Below are positions 1-64,000 of a stretch of DNA of 64,000 nt, one piece after another. Numbering within the stretch: position 1 is the stretch's first letter; the number at the start of each line of letters is the position of its first letter. Origin of the DNA: Candidatus Latescibacterota bacterium (GTDB lineage Bacteria; Latescibacterota; UBA2968; UBA8231); NCBI GenBank assembly GCA_965217585.1, contig OZ244561.1, positions 5,696,001 through 5,760,000 of the forward strand, written 5' to 3'. Position numbers and translations under genes: made by a program. The notes beneath the pieces are model-generated. The model was not told where the DNA came from and made no database searches. It worked only from the letters and a program-made list of their open reading frames with translations.

Positions 1-1350
1 GGGGGGCAATTTGTAGTAGGCCTTGTGGCTGCCCGGCACGCAGGCAAAACCCCCATCGCCCGCCCGCACATCCCTGAGCTGCCAAGCCACAGTGACCGCC
101 TCGCAATAGCTGCGGCCGTTGTGGTACACATAGCCGCGGCCGGGGTTGAGCGGCTCGTTGGCGTCGTGCAGTGCGTGGCCGCTGGTCCCCTTGACCGAGA
201 CAAAACCCGTCGCTCCGCCCATCCGCCCGCCGCTGCCGCCCATCCAGTTCAGCCGGTGCTCGACCGCCGGATGCGCGACCATCCGCCGAAACGGTTCGCA
301 AGACGGTTGGGGCAGATCCAGTAGTCCATTCAACAAAGGCCGCCCGGTTCCCGCCAAGCTTTTGGACCCCCGTGCCAGCTCTGCGCCGACTTCGATCCGC
401 TCCTCAAAGCGATCCACTGCCTCGTTGGCCGCGGCCAGCCACTCCTCGTCCATCACCCCGCGCAAGACCAGATAGCCGTTGAGATCCCAGAAGTAAAATT
501 CCCGGTAGTCGATGTCGCTGTCTGGATCCACCTGCAAAAGCGACGGGTGAAAAACCTCGGACTCCATCCGCGTCGTCTTGCCATCGGTCACAATCGTCGG
601 CGGCGGCGACGTGGCTTGGTAGCCCGGCTTGTAGAGCGAGGCTTGTTGCACCTCACTCAATTCGGCGTGCCATTCCGGGCGCGGCTCCGCTGCGGTCTTC
701 GGCCCAGTCCCCGCGCTGCGGATCACGCCGCGTCCCACAAATTCATAACTCAACAGCCGCTGACGCCCTTTTCCCTTCCACGGTCGCATCCCCTGCACAG
801 TCGCCAGCCCCACGATCAGCAAATCCCCCGCTTTGAGCGCTGGCTGCAAAACAAGCTCCATATCGTCGGCCCCGGTCGCCACCTCCTCCGGCGTCGCCAC
901 ATTGCCCTTGTGGCTGCACGGCACCAGCACAAAGCCGCCGTCCCCCTCCTCGACATCCTCCAGCGCCCACAGCACCCGCACTCCCTCGCTGAAGCGCCGC
1001 CCATTCTGGAAGTAGTACGCAATGGCTGGATCCCGAGGCTCGTTGCCGCCGACCAGCGGTGCACCCGTTTCGCAAGTCTCCTCGCACCAGACTTCCGGTT
1101 CGCGGTCGAGGATAAACCCCTGACCCACAAGCTGGTTGAGATACCACACCAACGCCGGATGCACCAGCAGGTCGCGGAATGGCTCCCGCGCCTTCTCCGG
1201 CCAGCCTAACATCCCCTCCGTCGCCCCCATGGCGTCGATCTCCCTATTGAGCCGCTCGACCTCCGGCCGAGTCAACGTCCCCGGCACGTGCAAATATCCG
1301 GCCACATCAAAACAGTAATTCTCTTCGTTGGTCATTGTTTCGCGGTCCAT
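1..1350 (-). CDS. Phytanoyl-CoA dioxygenase (PhyH) family protein with two tandem domains; runs off the window edge
   Basis: Not in the ORF track because there is no stop in the window. ATG at 1350 preceded by AAAGGAGG. Translation MDRETMTNEENYCFDVAGYLHVPG...; second domain YFWDLNGYLVLRGV...DGGFACVPGSHK, typical PhyH motifs. Confidence 0.8.
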   Translation of the reverse strand, partial: MDRETMTNEENYCFDVAGYLHVPGTLTRPEVERLNREIDAMGATEGMLGWPEKAREPFRDLLVHPALVWYLNQLVGQGFILDREPEVWCEETCETGAPLVGGNEPRDPAIAYYFQNGRRFSEGVRVLWALEDVEEGDGGFVLVPCSHKGNVATPEEVATGADDMELVLQPALKAGDLLIVGLATVQGMRPWKGKGRQRLLSYEFVGRGVIRSAGTGPKTAAEPRPEWHAELSEVQQASLYKPGYQATSPPPTIVTDGKTTRMESEVFHPSLLQVDPDSDIDYREFYFWDLNGYLVLRGVMDEEWLAAANEAVDRFEERIEVGAELARGSKSLAGTGRPLLNGLLDLPQPSCEPFRRMVAHPAVEHRLNWMGGSGGRMGGATGFVSVKGTSGHALHDANEPLNPGRGYVYHNGRSYCEAVTVAWQLRDVRAGDGGFACVPGSHKAYYKLPP

Positions 1351-1489
1351 TTGGATACCTCCTTTGTCCGGAATCAGCGTCGGTGTTTTAATAGGAGACA
1401 ATATAGCCGCTGCTCCAATCAATCGGCAATGGACACCGCCCCACCGACGCGATATATTACGCCTACCAATCACAACAGGAGAACACGCC

Positions 1490-2833
1490 ATGACTTTGAC
1501 CCCTTGGATTCGCATCGGCCAGCCCTTAGAGGCGGTCATGTCCGACTACGAGCGCATTTTCGACGCCTGGGAACAAGGCGGCATCCGCGGCCTTGTCTTT
1601 GGCCGGCTGGTCTTTGCCGATGAGCAGGGCCAGTCTACCGTCCCCGCGTTCAAGAGCGATCTCGCGCCCTACCAAAAGCGCGGCCTCACAGCCCAACTGC
1701 GCGACGTGCCCCTGCAACCCGACAAGGAAAAGCTCCTGCACGCCATGCTGGCCGACGTCAAAAAACGCGGCTGGACCCTGATGATCTTCTCACCCGCCTC
1801 CGGCACCATTGCCGCCGAGGGCCTGCCGCTGGAGGAGGACCCCTACGGCACTCAGGCACACGCCGCGTCTTGGGAGGACATCTTCGCGGCTTTTCCAGAA
1901 GCCGACGGCGGCATTGTCGATGGCTGGACCGAGTCGCCCTACGAGCTGGCATACCACCACGGCAATGCGGTTTTCCGCCCGCTCAATGACGGCCAGCGCC
2001 GAGAAGCAACGGCTAGAGGCTACGACGCTGAACGCTTGGATCGGGGCCGCCAGCATCTGCTCCAGCGCTTCCAGAGCTTCACTCCCGCCGAAGTGGACTA
2101 CTATGGTGCCCACGGTGTGCTCTCGGAGATGAACCTCTTCGACATCAACGAGGACGCGCTCTACTGGCTGCGCTGGCGACGCGAAGACGGCATCCGCCAG
2201 GGCCGCGAATTCCGCCAAGCCATCAACGAGTTGCCGCGCCAATTGCTCCTCGGCAACGGCCCGCGCTCGGCTGTGTTTTCCGGCATGACTGCGCTCGACT
2301 TCCACGCTTGGGGCCAAATCGTGGATTTGCTCTTGGTCAAGCACTACTTCTGGCATCGCGGCTTCGACGGGATGTACGGCACGGTTGCCCGCTGGGTGCA
2401 GCAGATTCAGGAGTGGAATCCGGCGTTGAGCGAAGCGCAATGCTGGACGGTGCTCCGCGCTTGGCTCGGCATCCACCTGCCCGAGGTGGAGTGCCTAGCC
2501 GATATGGAATTGGGATTTCCGCAGGCGTTTTTCGACGAGGTGGTGCAGGAAGAAACGCGCCGCGCCATCGCCGCGGTCGGCGACCCGCAAAAGATCCTAC
2601 CCTGGGTCGATACCGGACGCATGCCCCACGCCGGCGATCCCATGACTGCCGGCGATCTCTACCGCATCCTCCAAGCTTCAGAAGCGGCCGGGCTCGAGCG
2701 CTTCCTCTTCCACAACCACGCCCACTTGACCGCGGCTGAATGGGCGGTCATCTCGCGGATGTGCGGCACAGCGTGGGACGAAGATCCCGACGGCTATTGG
2801 CCTCCAGCAACGCCCAAACCCGGGACGTTCTAA
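1490..2833 (+). CDS. Hypothetical protein (possibly TIM-barrel / glycoside hydrolase-like)
   Basis: Long ORF with host-like codon usage; AGGAGA RBS before ATG 1490; the fold guess is inference only. Confidence 0.7.
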   Translation: MTLTPWIRIGQPLEAVMSDYERIFDAWEQGGIRGLVFGRLVFADEQGQSTVPAFKSDLAPYQKRGLTAQLRDVPLQPDKEKLLHAMLADVKKRGWTLMIFSPASGTIAAEGLPLEEDPYGTQAHAASWEDIFAAFPEADGGIVDGWTESPYELAYHHGNAVFRPLNDGQRREATARGYDAERLDRGRQHLLQRFQSFTPAEVDYYGAHGVLSEMNLFDINEDALYWLRWRREDGIRQGREFRQAINELPRQLLLGNGPRSAVFSGMTALDFHAWGQIVDLLLVKHYFWHRGFDGMYGTVARWVQQIQEWNPALSEAQCWTVLRAWLGIHLPEVECLADMELGFPQAFFDEVVQEETRRAIAAVGDPQKILPWVDTGRMPHAGDPMTAGDLYRILQASEAAGLERFLFHNHAHLTAAEWAVISRMCGTAWDEDPDGYWPPATPKPGTF

Positions 2834-3069
2834 GCGCCCCAGCTATCCCCGCGCCACACTGACCGTCGCGTCGTCTGAGGATCATCACAGTCTAGGCCGA
2901 ACCGCGATCCGTCGCTAGCTGGTCGTGGTCGAACTGCCGACCCGATCCACCGGCGGAACCCCCGCGAACGTGCTGCGTCTCTGGAAGGAAGGTGTGCCGC
3001 CATCTGCTTGCGATCACCCCGGCATGCCCCACTCAGTTCCCCATACCACCTTATCCAGAGGCCGATCTC

Positions 3070-4659
3070 ATGAACGCAAGCCCCACCTCTCCCTACCGGT
3101 ACGCCGCCCTCGCTGGGCTTCTCGCCGCCCTCTCCCTTGCCGCGTGCTCTTCCCAGCCGATGGCAGTCCCCGCCTCAATGCCGTCCTCCCCAATGGCCGC
3201 CGAGGATTACAGGCACCTCTCTCCCCCCTCCTACTTCAACACCGAGTCGTACGCGTACATCGACGAGAATGACTTTCAGCTCGTGAGCGCGTCGCCGCTC
3301 TCGACGTTCTCGATCGACGTGGACCGGGCTTCATACGCCAACGTGCGCCGGTTCATCCAGCAGGGGGAGCGGCCACCCGTCGATGCGGTCCGCATTGAGG
3401 AGATGATCAACTATTTTCCTTACGAGTGGGAAGAAGTGCTGGGAGAGCACCCTTTTGCCGTCACCACCGAAGTGTGGGACGCGCCCTGGAAACCCGCGCA
3501 CCGGCTAGTGCGCATCGGCCTCAGGGCGCAGTCAATCGACACGGAGAACCTTCCGCCCGGCAACTTGGTCTTTCTGATCGATGTGTCCGGGTCGATGACG
3601 TCCCCTGACAAGCTGCCGCTACTCAAGAAGGCGTTCGCGCTCCTCGTCGAGCAACTCAGGGCCGAGGATCGGGTGGCAATCGTGGTTTACGCCGGTGCCG
3701 CCGGACTAGTTCTACCCTCGACACCAGGGGATGCGCAGGAGGACATTCTAGCCGCCCTGGAAAATCTCCACGCCGGCGGCAGCACCGCGGGCGGGGCCGG
3801 GATCAAGCTAGCGTATCAAATCGCGCGTGAGCACCACATCGACGGCGGCAACAACCGCGTCATCCTAGCAACGGACGGCGACTTCAACGTCGGTCCCTCG
3901 GGCGACGCCGAGATGATCCGACTCATCGAGAAAGAGCGCGAGAGCGGAACGTTCCTGACGGTCCTCGGCTTCGGTACCGGCAACCTGAAGGACTCGAAGA
4001 TGGAACAAATCGCCGACCACGGGAACGGCAACTTCCACTACGTGGACAACCTGTTAGAGGCCAGAAAAGTTCTAGTGGAAGAGATGGGCGGGACCCTCCT
4101 CACGCTTGCCAAGGACGTTAAGGTGCAGGTCGAGTTCAACCCCGCCCGAGCGGCCGGATACCGGCTGATCGGCTACGAGAACCGCTTGCTCGACGAGGAA
4201 GACTTCAACGACGACACCAAGGACGCCGGCGAACTCGGGGCCGGACACACAGTGACGGCACTGTACGAGGTCGTGCCCGTGGGCGTCCCCGTTCCCGGAG
4301 GCACGGTTGACGAACTCCGCTACCAACCGGAGGACGAGGACGACACGGCCGTCGAGAGCGGCTTCGAGGAAGAGCTGATGTATGTCAAGATCCGCTACAA
4401 GGACCCGGACGGGTCGGTGAGCAGGCTGCTGGCGCACACAGTGGCGGACGCGCCCGCCCGCCCGTCCACGGATTTCCGCTTCGCCACCGCCGTGGCGGGC
4501 TTCGGCATGCTGCTCCGCGACTCGCTCTACGCGAGCGACTACACGCTGGAGGATGTCATCGGGCTCGCCGAGCGAGGCCAAGGCTATGACCCCAAGGGCT
4601 ACCGGGGCGAGTTCATCCGCCTCGTCGAGGCGGTGCGGGATCTGCATCTGCTGGAGTAA
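3070..4659 (+). CDS. VWA-domain lipoprotein, YfbK-like (vWF_A + VWA + DUF3520)
   Basis: Lipobox LSLAAC; STFSIDVD.ASY, DVSGSM MIDAS motif, LATDGDFNVG, YRLIGYENR, DAGELGAGH. Confidence 0.9.
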   Translation: MNASPTSPYRYAALAGLLAALSLAACSSQPMAVPASMPSSPMAAEDYRHLSPPSYFNTESYAYIDENDFQLVSASPLSTFSIDVDRASYANVRRFIQQGERPPVDAVRIEEMINYFPYEWEEVLGEHPFAVTTEVWDAPWKPAHRLVRIGLRAQSIDTENLPPGNLVFLIDVSGSMTSPDKLPLLKKAFALLVEQLRAEDRVAIVVYAGAAGLVLPSTPGDAQEDILAALENLHAGGSTAGGAGIKLAYQIAREHHIDGGNNRVILATDGDFNVGPSGDAEMIRLIEKERESGTFLTVLGFGTGNLKDSKMEQIADHGNGNFHYVDNLLEARKVLVEEMGGTLLTLAKDVKVQVEFNPARAAGYRLIGYENRLLDEEDFNDDTKDAGELGAGHTVTALYEVVPVGVPVPGGTVDELRYQPEDEDDTAVESGFEEELMYVKIRYKDPDGSVSRLLAHTVADAPARPSTDFRFATAVAGFGMLLRDSLYASDYTLEDVIGLAERGQGYDPKGYRGEFIRLVEAVRDLHLLE

Positions 4660-4679
4660 CGGACTGAGAGAAACCCGCA

Positions 4680-6137
4680 CTAATCATCCTGCTCTCTTTC
4701 AAGCAAACACCATTCGTACGGACCAGGCCCTGTATGGCAAATCATCTCGGCGATCTGACTACGCATTGACGCAATCCGATTCTGACAATCGGGATGCCCA
4801 GCCATGTTTTTCATTTCACCCGAATCGGTATCTAAGTCGTACAGTTCGTCGATATCGAAACGGTTCCAGATATATTTCCAGTTCCCATCGCGGATCATCA
4901 CGTGGGCAGCGAGCTGTTCCGGCTCTTGCGCGTTATGATAGATCGCGTCGAGGCTGGCAATCTCGGCGAAGATGGGTCGGCGATCAGGTTCTCGTCCGTT
5001 CAGGATTTTCTCCGCTACAGAACGTCCATCAATCGGTGCTGGCGAATTTTCACTTGCGAGGTCGAGTAACGTCGGCATCAGATCGACGCCGGCGAACGGC
5101 GCTGCTACCCGGAACCCGCGCGGCAACTGTTCGGGCCATGAGATTAGGCAGGGCACCTGTGCCGACGCTTCATACATCAAGCATTTCTCCACATAGCCAT
5201 GGTCGCCCAGTAATTCCCCATGGTCACTTATGAAGACGACAATGGTATTGTTGAGCAGATCTCGTTCCTCAAGAGTTCTGAGGATGCGCCCAACTTGCGT
5301 GTCAATGTGTGTGATGAGGGCGTAATAGTACGCCATCACGCGGCGAAATTCCGCGTCAGTTACCGTAGGACGAATGCGGAACTTGCCGCGCGCTTGAAAG
5401 TCGGGCTTGCCTTCAAGTGGATCTCGCAAGGAGGCAGGGAGCGGAATCTGTTCTTCTGGATAGCTCGCTAGAAGCTCAGGCGGAACTAAGATTCTAGGAT
5501 GCGGATCCTTGACACTCGCAAACAGAAAGAACGGGGCATGATCTTGCTGCTCAATAAATTCGAGACTGCGGTCAACCGTCCAGGTCGTCCGTTGCTGCCG
5601 AGGGTCCTCAATGGTACCAAACTCTAGAGTATTTTCGTACAGGGTCATCCCAGGCGCGTCTGATAGATAGAGGTTGGGAACCCCTTCTCGGGCAAAATAA
5701 TCAAACAGCGGATCTGGATATTCGCCCAAATAACGATAGGTGCACCAGAAGTCAGTGAACCCATGTTGCGGAAGGTGATCATCGCCCAGATGCCACGGAC
5801 CAACGATGCCACAGCGATAGCCTGCCGCTTTCAGCACATCGCCGATTGTAATGCAGTTGTCAGGCAGGTAGGAACCGAACTCGCCCTTCCTGCCAGGGCC
5901 GTAATTCCGCAGTTGCAGGTGGGCATGCGGATAAAGGCCAGTCAACCAACTCGCGCGTGCAGGCGAACACACGGGAGAAGCGCAGTACGCGTTCTCAAAG
6001 CAAACGCCATTCGCGGCCAACTGATCGAGGTGCGGGGTCTGCACCGTAGAACTACCCGCGAATCCGGCCGCGTCCCATCGCATCTGATCGCACATAATCA
6101 GCACTATATTGGGGCGTGGGTTCGTCATAATACTCAC
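4680..6137 (-). CDS. Sulfatase (arylsulfatase/choline-sulfatase-like); alternative start at 6128
   Basis: PNIVLIMCDQ, CSPARASWLTG formylglycine motif (CxPxR), SDHGE. Confidence 0.92.
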   Translation of the reverse strand: MSIMTNPRPNIVLIMCDQMRWDAAGFAGSSTVQTPHLDQLAANGVCFENAYCASPVCSPARASWLTGLYPHAHLQLRNYGPGRKGEFGSYLPDNCITIGDVLKAAGYRCGIVGPWHLGDDHLPQHGFTDFWCTYRYLGEYPDPLFDYFAREGVPNLYLSDAPGMTLYENTLEFGTIEDPRQQRTTWTVDRSLEFIEQQDHAPFFLFASVKDPHPRILVPPELLASYPEEQIPLPASLRDPLEGKPDFQARGKFRIRPTVTDAEFRRVMAYYYALITHIDTQVGRILRTLEERDLLNNTIVVFISDHGELLGDHGYVEKCLMYEASAQVPCLISWPEQLPRGFRVAAPFAGVDLMPTLLDLASENSPAPIDGRSVAEKILNGREPDRRPIFAEIASLDAIYHNAQEPEQLAAHVMIRDGNWKYIWNRFDIDELYDLDTDSGEMKNMAGHPDCQNRIASMRSQIAEMICHTGPGPYEWCLLEREQDD

Positions 6138-6241
6138 TTTCTACATACGAGTCGCTGGCGTTTACCGGTACGTATCGGTATAATAAGACCCCTCCGCGCA
6201 GCTAGCGAATCTTCCTATACACAGATACACAGGATCGAACC

Positions 6242-7501
6242 ATGGCCAAAAAACGCGGCAAACAACATCCCATCCGCGTCGGCGTAGTCGGCGTCGGTCG
6301 CGGCCGCTCCTTCATGCAGGCGGCTGCGGCGACCGGCATGGAACTAGTCGCCATTTGCGACATTTGGGAAGAGCGACTCATTGCAGAAGGCAAGGCGCTC
6401 AACGTGCCCACATTCGTCGATTACGACGAATTCCTCGGCTGCGACATGGACGCGGTCGTGCTGGCCAACTACTTCCACCAGCACGCCCCGTTTGCCATCA
6501 AAGCGCTCAACGCCGGCAAACACGTAATGAGCGAAACCGCAGCCTGCCACACCTTGGGCGAAGGCGTGGCGCTGGCGCGGACGGTCGAGAAAAGCGGCAA
6601 AATCTACATGTTCGCCGAGAACTACCCCTACATGGTCTTCAACCAAGAGATGAAGCGGCTCTACCAACAGGGCCGCGTCGGCGAGTTCAAATACGGCGAG
6701 GGCGAGTACGTCCACCCCGACCCACCCGAAGTGAAACTGGCGCGTAGCTGCGGGCGCGACCACTGGCGCAACTGGATCCCCGCCACCTACTACTGCACCC
6801 ATTCCATCGCCCCAGTCATGTACATCACCGACACCCGGCCCGTAAAGGTGAACGGCTTTGTCATCCCCTTTGATTTCGCCGACCCCACCCAAACGCTGCA
6901 CATGAACCGCAGTGACACCGCTGCGGTGATCATCTGCCGGATGGACAACGACGCGGTGATGAAGTCGCTACACGGCGCGTTGCGCGGTCACGGCAACTAC
7001 GTCCGCATCCACGGCAACAAGGGCGTGATGGAAAACTGCCGCCACGGCGACAAACAGCGGCTACGCGTGTGGTACGAACCGTGGGAAAAGCGCCAGAGCG
7101 ATCCGGTCGAAACGGTGTACAGTCCCGACTTCCCCGTGCATCATGGCCTAGCGGCGCGCGCTGGACACGGCGGCGGCGACTTTTTCACCAGCTACCACTT
7201 TGCCGAGGCCATCCGCACCGGCGAGCCGCCCTATCTCGACGTGTACCGCGGCATCGACATGAGCATCGCCGGGATCCAAGCGTGGCGTTCGGCGCTGAAC
7301 GATTCGGCACCGCTGGAAGTACCCGACTTCCGCCGCGAATCAGTGCGCCGAAAATACGCCCAAGACGACTGGTCTCCCGACCCCGAGCGCAAAAAGAAGG
7401 GGCAGCCGCCGAGCAGTGTTTTGGGTGAGATCGAACCGGCCGCTGAGGCGAAAAAGCTAGCGAGCAAAGTCTGGGCAGACCAAGGCTATCTCGGCGATTG
7501 A
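6242..7501 (+). CDS. Gfo/Idh/MocA family oxidoreductase
   Basis: RVGVVGVGRG Rossmann motif, GKHVMSE, YCTHS, GHGGGD. Confidence 0.88.
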   Translation: MAKKRGKQHPIRVGVVGVGRGRSFMQAAAATGMELVAICDIWEERLIAEGKALNVPTFVDYDEFLGCDMDAVVLANYFHQHAPFAIKALNAGKHVMSETAACHTLGEGVALARTVEKSGKIYMFAENYPYMVFNQEMKRLYQQGRVGEFKYGEGEYVHPDPPEVKLARSCGRDHWRNWIPATYYCTHSIAPVMYITDTRPVKVNGFVIPFDFADPTQTLHMNRSDTAAVIICRMDNDAVMKSLHGALRGHGNYVRIHGNKGVMENCRHGDKQRLRVWYEPWEKRQSDPVETVYSPDFPVHHGLAARAGHGGGDFFTSYHFAEAIRTGEPPYLDVYRGIDMSIAGIQAWRSALNDSAPLEVPDFRRESVRRKYAQDDWSPDPERKKKGQPPSSVLGEIEPAAEAKKLASKVWADQGYLGD

Positions 7502-7504
7502 TTC

Positions 7505-7864
7505 TTCACAAAGTGCCCTTGGGACCCTGTATCTGGACTGGAGACACATCAATCTCGTGGATGTCAACGTTGAACCTGCCGGATGCGTTGACTCCTTGCG
7601 CCCAAAGCAGCAGATCAGATGTTCGGTCAGGTACTTGTACTCCTCGAACAGTCCTCCATCCTCAGGTTTGATATACGCGCGCGGATGATACATGTGATTG
7701 TACGTCGTATATGCCCAGCACCCTGCCGCCTTTGACAGGTGCCACCACGGGGACTTCCTGATGCGGGCAGATATTAGCATCTGGGCGTCGCTGTTCCCGC
7801 TCTGCCGAAGATTAATCGGCAATGTACGCCGCTTGAGACCGTCGATTACCAGAGTTTGTGCCAT
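7505..7864 (-). pseudogene. Aminomethyltransferase (GcvT/DmdA-like) pseudogene with internal deletion and 3' truncation
   Basis: N-terminus ...RIRKSPWWHLS...YNHMYHPR...EEYKYLTEH jumps out of frame to SDLLLWAQGVNASGRFNVDIHEIDVSPVQIQGPK, then stops. Confidence 0.75.
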
Positions 7865-7922
7865 ATGAGAACCTCCAGTTGTTTGGTTTTTTATATCAAT
7901 TCGACGCGACGCAACACGGATC

Positions 7923-10391
7923 TCACGCCTTCATCTTCTTGCCTTCCGGGTCGTACAGAGGCTCCTGCGCAACCGTTGCTTGCAGACGCTCGCCAAAGTA
8001 GAGGATGTCAACGCTGGTTCCCTCCTCGGTGTAGTCCATCGGCAGGTAGCCATACGCGATGCCGAGGCCGATCGAGTGGCCGTAGTTGGCGCTCGTCACA
8101 TAGCCCAGCACGCGGTCGCCGTTCAAGATTGGCTCCTTGCCCATAACGACGGCGTTGGGGTCGTCCAGCGTTATACAGCACAGCTTGCGCGTCAGGCCCT
8201 GGGCGCGAATTTTCCTCAGCTCGTCCCGACCCAGAAAATCGCCCTTTCCCATCCTCACCGCGAAACCTATGCCCGCCTCGTACGGATTGTACTCGGTGTG
8301 GATGTCGTTACCCCACAGTCGGTAGCCTTTTTCTAGCCGCAGCGAGTCGAACGCGCCTCCACCTGCCGCGATGACTCCGAGCGGCTGGCCGGCCTCCCAC
8401 AGGACATCCCACAACCGCAAGCCTTGCTCGGTGGGGGCGTAGATCTCCCAGCCGAGTTCGCCCACGTATGAAATGCGCAGCGCCAGTGCGGAAACCTCGG
8501 CTATCCTTAGCGGCTTCGCCGTCAAGTAGGGAAACCCCTGGTCGCTTATATCGTCCTCACAGACCCGGCTCAGCAAGTCGCGCGCTCTTGGCCCCCACAG
8601 GCCGATGCAGCACAGCCCCGACGAGATATCAGCTATCCTAACCGATCCGTCGTCCGCTAGATGCGCCTGAATCCAGCCCAGATCGTGGAGTCCCATAGCT
8701 CCTCCCGTGACCACCATGAAGCGGTTCTCACCGAGGCGCGTCACGGTCAGGTCGCACTTGATTCCGCCCCGAGGTGTGAGCATCGACGTGTACGTGATAG
8801 TCCCGACGGGCTTGTTCATCTGATTGGTAGCAAGGCGCTGGAGCGCATCGAGCGAGCCGGCTCCGGTCACCTCGAACTTGGCGAAGGGAGTGAGATCGAA
8901 CAGGGCAACTCTCTCACGAGTGGCGACATGTTCCGCGGCGACCGTCGGCGACCATTCTCGTGCCTCCCAGCCAGCTCGCGCCACGCCGGTAACGCTAAGG
9001 GAATCGAGCAGGCCCTCGTTCGCGGCGTACCACTGGGGACGCTCCCATCCCGCGTTCTCGAAAAAGACGCCGCCCAATTCCCGTTGGCGCGTATAGAACG
9101 GCGTCAGGCGGAGGTTGCGCGGGTTGGCTATCTGCTGTCGCGGGTGGATGATGTCGTACACCTCGCGGTACTGTTGCGCAGCCCGGGCGCGGACGTAGGA
9201 GCGGCTGTAGGCGTGCGGATGGAAGCGCCTTATGTCGCACTCGCGCAGGTCGCTGGTCGGCTCGCCATTTGCGATCCACTCAGCGACCGCTTTGCCGACG
9301 CCTCCGGCGTGTGTAATCCAGACTGCCTGTGCCGACCAGAAGCCGCGGACTTGAGGCGCTTCGCCGAGTATGGGAAATCCGTCGGTAGTGAACGAGAAGA
9401 TGCCGTTGAACTTGCGCGTCAATCCCACGCCCTTGAGGCTCGGCAGCACTTCTCCCGCCGCCGCCATCGCCTTCTCAAAGTGAGGTGACGTGAACGGCAT
9501 CTCGGCCGGAGCGACCGGCGCTTCCGAGTGGTCGAGAATGTCATTGGCGTCCACTAAGAGGGGTTCGTGCTGGTATGAGCCGATGCCGTAGCACTCGCCG
9601 ACCTGCCGGAAGTACACAGCCTCGTCCTGGTGGCGCAAGAACGGCTGCGATATCTCCTCGGTCGCCCCGGCGAGTTCCCGCAGTGGTGTCGTAACGGCGT
9701 AGAGATGTTGCATCGGCGACAGTGGGATGGGCACATCGGCAAACCCGCCAACCTTTGGGGCCCAGATGCCAGTAGCAGCGACTACCAGGTCCGTCTTGAT
9801 GTCGCCGCGCGTGGTATGGACCGCCGCAATGTGTCCGTCCACGATAGCGAAGTCCGTAACCTTGACATTACTGTAGAACGTGGCACCGTTCCGCTCCGCC
9901 TCTCGCGCCATCGCTTCAGCCGGCCTTGTCGCCTTCGTCTGGATGTCGGAAGGAACATACAGTGCACCCAAAATGCGGTCGGATAACATTGGAAGCCGAC
10001 TGCGTGCCTCATCGGCGCTGAGCAGATGGGCCTCCACGCCCCAACTCATGCCATACCCGGCCTTGCGTTTCAGGTCAGCGAAGCGCTCCTGCGTCCAGGC
10101 CACTTCAAGGCTACCCAAGGTCTTGGCGCATGGCTCACCCTCGAGTTCCAACTGTCGCCACAGGTCAACCGTGTAGCGCGCGAAGCCTGTCATGGTCTTC
10201 GATGGGTTAAGCTGAAAAACGAGGCCCGGGGCGTGCGAGGTCGAGCCGCCAGTCTCAAACAGCGGTCCTTGCTCGACGACAACGACATCCCGCCAGCCGA
10301 ATTTCGTCAGATGGTACGCGACGCTGCAACCGACGATGCCTGCGCCAATAATGACGGCCCTAGCTTGCTGCGGCAATGTGGTATCAGACAT
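7923..10391 (-). CDS. FAD-dependent dimethylglycine oxidase/dehydrogenase-like protein with GcvT domains
   Basis: GAGIVG FAD motif, GGSTSHAPG, GWERP, SYVGELGWEIY, SLRLEKGY. Confidence 0.92.
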   Translation of the reverse strand: MSDTTLPQQARAVIIGAGIVGCSVAYHLTKFGWRDVVVVEQGPLFETGGSTSHAPGLVFQLNPSKTMTGFARYTVDLWRQLELEGEPCAKTLGSLEVAWTQERFADLKRKAGYGMSWGVEAHLLSADEARSRLPMLSDRILGALYVPSDIQTKATRPAEAMAREAERNGATFYSNVKVTDFAIVDGHIAAVHTTRGDIKTDLVVAATGIWAPKVGGFADVPIPLSPMQHLYAVTTPLRELAGATEEISQPFLRHQDEAVYFRQVGECYGIGSYQHEPLLVDANDILDHSEAPVAPAEMPFTSPHFEKAMAAAGEVLPSLKGVGLTRKFNGIFSFTTDGFPILGEAPQVRGFWSAQAVWITHAGGVGKAVAEWIANGEPTSDLRECDIRRFHPHAYSRSYVRARAAQQYREVYDIIHPRQQIANPRNLRLTPFYTRQRELGGVFFENAGWERPQWYAANEGLLDSLSVTGVARAGWEAREWSPTVAAEHVATRERVALFDLTPFAKFEVTGAGSLDALQRLATNQMNKPVGTITYTSMLTPRGGIKCDLTVTRLGENRFMVVTGGAMGLHDLGWIQAHLADDGSVRIADISSGLCCIGLWGPRARDLLSRVCEDDISDQGFPYLTAKPLRIAEVSALALRISYVGELGWEIYAPTEQGLRLWDVLWEAGQPLGVIAAGGGAFDSLRLEKGYRLWGNDIHTEYNPYEAGIGFAVRMGKGDFLGRDELRKIRAQGLTRKLCCITLDDPNAVVMGKEPILNGDRVLGYVTSANYGHSIGLGIAYGYLPMDYTEEGTSVDILYFGERLQATVAQEPLYDPEGKKMKA

Positions 10392-10459
10392 GTCTTCTGT
10401 GTCTCCCGCGTCAGGTCATCGGTCCGAACGATGCCACCACACAAATATGGTGTTTCTCC

Positions 10460-11551
10460 TCAAAAATCCATCGCCGGCGGTCCCGTGTAGCCAATGCTCT
10501 GCCACCCGGCGACATCGCCGCCCGTGAGGCGATAGGGGTGCGGATACAGCTTCAGCGTGCGGTCCGCAAAAGGCAGGGACACCCGCTCGTGCTCCCGATG
10601 GGCCGAGCGCACCAAGGCGATAGCCACTTCGAGCGAGTGGCGATAGTCGTCGCCGCTGCTATACGGCTCGGTGCCGGCCTGATGGGCACGTATCAGGCGC
10701 TCGACCGTATAGGCAAAAGCGTCCGCCGCTGGCTGATCCAAAAAGTCGGGATATACCGGAGAAGCCGCCGCGCCGGTCCCCTCGATTAGCACGGGCCGCG
10801 GGCGCGCCAAAAAGACCTGCCCGCGCTCGCCGCCGACCGAGATAAAGGTTGGCACGCGGCCATCAGGCTCAGGGGCGACGACCTCGCAGACGATGCCGCC
10901 GCTCAGCCCCAAACGACCGTACGCAGGCACATCCCCTTCCTCTACAGGAGTGCCTTTCGCCACGTATCCCGGCACCGCCGGCAAGGTGTACCCTTCCACC
11001 CACTCCACATCCATCCCCGTGAGGATGCGCAGGGCCGCGATCTGCACGCAACCGCCGCCCGATACTTCGGTCGGCAGCCCACCCGGGATCGCCGCCGAGG
11101 TCAGCCGCCCAATGTGCCCCTGCCGCACCCACTCGACCACCTCGGGCATATACGGCGTCGCCCATCCGGCCTGAGCGCAGCCGAACAACGTGCCGTGCTC
11201 TCGGCAGATGCGGATCATTTCGTCCGCCTCGTGTAGCTGGTGAGAAATCGGCTTCTCGCAGGACACGACCCGCACGCCAGCGCGAGCGCAGGTGGTGACG
11301 CAGGGATAGTTCTGGCCCACTGGAACGACTGCGGAGACGATGTCGGGCACTTCGGCCGCCAAAAGGCCGTCGAGATCGTCGTACACCTTCTCCACGCCGT
11401 AGCGCCGGGCGATGGCGTCCCGCCGCTCTCTGGCGCGATCGACGAGGCCGACAATCTCGCAGTTGGGATGGGCGGCATAGGCCCGCGTGTAGTAGCGGCC
11501 CCATGTGCCGGCCGCGCCGACGACGGCCACCCGGTATTGTTTATTAGTCAT
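10460..11551 (-). CDS. Gfo/Idh/MocA family oxidoreductase
   Basis: VAVVGAAGTWG, CEKP motif. Confidence 0.85.
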   Translation of the reverse strand: MTNKQYRVAVVGAAGTWGRYYTRAYAAHPNCEIVGLVDRARERRDAIARRYGVEKVYDDLDGLLAAEVPDIVSAVVPVGQNYPCVTTCARAGVRVVSCEKPISHQLHEADEMIRICREHGTLFGCAQAGWATPYMPEVVEWVRQGHIGRLTSAAIPGGLPTEVSGGGCVQIAALRILTGMDVEWVEGYTLPAVPGYVAKGTPVEEGDVPAYGRLGLSGGIVCEVVAPEPDGRVPTFISVGGERGQVFLARPRPVLIEGTGAAASPVYPDFLDQPAADAFAYTVERLIRAHQAGTEPYSSGDDYRHSLEVAIALVRSAHREHERVSLPFADRTLKLYPHPYRLTGGDVAGWQSIGYTGPPAMDF

Positions 11552-11565
11552 TGTTAGTCTCCTAA

Positions 11566-11594
11566 TTGACGGGGATAGAGGTCGCGGTTATATT
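11566..11594 (+). promoter_or_regulatory. Sigma70-type promoter for the tyrS leader
   Basis: TTGACG(11566-71)-N17-TATATT(11589-94). Confidence 0.75.
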
Positions 11595-11613
11595 TTTGCG
11601 CGGAGAATGAACG

Positions 11614-11673
11614 ATGCAGAACCTACGCGCCGATCGCCACTATTACTATACCCCGCTTCATAGAGAGGGGTAG
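11614..11673 (+). CDS. Putative tyrS attenuator leader peptide MQNLRADRHYYYTPLHREG
   Basis: GGAGA RBS 7 nt upstream; three consecutive Tyr codons TAT TAC TAT (11641-49); lies between the promoter and terminator upstream of tyrS. Confidence 0.75.
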   Translation: MQNLRADRHYYYTPLHREG

Positions 11674-11705
11674 TGCGTTCGCTTTATTGTCTAAACCGCG
11701 TGTAC

Positions 11706-11733
11706 AAGCCCCTGATTACAGGGGCTTTTTTTT
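11706..11733 (+). terminator. Intrinsic terminator (attenuator) upstream of tyrS
   Basis: AAGCCCCTG-ATTA-CAGGGGCTT stem-loop with a T8 tract (11726-33), 23 nt before the tyrS ATG. Confidence 0.85.
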
Positions 11734-11756
11734 GTGCCTATAAATAAGGAAATATA

Positions 11757-13004
11757 ATGAACATCATACCCGATCTTCAATTCCGCGGCTTGATCTACCA
11801 AGCCACTGACCTCAACGGCCTCGCCGCGCGCCTCGCCGCCGGTCCCGTCGTGCTCTACAATGGCTTCGACCCAACCGCCGACAGCCTGACGGTGGGCAAC
11901 CTCGTGCCGATCCTGCTCCTGCGCCGCTTCCAACTCGCCGGCCACAAGGTCATTGCCTTGGCTGGCGGCGGCACCGGCCTGATTGGCGATCCAGGCGGCA
12001 AGACCGAGGAGCGCCAGCTCAATGCCACCGACGTCGTGGCCGAGTGGACGCAGCAGGTCAAAGCCCAGTTAGAGCGCTTCCTCGAATTCGACGGCCCCAA
12101 CCCCGCAGTGATGGTCGATAACCACGCCTGGCTCGGCCAACTCGCGGCCATCGACTTTATGCGCGATGTCGGCAAGCACTTTCCCGTCCCCTACATGCTG
12201 GCCAAGGACTCGGTCGCCTCGCGCTTAGAAACGGGCATTTCCTACACCGAGTTCAGCTACATGGTGCTACAGGCGTATGATTTCTTGGTCCTCAACAAAG
12301 AATACGGCTGCGAGTTGCAGACCGGCGGCTCTGACCAGTGGGGCAATATCACCGCCGGCACCGATCTGGTCCGCCGCTCCGCCGGCAACCGGGCCTTTGG
12401 CCTGACCTGCCCGCTGGTGACCAAAGCAGACGGCACCAAATTCGGCAAGACCGAGGCGGGCACGGTCTGGCTCGACGTTGCTAAGACCTCGGCCTACCAG
12501 TTTTACCAGTTCTGGATCAACGCCGAGGACCAGAAGGTCGTCGATTACCTGAAAACCTACACCTTCTTGGAGCAGGACGCGATCCTCCAACTCGCCGAAA
12601 CCGTCCGCGACCAGCCCGAACGGCGCGAGGCCCAGCGCACCCTCGCTGCCGAGGCAACGACCATGGTGCATGGAGCCGATGCTGCTCGCCGAGCCGAACG
12701 CATCTCACACGCGCTCTTTTACGGGGAGTTTCAGGAGCTATCCGAGGAGGAAATCCTCGAAGGCTTTGACGACGTGCCAACGCACGCGATGGGTCAGGAG
12801 GAACTATGGCTGATCGATCTGCTCGTCGCGGCTGGCGTCTCCTCCTCCAAGCGCCAAGCCCGCCAAGACGTGCAAAACGGCTCAATCTACATCAACGGCG
12901 AGCGCTGCACGGACATGGCGCGGAGCATGCGGTGCCAAGAGGGCCTACACGGCAAATACCTAATCGTGCGCCGGGGCAAGAAGCAGTACACCCTCGTCTG
13001 CTAG
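11757..13004 (+). CDS. tyrS: Tyrosine--tRNA ligase
   Basis: YNGFDPTADSL, GGSDQWGNI, KFGKT (KMSKS-like), C-terminal S4 domain ending RRGKK. Confidence 0.97.
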   Translation: MNIIPDLQFRGLIYQATDLNGLAARLAAGPVVLYNGFDPTADSLTVGNLVPILLLRRFQLAGHKVIALAGGGTGLIGDPGGKTEERQLNATDVVAEWTQQVKAQLERFLEFDGPNPAVMVDNHAWLGQLAAIDFMRDVGKHFPVPYMLAKDSVASRLETGISYTEFSYMVLQAYDFLVLNKEYGCELQTGGSDQWGNITAGTDLVRRSAGNRAFGLTCPLVTKADGTKFGKTEAGTVWLDVAKTSAYQFYQFWINAEDQKVVDYLKTYTFLEQDAILQLAETVRDQPERREAQRTLAAEATTMVHGADAARRAERISHALFYGEFQELSEEEILEGFDDVPTHAMGQEELWLIDLLVAAGVSSSKRQARQDVQNGSIYINGERCTDMARSMRCQEGLHGKYLIVRRGKKQYTLVC

Positions 13005-13069
13005 AAAACGGTGAGAAGGACAACATAGGGCAAGAGGATATCCAGTAAGGAAGGACTGAGAAGGTCCTT

Positions 13070-13408
13070 TTATCCATACACCTTGACTCCAAGCGGGGCA
13101 AAGGATTGGGGGTCAAGATGCCGATCGAGGTCGATTACGGTCACCACTCTGCCAGTAGCGTCCTCCAATTCTTTCATTAGCTCAAGCACAACAGGCGAGC
13201 AACCTGCCACAGCCACGTCAATGTCGGACGACTCTCGCCAAGAATCGGGCGACCGCAGCGAGCCCACAATGTACGCAGCCTCGATTCCGAGCGGCTCCCG
13301 CAGTTCCAACAAGGTACGACGAACGCAGTCGAGCAACTCGGCCTGCTCTGCCGCTAGCCGCTGGCGTCGCGCTCTTATGGCTTCGTCGAGGATACTGGTG
13401 TCGAACAT
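13070..13408 (-). CDS. Minimal nucleotidyltransferase (MNT) domain protein
   Basis: YIVGS...SDIDVAV...IDL pol-beta-like motif; ATG at 13408. Confidence 0.8.
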   Translation of the reverse strand: MFDTSILDEAIRARRQRLAAEQAELLDCVRRTLLELREPLGIEAAYIVGSLRSPDSWRESSDIDVAVAGCSPVVLELMKELEDATGRVVTVIDLDRHLDPQSFAPLGVKVYG

Positions 13409-13424
13409 ACTTTCGCCGCTTGGC

Positions 13425-15218
13425 TTACTCCCACTCCACCGTGCCCGGCGGCTTGTGGGTAATGTCGTAGAAGACTGCTTCAATCCCTGCTAGTGCCAAC
13501 AGCCGCTCGCACACGTCGTCCAAAAACGCCTGCGGCAACGGGCAAAAGCGCGCGGTCATAAAGTCGGAAGTCGCAATCGGCCGCAGCACCACACTCTCTT
13601 GGACTCCATCCGACGACAGCGGCAGCAGCACCGTCGGCATCTGGGTTACTTCCTCCATCAGCCCGTGGCGCTCCAACGCCTCCATGCTGATGGCATCGGC
13701 CCGACGCAGTAGATCGAGCCGGTCGCGGGTCAAATATCCCGCCTTGAGGCTTTGCTGCGGCCGCGGTGCCGGCCCCAGCAGGTAGATCACCCGATTGATC
13801 GACGGGAAGTTATTGGTCAGTTCGGTGGACAGCGCCTCCAGCGTCTTCCACTCGCTCTGGCCAGAAACCACCGCTGGATGCGCGTAGGTCCGCGAATCGC
13901 CCTGCACGCCAACGCTGCGCAGCGGCAGCACATCGAGCGCTAGGCCGAATGTCGCCGCCACCTTCTGCGCCTCAGCGACCGTCTCGAATGCTAAGTTCTC
14001 CGCACTCGACCCCTCGCTACACAAGACCCGCACCGCCAGCCCCGGTCCTGGGAACGGATGCCGCCAGACCAAGTGGTGCGGCAAGCCGAGCGTCTCGCCC
14101 AAGGTCCGCGCCTCGTCCTTGTAGAGCTGATCTAGCGGCTCGACGACCTTGCCCTCAGCCAAGAGCTGATCGATGACGCCGACGCGGTTGTGATGGGTCT
14201 TGATGACCGCCGCATTTTCCGTGCCACCGGACTCGATGGTATCCGTGTAGAGCGTCCCCTGGCCCAACAGCCACTCGTCCGGGTCCAGCGCCAGCGCCGC
14301 CAGCGCCCGGTCGCGGACGCGAATGAACTCCTCGCCGATCTGCAGCCGCTTCTCTTCTGGATCGGCAATCCCCTCCGTGGCGGCGAGGAATTCCGCGCTG
14401 GCATCAACGACTTCCAGATTGTGCAGGCCGGCCCCCTTCATCAGCCGCTCGACCAGCGCGGTCTCGCCCTCGCGCATAAAGCCGTTGTCAATGTGCAAGC
14501 CCAGCACCCGCTCTGGGCCCAAGGCGCGGTTGAGCAAGAGAAACGCCACCGACGAATCGACCCCGCCGCTGACGAACAGAAAGACATTGCGCCCCTTCGC
14601 CTGCTGTTGGATCCGCTCTATCGTTTGCTCGATGTAGCGCTCCATCGTCCAGTTCCGCTCTGCGCTGCACAGCGCGGCGAAGTTATCGAGGATTTCCATG
14701 CCCCGGACGGTGTGCGTTACTTCTGGATGGAACTGCAAGCCGTATATCTTGCGCTCGGCGTCGCCCATTGCCGCCACCGGACAGTCCTCGGTTGCGCCCA
14801 AAACGGCAAACCCGGGTGGCAGAGCCGCAACGTGGTCGCGATGGCTCATCCACACCCGCTCGCGCGCGTCCAACCCGCCTAGTACCCCCTCTGCCTTGTG
14901 GACTTGCAAATAGGCCACGCCAAATTCGTGAGTCGTCCCCCGCTCGACTTGGCCACCCAAGCGGTGGCAGAGCAGTTGGTGGCCGTAGCACAAGCCCAGC
15001 ATCGGCTTGCCCATCGCCAAAATCTCGGGATTGTACGCTGGGGCTTCTGGGTCATAGACGCTGGCCGGGCCGCCCGACAGAATCAGCCCGTCGGCGTCTT
15101 GCAAATCGGCAACCACAGTCTCTGGCGAGCGGATCTCAGCATAAACGCGGAGGCGGCGAATGCGGTTGGCGATTAAGTGGGCGTACTGCCCGCCGAAGTC
15201 GAGAACGACGATGCTCAC
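13425..15218 (-). CDS. guaA: GMP synthase (glutamine-hydrolysing), long form
   Basis: LDFGGQY, GLCYGHQ, QFHPEV, SGGVDS, IKTHHN, RHPFPGPGL, KPPGTVEWE. Confidence 0.97.
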   Translation of the reverse strand: MSIVVLDFGGQYAHLIANRIRRLRVYAEIRSPETVVADLQDADGLILSGGPASVYDPEAPAYNPEILAMGKPMLGLCYGHQLLCHRLGGQVERGTTHEFGVAYLQVHKAEGVLGGLDARERVWMSHRDHVAALPPGFAVLGATEDCPVAAMGDAERKIYGLQFHPEVTHTVRGMEILDNFAALCSAERNWTMERYIEQTIERIQQQAKGRNVFLFVSGGVDSSVAFLLLNRALGPERVLGLHIDNGFMREGETALVERLMKGAGLHNLEVVDASAEFLAATEGIADPEEKRLQIGEEFIRVRDRALAALALDPDEWLLGQGTLYTDTIESGGTENAAVIKTHHNRVGVIDQLLAEGKVVEPLDQLYKDEARTLGETLGLPHHLVWRHPFPGPGLAVRVLCSEGSSAENLAFETVAEAQKVAATFGLALDVLPLRSVGVQGDSRTYAHPAVVSGQSEWKTLEALSTELTNNFPSINRVIYLLGPAPRPQQSLKAGYLTRDRLDLLRRADAISMEALERHGLMEEVTQMPTVLLPLSSDGVQESVVLRPIATSDFMTARFCPLPQAFLDDVCERLLALAGIEAVFYDITHKPPGTVEWE

Positions 15219-15221
15219 GAT

Positions 15222-15767
15222 TTATACCTGTCCTTTCAGGCTACCCCACGAAATGGGTGCAACATTCGTCTGCTCAGCAGTAAGATACAAGCCAGCGCCC
15301 ATGTAATAGGACGTGCCCTCAATCTCGATGGGGGCCACGTAGCTTACCTTGGGAGATTCGTCGGCTCCTTCTATCGCTGGATTATCCCAGAGGTATTCCA
15401 CAAAACCGCCCCCGGCTTGTGCCGCCGCGATATTCTGCTGCGTGATCTTAACGCCATTGCTGTCCTCTTGGTCGATATTATTGGTGCCTTCGCGCGAGGG
15501 GATGGTAGCGTGAAAGAAGCTCGTGCCGTCGAAATCAGTGATGAAAATATAAATCGGCCCATATCTCCATTCTTCGTCGGTCCTGAAGGTTTCCAGAATG
15601 GCCGTCCGTGCCGCCTCATCTTGCGCAGACTCCAGTAAGCTCTTCGCTTCCAGCACGAAATTTTTCAGCGTCTCCCGATCTACCACGTCGCTTGCAGCGG
15701 CAGCGGCTTTTTCTACTCCGCCGAGCAGCCCTATCGCAATTAGGACCAATGACAACTTTCGGATCAT
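15222..15767 (-). CDS. Secreted single Cache-domain protein with C-terminal SWGxLK motif
   Basis: Signal peptide; YIFITDFDG...H...DSNG...GGGFVEYLW...KVSY Cache pattern; ends TNVAPISWGSLKGQV. Confidence 0.75.
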   Translation of the reverse strand: MIRKLSLVLIAIGLLGGVEKAAAAASDVVDRETLKNFVLEAKSLLESAQDEAARTAILETFRTDEEWRYGPIYIFITDFDGTSFFHATIPSREGTNNIDQEDSNGVKITQQNIAAAQAGGGFVEYLWDNPAIEGADESPKVSYVAPIEIEGTSYYMGAGLYLTAEQTNVAPISWGSLKGQV

Positions 15768-15897
15768 AGTTTACTCCTCTTAGTAGTTAATGCGTTCTGC
15801 GTTCAGTTACGATCAGTACGTAAAGGGGCTTTAGGCATATAGTCAAGGCACGGCGGGAGCCTTTTCTCACGCCTCCACCGGACTATATTTGGTCGCT

Positions 15898-17193
15898 ATG
15901 ACCTCCTCGCATCCACCCACCCCATCCGAACGCCTGCGTCCCGAGTTGGGGCTAATCGGCACCATCGCCCTCGGCTTGGGATCGATCGTCGGCACCGGCG
16001 TCTTTGTCAGCATTGGGATCGGCGCTGGCATCGCTGGACCGGCGGTTCTGGTCGCCATCGCCATCGCGGCGCTGGTCGCTCTTTGCAACGGCCTGTCCAG
16101 CGCCCAGCTCGCCGCCAGTCATCCGCTCAGCGGTGGCACGTATCAATACGGCTATGAGTATGCTTCACCAGCCATCGGCTTTACTGCCGGATGGATGTTC
16201 CTTTGTGCCAAGAGCGCGACCGCGGCCACCGCGGCGATGGGCCTGGCCGGCTACCTGCTCAACGCGCTAGATCAAACCGGATTGATTGCCCCGGTCGCCC
16301 TAGCAGCCGTGTTAGCGCTCACCCTTATCTCTCTCTTGGGCATCAACCGCACCAACAAGGTCAACATCGCCATCGTCGCCGCGACACTTTGCTCGCTACT
16401 CGTCTTCATCGTCGCTGGCACGCCCAGTGCTCTGCACAACCTGCGCCTGACCCCTTTCTTGGGCGACGACGGCTGGTCGGCTCTGTTGCAAGCCAGCGCC
16501 TTGATGTTCGTCGCCTATACGGGCTACGGTCGCATCGCCACGCTTGGCGAAGAAGTGCGCCAACCCCGCAAGACGATCCCCCGAGCCATCGTCGCCGCGC
16601 TGCTCATCGCCATGATGCTCTACATCGGCGTCGGTGCTGTCGCCATAGCCGCTGTAGGATCGGAGACGTTCTATGCGACCACCATGGACAAGGCCGCTCC
16701 CCTAAAGGTCATCGCCCGGACCTTTGACGTACCCAGCGTCTCTTGGATCCTAGCCTTGGGGGCTATCACCGCTATGGCCGGGGTGCTGCTCAACCTGATC
16801 CTCGGTCTGTCGCGGGTCCTGCTGGCTATGGGTCGCCAAGGGGATATGCCCCGGGCGCTTGCCCGCCTCAATCGAGATCAGACTACGCCCTCCATTGCCG
16901 TGGTGGTCGTCGGACTGGCTATTGCCGGGCTAGTCCTCGTAGGCGACATCAAGACCACTTGGTCCTTTAGCGCCTTCTCCATTCTGGTCTATTACGCCAT
17001 TACCAACTTCTGCGCCCTGCGCTTGCCGGCCGCCCAGCGGCTCTATCCCCGGTGGGTGGCCTTAGTGGGCCTAGTCGCCTGCTTAGGGCTGGCGTTTTTC
17101 GTCGAGCGCACAATCTGGCTCAGTGGGTTGGGGCTACTCTTGCTTGGCTGGTGCTGGCACCGCGTGGCGCAGCACCGCATGACGGAACTATAA
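15898..17193 (+). CDS. APC family amino acid permease
   Basis: GSIVGTGVF, GGTYQY, FVAYTGYG...EEV; many hydrophobic segments. Confidence 0.9.
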   Translation: MTSSHPPTPSERLRPELGLIGTIALGLGSIVGTGVFVSIGIGAGIAGPAVLVAIAIAALVALCNGLSSAQLAASHPLSGGTYQYGYEYASPAIGFTAGWMFLCAKSATAATAAMGLAGYLLNALDQTGLIAPVALAAVLALTLISLLGINRTNKVNIAIVAATLCSLLVFIVAGTPSALHNLRLTPFLGDDGWSALLQASALMFVAYTGYGRIATLGEEVRQPRKTIPRAIVAALLIAMMLYIGVGAVAIAAVGSETFYATTMDKAAPLKVIARTFDVPSVSWILALGAITAMAGVLLNLILGLSRVLLAMGRQGDMPRALARLNRDQTTPSIAVVVVGLAIAGLVLVGDIKTTWSFSAFSILVYYAITNFCALRLPAAQRLYPRWVALVGLVACLGLAFFVERTIWLSGLGLLLLGWCWHRVAQHRMTEL

Positions 17194-17256
17194 ATAGATT
17201 TGGTAGTTGTTATAGGATTGCAAAACAGATACTCGCGTACCCTGTTGCCCCTAATC

Positions 17257-18642
17257 AGTTGAATTCGACAGGTAGGTGTATTATACCGATTTGACTTTTT
17301 AGTGTCCTAATTACCCTCTTCTCTTGGGGGAGACTTATTAGGACAGACGATTAGCAAAACGGTATTACGCGGCCTTTCTGTAGGTTCGTTTTTGGTTATG
17401 TTCAATCTGTTGTCGAGCACTCTGCCAAGCAAAATTTCGCTTGAGGGTAAACGCACTCCACGGTCCTTGGTGGGGAATCTCCCGATGCCGAAGATGGATC
17501 AAAACCAAGTAGGCCATAACAGACAACGCGACGGAGCGTTCGACTCGTTGGGTCTGCTTGGTCACCTGGGCTTGTCCTAATCCGGTGGCCCCTTTCAATT
17601 CTTTGATGAGCAGTTCTACGTGCCAGCGGCGGGTATACAGCACGACGAGTTGGCCTGCGGTCACGTCCGGTAGATTGGTCACCAGGATTTTGGTTTGTTT
17701 CGGCGAATCGTTGCGCCGTTTCTTGCTCAAGACCAACGTGACATCTCCGATGTGTCGCAGGCGTTTACGACCGCGGTAGACCCAATAGACCCGCCGACGG
17801 GAGCCGTGCGGACGAAACCAGATTTTTCGATAACAGGTGTAGCGCGTGTGATTGACCCAATCTTTGAGCGTATGGCCGTCTTCAAACTTCCAGGTGCGGG
17901 GCAAACTCATGACGAAAAAGAAGCCCCGTTGCTGGATCAAGTGCAGCGTTTCTTTAGCGGGAAACCCGGCATCGGCGACCACGATCACTTGCTGGGCCCA
18001 AGCCGGTGGCACCAAAGCGGCCAGCATCTGACGAAACAACACATTGGGCTTCTGATAGGCCGGGTCTTCTTTACGCCGAACCAACTCGAAATCGATAGGG
18101 ATTCGATAATTGCCCCACTGCAGCATGACCAGGATCACTTCAAACCCCCACAGAAAGGGACTATAGCCATTGGCGCGGGCTTTGCGCACCAACGGATGTT
18201 TCTTGGCCACCTTGGCTTTGTAGGTCCCGTCGACGATCACTAACACCCGACCGTCTTCCGCCGGTGGCAGCCCGGCGATCACCGCATCGACCAAGTACCC
18301 CAACAGCAACCGCCAACTCCAGTAGGTCGCATACAGCAACCGACGTAAGTGCCATTCCGCTATATGGTTAGGACCCAGGCGGGCTAAACCACACAGCGTC
18401 GCTTTATCTTGATAGATTAACAACAGCGTCATACTCCAACAGAACACCAGATGATGGCGATGACGAAAAAAATGTTGAGTCCCACGCAAAAAATAACGAA
18501 GGTTGACCGGCAAGCGAGTTAGTTGCAGCATCGGAGTTTCCCTGGGGTAGATGATCCATGGCGGTGAATCAAGCTATCCCAAAATAGGGAGACTCCGATG
18601 CCTGTTCGAGCCTAAATATCAACCTACCTGTCGAATTCAACT
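17257..18642 (-). mobile_element. Insertion sequence (IS4/IS701-like DDE), ~1.39 kb
   Basis: Perfect 21-bp terminal inverted repeats AGTTGAATTCGACAGGTAGGT (17257-77) / ACCTACCTGTCGAATTCAACT (18622-42) around a transposase; possible short ATC target duplication, ambiguous. Confidence 0.88.
17365..18531 (-). CDS. DDE transposase
   Basis: VIVDGT, VADAGF, YTRRWHVELLIKELK (YREK-like) motifs. Confidence 0.9.
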   Translation of the reverse strand: MLQLTRLPVNLRYFLRGTQHFFRHRHHLVFCWSMTLLLIYQDKATLCGLARLGPNHIAEWHLRRLLYATYWSWRLLLGYLVDAVIAGLPPAEDGRVLVIVDGTYKAKVAKKHPLVRKARANGYSPFLWGFEVILVMLQWGNYRIPIDFELVRRKEDPAYQKPNVLFRQMLAALVPPAWAQQVIVVADAGFPAKETLHLIQQRGFFFVMSLPRTWKFEDGHTLKDWVNHTRYTCYRKIWFRPHGSRRRVYWVYRGRKRLRHIGDVTLVLSKKRRNDSPKQTKILVTNLPDVTAGQLVVLYTRRWHVELLIKELKGATGLGQAQVTKQTQRVERSVALSVMAYLVLIHLRHREIPHQGPWSAFTLKRNFAWQSARQQIEHNQKRTYRKAA

Positions 18643-18667
18643 TATCAGTACTTCAGGAGAAGCTCCT

Positions 18668-19264
18668 ATGCCTATCTCTCGTCTGATTTGGATCGTCCTG
18701 CTGACGAGCGGCATCGCCGCCGCCGACCAAGGCCCCTTGGCCAACCGGGGCGACTGGGCGTTGGGCGTGGCCTTGCCCTCTAGCGGCGGAAGCAGTTTTA
18801 GCCTGTGGAAAATCCGCTCTCCCACCACCGCTGTGGGCTTGGAAATAGGTGTTTCGTGGAGCTACGCCGATTCCACCCTCAACGCCGATGACTTCGCTCC
18901 GACCAGTCTCCAAAAGCATTACCTATCGCTGTTCCTGCGTCCTACTATCAAGCACTATCGTCCGCTGCACGACCGAATCGCCCCTTTTACGTACGGCCAA
19001 GTCGAAGCCGGTTTTCGGGGCTACAAACGGGATTCTCCACATAGGCAGAACGGCAGCAGCGGAGGCAATATAGGGCTAACACTGGGTTTGGGAGTCGAAT
19101 GGTTCCCGTTCCAACGCATCAGCTTGGGCGGTCAGACCGGGCTGAGACTGGGCTACAGCTACAGGCAGTACGATACTAGGGGCTATAGTAACGATTCTAG
19201 TAGCAATTGGTCCCTGTACCTAAGAACCTTCCAATCGGAGGTGAAGGCATTGATGTATTTTTGA
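18668..19264 (+). CDS. Putative outer-membrane beta-barrel protein (paralog A)
   Basis: AGGAGA RBS, signal peptide, amphipathic strands, GLGVEWFP, terminal YF. Confidence 0.72.
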   Translation: MPISRLIWIVLLTSGIAAADQGPLANRGDWALGVALPSSGGSSFSLWKIRSPTTAVGLEIGVSWSYADSTLNADDFAPTSLQKHYLSLFLRPTIKHYRPLHDRIAPFTYGQVEAGFRGYKRDSPHRQNGSSGGNIGLTLGLGVEWFPFQRISLGGQTGLRLGYSYRQYDTRGYSNDSSSNWSLYLRTFQSEVKALMYF

Positions 19265-19312
19265 TGAAAGGCGATGCCGCCACTTATCACTCTCCACTAT
19301 TTGAGCGATGCG

Positions 19313-20176
19313 ATGTCTTTTTTAATTCTTACTTTGCTGCTAGCCATCCAGATAACGGCGTGCGACTATTGGAGCCCGACACAGTCCTTTGATTCATCCG
19401 ATGTTCCCAGGCGGCCGGAACGTGTTTTTCTTGGCGACGATACCCGCTTCAATGAGAGTCGTCATTTCTCCCTAATTCTCTGGAATTGGCCCGCAAGTGC
19501 CGTAGATGCTATTTATTTTTTACCACTTAACGAGGCCACCGGTTATGGTATAGACGATCCCGATTACAGGATATACGTTTTTGTGCGGTCATCCAAGGCC
19601 GAACCAGCGGTGCTGTGCCGCGACGATGGACAAGCCATTGATGGGTTTCAGCTAAACCCTGCCTTCGCAGAGGTCTGTATTGTCGATGGCCAAATAACCT
19701 TGCGCAAAAAGCAAGACTACTCCTTTAAGGACAATCCCGTCTCTCTAAGGATCGTCCCCACAGTAGAAGAACCCTACCGACGATCAGAATTCCTCGTGAC
19801 GACCGGAATACGTCTTACTAGCGATACTTCTTTGCGGTTTGATAAAGACGGCTTTATTCGAGATCTGGTAAATTGGCCGGCGAGTGCTGTAGATAAAATC
19901 TATCTTGTACCGCTTAACGAGGCCACAAATTATGGTCATAGATATGACCCTGATCAACGAATATACATTTTCGTACGGCCGTCTGGACCAGCGGTGCTGT
20001 GCCGCGACGATGGACAAGCCATTGATGGATTTCAGCCGAACCCCGCCTTTGCAGAAGTCTGTATTGTCGATGGCCAAATAACCTTGCGCAAAAAGCAAGA
20101 CTATTCTTTTAAGGATAATCCCGCCTTTTTATGGGTGGCTCCAGTACCGAAAACTCCAAGACAAACCGGCGGCTAG
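19313..20176 (+). CDS. Putative lipoprotein with a tandem internal domain duplication
   Basis: Lipobox-like ITAC; two copies of NWPASAVD.IY..PLNEAT.YG...PAVLCRDDGQAIDGFQ.NPAFAEVCIVDGQITLRKKQDYSFKDNP; lower GC. Confidence 0.7.
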   Translation: MSFLILTLLLAIQITACDYWSPTQSFDSSDVPRRPERVFLGDDTRFNESRHFSLILWNWPASAVDAIYFLPLNEATGYGIDDPDYRIYVFVRSSKAEPAVLCRDDGQAIDGFQLNPAFAEVCIVDGQITLRKKQDYSFKDNPVSLRIVPTVEEPYRRSEFLVTTGIRLTSDTSLRFDKDGFIRDLVNWPASAVDKIYLVPLNEATNYGHRYDPDQRIYIFVRPSGPAVLCRDDGQAIDGFQPNPAFAEVCIVDGQITLRKKQDYSFKDNPAFLWVAPVPKTPRQTGG

Positions 20177-20228
20177 GGGAGATGTTCTGCGCTATAGATG
20201 CAACCCAGCTTCTTTCGTGGAGAAAGCC

Positions 20229-20816
20229 ATGTTTATTTTTCCTCTGCTCGGTATAGTCCTGTTGATAGGTAACGCCGCCGCGGACCAAGACCCCTTGGCC
20301 GACCGGGGCAACTGGGCGTTGGGTGTAGCCCTGCCTTCCAGCAGCGAACTTAGCCTCAGCCTGTGGAAAGTACGCTCTCCCGTCACTGCCCTCGGCCTGG
20401 AAATAGATTTTTCGTCGTATTACAGTGATCACACTTCCGACGACTTCGACAACCCCGACCGATACGATACCCGATCTCAGTATCGTTCTCTAAGGCTGCA
20501 ACTGAGTCCTACCATCAAACACTACCGCCCCCTGCACGACCAAGTCGCCCCCTTTATTTTTTATCAAGCCCACGCGGATTTTTACAATCGCCGATCAGAC
20601 ATCGACTCGGGGACACAACGCATCAGAACCAATAGCGCTCTAGGGCTGGCGCTGGGTTTGGGTGCCGACTGGTTCCCCTTCCAACGCATCAGCTTGAGCG
20701 GCCAGACCGGACTAGACCTGAGCTACCGCTACGAAAAACCCCGCTCTAACAGTAGTATGTGGGAGTGGTCCCTCAAGACCTTCCAAACGGAAGTGGCGGC
20801 GCTAGTATATTTTTGA
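20229..20816 (+). CDS. Putative outer-membrane beta-barrel protein (paralog B)
   Basis: Shares PLA.RG.WALGVALPSS, PTIKHYRPLHD, WFPFQRISL.GQTGL and TFQ.EV.AL.YF with 18668-19264. Confidence 0.72.
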   Translation: MFIFPLLGIVLLIGNAAADQDPLADRGNWALGVALPSSSELSLSLWKVRSPVTALGLEIDFSSYYSDHTSDDFDNPDRYDTRSQYRSLRLQLSPTIKHYRPLHDQVAPFIFYQAHADFYNRRSDIDSGTQRIRTNSALGLALGLGADWFPFQRISLSGQTGLDLSYRYEKPRSNSSMWEWSLKTFQTEVAALVYF

Positions 20817-22376
20817 CGCCGCCCTGTCCGCGCTGCCAACCCGATCCCTCACCAGCAGCGTCAGCCGCTGCCAGCAAGCATCGTCGCGCGCGGGATGGTC
20901 GCAGTTGTAGTGGACGCCGCGGCTTTCCAAGCGCTGCCGCGCCGAGCGGGCAATGAGCTGAGCCACGGTCGCCAAGCTGCGTAACTGGACTAGCTCGGCG
21001 TCGAGCCGGTGCTCGCGGTACAAGGCTTCAATTTCTCGCGCCATCCGCTCCGTCTCCTCACAAGCCCGCTGCAAACCTCGGTCGCTGCGCACGATCCCCA
21101 CTTCGTCCCACATCAAGCGCCGCAGCAACTCCCGCCGCTCCTCCAGCGCATCATGTGCAATAGGATCACCCGTATGCTCCATCTCGAATCGACCCATAGC
21201 CACGGGCGCAACGGTCCTAGCGTGCTCGACAGCGCGCCGCGCAAAGACCAACCCTTCCAACAGCGAGTTGCTTGCCAGCCGGTTGGCCCCCTGGAATCCG
21301 CTCATCGCCACCTCGCCGGCCGCGTATAGACCCGCGATATCCGTCTGGCCGTGCGCGTCCGTCCACACCCCACCACAGCTATAGTGAGCCGCCGGCACCA
21401 CCGGAATCGGCGTCTCGGTCATGTCCACGCCCATCCCCAGACAATGCTGATAGATGTTGGGAAAACGGCGGCGGGTCTGGTCCGCATCTTGGCCAGTGAC
21501 GTCCAAATAGACGCACTCGGCACCGCTTTGCTGCATCTGTGCGACAATAGCCCGTGAGACCACATCGCGCGTCTGCAACGGGTCGGTGAACGCCGTGCCA
21601 CACTCGTCGATCAGCACCGCACCAAAGCCGCGCAAAGCCTCGGTAATCAGGAATGAGGGTCGTCCAGGATCGTAGAGCATGGTCGGGTGGAACTGCATAA
21701 ACTCCATGTTGCTCACCCTCGCTCCGGCCCGCCAAGCCATGGCGACCCCATCGCCGGAAGCCACGCGCGGGTTAGTGGTGTGCAAAAAGACCTGCCCGCA
21801 GCCGCCCGTGGCCAGCAGCGTAACCGGTGCCATGGCGGCGATGGGCGCGGCTTGCTCCGAGTCCAATACCCAAGCCCCGTGACAACGCCGTTGATCGTCC
21901 ACGATCAGGTCCACGGCCAAATGGTGATCGTACAGGGTCACCTGCGGCAGCGCTTGCACGGTCGCGACCAAGGCGCGCGTCACCTCGCGGCCAGTCATGT
22001 CGTCCGCATGCACCACCCGCGCATGCGCGTGGCCACCTTCGCGCCCCAACGCGAACACCCCGGGCCGCGCTTCGTTGAACTGCGCGCCAATCGCCAGCAG
22101 TTCGGCCACCACCTCCGGCCCTTCGGCCACCACTCCTTCGACGATCGCGTGGTCGCATAGCCCAGCGCCCGCCGCGAGCGTGTCCTGCGCGTGGCTAGCT
22201 ACTGAATCGGCCGTATCCATGGCCGCGGCAATGCCGCCTTGCGCATATTGAGTGTTGGACTCGCGCCGCTCGCGCTTGGTCACCACGGCCACGGACCCGT
22301 GCTGAGCGGCCTTGAGGGCAAAGAACAGCCCGGCAATACCGCTGCCGAGAACGAGATAATCCGCCTCGATTTTCAT
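20802..22376 (-). CDS. nadB: L-aspartate oxidase
   Basis: GSGIAG, AQGGIA, REGGH, QFHPT, LITEALRG, AHYSCGG, NRLASNSLLE. Confidence 0.95.
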   Translation of the reverse strand: MKIEADYLVLGSGIAGLFFALKAAQHGSVAVVTKRERRESNTQYAQGGIAAAMDTADSVASHAQDTLAAGAGLCDHAIVEGVVAEGPEVVAELLAIGAQFNEARPGVFALGREGGHAHARVVHADDMTGREVTRALVATVQALPQVTLYDHHLAVDLIVDDQRRCHGAWVLDSEQAAPIAAMAPVTLLATGGCGQVFLHTTNPRVASGDGVAMAWRAGARVSNMEFMQFHPTMLYDPGRPSFLITEALRGFGAVLIDECGTAFTDPLQTRDVVSRAIVAQMQQSGAECVYLDVTGQDADQTRRRFPNIYQHCLGMGVDMTETPIPVVPAAHYSCGGVWTDAHGQTDIAGLYAAGEVAMSGFQGANRLASNSLLEGLVFARRAVEHARTVAPVAMGRFEMEHTGDPIAHDALEERRELLRRLMWDEVGIVRSDRGLQRACEETERMAREIEALYREHRLDAELVQLRSLATVAQLIARSARQRLESRGVHYNCDHPARDDACWQRLTLLVRDRVGSADRAASKIY

Positions 22377-25036
22377 TTGATAAAGACCATCTTGTTAGAG
22401 AGGGCAATCGGCCCGATGCGCAACACATAGTAATACATACCGCTGGCCACGCGCTCGCCCCGCTCGTCGCGGCCATCCCAAGAGGTGCTGTACAATCCCG
22501 GAGCCGCCAGGTCCTCGACCAAGTGCCGCACCAAGCCGCCGGTCGCGGTGCGGACTTCGAGCTCGACCATGGTCTGGCCGGCGACGATGGGTTCGTTGAT
22601 CCCGATCTGATAGTCGATCTGCGTAGCCTCATTGAACGGGTTGGGGTAATTCTGCCCCAAGGCAAAGTCCAAGGGTATGCGCGGGTCGAAGTTGAGGAAG
22701 GGCCGCCAGTTGACATCGCCACTGATCCGGGCCTCGATCCAGCTCTCGTCCTCGTTCCCCCACCAGTTGTTGGTCGCCTGCAGCGGTTGGTTGGCCCGGT
22801 TGTCGAGCAATTGCTCACTGTCTTGGACGCCGTTCAAGACCAACCGCGCCGGTACCGTGCTCCCATCCACTCGCAGGGCCAACGCATTGCGAGTGAATTG
22901 ATTGCGCACAATACGCGGGCGAGCGCTTTTAGACCAAAGGCCGACCTCGTGATTGTACAGCGTGTTGTCCTCGATCTCGACCTCCCGCGTCTCCACGCAG
23001 TAAATCCCGACCCCACCGGCAAACGCATTGCCCGCCACCTCGCCGCTGACCCCCCGCCCCAAGACCAAGTTGGCCTCCTCGGGCGCGGCCGAGCCGTTGG
23101 CGTTGAAGCGGCTGTCGAGCAACGACAAAAACCCGCCCTCGCGCCAGAGTCCGGCACGGCCATTGGCGCGTAGCTCGGCTTGGTTTATCCGCGTCAAGCC
23201 CCGGCCGGAAATCCAAATGCCCATCTCACCCGCTGCCTCGACCTGTACGCCGTCCAAGAGGATCTCTTCGTCAATCTCCTCTAAGCGAATGCCGTCCGCG
23301 CTAGCGTGGTGGACTGCCACCTCTTCCAAGGTCAGGGGGTGGTGGAGCTTCTCGGCCAATAGGCCATAGCGGGCGTGTTCGATGCGGGCGCGGCGCAAAT
23401 AGGCCAAGGCCGTTGGATGCAGCACGAGGCCCTGCCAATCCCCGGGCTGCGGCTCGGCCGCGGCCGAGCGGAAGACGGCCTGTCCCCGCCCCAAAGTGCC
23501 GACGTTGAAGCTGCCGTACACCCTCAGTTCCACGCGCGCCGTATCCGTGCCTGCGGCCAGCGCGTCTGGTCCCACCAGCACCTGTGCGCCAGCGTGGACA
23601 TCGAGCCGCCCTGCGGGCAGGACGGTCACGTCGCCGACGACCTCAATGCGGTCTCTCCACACCTCGACATCGGCAATCGGGCCGGCGCGGCGGCGGTCTT
23701 GGAGCTTGAGGTCGGCCACCATCCGGTCGCCCTCGCGGCGGATGCGGGTCACGCTAATCCCAGGCGTGGACGCTGGGTTGGACGCAGCCCAGAAGTCGGT
23801 AAATTGCTCGCCGTCAAACACGTCGGTGGCGTCTCCAAGGTTGCCGCCAAACTCCGTGCGATAGCGCCCGTCGTGCGCCCAAAAGTCGAGGTTGTCGCGG
23901 CCGCTAAACGGGGACGGCTTGCGACCCAAGGGGAAACCCGCATCGCCAAAAAGCCCATCGGCGCATACTAAGTCCACCTGTTTGTTGGTTTCCGTATTGT
24001 TGCCGTTGCGAGCGGGGTTTATGCGCCAGATCAGCAAGCCCTCGCCGGGCAAATTGCGCTCGTAGTAGCTGTGCTGGCGGCTGCGGAACTCCACGAGAAA
24101 GAAGTGCTCAGCGGGCGCGAGCGCGGGCAGCAAATACACTGCGCCGCCGGTATTGACATCGGCAAAGATCGCGTCGTCCTGGTCCGCGCTCAGCACTTCG
24201 AGCTGTTGGTTGTTTACTCCCAGCCAGCCGAGTTGCCCCAAGCTCCAGGCGCAAAAGGGGTTGGGGCCATCTACCTCGCCCCAACCTCGATTGCCGTGCC
24301 CCATCAACCCCCAATAGCCAATGCCGCCCGAGTCGTCGTCCGGCTCGGTCCCAAGATCGCGGTCGTACAGGTCCGGCAGGCCCAGAAAGTGCCCAAACTC
24401 GTGTGCCATGCTGCCTACAGCCTCGACAAAAGACCGCCCGCGCTGCACGGCACCGCTTTTCGAGTCAATCCGGATGAAGCCGCCGAGTAGGGCGCGGTCT
24501 TGGCTCACAAAGTCGCCGTACAACCCAAGCTGGGCGACGCCCGTGGCTTCTTCGGTTATAAAACCCGTCGGGGCCGAGGCCGAGACGATAAAAATAAAAT
24601 CCACGTATCCATCGTCGTCGCCGGAGTTGGGCATTCCGTCGGGGCCGTCGTTGTCGTAGCGGCCAAAATCCACATCGGCATCGACGGCCTCGATGACCTC
24701 GCGGGCGAAGCGGCCAAAACCACTCTCCGCGTACACGTCGGCATTGCTGTGGGCCGCGTACCAGCGGGGCAGCACCTCGCCGGTGAGTGTGAACTGACCG
24801 CGCGACATCTCCCGGTAGAAGTGGGTCAGGCTGCCCGGCTGCTCGGCGAAAATCCCCGCCGCAAAAGACGGGACCTCCCTGCCCAAGCCGCGCTCGTCGG
24901 CAAAGTGCGCGAAGATGGTTAGGGCGTGGATGTGCCCGGTTTGGGCGATGACGTCTTGCAGGGGAGCCGCACCGACCTCGGCAGCCGCGACCCAAGCGGC
25001 GACGAGCGCGTTTTTGGCAGCAGGTTTAAGCATCAA
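22373..25036 (-). CDS. Secreted M6 (immune inhibitor A-like) metalloprotease with beta-helix repeats and FlgD-Ig/T9SS-like C-terminal domain
   Basis: HEFGHFLGLPDLY zinc motif, WGLMG Met-turn, [26 protein letters not shown]...WDGRDERG..VASG.Y. Confidence 0.85.
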   Translation of the reverse strand: MMLKPAAKNALVAAWVAAAEVGAAPLQDVIAQTGHIHALTIFAHFADERGLGREVPSFAAGIFAEQPGSLTHFYREMSRGQFTLTGEVLPRWYAAHSNADVYAESGFGRFAREVIEAVDADVDFGRYDNDGPDGMPNSGDDDGYVDFIFIVSASAPTGFITEEATGVAQLGLYGDFVSQDRALLGGFIRIDSKSGAVQRGRSFVEAVGSMAHEFGHFLGLPDLYDRDLGTEPDDDSGGIGYWGLMGHGNRGWGEVDGPNPFCAWSLGQLGWLGVNNQQLEVLSADQDDAIFADVNTGGAVYLLPALAPAEHFFLVEFRSRQHSYYERNLPGEGLLIWRINPARNGNNTETNKQVDLVCADGLFGDAGFPLGRKPSPFSGRDNLDFWAHDGRYRTEFGGNLGDATDVFDGEQFTDFWAASNPASTPGISVTRIRREGDRMVADLKLQDRRRAGPIADVEVWRDRIEVVGDVTVLPAGRLDVHAGAQVLVGPDALAAGTDTARVELRVYGSFNVGTLGRGQAVFRSAAAEPQPGDWQGLVLHPTALAYLRRARIEHARYGLLAEKLHHPLTLEEVAVHHASADGIRLEEIDEEILLDGVQVEAAGEMGIWISGRGLTRINQAELRANGRAGLWREGGFLSLLDSRFNANGSAAPEEANLVLGRGVSGEVAGNAFAGGVGIYCVETREVEIEDNTLYNHEVGLWSKSARPRIVRNQFTRNALALRVDGSTVPARLVLNGVQDSEQLLDNRANQPLQATNNWWGNEDESWIEARISGDVNWRPFLNFDPRIPLDFALGQNYPNPFNEATQIDYQIGINEPIVAGQTMVELEVRTATGGLVRHLVEDLAAPGLYSTSWDGRDERGERVASGMYYYVLRIGPIALSNKMVFIK

Positions 25037-25250
25037 ATTCAGGTGGGGGCCGGATCAAGCGGCCCGTTTCAACTTGGACCTAGCGTATTTGATACTCTCT
25101 GTGGGGAGATTGCCCAAGAGTGGCCGTTGCGTCGCGTTTCTACCGACAAGACGCATGACGCAGTCTCTATACGGGTACGTCGTTTTAAGCGTTTGGTGAA
25201 TTCGGGTGGTACTTTTGGCGTGGGAGGCATATTTCAAATTATTTGGGCCT

Positions 25251-26804
25251 CTAACGCTTGTCAACATAACCTCGGCTCCAGTCAATCTGCACGCCGCCGT
25301 AGTACCGCAGCCGCTGGTCGCGCTGAATGCGGTAGCGGCTGCTCAGCCGCCAGCCGCGATAGGTAAACGCCACGAGCGCGTAGCCGCGCCAGCCCGTGCC
25401 GTAGAGCGGGCGGATGCTCACGGCCCCGGGCAGATCCACCTCGTATTCGTAGATCCGCGTCCAATACGAGTCCGTGCGGAAGCGGCTCACGTGCAAGGTG
25501 AGCCAGCGCGTCTTAAACCGCACGCTGCCCAAAAGGCCCCATTCGGCGCGGGCGGCGCGGTGCCAGCGCACCCACTCGCCGCGCCAGCGCCAAGCCCCCC
25601 GATCCAAGTCCAAACGCCATTTGTGGCTGCGCTCTTGGGCCAACTGCTCGTCCGCCCAGCGCGGCCGCAGGCGTCTCTGCCACTGCCCGCGCATAGCCCA
25701 GCGGCGACCCAACCGCTGCCGCAGCTCGCCTCCCCAAGTGGCATACGTGGCCGGCACGGGTATGAAGTAGGAGCGCGCGGGCCGGCGGTACACGTCCGCG
25801 TATGCGCGCCAACCCCGCCCGCTGACTTCTGCAACGCCACCCCGTTCGTTTTGCATGGCCGAGGTTCCCGGAGCCGCGCCAAAGAAGCTGTGGAACCCCG
25901 GCGCGTAGTAGCGGCCCAGCGTCCGCACCCGCAGACCCCCATACCGCACCCGCAGTTCCCCGACCACACCCCAATGCCCTACCCCATCGCCAGCCACCTC
26001 CAACGCCGCTCGGCCCCGGCCCCAATCCACGCGCACATCCACGGCCCCCATGCGCTGCTCGTCGCCGACAAAGCCCCAAGGCGTCCGCCCATTCCGACGC
26101 AAGTCGAGACGGTGGGAAAAGTCCAAGGCCAGCAGGGTCGTACCCCCCTGCCAACGCTCGCCCCGCCAGTGCAGCCGACCGCCACCAGCGCGGATGCCCA
26201 GCAGATCGCGGCCGGCCATCTCGGTCGCCGTCACGTGATAGCCGCTTTCGGGCAGGGATCGCACCTGGCCCTGATCGTTCAAGCGCCCATCTCGGCGCGT
26301 CCAGCCCCCGAGTACGACCCCACTCCACGCGCGGCCCTCGTAGCGCCATGCCACACCGCGCAGGGCGTGGTTCTCCCCGCTAGAGCGATACCCCAAGCGC
26401 CGACTGTCTCCCGCTGGCATCCTCGGCGCGATACTCCCGCGCCGGCTGCGCCCAAACACCAAGCCCGCCCCCGTGCCGGGCCGCAGGTCGCCGACGACCC
26501 ATTCGGACCGCTGCCTCTGCACCGCGTAGTAAAACGTCCTAAAATCGCTCCAGCCCGACTCGCCTGGATCGCGCTCGGCCAAGCCAAAAAACGCCTGTCC
26601 GCTGACCGGCACGCCCTCCACCCGCTGATACAACTGCCACCGCTCCCGAGCCGCCTCAGCCCCGCGCACCCGCCACCGCACCGCCACCGCTTCTAGCCTT
26701 CCCAAGTCGTCCAACCGCTGCTCCAAATAGCCCGCATCCTCGTCCCCCAAATCCCCCTCTGCCCACACCGGGCCGACCAACACCAACACCCACAGTCGCC
26801 ACAT
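25251..26804 (-). CDS. Putative outer-membrane beta-barrel protein related to the C-terminal part of FCB-group ComEA/HhH-domain proteins
   Basis: AGGAGG RBS, signal peptide, Trp/Arg-rich strands, ERDPGE, GAGLVFG, IYEYEVDL...LYGTGWR; family assignment from memory of the pattern. Confidence 0.6.
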   Translation of the reverse strand: MWRLWVLVLVGPVWAEGDLGDEDAGYLEQRLDDLGRLEAVAVRWRVRGAEAARERWQLYQRVEGVPVSGQAFFGLAERDPGESGWSDFRTFYYAVQRQRSEWVVGDLRPGTGAGLVFGRSRRGSIAPRMPAGDSRRLGYRSSGENHALRGVAWRYEGRAWSGVVLGGWTRRDGRLNDQGQVRSLPESGYHVTATEMAGRDLLGIRAGGGRLHWRGERWQGGTTLLALDFSHRLDLRRNGRTPWGFVGDEQRMGAVDVRVDWGRGRAALEVAGDGVGHWGVVGELRVRYGGLRVRTLGRYYAPGFHSFFGAAPGTSAMQNERGGVAEVSGRGWRAYADVYRRPARSYFIPVPATYATWGGELRQRLGRRWAMRGQWQRRLRPRWADEQLAQERSHKWRLDLDRGAWRWRGEWVRWHRAARAEWGLLGSVRFKTRWLTLHVSRFRTDSYWTRIYEYEVDLPGAVSIRPLYGTGWRGYALVAFTYRGWRLSSRYRIQRDQRLRYYGGVQIDWSRGYVDKR

Positions 26805-26830
26805 AGTCCTTCCTCCTTTGTCTGGACTCT

Positions 26831-26846
26831 TGCAATGACTGTGCCA
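26831..26846 (-). promoter_or_regulatory. Sigma54 (-24/-12) promoter
   Basis: Minus strand TGGCACAGTCATTGCA matches TGGCAC-N5-TTGC, 26 nt upstream of the ATG at 26804. Confidence 0.7.
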
Positions 26847-26970
26847 TGAGGCGCGGTCAGTGGTGAGGCAGTGGCTAGTGTATCCTTTATTCCCTATTCT
26901 GTTTCCTTTAGGTTACAGTCCCAAGCAGGCAATCGCCGAGGCGGATTGGGGCCCAAAAAAGAAATCGTAC

Positions 26971-27783
26971 ATGAGAACCCTCAAATACAGCATTTTGCTC
27001 GCCAATGCCCTGCTCATCGCCTGCGGCGACGACGACAATCCCGTCGAAGGCAGTGGGGACCATACGATTGGGAATGCAGCGAGCCGTGGGCAGGGACAAC
27101 TCGCCGCCGCTCAAGAGCACGCTGGCGGGGATAATACCATTGGCAATGCAGCGAGCCATTGGCGGGGGCTAGAGCTCCGCCCCGAGAGTAGATGTTCCCC
27201 TTATAAGCGCAGCGACTATCGCTACTCGCAGTCTGTCGAGCTAGCCATTATCGAAGGACTCGGCGGCATCTACAGCCCGTACACTGGGCGCTGTTTTGCT
27301 AGTCAGTGGGAGACGGACATCGAGCACATAATCGCGCTTTCCGAGGCGCATGACAGTGGGCTATGCGAGCCTGCCCCCAACATCATGCAGCTACGTCGAG
27401 CCTTTGCTTCCGATCCGCTCAATCTGACGCTTGCCAGCCCTGAATTAAACCGCGACCGCAAGCAGCACTACGACGGTGCCGAATGGATGCCGCCCATGAA
27501 TAGATGCTGGTTTGCCCAGCGCATCGTTGAAGTGCGCAGAAAGTATGGCCTCACTATTGACCGCAGAGAAGCGGAGGCACTGGAGCGCATACTGTCGGCC
27601 TGTGCCTCTGTCGAGATGGAGTTTATTGATTGTGCAGCGGCGCTTAGCGCGTATGACGACGACGGCAATGGGCGCATCACTTGCGCGGAGGCGCGACGGC
27701 ACGGCATAGCTCCCGTCAGCAGTAGCCATCCGGCGTATCCGTTTATGCACGACGGGGATGGCGACGGCGTCGTATGCGAATGA
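26971..27783 (+). CDS. Lipoprotein HNH-type (DUF1524-like) nuclease with C-terminal Excalibur-like Ca-binding domain
   Basis: Lipobox LIAC; DIEHIIALSEAHDSG, DPLNL...N; ITCAEAR...YPFMHDGDGDGVVCE. Confidence 0.8.
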   Translation: MRTLKYSILLANALLIACGDDDNPVEGSGDHTIGNAASRGQGQLAAAQEHAGGDNTIGNAASHWRGLELRPESRCSPYKRSDYRYSQSVELAIIEGLGGIYSPYTGRCFASQWETDIEHIIALSEAHDSGLCEPAPNIMQLRRAFASDPLNLTLASPELNRDRKQHYDGAEWMPPMNRCWFAQRIVEVRRKYGLTIDRREAEALERILSACASVEMEFIDCAAALSAYDDDGNGRITCAEARRHGIAPVSSSHPAYPFMHDGDGDGVVCE

Positions 27784-27883
27784 ACCCATCATCCGGCTCG
27801 AATCGCCGCTGGCCGTATTCTATAAAGTGTGTAATGACAACACGCTGAAATACCTTCTATTGCAACTCAAAGGAGCACCCCAC

Positions 27884-28702
27884 ATGAAATTCACCACCTG
27901 TAACGAGTACTTCACCGACTGGCCCATTGAAGAGGTCTTCGACTACGCGGCCGACCTCGGGTACGACGCCGTCGAAATCGCCCCCTTCACCCTCGCCGAC
28001 AGCGTCGAAGACATCTCCGCGTCGCGCCGCGCCCAAATCCGCGCCGCCGCCGAACGAGCCGGCGTGGAAATCGCGGGCCTACACTGGCTCTTGGCCAGCC
28101 CCGACGGGCTGTACATCACCCATCCCGACCCGGCCATCTACCGGCGCACCCGCGCGTACTTCAAGGAGCTAGTCCAATTCTGCGGCGATCTCGGCGGCCA
28201 AGTCATGATTATCGGCTCGCCCATGCAGCGCAACCTGCAGGAAGGTTGGAATTACCAAGATTGCTGGAACCGCATGCGCGGAGCCTTTGAAAACAGCTTG
28301 GAGTTGGCTCAGCAGCACGGCGTCTATCTCTGCATAGAGTCGCTGAGCAAGGAGCAGACGAACATCATCACCACCTGTGCAGAAGCGCGCAAAATGGTCG
28401 CCGAGATCGATCACCCACACTTCCAAACCATGGTCGATGTGTGCTCCGGCTCGACCGAGGCAATTCCCGTCGCTCAGCTTTTGCGCGACTCCGGCCAGCA
28501 CCTCTACCACGTCCACGTCAACGACGCCAACAAGCGCGGCCCCGGCTTTGGCAACACCGACTTCGCCAGCGTCATGCGGACGCTAAAGGAACTGGATTAT
28601 CAGCGCTACGTCTCGGTGGAAGTATTCGATTTTAGCCCGGATCCGCGCACCATTGCCGCCGGCAGTTTGCACTACCTCAAGGGCCTCGCTGCCGCACTGT
28701 GA
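27884..28702 (+). CDS. Sugar phosphate isomerase/epimerase (D-psicose/tagatose 3-epimerase-like TIM barrel)
   Basis: GYDAVEIAPF, IES, HVHVND, GPGFG, VSVEVF; AGGAG RBS. Confidence 0.88.
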   Translation: MKFTTCNEYFTDWPIEEVFDYAADLGYDAVEIAPFTLADSVEDISASRRAQIRAAAERAGVEIAGLHWLLASPDGLYITHPDPAIYRRTRAYFKELVQFCGDLGGQVMIIGSPMQRNLQEGWNYQDCWNRMRGAFENSLELAQQHGVYLCIESLSKEQTNIITTCAEARKMVAEIDHPHFQTMVDVCSGSTEAIPVAQLLRDSGQHLYHVHVNDANKRGPGFGNTDFASVMRTLKELDYQRYVSVEVFDFSPDPRTIAAGSLHYLKGLAAAL

Positions 28703-28774
28703 CACAAGCCCATCTCCCTTGACAGTAGCGCCCTTTTTGCGAACTTTCGGGCACTCATAAAGAAAGGGTTCTTC

Positions 28775-29149
28775 ATGCCCAACTACACCTTCAACCACAT
28801 CCACCACGAGGCCACCGATGTCCATGCCGCGGCCGCCTGGTACAGAAAGCTCTTCGGCGCCACCAGCGATCCGCCCTTTGAACGCGGCGGTGCGACTTGG
28901 ATCCCGGTCCACATCGGCGCGGTGCAAATCACGGTCACGGACCGCGAGTTTGCCCCTATGGAGCTGGGGCGCTACCAGGGCTACGACCACCTCGCCCTCG
29001 TCTCCGACGACTTCGATCAAACCCTCGCCGACATCGCCGAGCACGGCGTCGAGATCTGGATGGGGCCGGTGACGCTCGATGACGGCAGCCGCATCGTCTT
29101 CATCAACGGCCCAGACAACGTCAAGATCGAATTAATGGAGCAAAGCTGA
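28775..29149 (+). CDS. VOC / glyoxalase family protein
   Basis: FNHIH, YDHLAL, FINGPDNVKIEL. Confidence 0.88.
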   Translation: MPNYTFNHIHHEATDVHAAAAWYRKLFGATSDPPFERGGATWIPVHIGAVQITVTDREFAPMELGRYQGYDHLALVSDDFDQTLADIAEHGVEIWMGPVTLDDGSRIVFINGPDNVKIELMEQS

Positions 29150-31027
29150 GTGGAAATCCGCCCCTTCGGCCTGTGGTCCAGCCCCCTCTCGCCCGACGAG
29201 TTGGCCAGCGCCACGCGCCTCCGCGATGTGGCTTGGGATGCCGACGGCCGCACCCTCGTTTGGCTGGAGGGCCGGGGACCGCAGGGCGTGCTCGTCTGCC
29301 AGGAGCCGGGGGCCGCCCCGCGCGACCTCAACACCGCGCTCTCGGTGCGTGCTCAAGTCGGCTACGGCGGTGGTGACTTTGCTGTATCCCGCTGCCACGC
29401 GTACTTCGTCGAGCACGGCGGCCGCCTCTACCGCCAGCCGCTAGCCGGCGGCCCAGCCCAGCCGATCACTCCTCAGTTTGGCCACGCCGCGTCTCCTGCG
29501 CCTGCGCCAACAGGGCGTCATCTGGTGTACGTCCACAGTTACGAGGGCTGCGACACGTTGGCCATCGTCGATGTCGCTGGGCGCTTTTGGCCGCAAATTC
29601 TCGCGGAGGGGGCCGACTTCTACATGCAGCCAGCTTGGCACCCCAAAGGAGACCGCTTGGCCTGGATCGAGTGGGATCATCCGCAAATGCCTTGGGACGG
29701 CACCCGCCTAGTGCTGGGCCAACTTGCGCGCAGCCGCCACGGGCTTCCCAGCCTGCGCACAACCGAGGTGCTCGCCGGCGACGCGGACACCGCAATTGCC
29801 CAGCCTTGTTTCTCGCCCGATGGCCGCTATCTGGTCTACGCCTCGGACGAGCGCGGCTACAGCAACCTCTGGTGCCGCGACCTCGCCAGCGGTGCCACGC
29901 GCTGCCTGTACGAGGACGCCAGCGACGTCGCCGGTCCCGCTTGGGCGCAGGGCATGCGGGCGTTTTCGTGGGCCGCCGATAGCCGCACCTTGTATTTCGT
30001 GCGCAGCGAAAACGCCCAGCGCCTAGCGTACGCGCTCGACTTCGCCAGTGGAGCGGTCACAAGGGTCGAGGCGCTGGCCGCCTACACCCACATCGAACAG
30101 CTCGCCGCGGCCCCGCGCGGCAAGGGCTTGGCCTGTATTGCCGCGGCCAGCGCAATCCCCGCTCGCATCGTCGCTGGTACTGCCACCCAAGTAACAGTCC
30201 GCGCTCGCTCCGCCAGCGAGTCGCTTGCCCCGGCCGATCTTTCCACGCCCGAGCCGATTTCTTGGGCCAACGAGGACGCCACGCAAGTCCACGGGCTATA
30301 CTATCCTCCGGCCAGCCGCCGCTTTACTGGCCAAGGCCGACCGCCGCTGATTGTCATGATCCACGGCGGCCCTACCGGCCAAGTCGATACCGGCTTCGAG
30401 GCCACCAATCAGTTTTTTGCCACCCGTGGCTTTGCCGTCCTCGACATTGACTACCGAGGTAGCACCGGCCGCGGCCGGGCGTACATGAGTGCCTTGCGCA
30501 CCCGCTGGGGCATCCTCGATGTCGAAGACGCCATCGGCGGTGCCCAGCACCTCGTCGCCAGCGGCCTCGCCGATCCAGAGCGCCTCGTCATCATGGGCGG
30601 CAGCGCCGGTGGCTACACGGTCTTGCGGACGCTCACCACGCGGCCCGGCTTTTTCCGCGCCGGCATCTGTCTCTACGGCGTGGCCAACCTCTTCACCCTC
30701 GCCGCGGACACCCACAAATTTGAATCCCGCTACCTCGATTCCATGATCGGCCCGCTGCCCGCAGCGGCTGAGGTCTATCGCGATCGCTCGCCGGTCTACG
30801 CCGCCGACCAGCTACGCGACCCGATCGCCCTCTTCCAGGGTACCGACGATCAAGTCGTACCCCCGGCCCAAGCCGAGGAGATCGCGGCCTCGTTGCGCCG
30901 CCGCAACATACCACACGTCTATCATCTGTACGAAGGCGAGGGCCACGGCTGGCGCAAACCCGAGACCGTGCGGGCCTTCTACCAAGCCTGCGAGGCCTTC
31001 CTCCGCCAGCACGTCCTCTTCGCCTAA
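29150..31027 (+). CDS. S9 family peptidase (prolyl oligopeptidase/acylaminoacyl-peptidase-like)
   Basis: HGGP, GGSAGG nucleophile elbow, D..V, EGHG. Confidence 0.92.
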   Translation: MEIRPFGLWSSPLSPDELASATRLRDVAWDADGRTLVWLEGRGPQGVLVCQEPGAAPRDLNTALSVRAQVGYGGGDFAVSRCHAYFVEHGGRLYRQPLAGGPAQPITPQFGHAASPAPAPTGRHLVYVHSYEGCDTLAIVDVAGRFWPQILAEGADFYMQPAWHPKGDRLAWIEWDHPQMPWDGTRLVLGQLARSRHGLPSLRTTEVLAGDADTAIAQPCFSPDGRYLVYASDERGYSNLWCRDLASGATRCLYEDASDVAGPAWAQGMRAFSWAADSRTLYFVRSENAQRLAYALDFASGAVTRVEALAAYTHIEQLAAAPRGKGLACIAAASAIPARIVAGTATQVTVRARSASESLAPADLSTPEPISWANEDATQVHGLYYPPASRRFTGQGRPPLIVMIHGGPTGQVDTGFEATNQFFATRGFAVLDIDYRGSTGRGRAYMSALRTRWGILDVEDAIGGAQHLVASGLADPERLVIMGGSAGGYTVLRTLTTRPGFFRAGICLYGVANLFTLAADTHKFESRYLDSMIGPLPAAAEVYRDRSPVYAADQLRDPIALFQGTDDQVVPPAQAEEIAASLRRRNIPHVYHLYEGEGHGWRKPETVRAFYQACEAFLRQHVLFA

Positions 31028-31048
31028 AGCTCGCCAAAGGAGCATCCC

Positions 31049-32479
31049 TTGCACTACGAAACCGTCATCGGCATGGAAGTCCACGTCGAGTTGCAAACCG
31101 CCTCCAAGATGTTTTGCGCCTGCGCGGCCGATCACTTTCAGGTGGCGGCCAACGCCCATATCTGCCCGGTGTGTACCGGCCAGCCCGGGGCCTTGCCCAC
31201 AATCAACGGCCGCGCCGTCGAGCTGACGATCATGACCGGCATGGCCCTTCATTGCCAAGTCAAACCCCGCAGCGTCTTTGCGCGCAAAAACTACGTCTAT
31301 CCCGACCTGCCCAAGGGCTACCAGATCTCGCAATACGAGCAGCCCTTGTGTGAGAGCGGCTGGATCGAGATCGACGGCGAGAGCGGCTCCAAGAAGATCG
31401 GAGTCGTCCGCGTCCACCTCGAAGAAGACACCGGCAAGCTCCAGCACGCCGGCCACTCCAGCCTGATAGACTACAACCGCGCCGGCGTGCCGCTGATGGA
31501 AATCGTCACCGACTCCTCGCTCCGCTCGGCCGACGAGAGCTATGCGTATTTGACCCAGATCCGCCAGATCGTTCGCTACCTAGGCGCGTCCTCTGGCGAC
31601 ATGGAGAAAGGGGCCATGCGCTGCGAAGCCAACATCTCGATCCGGCCCGCGGGCAGCCGAGAATTGGGCACCAAGGTCGAGGTCAAAAACCTCAACTCCT
31701 TCCGCGCCGTGCGCAGCGCCATCGCCTACGAAGCCGAGCGCCAGCAACACATCGTCGAATCCGGCGGCCACGTCCGCCAAGAGACCATGGGCTGGGACGA
31801 ACGCGCCAACATCACCCGTCCGCAGCGCAGCAAAGAGACCTCGGACGACTATCGCTACTTCCCGGAGCCGGACCTGCTCGTCGCGGACTTAGACGACGAG
31901 TGGATCGCCAGAGTCCACGCCAGCCTGCCCGAGCTGCCCGCCGCCAAGGCCGCGCGCTTTGCCGCCGCCTACAGACTCAACTCACAGGAGATCGCCGCCT
32001 TAATCGAGGACCAAGCCGTAGCCGCGTATTTTGAGGAGGCCGCCCAAGTGCAAGGCGCAGACCCCAAACAGGTGGGCAACTGGATCACCGGGGAAATTTT
32101 CCGCCGCCTCAACGCCGAGGGCCGATCGATTGAAGACGCCGAGGTCCAGCCGACCGCGCTCGTCGAGTTGCTCTCCTTAGTCAAAAAGGGCACGATCAAC
32201 CAAAACGCGGCCCGCGAAGTCTTTGGCCAACTGTGGGAGCAGGGCGGCTCGCCCGCCGAGATTGTCGCCGCGCGCGGCCTCGGGCAAATCTCCGACAGCG
32301 GGGAACTCGACCAAGCGGTAGCCGAGGTAATCGCCGCGCATCCCGACGCCGTCGAAAAAATCAAGGGCGGCAACCACAAAACCGTGCAATTTCTAATGGG
32401 TCAAGTGATGCGGGCGACGCGGGGGAAGGCCAACCCGCAGCTCGTGCAAGAATTGTTGCGCCAGCAGCTAGAGATATAA
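31049..32479 (+). CDS. gatB: Asp-tRNA(Asn)/Glu-tRNA(Gln) amidotransferase subunit B
   Basis: [43 protein letters not shown]. Confidence 0.97.
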
Positions 32480-32525
32480 AGTCGAAGCATCTCTTAGCGC
32501 ACAGCGCGTCTCAACTCCTCGGCGT

Positions 32526-33683
32526 CTACAACGCGAGGTCGCCAATTTTCTTTAACGGCAGGGCCGTTATATCCTGAGCGAGCGGGTACTCCAAGTCGCC
32601 GGGATAGATCACCCACAGGTGCTCAAGCCCTAAATCCTCGATGACGATGCGCATGGATTTCGTCGTGCGCGGGGCGTCAGTGCATTTGAACTCGAAACCC
32701 CAGCGTTTTCCCCGTCGCTGCAACAGCAGATCCAGTTCGGCACCGCGTTGAGTGGCGTAGAAATAAGCTTGGTCCTGACCGTGTGCGAGCAACGTCTGTT
32801 CGAGTGCGAACCCTTCCCAGCTAGCGCCGTAGCGCGGGTGCATGGGCAGTTCCGCCATGTCTTCAATCCCCAGCAGAAAGTGCAGGATACCGCTGTCACG
32901 CAGGTACACCTTCGGGGCCTTCACTATCCGCTTGCCCAAGTTCTCAAACCACGGCGGCAGGACCCGAATCATAAAGGCACCGGCTAGTAGGTCGCGGTAG
33001 TGGTTCACCGCCGTAGCGCTCACATCCATGGAACGCCCCAGTTCCGCGGCGTTCCAAGTTTGCTCGTGGTAGTGCGCCAACATGCGCCAGAAGCGGCCCA
33101 GTGCTTCCGGCGACACCTTGGAACCCAGCCCTGGGATGTCCCGCTCCAGAAACGTGCGCGTGAACGACTGCATCCACCGCTTCCACGCCGCCGCCGACCG
33201 CGCCAGCCACGCACGCGGGAAGCTGCCACGCATCCAGAGCCTGTCCTGGTGCTCCGGCCCCACCTCCTCCAACGAGAAACCACCCACATCCACGAACAGA
33301 ATCCGCCCCGCCAACGTCTCGGAGATGCCTTGGATCAAATCCCAAGAGGCACTGCCGAGCAGCAGAAAGACGGCCTTGCGGTTCGGATCGTCGCACACCG
33401 GGCGCAGCACTTGGAACAGGGCCGGGAGGCGTTGCACCTCATCGATGACGACCAAACCCTCGCTGTTGCGCAACAAGGTTTCCGGCGTTTGCGACAACGC
33501 TTCGCGGACAGCCGCGACTTCCAAGTCGAACACTGTTGATCGCCCCGGCCATGCCGCTGCGACCTGTCGCGCCAACGTCGTCTTGCCGACCTGCCGGGCA
33601 CCGAGCAAGGCCACGGTCGGGGCCTCTTCAAGACCGCTGGCTGCCTCGGAGAGCAGTGCTGAGCGGGGAATAGATTGTTGCAT
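32526..33683 (-). CDS. ATP-binding protein (AAA_14 + DUF4143)
   Basis: GARQVGKT, IDEVQ, LLGSAS, ETLAGRI, KAPKVYLRDSG, ELDL...FEFK. Confidence 0.9.
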   Translation of the reverse strand: MQQSIPRSALLSEAASGLEEAPTVALLGARQVGKTTLARQVAAAWPGRSTVFDLEVAAVREALSQTPETLLRNSEGLVVIDEVQRLPALFQVLRPVCDDPNRKAVFLLLGSASWDLIQGISETLAGRILFVDVGGFSLEEVGPEHQDRLWMRGSFPRAWLARSAAAWKRWMQSFTRTFLERDIPGLGSKVSPEALGRFWRMLAHYHEQTWNAAELGRSMDVSATAVNHYRDLLAGAFMIRVLPPWFENLGKRIVKAPKVYLRDSGILHFLLGIEDMAELPMHPRYGASWEGFALEQTLLAHGQDQAYFYATQRGAELDLLLQRRGKRWGFEFKCTDAPRTTKSMRIVIEDLGLEHLWVIYPGDLEYPLAQDITALPLKKIGDLAL

Positions 33684-33989
33684 ATCGTTTATCTACTATA
33701 GGATTTTCAACAAAAATACTCTATTCCAAAGATGGCGCAATGGTCCGTGGCGACATGCAGCGAGGGCTTGGATTGTGTACCTATACCTGACTTGTGTGAT
33801 ATCGAGGCCCATATCCAGCAGTTCGACGGAGAATAATTCTATCGAATCGCCGTATAATTCCTTTATAGGCCAAGAGATATATCTCTCCCAAGACTGTTCC
33901 TTTGACTAAATAAAGAGATATAACTATCCTCCTAGAGTATAGAGTATCCCCGTCCGAATGAGTGGCATTGAAACCGCAAGGAAATAGGA

Positions 33990-35105
33990 ATGACAGCAGA
34001 ACATATTACAGTGAATCCCGAAAAAGACGCTGAACCTGTCGACGATCTGGATGAGGCCAGTGAGGTCATACCATTTACGTATTCCATTACCTCCTATGGT
34101 GCCGACTATCCTGTTGATTCTATAGTCAAGCGCATGGAGTCAAAGGATATTGTCATCCCGCGATTTAGCCGCGAAGACTCATCTGAGATCGTAGGCTTCC
34201 AACGTGAATATGTCTGGCCTAGATCCAAAGCGGATCGATTCATCGAGTCGCTTTTGCTTGGACTACCGGTGCCGGGCATATTTCTCGTAAAGGAGCAATC
34301 GGGTCGTTTCCTCGTGTTAGACGGTCACCAGCGTCTGTACACCTTGCAGGCATTTTTCAGGGGTATTATCAACGGTCGGGAGTATCGTCTCGATAATGTC
34401 CAAGATCGTTTTGCCAAAAAAAGTTACTCCGATCTTGACGTTGAAGATCGACGTCGGCTCGACGACAGCATTATCCATGCAACTATCGTCAGACAAGATG
34501 AGCCGAGTGAGGACCAGAGTAGCATCTACGCAATTTTTGAACGCCTCAACACGGGTGGAGTGAATCTACAACCTCAAGAGATTCGAGTAGCGCTTTATCA
34601 CGGTGAGCTAGTACGCGTGCTTGGGAAACTAAACGATCACTGTGCTTGGCGGGAACTCTTTGGGAAAAAATCGTTCCGCCTGAAAGATATGGAACTCATA
34701 TTGCGCTTTTTTGCATTGTTTTACCGAGCAGAATCGTACCAACGGCCGATGAAGGACTTTCTAAATCGATACATGGCTGGCAATAGAAACCTAAAACGGC
34801 AATCGGAAGGGGAGTTGTCGGAAATTTTTGAGTCCGCGACCAACCTTCTTCTGGGAACGGTAGGTCCTCGGGCCTTTCGGCCATTGCGATCCGTCAACGC
34901 TGCCGCTGTCGATTCAATACTCACAGGTGTTGCCAAGCGACTGCAGAAAGGGCCAGTTAAGAACCGCAAAGCGTTTCTCAAGAGTTATGACGACTTACTT
35001 CAAGATCCAAACTATCTAGATGCGATCGAGACGGGAACGTCTCAAGAAACTAATGTCCAGAGGCGACTCCAGCTAGCAAAACAAACCTTTGCCGACGTGC
35101 CATGA
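33990..35105 (+). CDS. DUF262 (ParB/Srx-like, GmrS-type) domain protein
   Basis: FQREYVW, FIESLLLGLPVP, LDGHQRL, IFERLNTGG; lower GC. Confidence 0.9.
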   Translation: MTAEHITVNPEKDAEPVDDLDEASEVIPFTYSITSYGADYPVDSIVKRMESKDIVIPRFSREDSSEIVGFQREYVWPRSKADRFIESLLLGLPVPGIFLVKEQSGRFLVLDGHQRLYTLQAFFRGIINGREYRLDNVQDRFAKKSYSDLDVEDRRRLDDSIIHATIVRQDEPSEDQSSIYAIFERLNTGGVNLQPQEIRVALYHGELVRVLGKLNDHCAWRELFGKKSFRLKDMELILRFFALFYRAESYQRPMKDFLNRYMAGNRNLKRQSEGELSEIFESATNLLLGTVGPRAFRPLRSVNAAAVDSILTGVAKRLQKGPVKNRKAFLKSYDDLLQDPNYLDAIETGTSQETNVQRRLQLAKQTFADVP

Positions 35106-35578
35106 ATGGCAAGGCCGTTGTAGCTGCACTTAGGCAAAGGCTGGACGCAACATTCGAGCGTATAGGGCAGGTGAGTGATGATGTTGAATCAGAATTACTG
35201 TCCGATTTTGCACGATACCTCTGCGTTTTGGTATCTGGCTTCCTCGAACAGTCTGTCGTGGAGCTCGTTCTAGAGCATGTGCGGCGCAACTCAAATCAGA
35301 CCGTGCAACGCCACATCGAAGCGCGATTACGGCGGCAGTTTGCGAACGCAAACTCGCAAAGGCTTATTGACTTAATGAGCACGTTTAACCCAGCTTGGGG
35401 AACCGACTTGCAAAATTTTCTAGACGACGAATACAAGGACGCTGTAGATAGCGTAGTTAATTTACGCAACCAGATATCTCATGGTGTCCCCGTAGGGGTT
35501 ACGATGACGAGGATTAAAGACTATTACGTACCCGTGAAAAAGGTAGTGGATCACATTGCGGAGTTGTGTGCCCCGTAG
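35102..35578 (+). CDS. HEPN-domain protein (RiboL-PSP/MAE_28990-like)
   Basis: ATGA overlap with the DUF262 gene; SGFLEQ; RNQISHG Rx4H motif. Confidence 0.82.
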   Translation: MNGKAVVAALRQRLDATFERIGQVSDDVESELLSDFARYLCVLVSGFLEQSVVELVLEHVRRNSNQTVQRHIEARLRRQFANANSQRLIDLMSTFNPAWGTDLQNFLDDEYKDAVDSVVNLRNQISHGVPVGVTMTRIKDYYVPVKKVVDHIAELCAP

Positions 35579-35609
35579 CTAACATTTATAGATGACACGC
35601 CGTAGCTCT

Positions 35610-35733
35610 AAAAAAATGACCCCCCCGACTACTCCGTTGCCGGAGAGAGCACCCTTGGCACTCTTGTCATCAGGGGGGAACCTTTGAATGTCGGGCTGGG
35701 CGAACCATATCTAGCCCGCTAGGGCCACCCAAC
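35610..35733 (-). ncRNA. Putative novel structured small RNA (~125 nt)
   Basis: Minus strand: upstream promoter, hairpin with UUCG loop, three-way junction with GCAA loop and G-U pairs, terminal U7 tract. Confidence 0.55.
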
Positions 35734-35739
35734 AATACC

Positions 35740-35769
35740 ATTATACGTCAAGCAAGAATCTGGAGTCAA
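35740..35769 (-). promoter_or_regulatory. Sigma70 promoter for the putative sRNA
   Basis: Minus strand TTGACT(35769-64)-N18-TATAAT(35745-40). Confidence 0.6.
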
Positions 35770-35884
35770 GAAGGGCGTAGATAAGAAAAATAGATTTGTA
35801 GAACCACGCAGCCGTAGTGCTCAATTACCCTCCCAAGCCGCCAACTCCTTAAGAATAAAGTTAGCAAGAATATAGGGACGGCTT

Positions 35885-36126
35885 GGCAAGCTCTTCAAAG
35901 CCTTACTAACGGCTCACGTGTCCGCTTGGCAAACATACGCCACACCGCACGCCTCTCAACGCACCAACGCCAAGCGCCCCACCGCGACAAACGAATCCGC
36001 CACCAAGCGATAAAAGTAAATCCCCGAAGCCACCGCCCGCCCACCTCGATCGCGCCCATCCCAGACAAACCGATAGCGGCCAGCCGCTAACGGCCCGTCC
36101 ACGAGGTGGCGCACAGGCTGCCCAAC
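35885..36126. repeat. Direct repeat copy 1 (~242 bp): 3' end of the ygjP-like gene plus 3' end of the M6 protease gene
   Basis: Near-identical to 47024-47266 (GGCAAGCTCTTCAAAGCC...CGGCCCGTCCAC...CCCAAC). Confidence 0.92.
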
Positions 36127-36438
36127 AACAGAAAACGAGCCGAATTTTCCGGGCGATCTACTAGAGGCCGCAAGACGGAAAACAGCTCGGGCAGCCGTTG
36201 TATTTCATCTAGTACGACGAGCCCGTCTAGTGTGCCGAGGGTCTGTTCAGGGGTAGAAAGAGCCGTGCGATCTGGTGCCCGATCAAGGTAGAAGTAGCGT
36301 ACAGGCTGGCAACGGGAGGCAATTAGGCTGGCAAGGGTCGTCTTCCCCGTCTGGCGTGCACCTAACAAATAAGGTAATAGGGGCCTCGTCGAGGCACTCT
36401 TCGATCTGGCTGAACAGGTGAGGCCGCTGAATTCGCAT
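36120..36438 (-). pseudogene. Frameshifted, truncated AAA_14/DUF4143 ATPase paralog
   Basis: MRIQRPHLFSQIEECLDEAP.. in one frame, LLGARQTGKTT...LDEIQRLP...RFLLLGS in another; ends at the repeat junction. Confidence 0.8.
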
Positions 36439-36456
36439 CTTAGAATGTAGCATATA

Positions 36457-36485
36457 TTGACAAGCAATCCGGCATATGTTATAAT
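36457..36485 (+). promoter_or_regulatory. Consensus sigma70 promoter of the R-M/Argonaute operon (near-leaderless transcript)
   Basis: TTGACA-N17-TATAAT exact consensus, 9 nt before ATG 36495; overlapping ATATATT/AATATAT inverted repeat. Confidence 0.8.
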
Positions 36486-36494
36486 ATATCAATT

Positions 36495-38363
36495 ATGACA
36501 GACATAACAGAATTATACGATATCCCGGCCGTGTTACGCGCCATCCGCTCCCGCCTCGACCTCACTCAAGAGCAGCTCGCCGAGCGGATCGGCGTCTCCT
36601 TCGCTAGCATCAACCGTTGGGAGGGCGGCGCGATCAAGCCGCAGAAGGCAGCACAGGAGGCCATCGCCGCACTCGCTATCCAAGCGGGCGTCGATATAAT
36701 GGAGTTGGCTGCCGAGCCAACCGAAGCCGCCGTGCGCGTGACGCGGCGACGGAAAGGCAAAGGCCGTGCGGCCGTGCCTTCGACCAAGCCGATGGAGCAG
36801 ATGCTGTGGGATGCGGCCTGCTCCATCCGCGGCGAGAAGGACGCGGCAAAATTCAAGGATTACCTGCTGCCGCTCCTATTCCTCAAGCGGCTGTCCGATG
36901 TGTTCGACGACGAGATCGAACGGCTAGTCGAGGAATACGGCGAACGAGACATCGCGCTGGAAATCGCCGAGGGCGATCACGCACTGTTGCGTTTCTACCT
37001 GCCCCCGGAAGCGCGCTGGGGCGTCATCAGCGGTCGCGACAGTTATGAGTGGCCGCTCGACGACCAAGGGCGGAGCACGCAGCCGAGGGACATCGGCGAG
37101 CATCTGACAAAGGCGGTGCGGGCGGTCGCGCGGCAGAATCCCTCGCTTTCGGGCGTTATCGACTTTGTCGATTTCGCCTCCGAGCGCAATGGCGAGCGCG
37201 ACATCAACCCGGCCAAGCTCGCCGCAGTCATCGAGACCTTTTCAGATCCCCGCTATAGGCTCGGCCTCGCCGACGTGCAACCCGACTTCCTTGGCCGCGC
37301 CTACGAGTATCTGCTGCGCAAGTTCGCCGAAGGTTCCGGCCAGAGCGCGGGCGAGTTCTTCACCCCTACCGAGGTCGGTTTCCTCATGGCGCACATCATG
37401 CGCCCGAGGCCCGGCGAGGATTGCCACGACTACGCCTGCGGCTCGGCTGGCCTGCTGGTCAAGCTCGAACTCGTCGCCCGCGAACTCGACCCCACTAGCC
37501 GCGTGCCGCTCAAGCTCTACGGCCAGGAACTGCAAGCCGAGAGCTACGCCGTCGCCCAAATGAACGGGATCATCCACGACATGGAGGTGGAGATCGAACG
37601 CGGCGACACCATGATCAACCCCAAGTTCAAGACCGCGACCGGCCAGATCGCCACCCATGACATCGTGGTGGCCAATCCCATGTGGAATCAGCCGTTTAGC
37701 CCGGAACTCTTCGCCAATGACCCATTCGACCGCTTCCGCACCCAAGGTGGCGTCACCACAGGCAAGGGCGACTGGGCTTGGCTCCAGCACACGCTCGCCT
37801 GCCTGAACGAGCGCGGGCGGGCTGCGGTGGTGCTCGACACTGGTGCAGTGACGCGAGGCTCGGGTGCCAAGCACGAGGACCGAGAGCGCAACATCCGCAA
37901 ATGGTTCGTGGACCGCGACCTAATTGACGGGGTGATTCTATTGCCAGACAACCTTTTCTATAACACCAGCGCCGCCGGCGTAATCATGGTGCTGTCGAAA
38001 CGCAAGCCAGAGGCGCGGCAGGACAAGATCGTATTGCTCAACGCCAGTCGGCGCGTGGGCAAGGGACGGCCCAAGAATTTCATCCTGGAGGAGGATATTC
38101 GTCTGATTGCGGCGGCGTTTTTGAAGGGGGAGCCGGTGGAGGGGGAGGTTGCGGTGATTACGCGGGAGCAGGCGGAGGAAGCGGATTATAACTTGAGTCC
38201 GAGCCGATGGGTTTTAGGACTAGAAAACAAGGAAGTGTCTTCTGTCAGCGACCTAATTAACGAACTCGCGACGTTGTCGAGGGAACAAGCCGAGCATGAC
38301 GAAAAGCTACTCACACTCTTGAAGCCGCTAACTGATGGAAAGCTCAATGTCGTCGCCGATTGA
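36495..38363 (+). CDS. hsdM: Type I R-M methyltransferase subunit with N-terminal XRE-family HTH
   Basis: [24 protein letters not shown]; [25 protein letters not shown] (motif I), ANPMW (motif IV variant). Confidence 0.92.
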
Positions 38364-39537
38364 ATGGGCACAGTGTCGCTTGGGTGAAGTAACGGTTCCC
38401 ACATCAACGTGGAGCCCTCGCCGCGATCCCCGTCCATCAATCCGTTACATCGACGTTTCGGCCATTTCGCGGGATGAACTCAGGATCGTCTCCGAGACAA
38501 CATACTCGGCGGACAATGCCCCGAGCCGGGCGCGCAAAATCGTCGAGACCGGAGACACGATTTTCGCGACGGTCCGCCCCACGCTACGGCGGATTGCACA
38601 GATACCGACGTCTCTGGATGGTGAAATAGTCTCTACGGCCTTTTGTGTCCTGCGACCCGACCCCCAAGCGATTGACGCGGATTTTCTCTACTTCGCCACA
38701 CAGCTTGAGTCCGTGATGGAGGGCATCGCCTCAATGGAGTCGGGGGCAAGCTATCCGGCGGTGCGGGATGTTGACGTTCTGGATCAAGTAGTTCCACTCC
38801 CACCTTTGCCTGAGCAACGGGAAATTGCTGCTGTCCTCAATACCATACGCAGAGCTTTGCTTCATCAAACCCAATGTGAAGCGAATGCGACGGCTCTCAA
38901 GCGCGCCGCGATGCAGGAGCTATTTACGCACGGTCTGCGGGGCGAGGCGCGGAAGGAAACCGAGATTGGGCCTGTGCCGGAGAGTTGGTCGCTGGTTCCG
39001 TTTGCTAAAACCGCTTTGCTCCAGCGAGGCTTTGATCTATCGGTATCCCATAGACGCAATGGAGACATTCCCGTGTTTGGCTCAAATGGGATCGTAGGAT
39101 ACCACGATCAGCAGCCAGCCTGTATTCCCATTCCTGGCGTGATGGTTGGTCGAAGTGGAAGCGTCGGAAAGGTATCGTTTTCAGCAGGTCCATACTGGCC
39201 ACTCAATACGACCTTGTTTGCCACTGACTTTTTTGGCAACGATGAAAGTTTTATTGCTTACTTTCTCGATCAATTCGACTTCTCTAGGTTTTCTTCAGGT
39301 GTAAGTGTTCCCACCCTCAACAGAAATTCTTTCGCTAACGTCCCCGTTGCAGTGCCACCTGTCGACGAACAACTCGAGATCGTCGCCATCCTCGACGCCA
39401 TTGACCGCAAAATTGACCTGCACCGAAGGAAACGGGTGGTGCTCGACGATTTGTTTAAGGCGCTGCTGCACAAGCTGATGACGAGAAGGATTCTGGTTGC
39501 CGATCTCGATTTATCCTATGACTACACAAGGAAGTAA
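38347..39537 (+). CDS. hsdS: Type I R-M specificity subunit
   Basis: Two TRDs, each followed by PPL.EQ..I..L helices; [12 protein letters not shown]; KALLHKLMT. Confidence 0.92.
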
Positions 39538-39541
39538 GTAA

Positions 39542-40987
39542 ATGCGCGGAGTTGCCCTGAACTTTTTTCCTCTCGCAACGGATCAGTTCACGATCACGCT
39601 CTACCGCCTCCCCTTTGTCGAGGGTGAGCGACCCAAAGCCGGAGACGAAGAAGCTGTTCGTCGATATCTCAAGATAGATGGCGAGGGGGATTACTACTGG
39701 ACCTTCTTCCAACAACCACTTGAAGGAGGAACCGAAGTAGTTTGCGAGCCGTTCGATAATATTTACGGCACAATAGACGCACTCAGATTAGCCTTAATCC
39801 AAAGTTGTAAAAATAATCTGGATTCCGACTCCTTCTGTGTCATTGAGAGCTTCCGACGACACGTGGAAATCATAACTGGTAAATTCTCTGAGGGATCACA
39901 GGTCGTCTCGCTGGAACCGTACCTATTGCGCTCAAGTGGCCAGTTTGGTTTCCTCGCAGACTTCCGCTTCCATCCTACTGAAGAGCATCGTGGTACGCGA
40001 CGGGCGCTTCAACTCAGCCTATCACTCGACAAACACGGGCAGCCGAATCTAAACCATTACGCTGATCGCTACTCACAGCTTGCCGCCTATGTGTCCAAGT
40101 TTCACGACCAAATATTCCCGCTCCATATGCCAGGTGGCCAAGAGGTGGCAGTTGGATCACGGCTTGTGGAACTTAAGTCTGAGACACTCGACGTCAAGAA
40201 CTATGTAGTCGGCTCTGACACCGAAGCAAAATCGCAGTTCATGGGCGTCAAGCAATCCGGTCCATTCAAAAAGATCCCAGAAGATACGCACCTGTATTTT
40301 CTTTACAGGCAGGAGGATCGTCCTCTATCTCGCGATCTATTTCGAGCTCTACGTGGTGATACCTTCAGGACCTTTACCGGGATGGAACACATGTTCCATC
40401 TCCCGATCTCAAACGAAAACGTGAGCGGTGCCGCCCTGTCAGACTTTAGCCCCAATGAAATACAGCGCGTCCGGGATCAGGTAGTTGAAGATGCTGCTGG
40501 CCATAAAGTCGTACCCATAGTGTTGACGCCCTTCAGCAGATATGATACTCCAGAGGAGAACGTAGCCTACTGGAACCTGAAGCATGCCTTTCTATCAAAG
40601 GGCCTACCGATTCAGGTTGTCGCAACTAAAACGGTAGCGGATAAGAACAAGCTTAAATGGTCCACGTCGAGTATCGGACTCCAAGTCTTTGCTAAAGCAG
40701 GTGGAACGCCGTGGAAGGTCCGCCCTCGAACAGAACGCTGTCTGATCGTAGGAATCGGGCAGGCACACCACATGTCCGAAGAGGGCATTGAGCGTTTCTT
40801 TGCCTATTCTGTGCTCACTGATTCGAGTGGTGCCTTCGAAGAAGTCAGGGTCCTTGGAGAAGATCAAGATGAAGAGCGCTATATAGAATCTTTCTCAACC
40901 AACTTACGGAGAATTTTTGAGGATTACTCCTCCCGTTTCTCAAGCTTTGTGGTACACGCCACATTCTCTATTGGTCGGCGAGAATGA
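39542..40987 (+). CDS. Prokaryotic Argonaute, long type, catalytically inactive, PIWI domain truncated
   Basis: MID 5'-phosphate pocket YWNLK...IQVV...LQVFAKAGGTPW; PIWI start LIVGIGQAH and VVHATF, then stop. Confidence 0.85.
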   Translation: MRGVALNFFPLATDQFTITLYRLPFVEGERPKAGDEEAVRRYLKIDGEGDYYWTFFQQPLEGGTEVVCEPFDNIYGTIDALRLALIQSCKNNLDSDSFCVIESFRRHVEIITGKFSEGSQVVSLEPYLLRSSGQFGFLADFRFHPTEEHRGTRRALQLSLSLDKHGQPNLNHYADRYSQLAAYVSKFHDQIFPLHMPGGQEVAVGSRLVELKSETLDVKNYVVGSDTEAKSQFMGVKQSGPFKKIPEDTHLYFLYRQEDRPLSRDLFRALRGDTFRTFTGMEHMFHLPISNENVSGAALSDFSPNEIQRVRDQVVEDAAGHKVVPIVLTPFSRYDTPEENVAYWNLKHAFLSKGLPIQVVATKTVADKNKLKWSTSSIGLQVFAKAGGTPWKVRPRTERCLIVGIGQAHHMSEEGIERFFAYSVLTDSSGAFEEVRVLGEDQDEERYIESFSTNLRRIFEDYSSRFSSFVVHATFSIGRRE

Positions 40988-42065
40988 GATAATCTTGCTC
41001 CTTGGCGCTGGTGCCAGCGCAGATGCCGATATACCAGACTCCAACAGCATGGTTCAAGAGATAGAAAAACTGGTCTCCAGCATAGATCCCAAGTGGAGTA
41101 AATTCAAAGACCTGTATCGCTTTATCCGAAGCTCAATTTTCTACGCGGATGGATTGGACGGAATCTTCGATGACAATGTCCCCTTCAATATTGAACGGCT
41201 TGTGAATGTTTTGGACGAACTCCATAAAAAGGAACGCCATGCACTTTATCCGTTTGTAGGCGCATGGAACCCAAAACTGCTAGATGTCGCTGGCAAAAAG
41301 TTCGAGCATATCCGCGAGTTCCGCAGTGCCATTATAGACATTCTCCGGAATGAATGGGTTGCTTTACCAAAAAAAGAAAGCGCCGCTTACTACTCAGGAC
41401 TTTTGCGGTTTCAAAAGGAATATGGGTATCCACTCCGTGTATTCTCCTTGAACTACGACCTTTGTGTTGAGCAGACCTGTCAGCAGGGAGAGGTGCAAAG
41501 AGGATTCTCCGATAGGGTGTGGGATTGGCGATTGTTCGATGAGACATCAGATGATCCAGCGCCACTAATGCTTTACAAGCTACATGGTTCAGTGGACTGG
41601 TACTTCTCTGAAGATGGTAGGGTCACCTATTCCGACTCCCCATCCACCATTAAAGACGAGGATGTCTCTCTCATTTTTGGAACTTCCTACAAGCTACAAT
41701 ATATCGACCCATTCCTTTTTCTGGCGTACGAGCTGAGGCGATGGACCCTAGACTCCGCGCGTATCATAGTATGCGTCGGTTACGGATTCAACGACGATCA
41801 CATAAATGGAATCCTGCAACAGTCTCTCCGCCAAGAGCGAGAGCGAAAACTTCTCGCCGTCATCGGACCAAACAATGAATCGAGCACCACCGATAAGAAA
41901 AAGCGCATATCAGAGCTACTGAAGGCTGAGGAAGGCCAGATTGAAGCCCAAGCGTGTGGTGCCGAGGAATTTTTGGGCAGTCTCCTGACCATCGCCTCCC
42001 TCTCGAACCTTTTTCCTTTTGAGGAGGATCTGTTTCCAGAGTCGCCAGATTTTTCCGAGGTTTGA
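40971..42065 (+). CDS. SIR2-like (SIR2_2) NADase; start codon uncertain
   Basis: LLLGAGAS, FSLNYD, YKLHGS, VGYGFNDDHIN; no APAZ extension; nearest in-frame start before GAGAS is TTG 40971. Confidence 0.85.
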   Translation: MVGENEIILLLGAGASADADIPDSNSMVQEIEKLVSSIDPKWSKFKDLYRFIRSSIFYADGLDGIFDDNVPFNIERLVNVLDELHKKERHALYPFVGAWNPKLLDVAGKKFEHIREFRSAIIDILRNEWVALPKKESAAYYSGLLRFQKEYGYPLRVFSLNYDLCVEQTCQQGEVQRGFSDRVWDWRLFDETSDDPAPLMLYKLHGSVDWYFSEDGRVTYSDSPSTIKDEDVSLIFGTSYKLQYIDPFLFLAYELRRWTLDSARIIVCVGYGFNDDHINGILQQSLRQERERKLLAVIGPNNESSTTDKKKRISELLKAEEGQIEAQACGAEEFLGSLLTIASLSNLFPFEEDLFPESPDFSEV

Positions 42066-42179
42066 AAAATGGAGTGGAAGGTGCCAAATTGCGGAACTGA
42101 TTCCCGGAATCCGGCTCAAACGGGCAAAAGCAGTGCTTACCAGAAACCCAAATGAAGCTGCTATTTAAGGAGTAGGACT

Positions 42180-43859
42180 ATGTCTCTCGCTACGCAAATC
42201 ATAGACCAACAGGTGTCCGGTATCATCGCGAAACACTCGGACGCCTTTGCCAACGAGCTTCGGCTGGGCACCGACGAACAGAAGAGGCGTTCGATAGCGT
42301 TTTTATTTCTCGTCGCGAAAACGGCGTTCGACCTCACCGACGAGGAGACGCTCGACGGGGTTGTCGATGGCGGCAACGATTTCGGAGTCGATGCGCTCTA
42401 CTTTGAACCGCCTGTCGATGGGGATCTTCACATCACCCTGATACAGGGAAAATACAGAAGGGACCTCGGTGGAGACGCGGCATTCCCCGAAAACGCAATC
42501 GCCAAGATAATCGATGCGATCGGCGCACTCTTCGACCCGGCAAAACCAGTAAGGTTGAATAAGCGGCTGGACCAGCGGGTCGAAGACATACGTTCGTTTG
42601 TTGCAGAAGGCGCGATTCCACGAGTGACCGCAGTCGCCGCGAACAACGGAGCACGCTGGACGGCGGAAGCGCAGCAACGGATTGACAATGCCACGCAGGA
42701 CTTCGGTGGGCAGGTCGAATGGCGTTACATAGGGGCCGAAGAGCTCCTGGCTTTGTTGCAGGCGCGGAAACCGATCAGCGCCGAGTTGCAGTTCACCGGG
42801 CAGGCGATGGTCGAGACCTTCGACTTTCGGCGCGTACTGATAGGGCGCATGTCGGTCGCCGAGCTCGCACGTCTGACCAACGAGTACGATAATCAGCTAT
42901 TCGAAAGGAATATCCGCCGCTATCTGGGTCTCACGGGCAACCGCGTGAACGAAGCCGTCGCGGCCACCCTGCGCGAGCCGGATCAGCGCCCGAATTTCTA
43001 TTTCTATAATAATGGCGTCACAATCACTTGCTCCCAGTTCCGCCACAATGCACTCCAAAGGGATAACTGGCGGGTGCAAGTGAATGACCTGCAGATCGTC
43101 AACGGCGAGACGGCGCGCACCGTTCAGCAAATAGCCGGGGAAATCGGTCCAGAGATTGAAGCGGCGGAGGTGCTTGTCCGCATATACGAGCTTCTGCAGA
43201 ACGACAACGAGCTCGTCGAGGCGATTACCTTCGCCACGAACAGCCAGAACCCGGTCGATCTGAGAGATCTGAAAGCGAACGAGCCGCGCCAAGAAGCCCT
43301 GAGTACATCGATTTCCGGGTTGGGATATGCATACCGCGCTAAGCGCGAAGACCGAGCCGTATCACCCAATGAATTTACGAGTGCCGTAATCGCCGAAGCC
43401 GTCTTGGCGATCTGGCGTCACCGGCCGCATCAGGCGAGATTCAGCAGCCGAGAACATTTTGGTGCGCTGTACAACACGATCTTCACGGAAGACCTAAACG
43501 GTGCGCAAGCGATCATTGCCGCCCTGTTACTCAGGCATGCGGAAAACCGCCGCAAGAGGCCTCCGAAAGATGCTCCCGATTTCCTTGCTTATGGTTCCCG
43601 TTTCATCGCCATGCTGATGGGCCGCTATCTTCTGGAAGAAATGGACATTACGCTGGACAGACTCGACCACCGCAACTTTGAGCAGGCACAGAAGCTGGTC
43701 GAACAAAGGTCGGGCAGTTATTTATCTCGCGCTGAGGAAAAGATAGGAGAAGCGCTTGGTCCGTTGTTCAGCGATAGAGAGCAGACGCTGCAACGACTGT
43801 CGGCGACCTTCCGCCGAGCCGATCTTATCGACATGCTTCTGGATGTCGGCGATGTGTGA
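42180..43859 (+). CDS. AIPR family (abortive infection phage resistance) protein
   Basis: [10 protein letters not shown]...[34 protein letters not shown]; AAGGAG RBS. Confidence 0.9.
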
Positions 43860-43869
43860 CGAGCATGTC

Positions 43870-46806
43870 ATGACCCCCCTCAACATCAGCGAAGCCACCA
43901 CCGTCCAGTTCCCCATGGTCCGTCACGCGGCCGAGATCGGCTGGACGCCACTCTCCCCACAAGATGCCCTGAGCAAACGCGGCGGAGAGGTCGGGCTGCT
44001 ATTCCGCGATGAACTTGAAGGAACACTCGGGATATTCAATCCCTGGATGACAGACGATTCTATACGCGCCGTTGTCGAACGACTTGAAGCGATCCCACCG
44101 ACGATTGAGGGCAACCGCGAAATGCTCGCTTGGCTGCGCGGAGAGCGGCAGTGGTACGACGAAGCCGAAAAGCGATCCCGACCTATCCAACTCGTCGATT
44201 TCGCTACGCCCAGCACCAACATCTTCCACGTCACTTGGGAATGGAAGCTCAAGCCACCAGCGCGAAAGGGCAACCGCGCAGACGTGATGTTCGTCGTCAA
44301 CGGCGTGCCGGTCGCCATCGTCGAGCATAAGAACCCAAAGGACGCCGACGCTATCGAGCGGGGTGTCACTCAATTGAAACGCTACGAGAAGGAGACGCCA
44401 GAGCTGATGGGGACGGCGCAACTCTTCAACGTTACGCACCTCCTCGACTATTGGTATGGCGTCACTTGGAATATAGCGCGTCGGTCCATGGCGCGTTGGA
44501 AGGAGCGGCCGGAGGAAAGCTATCGCTTCGCCGTCCAGTCGTTCTTTGAGCCGACCGATTTCCTGCGCACGCTGCGCGATTGGATCCTGTTTTACGTCGA
44601 AGACGGCGAGACGCGGAAGTCCGTGCTGCGCCAGCACCAACGCCGAGCCGTGGACCGCATCGTCGAGCGCTGCGCCGAGCCGACGAAACAGCGCGGACTC
44701 ATCTGGCATACCCAAGGCTCCGGCAAGACCTTCACCCTGCTCACCGCCGCTCGTCTGATCTTGGAACGCAAGGATGAATTCAGCACTCCGACAGTGGTAG
44801 TGGTCGTGGACCGGACGGAACTCGAAGGGCAACTCAAGGGCTGGGTTGAGCGGCTGCTCGGCGAGATGCAGCAGCAGGATATCGCAGTATGGCGAGCAGA
44901 CTCCAAGGCCGAACTGCGGGATATGCTCAAAACCGACAAGCGCGGCCTAATCCTGTCCATGATCCACAAGTTCGAGGGGCTGGAGCAAGACGCCAATACC
45001 CGCGACAACGTGTACGTATTCATCGACGAGGCACACCGCTCAGTCGCCAAGGAACTGGGCACCTATCTGATGGCGGCCGTGCCCAACGCGACGATCATCG
45101 GCTTCACCGGCACGCCGATTGACCAGACCGCGTACGGGAAAGGTACCTTCAAGATATTCGGGGTCGATGACAAGTTGGGCTATCTCGACAAGTACCCCAT
45201 TGCCGAGTCGATTAAGGACGAGACGACGCTGCCGATCCGCCACACCATGGCCCCGAGCGAAATGACGGTGCCGGCAGAGAGGCTCGACCAGGAATTCTTC
45301 GCCCTCGCCGAGATGGAGGGCGTCACCGACGTCGACGAGCTCAACAAGGTCCTCGACCAAGCCGTCGGCCTGCGCACCTTCCTCACCGCCGACGACCGCA
45401 TCGAAAAAGTTGCCGCATTCGTCGCCAAACATTTCCGCGAGAACGTGGCACCGCTCCATTACAAGGCGTTCCTCGTCGGCGTGAACCGCGAAGCCTGTGC
45501 CAAGTACAAGCGGGCACTCGACAAGCTACTGCCCCCCGAATGGACTACGCCGGTCTATACCGAGAACGCCGCCGACATCGTCACCCGCCCGCTCGTTGCG
45601 AAGTACCAGCTTTCGCCGGACCGCGAGGCAGACACGCGCCTGATGTTCAAGAAAGCGGATGCGAATCCGAAGATCCTCATCGTCACCGACAAACTGCTCA
45701 CGGGCTACGACGCGCCGCTCCTCTACTGCCTGTATCTCGACAAGCCCATGCGCGACCACGTACTCCTGCAAGCCATCGCGCGCGTGAACCGCCCTTACGG
45801 TACGCAAAAACGGATCGGCCTCGTGGTCGATTTTGTGGGCGTACTGCGCGAATTGAAAAAGGCGTTGCAGTTCGACTCATCCGACGTCAGTGGCGCAATT
45901 GAGGACCTCGATCTCCTGCTGAGCGACTTGCTCGACAAGCTCAGACGAGCGGAAGCTACCTACCTCGCCGATGGGGAAAACGGTGGCGCAGATGAACAAC
46001 TGGAGAAGCTCGTCTATGGGCGTTTTCTAGCACCAGAGCAGCGCAAGGAGTTCTTTGAAGCCTACAAGGAGATTGAGGCACTTTGGGAGATCTTGTCACC
46101 TTCGCCAGAGTTGCGCGACCACATCGAAACCTTCAGGCGGCTGGCGCGACTCTATGAGACCGTGCGCAACGCCTATGCCAGGGGCACCAACTACACGGCG
46201 GACTTGGCTAACAAAACGCGGTTTCTGGTACAAGAGAATGCTACTCAAGAAGGGCTCGGCCGTCTGACGAAGACCGTGACGTTTGACGTATCCACCCTTA
46301 AAGCGCTGCGAATCGAGCCGGGCTTGGATGAGACCAAGGTGTTCAACCTCGTGCGCGGCCTCCAGCAGGAAATCGAGAGCAACCCAGACAAAGAGTCCGT
46401 GCTGCTGCCCTTAAAGGAACGCGCCGAAAGCATCCTGAAGGAACTGGAGAATCGCAAGATGACTGCTCTGGCGGCCATGGATCGGTTAGCTGATCTTGCC
46501 GCGGAGAAGGATGCAGCCATCCGGGCCGAACGGGATAGCGGGCTATCGTCGCGCGCGTTCGCCGTCCATTGGGCGCTAAAGGACGACGCCAAGCTAAAGA
46601 TCGCTGGCATCAACACCTTAGAGTTGGCACAACGAGCGGAAACGCTTCTCGCCCGCTTTCCCAACGCGGCTGTCAACGCCGATGAGCAACGACGGCTGCG
46701 CACGGCCCTCTATGTTCCGCTGCTGCGACTGCAAAGAGACGAACGGAGCCGCGTCGTAGAGCGCATCCTCGGCATTTTGGGAGCAAGCATCGATGCGGAC
46801 GCCTGA
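43870..46806 (+). CDS. hsdR: Type I restriction endonuclease R subunit
   Basis: [18 protein letters not shown] nuclease motif, [34 protein letters not shown]. Confidence 0.95.
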
Positions 46807-47152
46807 CGAACGACGCAAGGTCATGCGCGAGCGCGTCGCATCTTGGGCACAGCGGCTGAACGTCCAGCCACGGCAGGTACGCGTGCAGCGCATGACGCGC
46901 AAGTGGGGTTCGTGTTCGACCGCGGGCGTCGTCACCCTCGCCGCCGACCTCGTCGATCAGGACTTAGGCTTTCAAGACTTCGTCATTGTCCACGAGCTGC
47001 TGCACCTGCGCGTGCCCAATCACGGCAAGCTCTTCAAAGCCTTGCTGACGGCTCACGTGCCCGCTTGGCAAACATACGCCACAGCACGCACTGCTCAGCG
47101 CACCAACGCCAAGCGCCCCACCGCGACAAACGAATCCGCCACCAAGCGATAA
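46793..47152 (+). CDS. YgjP/DUF45 (M48-like) metal-dependent hydrolase, commonly found downstream of hsdR
   Basis: KWGSCS, VHELLHL..PNH. Confidence 0.85.
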
Positions 47153-47266
47153 AAGTAAATCCCCGAAGCCACCGCCCGCCCACCTCGATCGCGCCCATCC
47201 CAGACAAACCGATAGCGGCCAGCCGCTAACGGCCCGTCCACTAAATGGCGCACGGGCCGGCCCAAC
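47024..47266. repeat. Direct repeat copy 2 (~243 bp)
   Basis: Matches 35885-36126. Confidence 0.92.
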
Positions 47267-50200
47267 GCATCGTAGAGCACCAGCGCGACCGACACTGCCT
47301 TCGGCAAGTCAAACGACAGCGCAACCTCGGCGTTGAAGGGATTGGGATAGGCCGGATGCAGTGCAAAGTCGGCGGGCAAAGCCACCGCCTTAGCCCCCCC
47401 TTCTTCCGTGCGAAACGGCACCCACGCCACCGCACCCTCGATCTGCGCAGCAATGGCCGCGCTATCGGCTGCACTCCAGTAGTTGTCTTGGGCCTTCAAC
47501 TCCTCGACGCTCAAGTTCTCAATGGCCGTGGAATTGTTGGCAAAGGTGTTGCCGCGAATCGCCGTCGGCACCTGTGGCCCTTCGACCCGGATGGCCACGG
47601 CATTGTCTGCAAAGCGGTTGCCGACGATATGCGGCGCAGAATCCACGGATTGGATGGCCAGCGTCCCGCGGACAAACTCGCTGGCGCGAATCTCCAGCGC
47701 CTCCACGCCGGCCAGCTCCAAACCCCGACCCCCGACAAACGAGCTCGTCCCAATCACCCCTCTCGTCCCCAGCCCCAAACGCAGGCCCGCAGTAACATGC
47801 GCCCTGAACGTCGAGTTCCATATCTCCACCAGCGACCCAGCGATTTCGGCACCGGCGCGCAAGTTGCGTTCGACCAGCACCTGCGCGAGGACCAAGCGCG
47901 CCGCGCTCCCGGCGCGCAGGCCATCGCCTTGGTTGCCGACGATGCGGCTGTCGTGCAATTCCACTTCGCCTAGCCACTCCTCCAAATCCATGCCGTGCGC
48001 GGTGTTTTGCTCAATCTGCGACTTCCACATCTCGATGCGCTGGCCGCGGCCGCCTATGGCCCGCACCCCAGTCCGTGGGTCGTCTGGGTCGAGCTGGCCG
48101 TTGTCGATTACGGCGACGCGGATGGCCTCTAAGGATGCGTTATTGAGCAAGATCCCCTCTTGGCCATTGCCCTCAATGGTGACGTTGCGCAGCGCGAGTT
48201 GCCCGCTGCCGGCGATGAGTATGGCTGGGCCGGAGATGATGGTAAATTCGGTTCGATCTACCTGTGCTCGGCCATTGAGCGTCAGCCGCAGGCCATTGCC
48301 GCCGCTTTCGCTCACCGCGGAGTCAGCGATGCGCAGGGTCGTCACCTCGTCAATCTCGCCGCTAAAGGCAAAAGCCGTGCGCGTTAGCTCGGCGTGCTGC
48401 ACCTCGACTTGGGCACCCGGCAACACGCGAATGCCATACCACAAGCCGTCGTTGTCCGGGCCGGGATCAGTGGTTAGCTGCGCCCGATCCCCAGCCACCC
48501 CTTCAATCGTCAACGCGCCTTCCACGATCAGCTCGGCGAAATCCGGGGACACGCCGCGCCGGCTGAGATCAAAGCGGGCAAAAGACACGCTGCTCGGGCC
48601 GATGTGCAGTTCGGACCCGACTGGCACCACCAAATCCGCGTACACGGCCCGCTCGTCCAGCCACTCCGTCCGCCCTGGGGGCAGGCGGAAGCCGACGACC
48701 CCGCGATGGGCGTGTTCAATCGCGATGGCCGCCGGATCGACCGCTTGGCCGTCGAGCAAATAAATACCCGACCAGTCCAAGGGCCCGGTGCGCGTCGCAC
48801 TCGACTTAAAGGATGCGCCCTCCCCAATTTTGAGATCGCCATAGACGATCAGCTCGCTGCGGTCTGGATCAAACCCCGTGCCCTGCGCATCACCGCGGGC
48901 AAAGCGGATCTCCGCATCGGCATCAATGGTCAGCGTTGCGCCCGGTGCCACGACCACGTCCCCGTCCAAATCTACCCGGTCCGTCCACGTCTCGTCGCCG
49001 ACAATGTGGCCGGTGCGTTGCTGCCGGACCACATCGACGACCATAGCTGCGCCATGCGGGCGGATGTTTTCTATGGCCACGCCCAACGGCAAGTTCCGCA
49101 TAAAGCCCGTGTGCCCGCTGAAGGCCGGATTCATATCCCAGGCGAAGCGGCGGAAACGGACGCCGTCAAAGGGGTCGGTCGCGTCGCCTTGGTTGCCGTT
49201 GTGGGACGAGGAGTACGCCAAGTCCCGCGCCCAAAAGTCGAGATTGTCCCGTCCCTCCACGGCATCTGGGTCGCCGCTGGGAAAGCCCCGGTCGGCAAAA
49301 AGCCCATCGGCGCACACTAAATCGACCTGTTTGTGGCGTTCCTCGTCGTTGTCCGCTTGCTCGTCTATGTGCCAGATGAGCAGGCCGTCTTGCGGGATAT
49401 TGCGGTTGTAGTACGAGCCGTCGGCGCGCCGGTGCTCCAGCAGGAAGTACTCGTCTTGGGTCAGGGGAATTTTGTACGCCTTCCGGTCGCTGAAGATCTC
49501 CCCGATCTCCAGCCCTTCGACGCTCCCTTCCACTTCCACCACCTCCACCCAACCGAGGGTGGCCAGCGACCAAGCCGAAAAGGCGTTGGGGCCATCTTCC
49601 ACGCCCCAACCGAGCGTCCCCCAGCCCATGATCCCCCACTTGCCAATGCCCGCGGAGTCCTCCTCCGGGTCCAACTCGCTCACGGTCAACGCCGTCTGAT
49701 CGAAGAGATCGGGCAACCCCAACACGTGCGCGAACTCGTGGCACATCGTCGAGGCCGTGATGCTGAAGGTGTGGCCCCGCTGCGTGGTGCCACTGAAACC
49801 CGTGAAGCGACTCCGCACCCGCACAAAGTCGCCGTCGGCCGCCGGATCGTCGCTGATGTAATCGGCGTCTAGCCCCAGACTGGCGATGCCAGTGGCTGCG
49901 CCGACGAAGAAGTCGCGGGGCGCGGTATGCAAGTTGATAAAGACGATATCGACGTAGCCATCGTCGTCGCCGGAGTTGGGCACTCCATCGGGGCCGTCGT
50001 TGTCAAAGTGCCCAAAATCGACGTCCGCGTCGGCTGCCGTGAGAACCTCCAGATTGAAGCGACCAAACTGGCCCAAGGCCCCCGGGGCATCAGCCAAGTA
50101 GGTATCTGCGGCCGCGCGCGAGCGATAGCGCCGGGGCAGCACCTGGCCATCGATGTGGAGTCGTCCGTCCGACATCTCGCGGTAGAAGTGGGCAAAACTG

Positions 50201-50418
50201 CCGGGCAACTCGGCGTCGAAAAGGTCGTTCGCCCAAGAGGGTGCAGTGGCAGGGGCCCCCTCGTTCTGGAACTGCGAAAAGATAACCAGCGCGCTCAGAT
50301 GCTCCGGCGTCTGCACAACCCGTCGCGCCGACGGCTCCAACGCCGCGCAGGCAAACTCGGCTGCTAGGGCTTGGGAGGGGAGGACGAGGAGCAGGAAAAG
50401 GAACAATCGCTGCGACAT
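47095..50418 (-). CDS. Secreted M6 metalloprotease paralog with beta-helix repeats and FlgD-Ig/T9SS-like C-terminal domain
   Basis: Signal peptide [10 protein letters not shown]; [13 protein letters not shown]; [19 protein letters not shown]; AYPNPFN...WDGRD...VASGIY. Confidence 0.85.
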
Positions 50419-50426
50419 CGTGCAGA

Positions 50427-50906
50427 CTAGGCGTCTGGGAGTTGCTGGTTTTCGAGATAGAAGGTCTGGTCGCCGTCGATGATTGTCGTGCATTGATATA
50501 CCCTTCCGGCCAGTCGCGGCGGCAGGAAGGACGACAGGTCGTCGGGCGCGACGAACTTTTGGCTCTTCAGCTCTTTGGGGTCCAGACGGATCTCGGCTAG
50601 GTCGGCGGATGTCAGCAGGCCGCCAAAAAAAATAAACATCAGGCTTTCGGTCTTATCCCCGTCGCGGTCGTTGTAATCGACGCAGAGTAGGCGGCTGATC
50701 GAGCGGTCCAAGCCCAGCTCTTCCTTTATCTCGCGCATACAGGCCGCCAGCGGTGACTCGTCTTTTTCCACTACACCACCGGGTATTTCCCAGAAATCCT
50801 TGTAGGTCGGCTGGACCAAGGGGACGCGCCCCTGTTCGTCGAAGAACAAAGCACCGGAGCCCATGCGCTTGGCGGGCAGTGATTCGTAGAAGGCTTTTTT
50901 GAGCAT
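50427..50906 (-). CDS. NUDIX hydrolase
   Basis: GGVVEKDESPLAACMREIKEELGL Nudix box. Confidence 0.9.
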   Translation of the reverse strand: MLKKAFYESLPAKRMGSGALFFDEQGRVPLVQPTYKDFWEIPGGVVEKDESPLAACMREIKEELGLDRSISRLLCVDYNDRDGDKTESLMFIFFGGLLTSADLAEIRLDPKELKSQKFVAPDDLSSFLPPRLAGRVYQCTTIIDGDQTFYLENQQLPDA

Positions 50907-50913
50907 AAGATCC

Positions 50914-51057
50914 TCAGGCCGTCCAGCAATCATCGGTATAGGCGTCGCGTAGGAAGAGCTTTTTGCGGTAGGGGTCGGCACCCTCGATCCATTCCGGCGG
51001 GATTTCCTGGGTATGGCGGTGCGGCGGGCCGGCTTCTTTGAAGATGTCGATGTTGAG
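50914..51057 (-). pseudogene. 3' remnant of a disrupted gene (possibly a PhyH-like C-terminus)
   Basis: LNIDIFKEAGPPHRHTQEIPPEWIEGADPYRKKLFLRDAYTDDCWTA*; host-like codons, no start, upstream in-frame stop at the GC-shift junction. Confidence 0.5.
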
Positions 51058-51091
51058 TCAGCATAGAATGCTCACTGGCAAAAGTGTTATT

Positions 51092-52132
51092 TCAATCCAC
51101 CGCAGCGAGTTTCAGAAACTCGTATTCAGGCTTGCTCGTAAAAAAGTCGCCTTCGACGTCCCCAAGTTTTTCGACCGTTGCTCTGATGGCGTGTTCTGAT
51201 TGGTCAATGCCGATCCAGTTTCTGTTGAGCCGCTGAGCGGATTTTAACGTCGTCCCCGATCCGCAGAAACAGTCCAGCACAATGCTTCCCGGATTGGAAG
51301 AGGTGCGAATAATCAAGTCTAATAATCCAGCGTTTTTCTCCGTTGGATAGACTGGATATTGAGGGTCTTTATATTCCCAAATGTCTTGTACCCTCTTACC
51401 CTCTCTTTCGTCTGCAAATACTACTTTTCTTGGATTACCCGTTGCCGACCATTCTATCAGGCCGTCTTTATCCCACCTCTCCAGCGTCTCGACGTCGGTC
51501 CTCCAGTGTCGGCCTTTTGGCGGCATCATGCCCCTAAACGGCTGACTGGATTTTCCGCGTTCAGTTTCTCCCGGCGCGTGAATCGGCACTGTAGTATAGC
51601 GTCTTCCTCGTTTGTCTATTTTTGGAAATAACTTTTCGATGTCTTTTGCCGAGTATTTTTCTTTTGGTTCATTCCAGATAGGATGCGACGCTTTGCTGTA
51701 AAAGAGGATCAAGTCTTTCACATTCCCATAGCCCGTTCTCTTAAAGTTCTTGGGATTGCATTTTATGCGCGTGATGTCGTTGCGAAAGTTCTCCATGCCA
51801 AACACTTCGTCCATCATCACTTTGATGTAATGGCCGATCTTATAGTCGATATGCAAATAAATTGAACCGCTCGTAGATAAAAGTTCCCTTAGCAAGAGCA
51901 ATCTTTTCCTCAAAAATTCAACAAACTCAGAACCTATTAATCGATCAGAATAGGCAATGGAGCCGCTACGCGAATGGCTAACTGTCGCAGCGCGGTCTTC
52001 GGTAATGGTAAAATTACTGCCCGTAGCAAAGGGCGGGTCGATGTACACCAAATCTATTTTCTCTTGCAAATTTCTATCTTGCAAGAGGTAATTCAGGCTC
52101 TTGAGGGTCTCCCCTCGGATAAGCAAATTCAT
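51092..52132 (-). CDS. Site-specific DNA methyltransferase (N6A/N4C, beta class), apparently orphan
   Basis: IDPPF motif IV N-terminal; YPTEK, DCFCGSGT motif I C-terminal; AT-rich. Confidence 0.9.
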   Translation of the reverse strand: MNLLIRGETLKSLNYLLQDRNLQEKIDLVYIDPPFATGSNFTITEDRAATVSHSRSGSIAYSDRLIGSEFVEFLRKRLLLLRELLSTSGSIYLHIDYKIGHYIKVMMDEVFGMENFRNDITRIKCNPKNFKRTGYGNVKDLILFYSKASHPIWNEPKEKYSAKDIEKLFPKIDKRGRRYTTVPIHAPGETERGKSSQPFRGMMPPKGRHWRTDVETLERWDKDGLIEWSATGNPRKVVFADEREGKRVQDIWEYKDPQYPVYPTEKNAGLLDLIIRTSSNPGSIVLDCFCGSGTTLKSAQRLNRNWIGIDQSEHAIRATVEKLGDVEGDFFTSKPEYEFLKLAAVD

Positions 52133-52156
52133 CTAAAAGAGTAGTCAGGGGTGGAC

Positions 52157-52540
52157 TTAGTGTTCTTGTAGAGTTCCAGATTCAAAAGGGTTCAATAATG
52201 ACAATTCCTGAATCCACTGAAAATCCTCCACATTGCGAGTTACCAACGTCAGTTCGTGTATTAGCGCAGTCCCGGCTACGAGGGCATCACCAAGGGACAT
52301 TTTCCGCTGTTGTCGGAGGGCCACTGCTCGGTCGAGGACATCTTGCGAAAGGGGTAGGACCTGCGCCAAGCGAAAAAATGCCTCCAGGTATTGCCGCTCC
52401 TCGTCATCGAGTTGATGATACCCGAGGACTTCTACGTAACTGACGGCTGAAATGGCCGGCGCATACTCAACAATCAACTGTCTCAGATGAGCATGTATAG
52501 GTTGGGATGCATAGATAAGAATGTTGCTGTCAATGAGCAC
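52157..52540 (-). CDS. vapC: PIN-domain VapC toxin
   Basis: LIDSNILI, YVEVL, DALVAGTA, TRNVEDF; GTG start overlaps the upstream stop (TAGTG). Confidence 0.88.
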   Translation of the reverse strand: MLIDSNILIYASQPIHAHLRQLIVEYAPAISAVSYVEVLGYHQLDDEERQYLEAFFRLAQVLPLSQDVLDRAVALRQQRKMSLGDALVAGTALIHELTLVTRNVEDFQWIQELSLLNPFESGTLQEH

Positions 52541-52803
52541 TACTCTTCGCGCTCCGGCAATACGCGATCTCGGCGGAGCGCGCGTTGCCACTTGGCAGGG
52601 TCAGCAATCGCGGAAAACGCGCCGCATTCCGCTAGCTTTTCAAGTATGGCCGCCATAGCGCGTCCTCTTGCGTCCATCTCGGCAGACCTCGCTTGCTCCG
52701 GCACCATTACATGGACCTGCAACGGCACGTCTTTCTGAGGTTCTGGTGCTTCTTCGAGCCACTCGAGGCGGTCCCCGTGGAGGAGTGCTCTATAGCTACG
52801 CAT
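52540..52803 (-). CDS. Putative antitoxin of the VapC toxin
   Basis: Small ORF translationally coupled to vapC; DPAKWQRALRRDR end; AGGAGA RBS. Confidence 0.7.
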   Translation of the reverse strand: MRSYRALLHGDRLEWLEEAPEPQKDVPLQVHVMVPEQARSAEMDARGRAMAAILEKLAECGAFSAIADPAKWQRALRRDRVLPEREE

Positions 52804-52840
52804 GACAATCTCCTGAGACTTGCCGGCCCAGCGGCATACA

Positions 52841-54268
52841 TCAAAACTTATCGACCGGCATCTGCCGGCATTCGCGGATGAAGACTTCGGCTTCGCGGTC
52901 ATAGATGAGAAAGGGATCGTCGAGGCTGAGGAACTTATCGTCGCCCACGCAAATGGAGTCCCAATCAATTTGGTAGCGCGCTTTCTGGTCGGTCAGCGCC
53001 CTCATCACTCGGGAGCGGGCGCGAGCGCGGGTATTGGCCGGGGGATGCGTGATGGCTTGGTTGATCTGTTCGTCGCTGACGATTCGCTTGACCAACCCGC
53101 GCTCGTACAGATCGAAATAGAGGCTCCGCGTCGTGTTGAGATTGTGGTATTCCAAATCCAAACTTTGGATCCACGTATCCTGCCAGTCCAATCCCTCTTC
53201 CCGCATGAAGTACTCCAGCAGCCACTTCTTGGCCACCCAATCGACGCGATCGACCAAGCACCCGGGATCGTGTTCTAAGGCGTCGATGACAAAGCGCCAC
53301 TCGTCCAACACCCAATCACCCTCTTCGTCCCGGCCGCGCAGATAGCGCTCGGCCAAGTTGAGATACGTGCGCTGTATCTCCGTAGCAGTGGTATAGCGGC
53401 CGTCCTCTAGCTGCACCTCCCAGCGATAGGTCATGTCGCGCGAGATGTCGCGGATGGCTTGCACCGGGTCGAGGAGTTTGATGTCGTCGCAGATCACGCG
53501 CTCTTGCTCTTCCAAAAGCTGCAACACCAAAGCCGTGGTGCCCACTTTCAGGGCCGTGGCGTACTCCATCATATTCGAGTCACCCACGAGCAGGTGCAAG
53601 CGGCGGTACAGCCCCCAATCGGCCAGCGGCTCGTCGCGCGTGTTGATGATCGCGCGACTGAACTGGATCCACTGGTAGATCTCGGTGACGATGTGATCGG
53701 CCCGCTGCGAGAGTTGGAATTCAACGCCTTCGTCCTCGGCATTGCCGTACTCGAAAATATCCGTGTGGCAACCGACTCGGCCAGCGCCGGCGAATATCTG
53801 GCGGGTGACGAAAAAGGGCAGCATGGTCGGCAGCAGCACTTGTGAAAACGGCACCTCGCGCCGCACGAGGTAGTTTTCGTGGCAGCCAAAAGTAGCCCCT
53901 GTGTAGTGGTCGATATTGTTCTTGAAAAAGGCCGCGCTATCGGCCAAGCCAAGCTGATCTAGTGCGCGCTGCACCAACCGCTCGCCGGCCCGATCGGCGG
54001 CCACCAAATCAAAAAGGCCGGTGCATTCTGGGGTGGCGTACTCGACGTGGCCCATGTCGATGTACACGCGCCCACCGTTGAAGAGAAAGCCGCCGTTGCC
54101 GGGCGGCTCGTCGCGGCCCCGATAGTGCATATCGACAATGCCCAAGCCCTCGCGGTAGAACACGCAGTCCTTGGCCTTTATCGACACGAAATCGGGACTC
54201 AAAAAGGGATCCGAAGCCGGCGGCAGACAGCCGTACTCGGTCTCTATCCCGTATATGCGATCTTCCAT
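52841..54268 (-). CDS. pafA: Pup/UBact--protein ligase (PafA family)
   Basis: GIETEYG, GGFLFNGGRVYID, EYATPEC, GCHENY, INTRDEPLAD, RRLH, DLEYH; last gene of the operon. Confidence 0.88.
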   Translation of the reverse strand: MEDRIYGIETEYGCLPPASDPFLSPDFVSIKAKDCVFYREGLGIVDMHYRGRDEPPGNGGFLFNGGRVYIDMGHVEYATPECTGLFDLVAADRAGERLVQRALDQLGLADSAAFFKNNIDHYTGATFGCHENYLVRREVPFSQVLLPTMLPFFVTRQIFAGAGRVGCHTDIFEYGNAEDEGVEFQLSQRADHIVTEIYQWIQFSRAIINTRDEPLADWGLYRRLHLLVGDSNMMEYATALKVGTTALVLQLLEEQERVICDDIKLLDPVQAIRDISRDMTYRWEVQLEDGRYTTATEIQRTYLNLAERYLRGRDEEGDWVLDEWRFVIDALEHDPGCLVDRVDWVAKKWLLEYFMREEGLDWQDTWIQSLDLEYHNLNTTRSLYFDLYERGLVKRIVSDEQINQAITHPPANTRARARSRVMRALTDQKARYQIDWDSICVGDDKFLSLDDPFLIYDREAEVFIRECRQMPVDKF

Positions 54269-54269
54269 A

Positions 54270-55031
54270 CTAGACCTCGAAGTAGGAAGCGAGTGGCTCG
54301 GCTAGCTGTTCCGAGGTGAGCAGGCGGAACTTCGACTTGGCATCGCGCTCGCGGTCGAGCACTGCGGCCTCGATGGTCAGCCCTTGCAAACCGCCCTTGA
54401 GAAAATCGCGCACCGCCTCCGCGCTAGGCACCTCTCCATCGCGGGCGTCGAGAGTCAACCGGCCCAATCCCCACACCTCCAACGCCGTGCCCAAGGCTTG
54501 GCTGAGGGGCAACTCTGGGTCGGCCGTTTGCAGTTGTGCCGCCATGGCCTGCGTACTCTCCGCGCTACCGCTGAGAGCCGCCGTCCCGCCGCTCCGGGCA
54601 AAGGACCCATCGGCGTCAATGGTGAAAAAGGCGTCGCCGTCGCCGTCTGGGTCTAGCTCGGCCATCATTACGCGGGCGATGAAGGGCGAGCGAAAGAGCT
54701 CGTCGAAAGCCGCCTTCATCAGCGGGCCAATGCCAAAGCTGACCAGCCGCTGCAAGGTCACGTCGTTGGCCGACAGATTGAATCCCTCGAGATGGGCGAT
54801 GTCGATGACGGCTTTGCGCAGCTTCTCAATGTCGGACGGGTGCCCCACGGCCGCGAAGGCGATCTCGTCGTACACCTCGAAGAGCTTGCGCGGGCCTGGA
54901 GTAGCCGTCAGTAGCAGCACCCCGTCGGCATACGTCGTACCCACCACCGGACTGCCACTCGCGAGCTGGTCTTCCAAGTATTCGCGGCGGTTGTTGATGG
55001 CCTCGACCCAGCGATAAGGTTCCTCTAACAT
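54270..55031 (-). CDS. prcA: 20S proteasome alpha subunit
   Basis: GSPVVG, KLFEVYDEIAFAAVGHPSDIEKLR, EAAVLDR. Confidence 0.88.
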   Translation of the reverse strand: MLEEPYRWVEAINNRREYLEDQLASGSPVVGTTYADGVLLLTATPGPRKLFEVYDEIAFAAVGHPSDIEKLRKAVIDIAHLEGFNLSANDVTLQRLVSFGIGPLMKAAFDELFRSPFIARVMMAELDPDGDGDAFFTIDADGSFARSGGTAALSGSAESTQAMAAQLQTADPELPLSQALGTALEVWGLGRLTLDARDGEVPSAEAVRDFLKGGLQGLTIEAAVLDRERDAKSKFRLLTSEQLAEPLASYFEV

Positions 55032-55036
55032 GCGCC

Positions 55037-55795
55037 TCAAGCCCTTTGGTAGACCGCGGCCAGCTCTGCTTCGGGCACGACACTCAAGCCCGCGGCCGTC
55101 ACCTGCACGACCTGGGGGAAGATGTGCGCGGCCTCGCGGAAGCCGCCGGTAGCAGTGTCGTATTCAGCGGCCGTCTCCAGCATCTTGAGCAACAGTTCGA
55201 CAGCCTGCTCCCCGGCCATTTCCCGCAGTGGCTGCGGCCCCCAGCGGTTTTGGTAGTACAGCGCGCCGCGCACAATGTGTGCGCCCGACCCGGTGGCGCA
55301 GAAATCCACACACTCGAACTCGGCCCCCAAGAGGTCGTAAAAGAAAATTTTGCCCTCCGCGGCCGCGTGGTCAAAGGCCGAGAAGATCGGCACCACCGCG
55401 CCAATCCCCTGCATGGCCAGCGGCAAGTTCTGGCGCAACAGCCGCGACAAAGTCCGCACCTTGCCGTCCAAGCTCAGCCCTTGGAGCTGGCTGCGGCGGT
55501 AGTACTGCACCGACATTTCCAGCATGCGCGCAATGTCCCACGCCACCGCCGGCGAGCCGGCAATGGCCATGACCGCGTCGTCGTCGATGATCAGCACTTT
55601 GTCGGCGCGGTCGTACACCACCGAGTTGCCCATGGTGGCGCGGCGGTCGCCGGCTACCACCACCCCGTCGGCGCAGCGCACCGCTACAATCGTGGTGCCC
55701 TCGACCGGCTGCAAAGACGCTTCCGGCGCGGCGACCGGGGCGGGGGGCAAAAGCTCCCGCTCCTTGAGCAAGTCGAGGAAGTCGCAGCTTTCCAT
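55037..55795 (-). CDS. prcB: 20S proteasome beta subunit (propeptide + Thr nucleophile)
   Basis: EG|TTIVA, AGDRRAT, GSG, DTATGG. Confidence 0.92.
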   Translation of the reverse strand: MESCDFLDLLKERELLPPAPVAAPEASLQPVEGTTIVAVRCADGVVVAGDRRATMGNSVVYDRADKVLIIDDDAVMAIAGSPAVAWDIARMLEMSVQYYRRSQLQGLSLDGKVRTLSRLLRQNLPLAMQGIGAVVPIFSAFDHAAAEGKIFFYDLLGAEFECVDFCATGSGAHIVRGALYYQNRWGPQPLREMAGEQAVELLLKMLETAAEYDTATGGFREAAHIFPQVVQVTAAGLSVVPEAELAAVYQRA

Positions 55796-55801
55796 CGGCA
55801 G

Positions 55802-55990
55802 CTACTGTCCGGTGCGCTGGCGGTAGCGACGGGCCTGATTCGGATCTACTCGGCGCATCCGCTTGAGGATGTCGTCCGTGCTGGGGCGCTCGACCCGCGG
55901 CCGGCGCGGGCCGGTATCTGGCTCCTCACCGTCGTCGATCGGCTTGGTCGGCCGGGGCGCGCGCTCCCGGTAGTGGATAAAATCGCTCAT
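55802..55990 (-). CDS. ubact: Prokaryotic ubiquitin-like protein UBact
   Basis: 62 aa, ends ILKRMRRVDPNQARRYRQRTGQ (R[ST]G[EQ] terminus), between dop and prcB. Confidence 0.9.
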   Translation of the reverse strand: MSDFIHYRERAPRPTKPIDDGEEPDTGPRRPRVERPSTDDILKRMRRVDPNQARRYRQRTGQ

Positions 55991-57531
55991 GGTGACACCT
56001 CCGGTTTCGGGTTTCTACCCAATCTGGCGAGCAAATCCTCGACGCTCGCAGCCGCGTCTAAGACTGCGTTATAATAAGCCGCTGTCTCCCTGCTGACACA
56101 AGCCTTGAGGTCGATGACCTCGGAGCGGCCGCCGATGGCCAGCTCAATGCTGTCCCAATTGAGCGAGCGCACTGCGGCGGCAAATTTCTGTAACATCTTG
56201 CCGCGGAAATAGGCCCGCGTGTCCCCGGGCGGATCGACCAACGCCCGGCACACCGCCTCCTCAGAGACGACGCGCTCTACTTGGCCTGTGGCTTCGAGCG
56301 TCGAATATAGCCCCTCAGCCGGGTCAATGTTGTGGTATTCGAGGTCTTGGCTTTGCAGCCAAGCGCGGTCCTCCGGTCGTTCCCAATCGAGGCCCTCGGA
56401 CTCGGCAAACGCATCCAAAAGCCACTTTTTGGTCACCCAATCGAGGCGTCCAATCAGCTCTTGCGGGTCGCGCGAGAGAGAGTCCAACACGTCGCGCCAA
56501 GCCGCGAGGACCCAATCTGTCTCCTCGTCGCGGCCCTGAAAAATCCGCGCCGCCGCCGCCATAATGGCCGTCTGTATCTCCAGCGCCGAACTCGACCCTC
56601 CCCCGAACAAGGCCACCGGCCACTGCTGGGACTCGTCGCGGGAAATGGCCTTGAGCGCACCAATGGGATCGGCCAATGCAAGCGCGGGCAACGCGCCGAC
56701 CTCTAGCAGGTCCAACACCAAGGAAGCTGTGCCGACCTTGAGCGCGGTGGCGTATTCGCACATGTTGGCGTCGCCGATGATCAGGTGCAGGCGGCGGTAG
56801 AGCGCTGGGTCGGCGTGCGGCTCGTCGCGGGTGTTGACCAGCGGGCGGCGGTGCATGGTATCAACGCTGGCGATGACCTCGAAAAAGTCCGCGCGCTGGG
56901 TTAGCTGGTAGGTGGCGGCCCGCGCCCGGGAGTCCTGTTCGACGCCGACTTTGCCGGCCCCGGCAAAAATTTGCCGCGTAACCACAAAGGGCAGCAGCCC
57001 GTTGATCACCTGCTGGAAGGGCATGTCGCGGCTGAGCAGGAAGTTCTCGTGACAGCCGTAGCTGTGCCCCTCGAAGTCGGTGTTGTTTTTGTACAAGCGC
57101 ACCACGCCCCGACCGCGGTCCTTGCTGCGCTGGCGTGCGCACTGGAGGAGAATTCGCTCCCCGGCGCGATCGACGGCTACCAAGTCGCGGAGGCTATAGC
57201 ATTCTGGGGTGGAAAATTCCGGGTGAGTGTGGTCGTTGTAGAGGCGGGCACCGTTGTGGAGGATCAGGTCGCTTTTGAGGTCCGCTAGCTGAATCCGGCG
57301 CTGGCGATCCTTTTGCAAGTGGACGATCTCGTCCTTGTCGTTGCGGAGTTCGGCGACCTCAAAGCCGCGCATGTCGAGCCGCGGGTTTTCGAGCGCGTAA
57401 TTCCAGAGGGCGACAAAATCCTGGTGCACATAGCAGCGGATCAGCTCCATGGACTCTACCACCACGTCCATGGACTCGCCCTCACCAACCTGGATGCCGT
57501 ATTCGGTTTCTAGCCCGCAGAGACGCTGCAT
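55987..57531 (-). CDS. dop: Depupylase/deamidase Dop family
   Basis: GLETEYGI, NGARLYNDHTHPEFSTPEC, YKNNTD, SYGCHEN, RPLVNTRDEPHAD. Confidence 0.9.
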   Translation of the reverse strand: MQRLCGLETEYGIQVGEGESMDVVVESMELIRCYVHQDFVALWNYALENPRLDMRGFEVAELRNDKDEIVHLQKDRQRRIQLADLKSDLILHNGARLYNDHTHPEFSTPECYSLRDLVAVDRAGERILLQCARQRSKDRGRGVVRLYKNNTDFEGHSYGCHENFLLSRDMPFQQVINGLLPFVVTRQIFAGAGKVGVEQDSRARAATYQLTQRADFFEVIASVDTMHRRPLVNTRDEPHADPALYRRLHLIIGDANMCEYATALKVGTASLVLDLLEVGALPALALADPIGALKAISRDESQQWPVALFGGGSSSALEIQTAIMAAAARIFQGRDEETDWVLAAWRDVLDSLSRDPQELIGRLDWVTKKWLLDAFAESEGLDWERPEDRAWLQSQDLEYHNIDPAEGLYSTLEATGQVERVVSEEAVCRALVDPPGDTRAYFRGKMLQKFAAAVRSLNWDSIELAIGGRSEVIDLKACVSRETAAYYNAVLDAAASVEDLLARLGRNPKPEVSP

Positions 57532-57539
57532 GAGCTGAG

Positions 57540-59234
57540 TCAGATCACCTGGCCGACGCGCTTTTCCGCTGCCTTTTCCGGCTGAGGTCTAACAGGTATT
57601 ACCCGCACCACGTTCTCCGGCTCGTAGTCGAGCAGCTTGAGCCAGTCCTCGACGCTGTCCGAGGGTGGGAACACCTCGTTCTCGCGGTATTCGGCCCGCG
57701 TGGCCCGCCGCAGATCCTCGGCGCGGATCCCGCCTTCCGGGTCGTCCTCGGCAATGGCGCGCTTGATCGCCATTTCCTTGGCCCGCGATACGACCGAGGC
57801 GATGATGGCCCCGGAAGTCAGGTTGCCGCGGTAGAGCACTTCCTGGCGACCGCTGCGCAGCGACACCTCCAAGAAGCGCGCCTCTTCGTCTTTGGAAAAC
57901 AACTCGTTCAGGCCCTCCTGTATCAGGGCCTCGCGCGCCGCCGCGGCACCGCCGTGCTGCTCCACCTCGGCGCGATCGAGTGGCAGCTCGGGCTTGAGGT
58001 AAATCCGCAAAATGTCGCCGGCCGCCTCGTAGTTGGGGCGCGCAACCTTGATCTTGCGGTCAATGCGGCCGGGCCGGAGCACGGCCGGGTCAATCAGGTC
58101 GTGGCGGTTGGAGGCCAAAATTAGCACCACGTCGTGCAGCGACTCAATGCCGTCCATCTCAGTGCAAAACATCGGTACGACCGTGTTGGAGATGTTGTGG
58201 CTGCGCATCGAGCGGCGGGTGCCCAAGATCGACTCGGCTTCGTCGATAAAGACAAAGGGCAAATAACCTTCCTTGCGCTTTTGGCGCGCCTGGGCAAAGA
58301 CCTCGCGCACCATGCGCTCGGTCTCGCCGAGCCACATATTGAGGATCTCCGGCCCCTTGATGTGCATGAAGTACTCCTCCAGCTCCAGTCCCTCGACCTC
58401 GCGCATGTGCTGCACCAAGTTGTACGCCGTGGCCTTGCCGATGAGGGTCTTGCCGCAGCCCGGAGGGCCGTAGAGCAGGAAGCCCTTGGGCGTCGAGTAC
58501 TCGAAGCGCTCGAAGAGCTGGGGGTGCAACGCGGGTAGCTCAATGGTGTCGCGGATGGCCTCAATTGCTTCGGCTTGGCCGCCGATGCTTTCCCAAGGGG
58601 TCGGGAGGACGTCTTCGATGAAGTACTCCTTGCTCTCGGCGGACTGCAAAACTTCCAGCGCGACCTTGTAGGCCGGGTCCATCCGCACCTCGTCGCCGAT
58701 TTGCAAGTCCGCGTCGGCCAATTCCGCGGCGCGCTCCACGACCACCTCTTGGGTGCCGTGCGCTTGGGTGATCCGCAACCGGCCGCCCGCGAGCAGATCT
58801 CCGACCTTGGCCACCGGCCCAGAGGGGCTGTGCCCCAAGTTGCCGACGACCGCGTAGGCTTCGTTTACCAGTACCCGGCAGCCGACTTTGAGCTGGGTTG
58901 CATCGACGCGCGGGTCGATGTTGGCATAGTACTCGGCACTGCCGACGAAGACCGTGGCAATCCCCTCGCTCGGCATGCCGAGGAAGATGCCGACGCGGTT
59001 GGCCGGTGCCGTCACCTTCTCTAGGGCGGCTTCCATCTCCACGAGGGCCCGGCGCGCCTCCTGAAAGGAAATCTCCCGCTCCATGAGCTGGCGCCGGAGG
59101 CGGTACAGCAAGGGCCGGGCCGGGTCGCGGTCTGGAGCTAGCGCGAGTAGCTGATCGACCAAGCGCAACGGCTCGGCGGTCTGCTCCTCCGGCTCTTGGG
59201 ATTTATCGTATTCGTGCGATTCTCTGCGGTTCAT
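57540..59234 (-). CDS. arc: Proteasome-associated AAA+ ATPase (ARC/Mpa)
   Basis: N-terminal coiled coil and OB region; GPPGCGKT, IKGPEILN, FIDEAES, RPGRID. Confidence 0.92.
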   Translation of the reverse strand: MNRRESHEYDKSQEPEEQTAEPLRLVDQLLALAPDRDPARPLLYRLRRQLMEREISFQEARRALVEMEAALEKVTAPANRVGIFLGMPSEGIATVFVGSAEYYANIDPRVDATQLKVGCRVLVNEAYAVVGNLGHSPSGPVAKVGDLLAGGRLRITQAHGTQEVVVERAAELADADLQIGDEVRMDPAYKVALEVLQSAESKEYFIEDVLPTPWESIGGQAEAIEAIRDTIELPALHPQLFERFEYSTPKGFLLYGPPGCGKTLIGKATAYNLVQHMREVEGLELEEYFMHIKGPEILNMWLGETERMVREVFAQARQKRKEGYLPFVFIDEAESILGTRRSMRSHNISNTVVPMFCTEMDGIESLHDVVLILASNRHDLIDPAVLRPGRIDRKIKVARPNYEAAGDILRIYLKPELPLDRAEVEQHGGAAAAREALIQEGLNELFSKDEEARFLEVSLRSGRQEVLYRGNLTSGAIIASVVSRAKEMAIKRAIAEDDPEGGIRAEDLRRATRAEYRENEVFPPSDSVEDWLKLLDYEPENVVRVIPVRPQPEKAAEKRVGQVI

Positions 59235-59294
59235 GTTTCAATCCGCCCCCTCGCCGCTTCACCGCGCCTTTAGGCGTGACAGCAAGGGAAAATA

Positions 59295-59999
59295 CTAGTA
59301 GATAACGTCGCCGAGACGCCCGTAGCGCACTCGGCTAGGCAGGCGCCAAATAAAGCTGGCCACCACCGCGGGCAGCGAACTCAAGTCACTGTAGTACGGC
59401 CCGCGGGTGTCGGGCTCCCACGACCAATAGATGTTCATGGCCTTGCCCTTGATCAACCGCTTGGGCACGGCGCGAATGTAACGGCTGTCGTGACTGTTGT
59501 CGCGGTTGTCGCCCATCATAAAGAAATGGTCTTCGGGCACGATATAGGGGCCGAAATTATCGCGGGAGCTGCGCGCCGCCGGATAGTACATGCGGTCGGC
59601 GTACTTGGCCAACGGCGGGTCTTGCACTGGCTCGCCATCGACGTAGAGCACCTTGTTGATGATGTGCACGCGCTGTCCCCCTACGGCGACGCAGCGCTTG
59701 ATCAAGTCGCGCCCTTCGTCCTGCGGAGAGCGGAAAATCACGATGTCCCCGGGCTGCGGTTCCCTGAGCGAGGGTAGGCGGAAGAGGGAAATGCTCGTCA
59801 GGGGCACATCGACCGGAACGCCGTAGACAAACTTGTTGGCCAGCAGATAATCGCCCACCAAGAGCGTATCTTCCATCGAGCTAGAAGGGATGTAAAAGGC
59901 CTGCACCACACTGGTGCGAATGACCAGAAACAAACCCACGACGGTCAGTATAGAATACAGGTATTGGCCGAGTTCAGACTTTTGCTTGGCGTGCTTCAT
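59295..59999 (-). CDS. lepB: Signal peptidase I
   Basis: IPSSSMEDTL, LIKR, MGDNRDNSHDSR; start 59999 (alternative 60008). Confidence 0.93.
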   Translation of the reverse strand: MKHAKQKSELGQYLYSILTVVGLFLVIRTSVVQAFYIPSSSMEDTLLVGDYLLANKFVYGVPVDVPLTSISLFRLPSLREPQPGDIVIFRSPQDEGRDLIKRCVAVGGQRVHIINKVLYVDGEPVQDPPLAKYADRMYYPAARSSRDNFGPYIVPEDHFFMMGDNRDNSHDSRYIRAVPKRLIKGKAMNIYWSWEPDTRGPYYSDLSSLPAVVASFIWRLPSRVRYGRLGDVIY

Positions 60000-60056
60000 C
60001 CGCAGCATCTCCTCAGACCTGAGTATAACAAACTACCCCCCTAGCCGCCATTTGGC

Positions 60057-61052
60057 TTACCGCTGCGGCACCTTCACTACCTGTCCGGTTTCCCAGCTTT
60101 CGATGAGCGACTCAATTACGAGTTGGACCCGTAAGGCGTCCGCCCCTTTGGCATCCACCTGCGAAGGCGGGACTTGGTTGAGCAAGTCGTCGATCCAAGC
60201 GTTGATGCGCGCCGGAAAGGTATCCCCAAAGCCACCCATGCCCCCGAGGTGATCGTAGCTTTCCACCTCCCGCGAAAAGCGCGGGTAAAACGTCAGCTTC
60301 TCGCATGCTTCATTGATAATGATCCGTCCCTCCGAGCCGACCAATTCCAAGGTCTCCAAGCCGTAGCTTCCCCCGGCGTCGTACGACCCGGTCAAATGCC
60401 CGATGACGCCATTCTCGTACAGCAGGTTCGCCTGCACATTGGACCAGATCTGCCGCCCTTTTCCTTTCTTGAAAAAGGCCTGTGCCCGATCCACTCCTCC
60501 GGCGAAATAGCTCATCACGTCCAGTGAGTGCGGGTGCAGGGCGCGGATGTGGAACCACGGGCTCGACTCGTTGGGATTGTTGATCCACATCGTCATGTTG
60601 ATTATCTGTAGCTCGCCGAGCCGCCCGTTGGCCAGCCATTCCTTGGCCTTGACGGCTGCGGGCGTGAAACGGTGGTTCAGATTGATCCCGTAGGGCAACT
60701 GCTTTTCTTCGGCCAAGGCCACCATCTCCCGCGCCTTGGGAATTTCATTGGAAATCGGCTTCTCGCCCAGCACCGGAATGCCGGCCCGCAAAAGCTCCAT
60801 CGTCGGCTCGTAGTGATCACCCCCGTTCTCCACCCCGGCCGTGGTCACCGAACAGGCGTCGAGCCGCAGGCCGCTGGCGATCATCTGCTCGATCGAGTAA
60901 AAGGCCTGCGCCCCGTAGCGCTCGGCCGCAGCATCCGCCTGCTCTTCGATCATATCGCACACGGCGACGACCTTTGCGTTCTCGTTTGCAGTGTAGCAGC
61001 GGGCGTGGTTGTTGCCAATTCCACCCATGCCGACAATACCAATATGAAGCAT
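60057..61052 (-). CDS. Gfo/Idh/MocA family oxidoreductase
   Basis: GIVGMGGIG, GEKP. Confidence 0.88.
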   Translation of the reverse strand: MLHIGIVGMGGIGNNHARCYTANENAKVVAVCDMIEEQADAAAERYGAQAFYSIEQMIASGLRLDACSVTTAGVENGGDHYEPTMELLRAGIPVLGEKPISNEIPKAREMVALAEEKQLPYGINLNHRFTPAAVKAKEWLANGRLGELQIINMTMWINNPNESSPWFHIRALHPHSLDVMSYFAGGVDRAQAFFKKGKGRQIWSNVQANLLYENGVIGHLTGSYDAGGSYGLETLELVGSEGRIIINEACEKLTFYPRFSREVESYDHLGGMGGFGDTFPARINAWIDDLLNQVPPSQVDAKGADALRVQLVIESLIESWETGQVVKVPQR

Positions 61053-61070
61053 CGCAAACTCCTTTTTAAT

Positions 61071-62135
61071 TTAAGCGGCCACCGGCATGGGCAGTTCCAC
61101 TCCCAACTCGGCCGCCAAGTTCCCTATCTCAGCCCAAGCCTTCTCATCCACGTACAGACCATCGCGCCGCCGCGCCTGCAACCGCTGGTGTGCCCGCTCC
61201 CCGGGCAACAACACCTCGGCCACTCCGGGGGCCGGCGGACACGACTTGATCCACTCGACAAAGCCCGCGACCTCGGCGTAAAACTCGTCCAACGGCAGGA
61301 AAGCCGCGACCTTGAGCACGGCAATGAAAAGCGCGTTGCCCGTGCGCTCGGGCGCTTCTTGCGTCATCCCAACTCCGGAAAGCGACCCGGCCAAAATATC
61401 GACGAGCACGGAAAGCCCGTAGCCCTTGTGTCCGCTCTGCGGAAAACCGAGCGGCAACATGGCACCAGTCGGCGGGCCGTAGTACGCGTCCACGCTCGTC
61501 GTCGGGCGGCCCTCTGCGTCGATCAGCATCCCGGGTGGGGCGTCCTCACCCCTGTTGCGCAAAAGCCGCATATCCCCTCCGGAGATCATGCTCGTCGTCA
61601 TATCTAAGAGCACCGGCCACGCGCCGCCGGTCGGAATGCCGCAGCAGATTGGATTCGTCGGCAGGCGACGGCTACGGCCGCCAAAGGGAGCCACCGACCA
61701 ATCGCCGCCGTGGCCATTGGCCGCGATGAGGCCGATGCAACCGGCGCGGGTAGCGATCTCGGCGAAACGCCCCAACCGCGCCACGTGGTTGCAGTCGCGC
61801 ACCCCTGCGACCGCCACCGCACCGTCGCCGACCTTGTCCAGCACCCAACGCATGGCCTCGGTCGCGGTCACCGGGCCGTAGTTCCACTGGCCGCTTAGCC
61901 GCCCCCCGCTCTCGCTTTCGTCCAACACCACCAACTCGGCCCCAGGCTCAACTTGGCCGTCGCGCACCATATTCACGTATTGGGGCAGCCGCAACACGCT
62001 GTGGGTATCGTGCCCCATCAGCCCGGCTTCGACCAAGTGCTCGGCCACCAACGCGGCGTCGGCCAAGGGGACGCCGACCTGCCGCAAGCAAGCCCGCGCC
62101 AGCCTATCGAGATCTTCGGCGCGCAAGGTGGGCAC
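61071..62135 (-). CDS. Ldh_2 family (malate/L-lactate/sulfolactate dehydrogenase-like) oxidoreductase
   Basis: GHDTHS, NHVARLG, TNPI, LDMTTS, HKGYGL, LLPGE. Confidence 0.88.
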   Translation of the reverse strand: MPTLRAEDLDRLARACLRQVGVPLADAALVAEHLVEAGLMGHDTHSVLRLPQYVNMVRDGQVEPGAELVVLDESESGGRLSGQWNYGPVTATEAMRWVLDKVGDGAVAVAGVRDCNHVARLGRFAEIATRAGCIGLIAANGHGGDWSVAPFGGRSRRLPTNPICCGIPTGGAWPVLLDMTTSMISGGDMRLLRNRGEDAPPGMLIDAEGRPTTSVDAYYGPPTGAMLPLGFPQSGHKGYGLSVLVDILAGSLSGVGMTQEAPERTGNALFIAVLKVAAFLPLDEFYAEVAGFVEWIKSCPPAPGVAEVLLPGERAHQRLQARRRDGLYVDEKAWAEIGNLAAELGVELPMPVAA

Positions 62136-63301
62136 TAGGGCAACTCCTCGTCCCAAGCGGCCGCCACGACCAATAGGGCGTTGGCCACCGGGCGCTCACC
62201 TGTGGGATCGGATGGCTTGTTGACCACCTGCTCTTCTACGACCATCGTCGTCGAGCCGCCGCCATCGAGGTTCAGCCCCTGATAGGCGTTGATCTTGGCG
62301 CGGGAAAATTCGGCCAAGCGCGTGCGCATAAATTCGGCCAACTCCTGCAAACTCATGCCAACGCTGTACCCTGGCTGCCGCCCATCGACCGCAATCAGAA
62401 AGAGCACCTGCTCATCTTGGGAATATCCAATGGCCGTGCGCGGGTGTCGCTTGTCGGCAAAGCTGCGGCTGAGCCGTTCATTTTCTACTTCAATGGATAC
62501 TGCGCCGTTGCGCAGGATGCGCGGGCCGCCACTGATGGCTTCCATTAGCTTGGCGTGGGCAGGCGCCAGCCGACAATACAGCTGCACCGTGTCGCCCAAG
62601 GCGATCTGTTCCGTCGCCTCGTATTCAGCGCCAGCGGCCAACAGCCATTGGTCGCGCTGGAGGGACAGCGGCCAAGCCTCCCGCCGGATTTGTTGAACCC
62701 GCAAGGAAATCGTGTCGTTGGCAATGGAGGTGTTGCCCAGCCCTTGCAACAAAAAGCCCGTGGCTGCTTGTAGCGAATCCCCTTGCCCCTGAGCGCGATC
62801 GTTGAATACGGACAGTTCCCCTAGCGCTGGCTCGCGGTTAAAGCCCGCGACGAGCAGGTGCTCGCCCTCAGCCGTCAACATGCCCCATTCCATCTTGTAT
62901 ACTGCAATCAAGGGCTGGCCCGCCTCGGTAATGGCAAAGGCCGAGCGTCGCTGTGGGATGCGGATGAGATTGCCGGACTCGATGTACAACCCGGCTGGCT
63001 GGCTGGACTCACCGGGAAATAAAAAGTCCCCGTTTATGGCCGCTAAAGCGCCGGCGGCCAAGCTACTGGTCTTTTGCGCCTCTTCCTGCTTGGCCGTGCG
63101 TACGCGGATGCCCGCCGCCCAAGCGCGCGGCAGATCCACTTCCACCACGTGTATCCGCCACGGCCCCTCGGGCAGGTGGATCTCGTGGTACACCACCCCG
63201 GGCGCTAGCTCCTCGGTGTTTTCCCGGGCGCAACTCCAACTCAAGCACCACGCGAGAATCGCGAGGACGAGGCGCGTGGACGCCTTATGCAGTATAGCCA
63301 A
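62135..63301 (-). CDS. Phosphodiester glycosidase (NAGPA) family protein, secreted
   Basis: AAINGDF, GGP, HPRTAIG, VDGRQ, NLDGGGST. Confidence 0.88.
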   Translation of the reverse strand: MAILHKASTRLVLAILAWCLSWSCARENTEELAPGVVYHEIHLPEGPWRIHVVEVDLPRAWAAGIRVRTAKQEEAQKTSSLAAGALAAINGDFLFPGESSQPAGLYIESGNLIRIPQRRSAFAITEAGQPLIAVYKMEWGMLTAEGEHLLVAGFNREPALGELSVFNDRAQGQGDSLQAATGFLLQGLGNTSIANDTISLRVQQIRREAWPLSLQRDQWLLAAGAEYEATEQIALGDTVQLYCRLAPAHAKLMEAISGGPRILRNGAVSIEVENERLSRSFADKRHPRTAIGYSQDEQVLFLIAVDGRQPGYSVGMSLQELAEFMRTRLAEFSRAKINAYQGLNLDGGGSTTMVVEEQVVNKPSDPTGERPVANALLVVAAAWDEELP

Positions 63302-63466
63302 AAGAAGCGTACCTCAGCGGCAAGGGGACGAGCGGTGCGCTATGGCATTGCGCGTTGAAAGCGTCCAAAGGTAGCCCTGCGCTGAAACCGTGTCAATTTT
63401 TTCTGCCGACTGGCCCGGCCGCAGGCCAAGCCCTTTATTTTAGACAAAAATAGAGAAAGGACTCCG

Positions 63467-64000
63467 ATGAAAGCCATACTTGTAGGGTTGGGCGGCAGGG
63501 GCCGCTATTGGCTCGGCCAATGCCAGAAGCAACCGAGCGTCGATGTGGTCGCCTGCGTCGAACCCTTCGCGCCCAACCGCCAGCGCGCTATAGACGACCT
63601 CGGCTTCGCCACTGACCGGATATACGACAACCTCGGCCAAGCCCTCGACGCGGTACAAGCCGACTTCGTCCTCGACGTGACGCCGCCAGCCATCCACGAA
63701 GAAATCGCCATGCAGACCTTTGCCGCGGGCCTACACTTGCTCGGGGAAAAGCCCCTCAGCGATCAGTACGAGGCTGCCCAGCGCGTGGTGAAGGCCGGTA
63801 CCCAAGCCGGCGTCGCGCACATGATCACTCAGAACTACCGGTTCAACGGCCTGCCGCGCACGACTCGCCGCCTGCTCACCGAAGACCTCATCGGCCCGAT
63901 CGGTCAGCTCGATGTCTCGCTCTACGTCAATTGGGCCGACTCGCCCGGCTCGCATTACGTCACCGAGCCGTATATGTTCCTCACGGACATGGGTATTCAC
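63467..64000 (+). CDS. Gfo/Idh/MocA family oxidoreductase (partial, runs off the window)
   Basis: Not in the ORF track. MKAILVGLGGRG..., HLLGEKPLS, QNYR, DMGIH. Confidence 0.85.
   Translation, partial: MKAILVGLGGRGRYWLGQCQKQPSVDVVACVEPFAPNRQRAIDDLGFATDRIYDNLGQALDAVQADFVLDVTPPAIHEEIAMQTFAAGLHLLGEKPLSDQYEAAQRVVKAGTQAGVAHMITQNYRFNGLPRTTRRLLTEDLIGPIGQLDVSLYVNWADSPGSHYVTEPYMFLTDMGIH

Follow-up and report, generated by a model that had tools for sequence, protein, structure and literature searches.

What controls tyrosyl-tRNA synthetase production in an uncultured Latescibacterota bacterium whose tyrS gene is preceded by a very small tyrosine-rich open reading frame (ORF) and a transcription terminator? 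Leader-peptide attenuation is textbook knowledge for trp, his, phe, leu, thr, ilv and pheST, and tyrS is a classic T-box gene. A preliminary description of the locus, made from one stretch of DNA, proposed a classical attenuator in which a ribosome reads tyrosine (Tyr) codons. We analyzed the locus in that same 64,000-nucleotide stretch (the window, to which all coordinates refer) of the source genome, a single 7.3-Mb contig with 59.5% G+C, and compared it with related genomes. The classical reading is supported, as the parts occur in the right order and at the right spacing and the Tyr codons are conserved family-wide. Judging from sequence and its conservation, we consider it likely that the locus is a ribosome-mediated (leader-peptide) transcription attenuator that couples tyrS to the supply of charged tRNA-Tyr.

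All of the elements are encoded on the plus strand. A sigma-70-type promoter was identified at 11566-11594, with a -35 element TTGACG (11566-11571), a 17-nt spacer and a -10 element TATATT (11589-11594). It matches the consensus at 10 of 12 positions, and the consensus scan returned two promoter-like sites versus 0.3 expected in shuffles. Transcription would start near 11600-11602, ~13 nt 5′ of a leader ORF of 19 codons plus stop (11614-11673; ATG at 11614, TAG at 11671-11673), the predicted product of which is MQNLRADRHYYYTPLHREG. This ORF falls below the 20-aa floor of the ORF listing and was confirmed by direct reading and with a script. The Shine-Dalgarno sequence GGAG (11602-11605), read from the sequence, lies 8 nt upstream of the ATG. 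Nine codons, about one ribosome footprint, precede the putative regulatory codons TAT TAC TAT (Tyr-Tyr-Tyr, 11641-11649), also read from the sequence, where a ribosome may stall. Tyr accounts for 3.2% of codons in 1639 long ORFs of the source genome, and by arithmetic from this value the chance of three consecutive Tyr codons within an 18-codon ORF is ~5 in 10,000.

The last Tyr codon runs into segment 1 (TACCCC, 11649-11654), which was identified by reading and folding as the 5′ strand of a hairpin, 1:2. Segment 2 (AGGGGTA, 11666-11672) overlaps the leader stop codon and can pair with segment 1 or with segment 3 (CCCCT, 11709-11713); it contains both AGGGG (11666-11670) and GGGGTA (11667-11672). 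A spacer follows (11673-11705), and then an intrinsic terminator, 3:4 (11706-11733), composed of AAGCCCCTG (11706-11714), the loop ATTA, CAGGGGCTT (11719-11727) and eight T (11726-11733). Its stem has nine pairs, six of them G-C, and the consensus scan recovered this one site versus 0.5 expected in shuffles. The T-run ends 23 nt from tyrS, which has its own ribosome-binding site, AAGGA (11746-11750), read 6 nt upstream of the ATG. The promoter, the ribosome-binding site, the 19-codon Tyr-Tyr-Tyr ORF and the terminator with its T-tract were all found where the preliminary description had placed them.

The product of tyrS (11757-13004, 415 aa) is a full-length tyrosyl-tRNA synthetase, identified by Pfam matches to tRNA-synt_1b (3.1e-77) and to the SYY C-terminal domain (1.9e-30). 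The genes on both sides of tyrS are encoded on the opposite strand, the upstream one divergent and the downstream one convergent. Thus, the terminator belongs to no other gene, and tyrS is apparently monocistronic. Given the good Shine-Dalgarno sequence and promoter, the leader ORF could be imagined to be an independent small gene that ends at its own terminator, with tyrS expressed by read-through or from another promoter. However, the T-run is only 23 nt from tyrS, and the promoter consensus scan found no second plus-strand promoter between the terminator and tyrS.

Two studies yielded RNA-library contigs with 90-95% identity to the window that run from the leader through the terminator into the beginning of tyrS (11532-11852 and 11532-11953) and include synonymous Tyr-codon changes at 11643, 11646 and 11649. 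The contigs, from four runs, are all from relatives and show neither transcript ends nor transcript levels. They are compatible with read-through transcripts, weakly so because such libraries can hold DNA. A break in cover at 11689-11744 (X5) and the common end of the X1 and X3 contigs at 11532 were considered as transcript ends and rejected.

The comparison of Tyr codons in relatives that the preliminary description proposed came out in its favor. At all 23 same-genus loci there is an ATG-initiated ORF of 18-21 codons with 2-6 Tyr codons in the same place. Five further genomes of the genus also carry the leader, bringing the tally of genomes with a Tyr-rich ORF and a terminator to 28 of the 28 examined, a count that leaves out one genome of the genus, one in which tyrS is cut by a contig end and one that is 58% complete and has no tyrS match. 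The promoter columns ATTGAC and TTATAT are invariant in all 23 aligned leaders, as are the terminator columns CCCCTG and GGGGCTTTTTTT, and GGAG is retained in most. Altogether, the 23 leaders contain 76 Tyr codons, against the genome-wide frequency of 3.2%, and TAT makes up 75% of the Tyr codons in leaders versus 34% in genes.

The pattern of change within the genus is also informative. TAT and TAC are swapped at Tyr positions with Tyr kept, and insertions and deletions in the ORF are multiples of three, with frame and ATG conserved. One relative (L013) has two extra Tyr codons, and others have one codon more or one fewer. Because Tyr is kept through these swaps and length changes come in threes, the ORF appears to be read as codons and, by these signs, behaves as a translated frame. 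The window also has an overlapping second frame that would encode Leu-Leu-Leu; only some of the relatives have it open. The leader accompanies tyrS even where the upstream neighbor is different (L004, L015, L016 and L017).

Identity in the 18 closest relatives (L002-L019) is 82-91% for the leader and 83-91% for the four-fold sites of tyrS. These genomes were rejected as evidence of constraint, as their four-fold sites are as conserved as the leader; they say little about constraint, and it is the deeper comparisons that are informative. In L020-L023, four-fold sites are 61-64% identical versus 80-87% for the terminator. Neutral sites are near saturation already inside the genus.

The GTDB order to which these bacteria belong has a single family, represented in the collection by 76 genomes from 18 genera. 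We compared the tyrS upstream regions of all 39 genomes from the 17 other genera in which there was a match. In 25 of the 39, a short ORF that encodes at least two Tyr residues closes just ahead of a terminator with a T-run, and typical Tyr cores are Y-R-Y-Y-Y-Y, Y-Y-Y and Y-Y-R-Y-Y. Seven others encode a single Tyr among Arg codons, followed by a terminator. The rest include one possible case that has no clean T-run, one that is cut by a contig end and one with homologous sequence that has no canonical start codon; no leader was found before tyrS in four genomes, which are spread over three genera. The element is present in at least one genome of 15 of the 18 genera, or 14 if two or more Tyr codons are required.

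Between genera, the sequence is largely unalignable and terminator stems vary from 8 bp to 21 bp. Three things are kept across genera: Tyr codons, a C-rich 5′ arm in the terminator and a run of G close to the stop of the leader, encoded as terminal Gly or Arg-Gly codons. When other genera were searched with a covariance model made from this genus alone, full-length matches were recovered at E-values as low as 1.9e-6 in 13 kb, and these matches argue for common descent of the RNA element. The peptide, in contrast to what an independent small gene would lead one to expect, shows little conservation between genera except at Tyr, Arg and the terminal Gly codons that form the G-run, and the element always travels with tyrS. 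Taken with the position of the T-run and the promoter scan, this makes an independent small gene very improbable indeed.

Among clade representatives, the most clustered residue in ORFs that end at the terminator is Tyr (score 36), followed by Arg (29) and Gly (26). Tyr clusters most although it has only two codons, both A+T-rich, and the genomes are G+C-rich.

The seven genomes that keep the element with a single Tyr among Arg codons bring to mind a general translation sensor that would respond to ribosome availability or coupling, with Tyr codons that are tolerated or have a structural role. In fact, the Tyr codons and neighboring bases take part in predicted pairings. Yet a general sensor would not lead one to expect that Tyr is the most clustered residue across clades despite its A+T-rich codons, that TAT and TAC interchange with Tyr kept, or that the Tyr count expands to six. 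Furthermore, the downstream gene is always tyrS, and leaders of thrS and trp genes (see below) carry their own cognate codons. We judge a general sensor to be unlikely, and favor an attenuator that responds to Tyr-tRNA.

A T-box leader for tyrS was considered and rejected. No match to the T-box family (RF00230) was found in 11000-12300 in a permissive Rfam scan, even at E-values up to 10, and T-boxes were detected in none of 25 genomes of the genus, in agreement with the preliminary description, which saw no T-box consensus at the locus. T-boxes are present in 7 of 12 genomes of a sister family. TyrRS homologues 57-61% identical occur in Paenibacillus, where a T-box precedes tyrS (122 bits in L089 and 94 bits in L092). 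No other Rfam family reaches its threshold at the locus: Phe_leader (RF01859) scores 19.9 bits versus a gathering threshold of 55, and Trp_leader (RF00513) 16.6 bits versus 41. These sub-threshold matches are driven by the terminator, and the likeness to Phe_leader and Trp_leader is only in general architecture.

In sister families of the same class, no Tyr leader or terminator was found before tyrS (12/12 in f2, 3/3 in f3 and 1/1 in f4). In f2 and f4, tyrS lies directly downstream of a trpF-like gene. The TyrRS of f3 is of a different type, 44-46% identical.

The source genome also has a Thr-rich leader, in which nine of the final thirteen codons encode Thr, with a terminator 18 nt upstream of thrS. 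Of 31 genomes of the genus, 27 retain this leader, and its Thr runs vary from about 3 to 12 codons. Upstream of a fused trpE-G lie a Trp leader (W-W-R-T-W) and its terminator. Located ~4.5 kb downstream of the trpE-G region, on the same strand and directly behind a gene that by eye resembles trpC, is trpS, which is probably within the trpE-G operon. A genome-wide scan found no Tyr-run leader before a terminator other than that of tyrS, and no cognate leader was seen by eye for pheS, valS, leuS or metS. Given the tyrS, thrS and trp leaders and the lack of T-boxes in the genus genomes scanned, this lineage appears to use leaders that a ribosome reads at a number of loci connected with tRNA charging.

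The attenuator that we propose would work as follows. A ribosome would load on the nascent leader RNA and translate the 19-codon ORF. When Tyr-tRNA is plentiful, it would reach the stop codon (11671-11673) and cover the G-run of segment 2. If no ribosome has loaded, segment 1 would hold segment 2 in hairpin 1:2. In both states segment 3 would be free, terminator 3:4 would form and RNA polymerase would stop 23 nt short of tyrS. Under a shortage of Tyr-tRNA, the ribosome would stall at 11641-11649 and cover segment 1. Pairing of segment 2 with segment 3, assisted by an inner hairpin of the spacer, would then keep the terminator from forming, so that tyrS would be transcribed and then translated from its own ribosome-binding site. 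Taking a ribosome footprint of ~12-13 nt downstream of the A site, which is the assumption made for the stall model, a ribosome whose A site holds a Tyr codon would cover the RNA to about 11653-11661 and leave 11666-11671 free.

Folding is consistent with some of these steps more than with others. The 166-nt leader has a fold with z = -2.98, and 2 of 200 shuffles were as stable. Hairpin 1:2 (11649-11672) folds at -12.6 kcal/mol and 83% of its alignment cells are paired; in the genus leader alignment it displays no compensatory change and does not exceed shuffles. The antiterminator 2:3 had been described as five pairs. The pairing exists and extends to six, AGGGGU (11666-11671) with GCCCCU (11708-11713), and stacked under it is the inner spacer hairpin, in which 11673-11677 pair with 11701-11705 and 11680-11682 with 11698-11700. 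The antiterminator and inner hairpin together are predicted at -16.3 kcal/mol versus -16.1 kcal/mol for the terminator, so the alternative structures that were to be folded have similar predicted energies. However, covariation in the 2:3 helix amounts to two compensatory pairs in the genus leader alignment, and an equally good pairing arose in 21 of 300 shuffles of the upstream part of the window leader. In five representatives the 2:3 pairing is indistinguishable from chance (79, 115, 66, 231 and 73 of 300 shuffles in L060, L066, L078, L085 and L091, respectively), and it is clearly beyond shuffles only in L057 and L070 (0/300 each). In these G-rich leaders, a C-run easily meets a G-run.

In the stall model, a ribosome was placed on the last Tyr codon of 45 distinct leaders, 30 of them from the same genus, and the RNA 3′ to it was folded. 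In the window and same-genus leaders, 5-7 of the 8 bases in the terminator 5′ arm pair with the G-run, at predicted energies similar to that of the terminator. Counted from the leader stop, the partner of the arm lies at -7 to 0 for the window and for all but one of the 30 same-genus leaders; in the exception it lies at -16 to -10. In other clades it is close to the stop or in the 3′ part of the ORF. Where terminators are very different, the partner changes together with the arm, as in L070, where the arm has 12 of its 14 bases paired. For the window and the same-genus leaders, placing the ribosome at the stop codon instead leaves a fold worth only about -1 to -3 kcal/mol (-1.3 in the window). 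When a stalled ribosome is masked and the RNA 5′ of it is left free to pair, the minimum-energy fold nonetheless keeps the terminator intact, and antitermination would thus rest on kinetic and steric assumptions. Given its shortness, the shuffle results and its scant covariation, the 2:3 helix is the least well supported part of the proposed model, and we infer the alternative-pairing step from architecture and position.

The preliminary description had looked to the alternative stems for covariation. Hairpin 1:2 has none and 2:3 has only the two pairs, but a further helix covaries best among the helices examined. RNAalifold predicts, for the 23 genus leaders, that 11603-11617, which includes the leader Shine-Dalgarno sequence and start codon, pairs with 11681-11693 in the spacer. 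In the MAFFT alignment of the genus, 92.9% of the cells of this helix are paired and 5 of its 11 pairs have compensatory changes. These values were reached by 0-1 of 500 shuffles, and all slid registers score far lower. In a cross-genus alignment, which was fitted to the model and so leans towards structure, aligns distant rows only patchily and contains two spurious terminator-only rows, all 11 of the long-range pairs change on both sides and the terminator is paired in 100% of cells.

This long-range helix was unexpected and is absent from the preliminary description. We infer that, after transcription of the spacer, it shuts further ribosomes out of the leader and stabilizes the off state. 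As the nine codons ahead of the Tyr run span about one ribosome footprint, we speculate that a queued second ribosome could hold the helix open during a stall.

As the best-supported helix involves the leader ribosome-binding site rather than the Tyr codons, it also fits the general translation sensor discussed above. In addition, the conserved structure of the leader RNA exceeds the needs of the classical model, as might be expected if a protein (TyrRS acting as an autoregulator, for instance) or an unknown ligand bound the RNA and so set the choice of terminator or antiterminator, with a small ORF that is incidental or secondary. There is precedent for this in E. coli, where threonyl-tRNA synthetase is cited, in a passage of one paper (PMC2965389), among RNA-binding proteins that regulate their own expression. 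However, the frame, ATG and Shine-Dalgarno sequence are conserved and length changes come in threes, none of which would be required of an untranslated RNA. No Rfam family reaches threshold, and no feature resembling an anticodon arm was seen by eye. We regard protein or ligand binding as decidedly unlikely, and retain the ribosome-mediated attenuator as the preferred reading, with the long-range helix as a candidate addition to it.

A broader picture is possible, and we offer it tentatively. The tyrS leader may be a founding, family-wide Tyr-specific attenuator, within a set of loci (tyrS, thrS and the trpS-containing trp operon) where Firmicutes use T-boxes. It may act as a three-state device, in which the covarying helix would let only a co-transcriptionally loaded ribosome report on Tyr-tRNA and a queued second ribosome would keep the helix open. 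One genus may have a single-Tyr sensor, perhaps with context-assisted stalling.

The class of mechanism is known; the amino acid, the gene and the phylum are new. To our knowledge, tyrosine is the aromatic amino acid missing from known leader-peptide attenuators, and almost no RNA regulators are known from this phylum. No published Tyr-leader attenuator of tyrS was found in the full-text literature searched, outside which lies a 2010 survey by Lopatovskaya, Seliverstov and Lyubetsky (Mol Biol 44:128). That survey reportedly covers attenuation of genes for amino acids and aminoacyl-tRNAs, and may bear on priority. Tyr leaders in 15 of 18 genera suggest that a ribosome-read solution evolved for tyrS too, and annotation of the Rfam type would gain a new family in the Latescibacterota. 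With one to six Tyr codons and very dissimilar terminators, the leaders also form a natural series in which the number of regulatory codons required by such a switch could be examined. Sequestration of the leader ribosome-binding site by the long-range helix, should it be real, would be a further design feature open to test. Practical value is modest, as the mechanism class is known.

We know of one established leader-peptide attenuator of a synthetase, the pheM leader of E. coli pheST. In both pheM and the tyrS leader, a short ORF rich in cognate codons and an intrinsic terminator precede a synthetase gene, and the signal is, or in our case would be, tRNA charging. The two differ in amino acid (Phe rather than Tyr), in gene (pheST rather than tyrS) and in phylum. 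There is no sequence relationship, as indicated by the Phe_leader score, and the tyrS leader has the extra helix predicted to sequester the ribosome-binding site. With the trp attenuator (trpL, RF00513), the tyrS leader shares the logic of 1:2, 2:3 and 3:4 pairings, with the regulatory codons at segment 1 and the stop codon at segment 2. Unlike the tyrS leader, the trp attenuator controls a biosynthetic operon and senses Trp, and the Trp_leader score places the tyrS leader outside that family.

Computationally predicted synthetase attenuators have also been reported outside the Proteobacteria. A passage of one study describes pheST as a gamma-proteobacterial example of synthetase attenuation and predicts classical attenuators for Streptomyces trpS and leuS (PMC1262725), and a passage of another predicts a His leader before hisS paralogues in bacilli (PMC2965389). 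These resemble the tyrS leader in kind, but the examples given in those passages involve other amino acids and other phyla, and none is tyrS. The closest functional counterpart by gene is the tyrS T-box of Firmicutes (RF00230), where the same gene responds to the same signal, charged versus uncharged tRNA-Tyr, with the same choice between terminator and antiterminator as output. The difference is in how the signal would be read: the T-box reads the tRNA through RNA-RNA contact, whereas in these Latescibacterota a translating ribosome would read Tyr codons.

Strictly defined intrinsic terminators, in which six or more T follow a stem of at least 6 bp, are rare in the genome containing the window: one strand has 112 and the other 122 across 7.3 Mb. 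Those located in 5' leaders thus stand out. Two such leaders were identified outside the window, on the same contig (C1, 7.3 Mb). The first is a Thr-rich leader with a terminator before thrS (C1, about 4022227-4022430; positions 127-300 of the fetched locus L111). Its leader ORF comprises 35 codons, with Thr in 9 of the final 13, and is followed by the terminator, which lies 18 nt from thrS; proS is encoded about 2 kb beyond thrS. This leader is present in 27 of 31 genomes of the genus, with a Thr run of roughly 3-12 codons.

The second is a Trp leader with a terminator before a fused trpE-G gene (C1, about 4659594-4659750; positions 144-290 of locus L112). The leader has 26 codons, including W-W-R-T-W, then the terminator and the fused gene (725 aa). 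About 4.5 kb downstream, on the same strand and directly 3' of a gene that we judged by eye to be trpC-like, is trpS. Given this position, trpS is probably co-regulated. Also present is a G+C-rich hairpin with a T-run between rplT (the gene for L20) and pheS (C1, about 673000-673050). No Phe-rich leader ORF accompanies the hairpin in this gap.

Among relatives, the tyrS leaders of genus g22 (loci L140, L142, L145, L163 and L164) contain one Tyr codon with two Arg codons on either side (R-R-Y-R-R). The terminators at these loci are much longer, with arms of 14 bp, and the leader ORF contains 12 bases complementary to the 5' arm. The tyrS of G066 (L046) matches in two pieces inside a single open frame of 469 aa; an insertion makes the matched region about 120 nt longer than in the window. 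The tyrS of G049 (L146/L064) has in-frame stops (two TGA and one TAG) and lacks a leader.

In two different studies, contigs assembled from RNA libraries of relatives share an end at window position 11532, which lies 34 nt before the -35 hexamer of the tyrS promoter (TTGACG, 11566-11571). Contigs of this kind cannot show transcript ends.

In the sister families f2 and f4 (L024-L030 and L117-L122), tyrS starts with GTG or TTG and has a trpF-like gene upstream, across a gap that ranges from a few bases up to about 200 nt. Neither a leader nor a terminator precedes tyrS at these loci. The gap in one genome (L118) contains a run of short tandem repeats. A T-box, one per genome, was identified in 7 of the 12 f2 genomes (loci L113-L116), and the single f4 genome has a T-box match that is weaker than those of f2.
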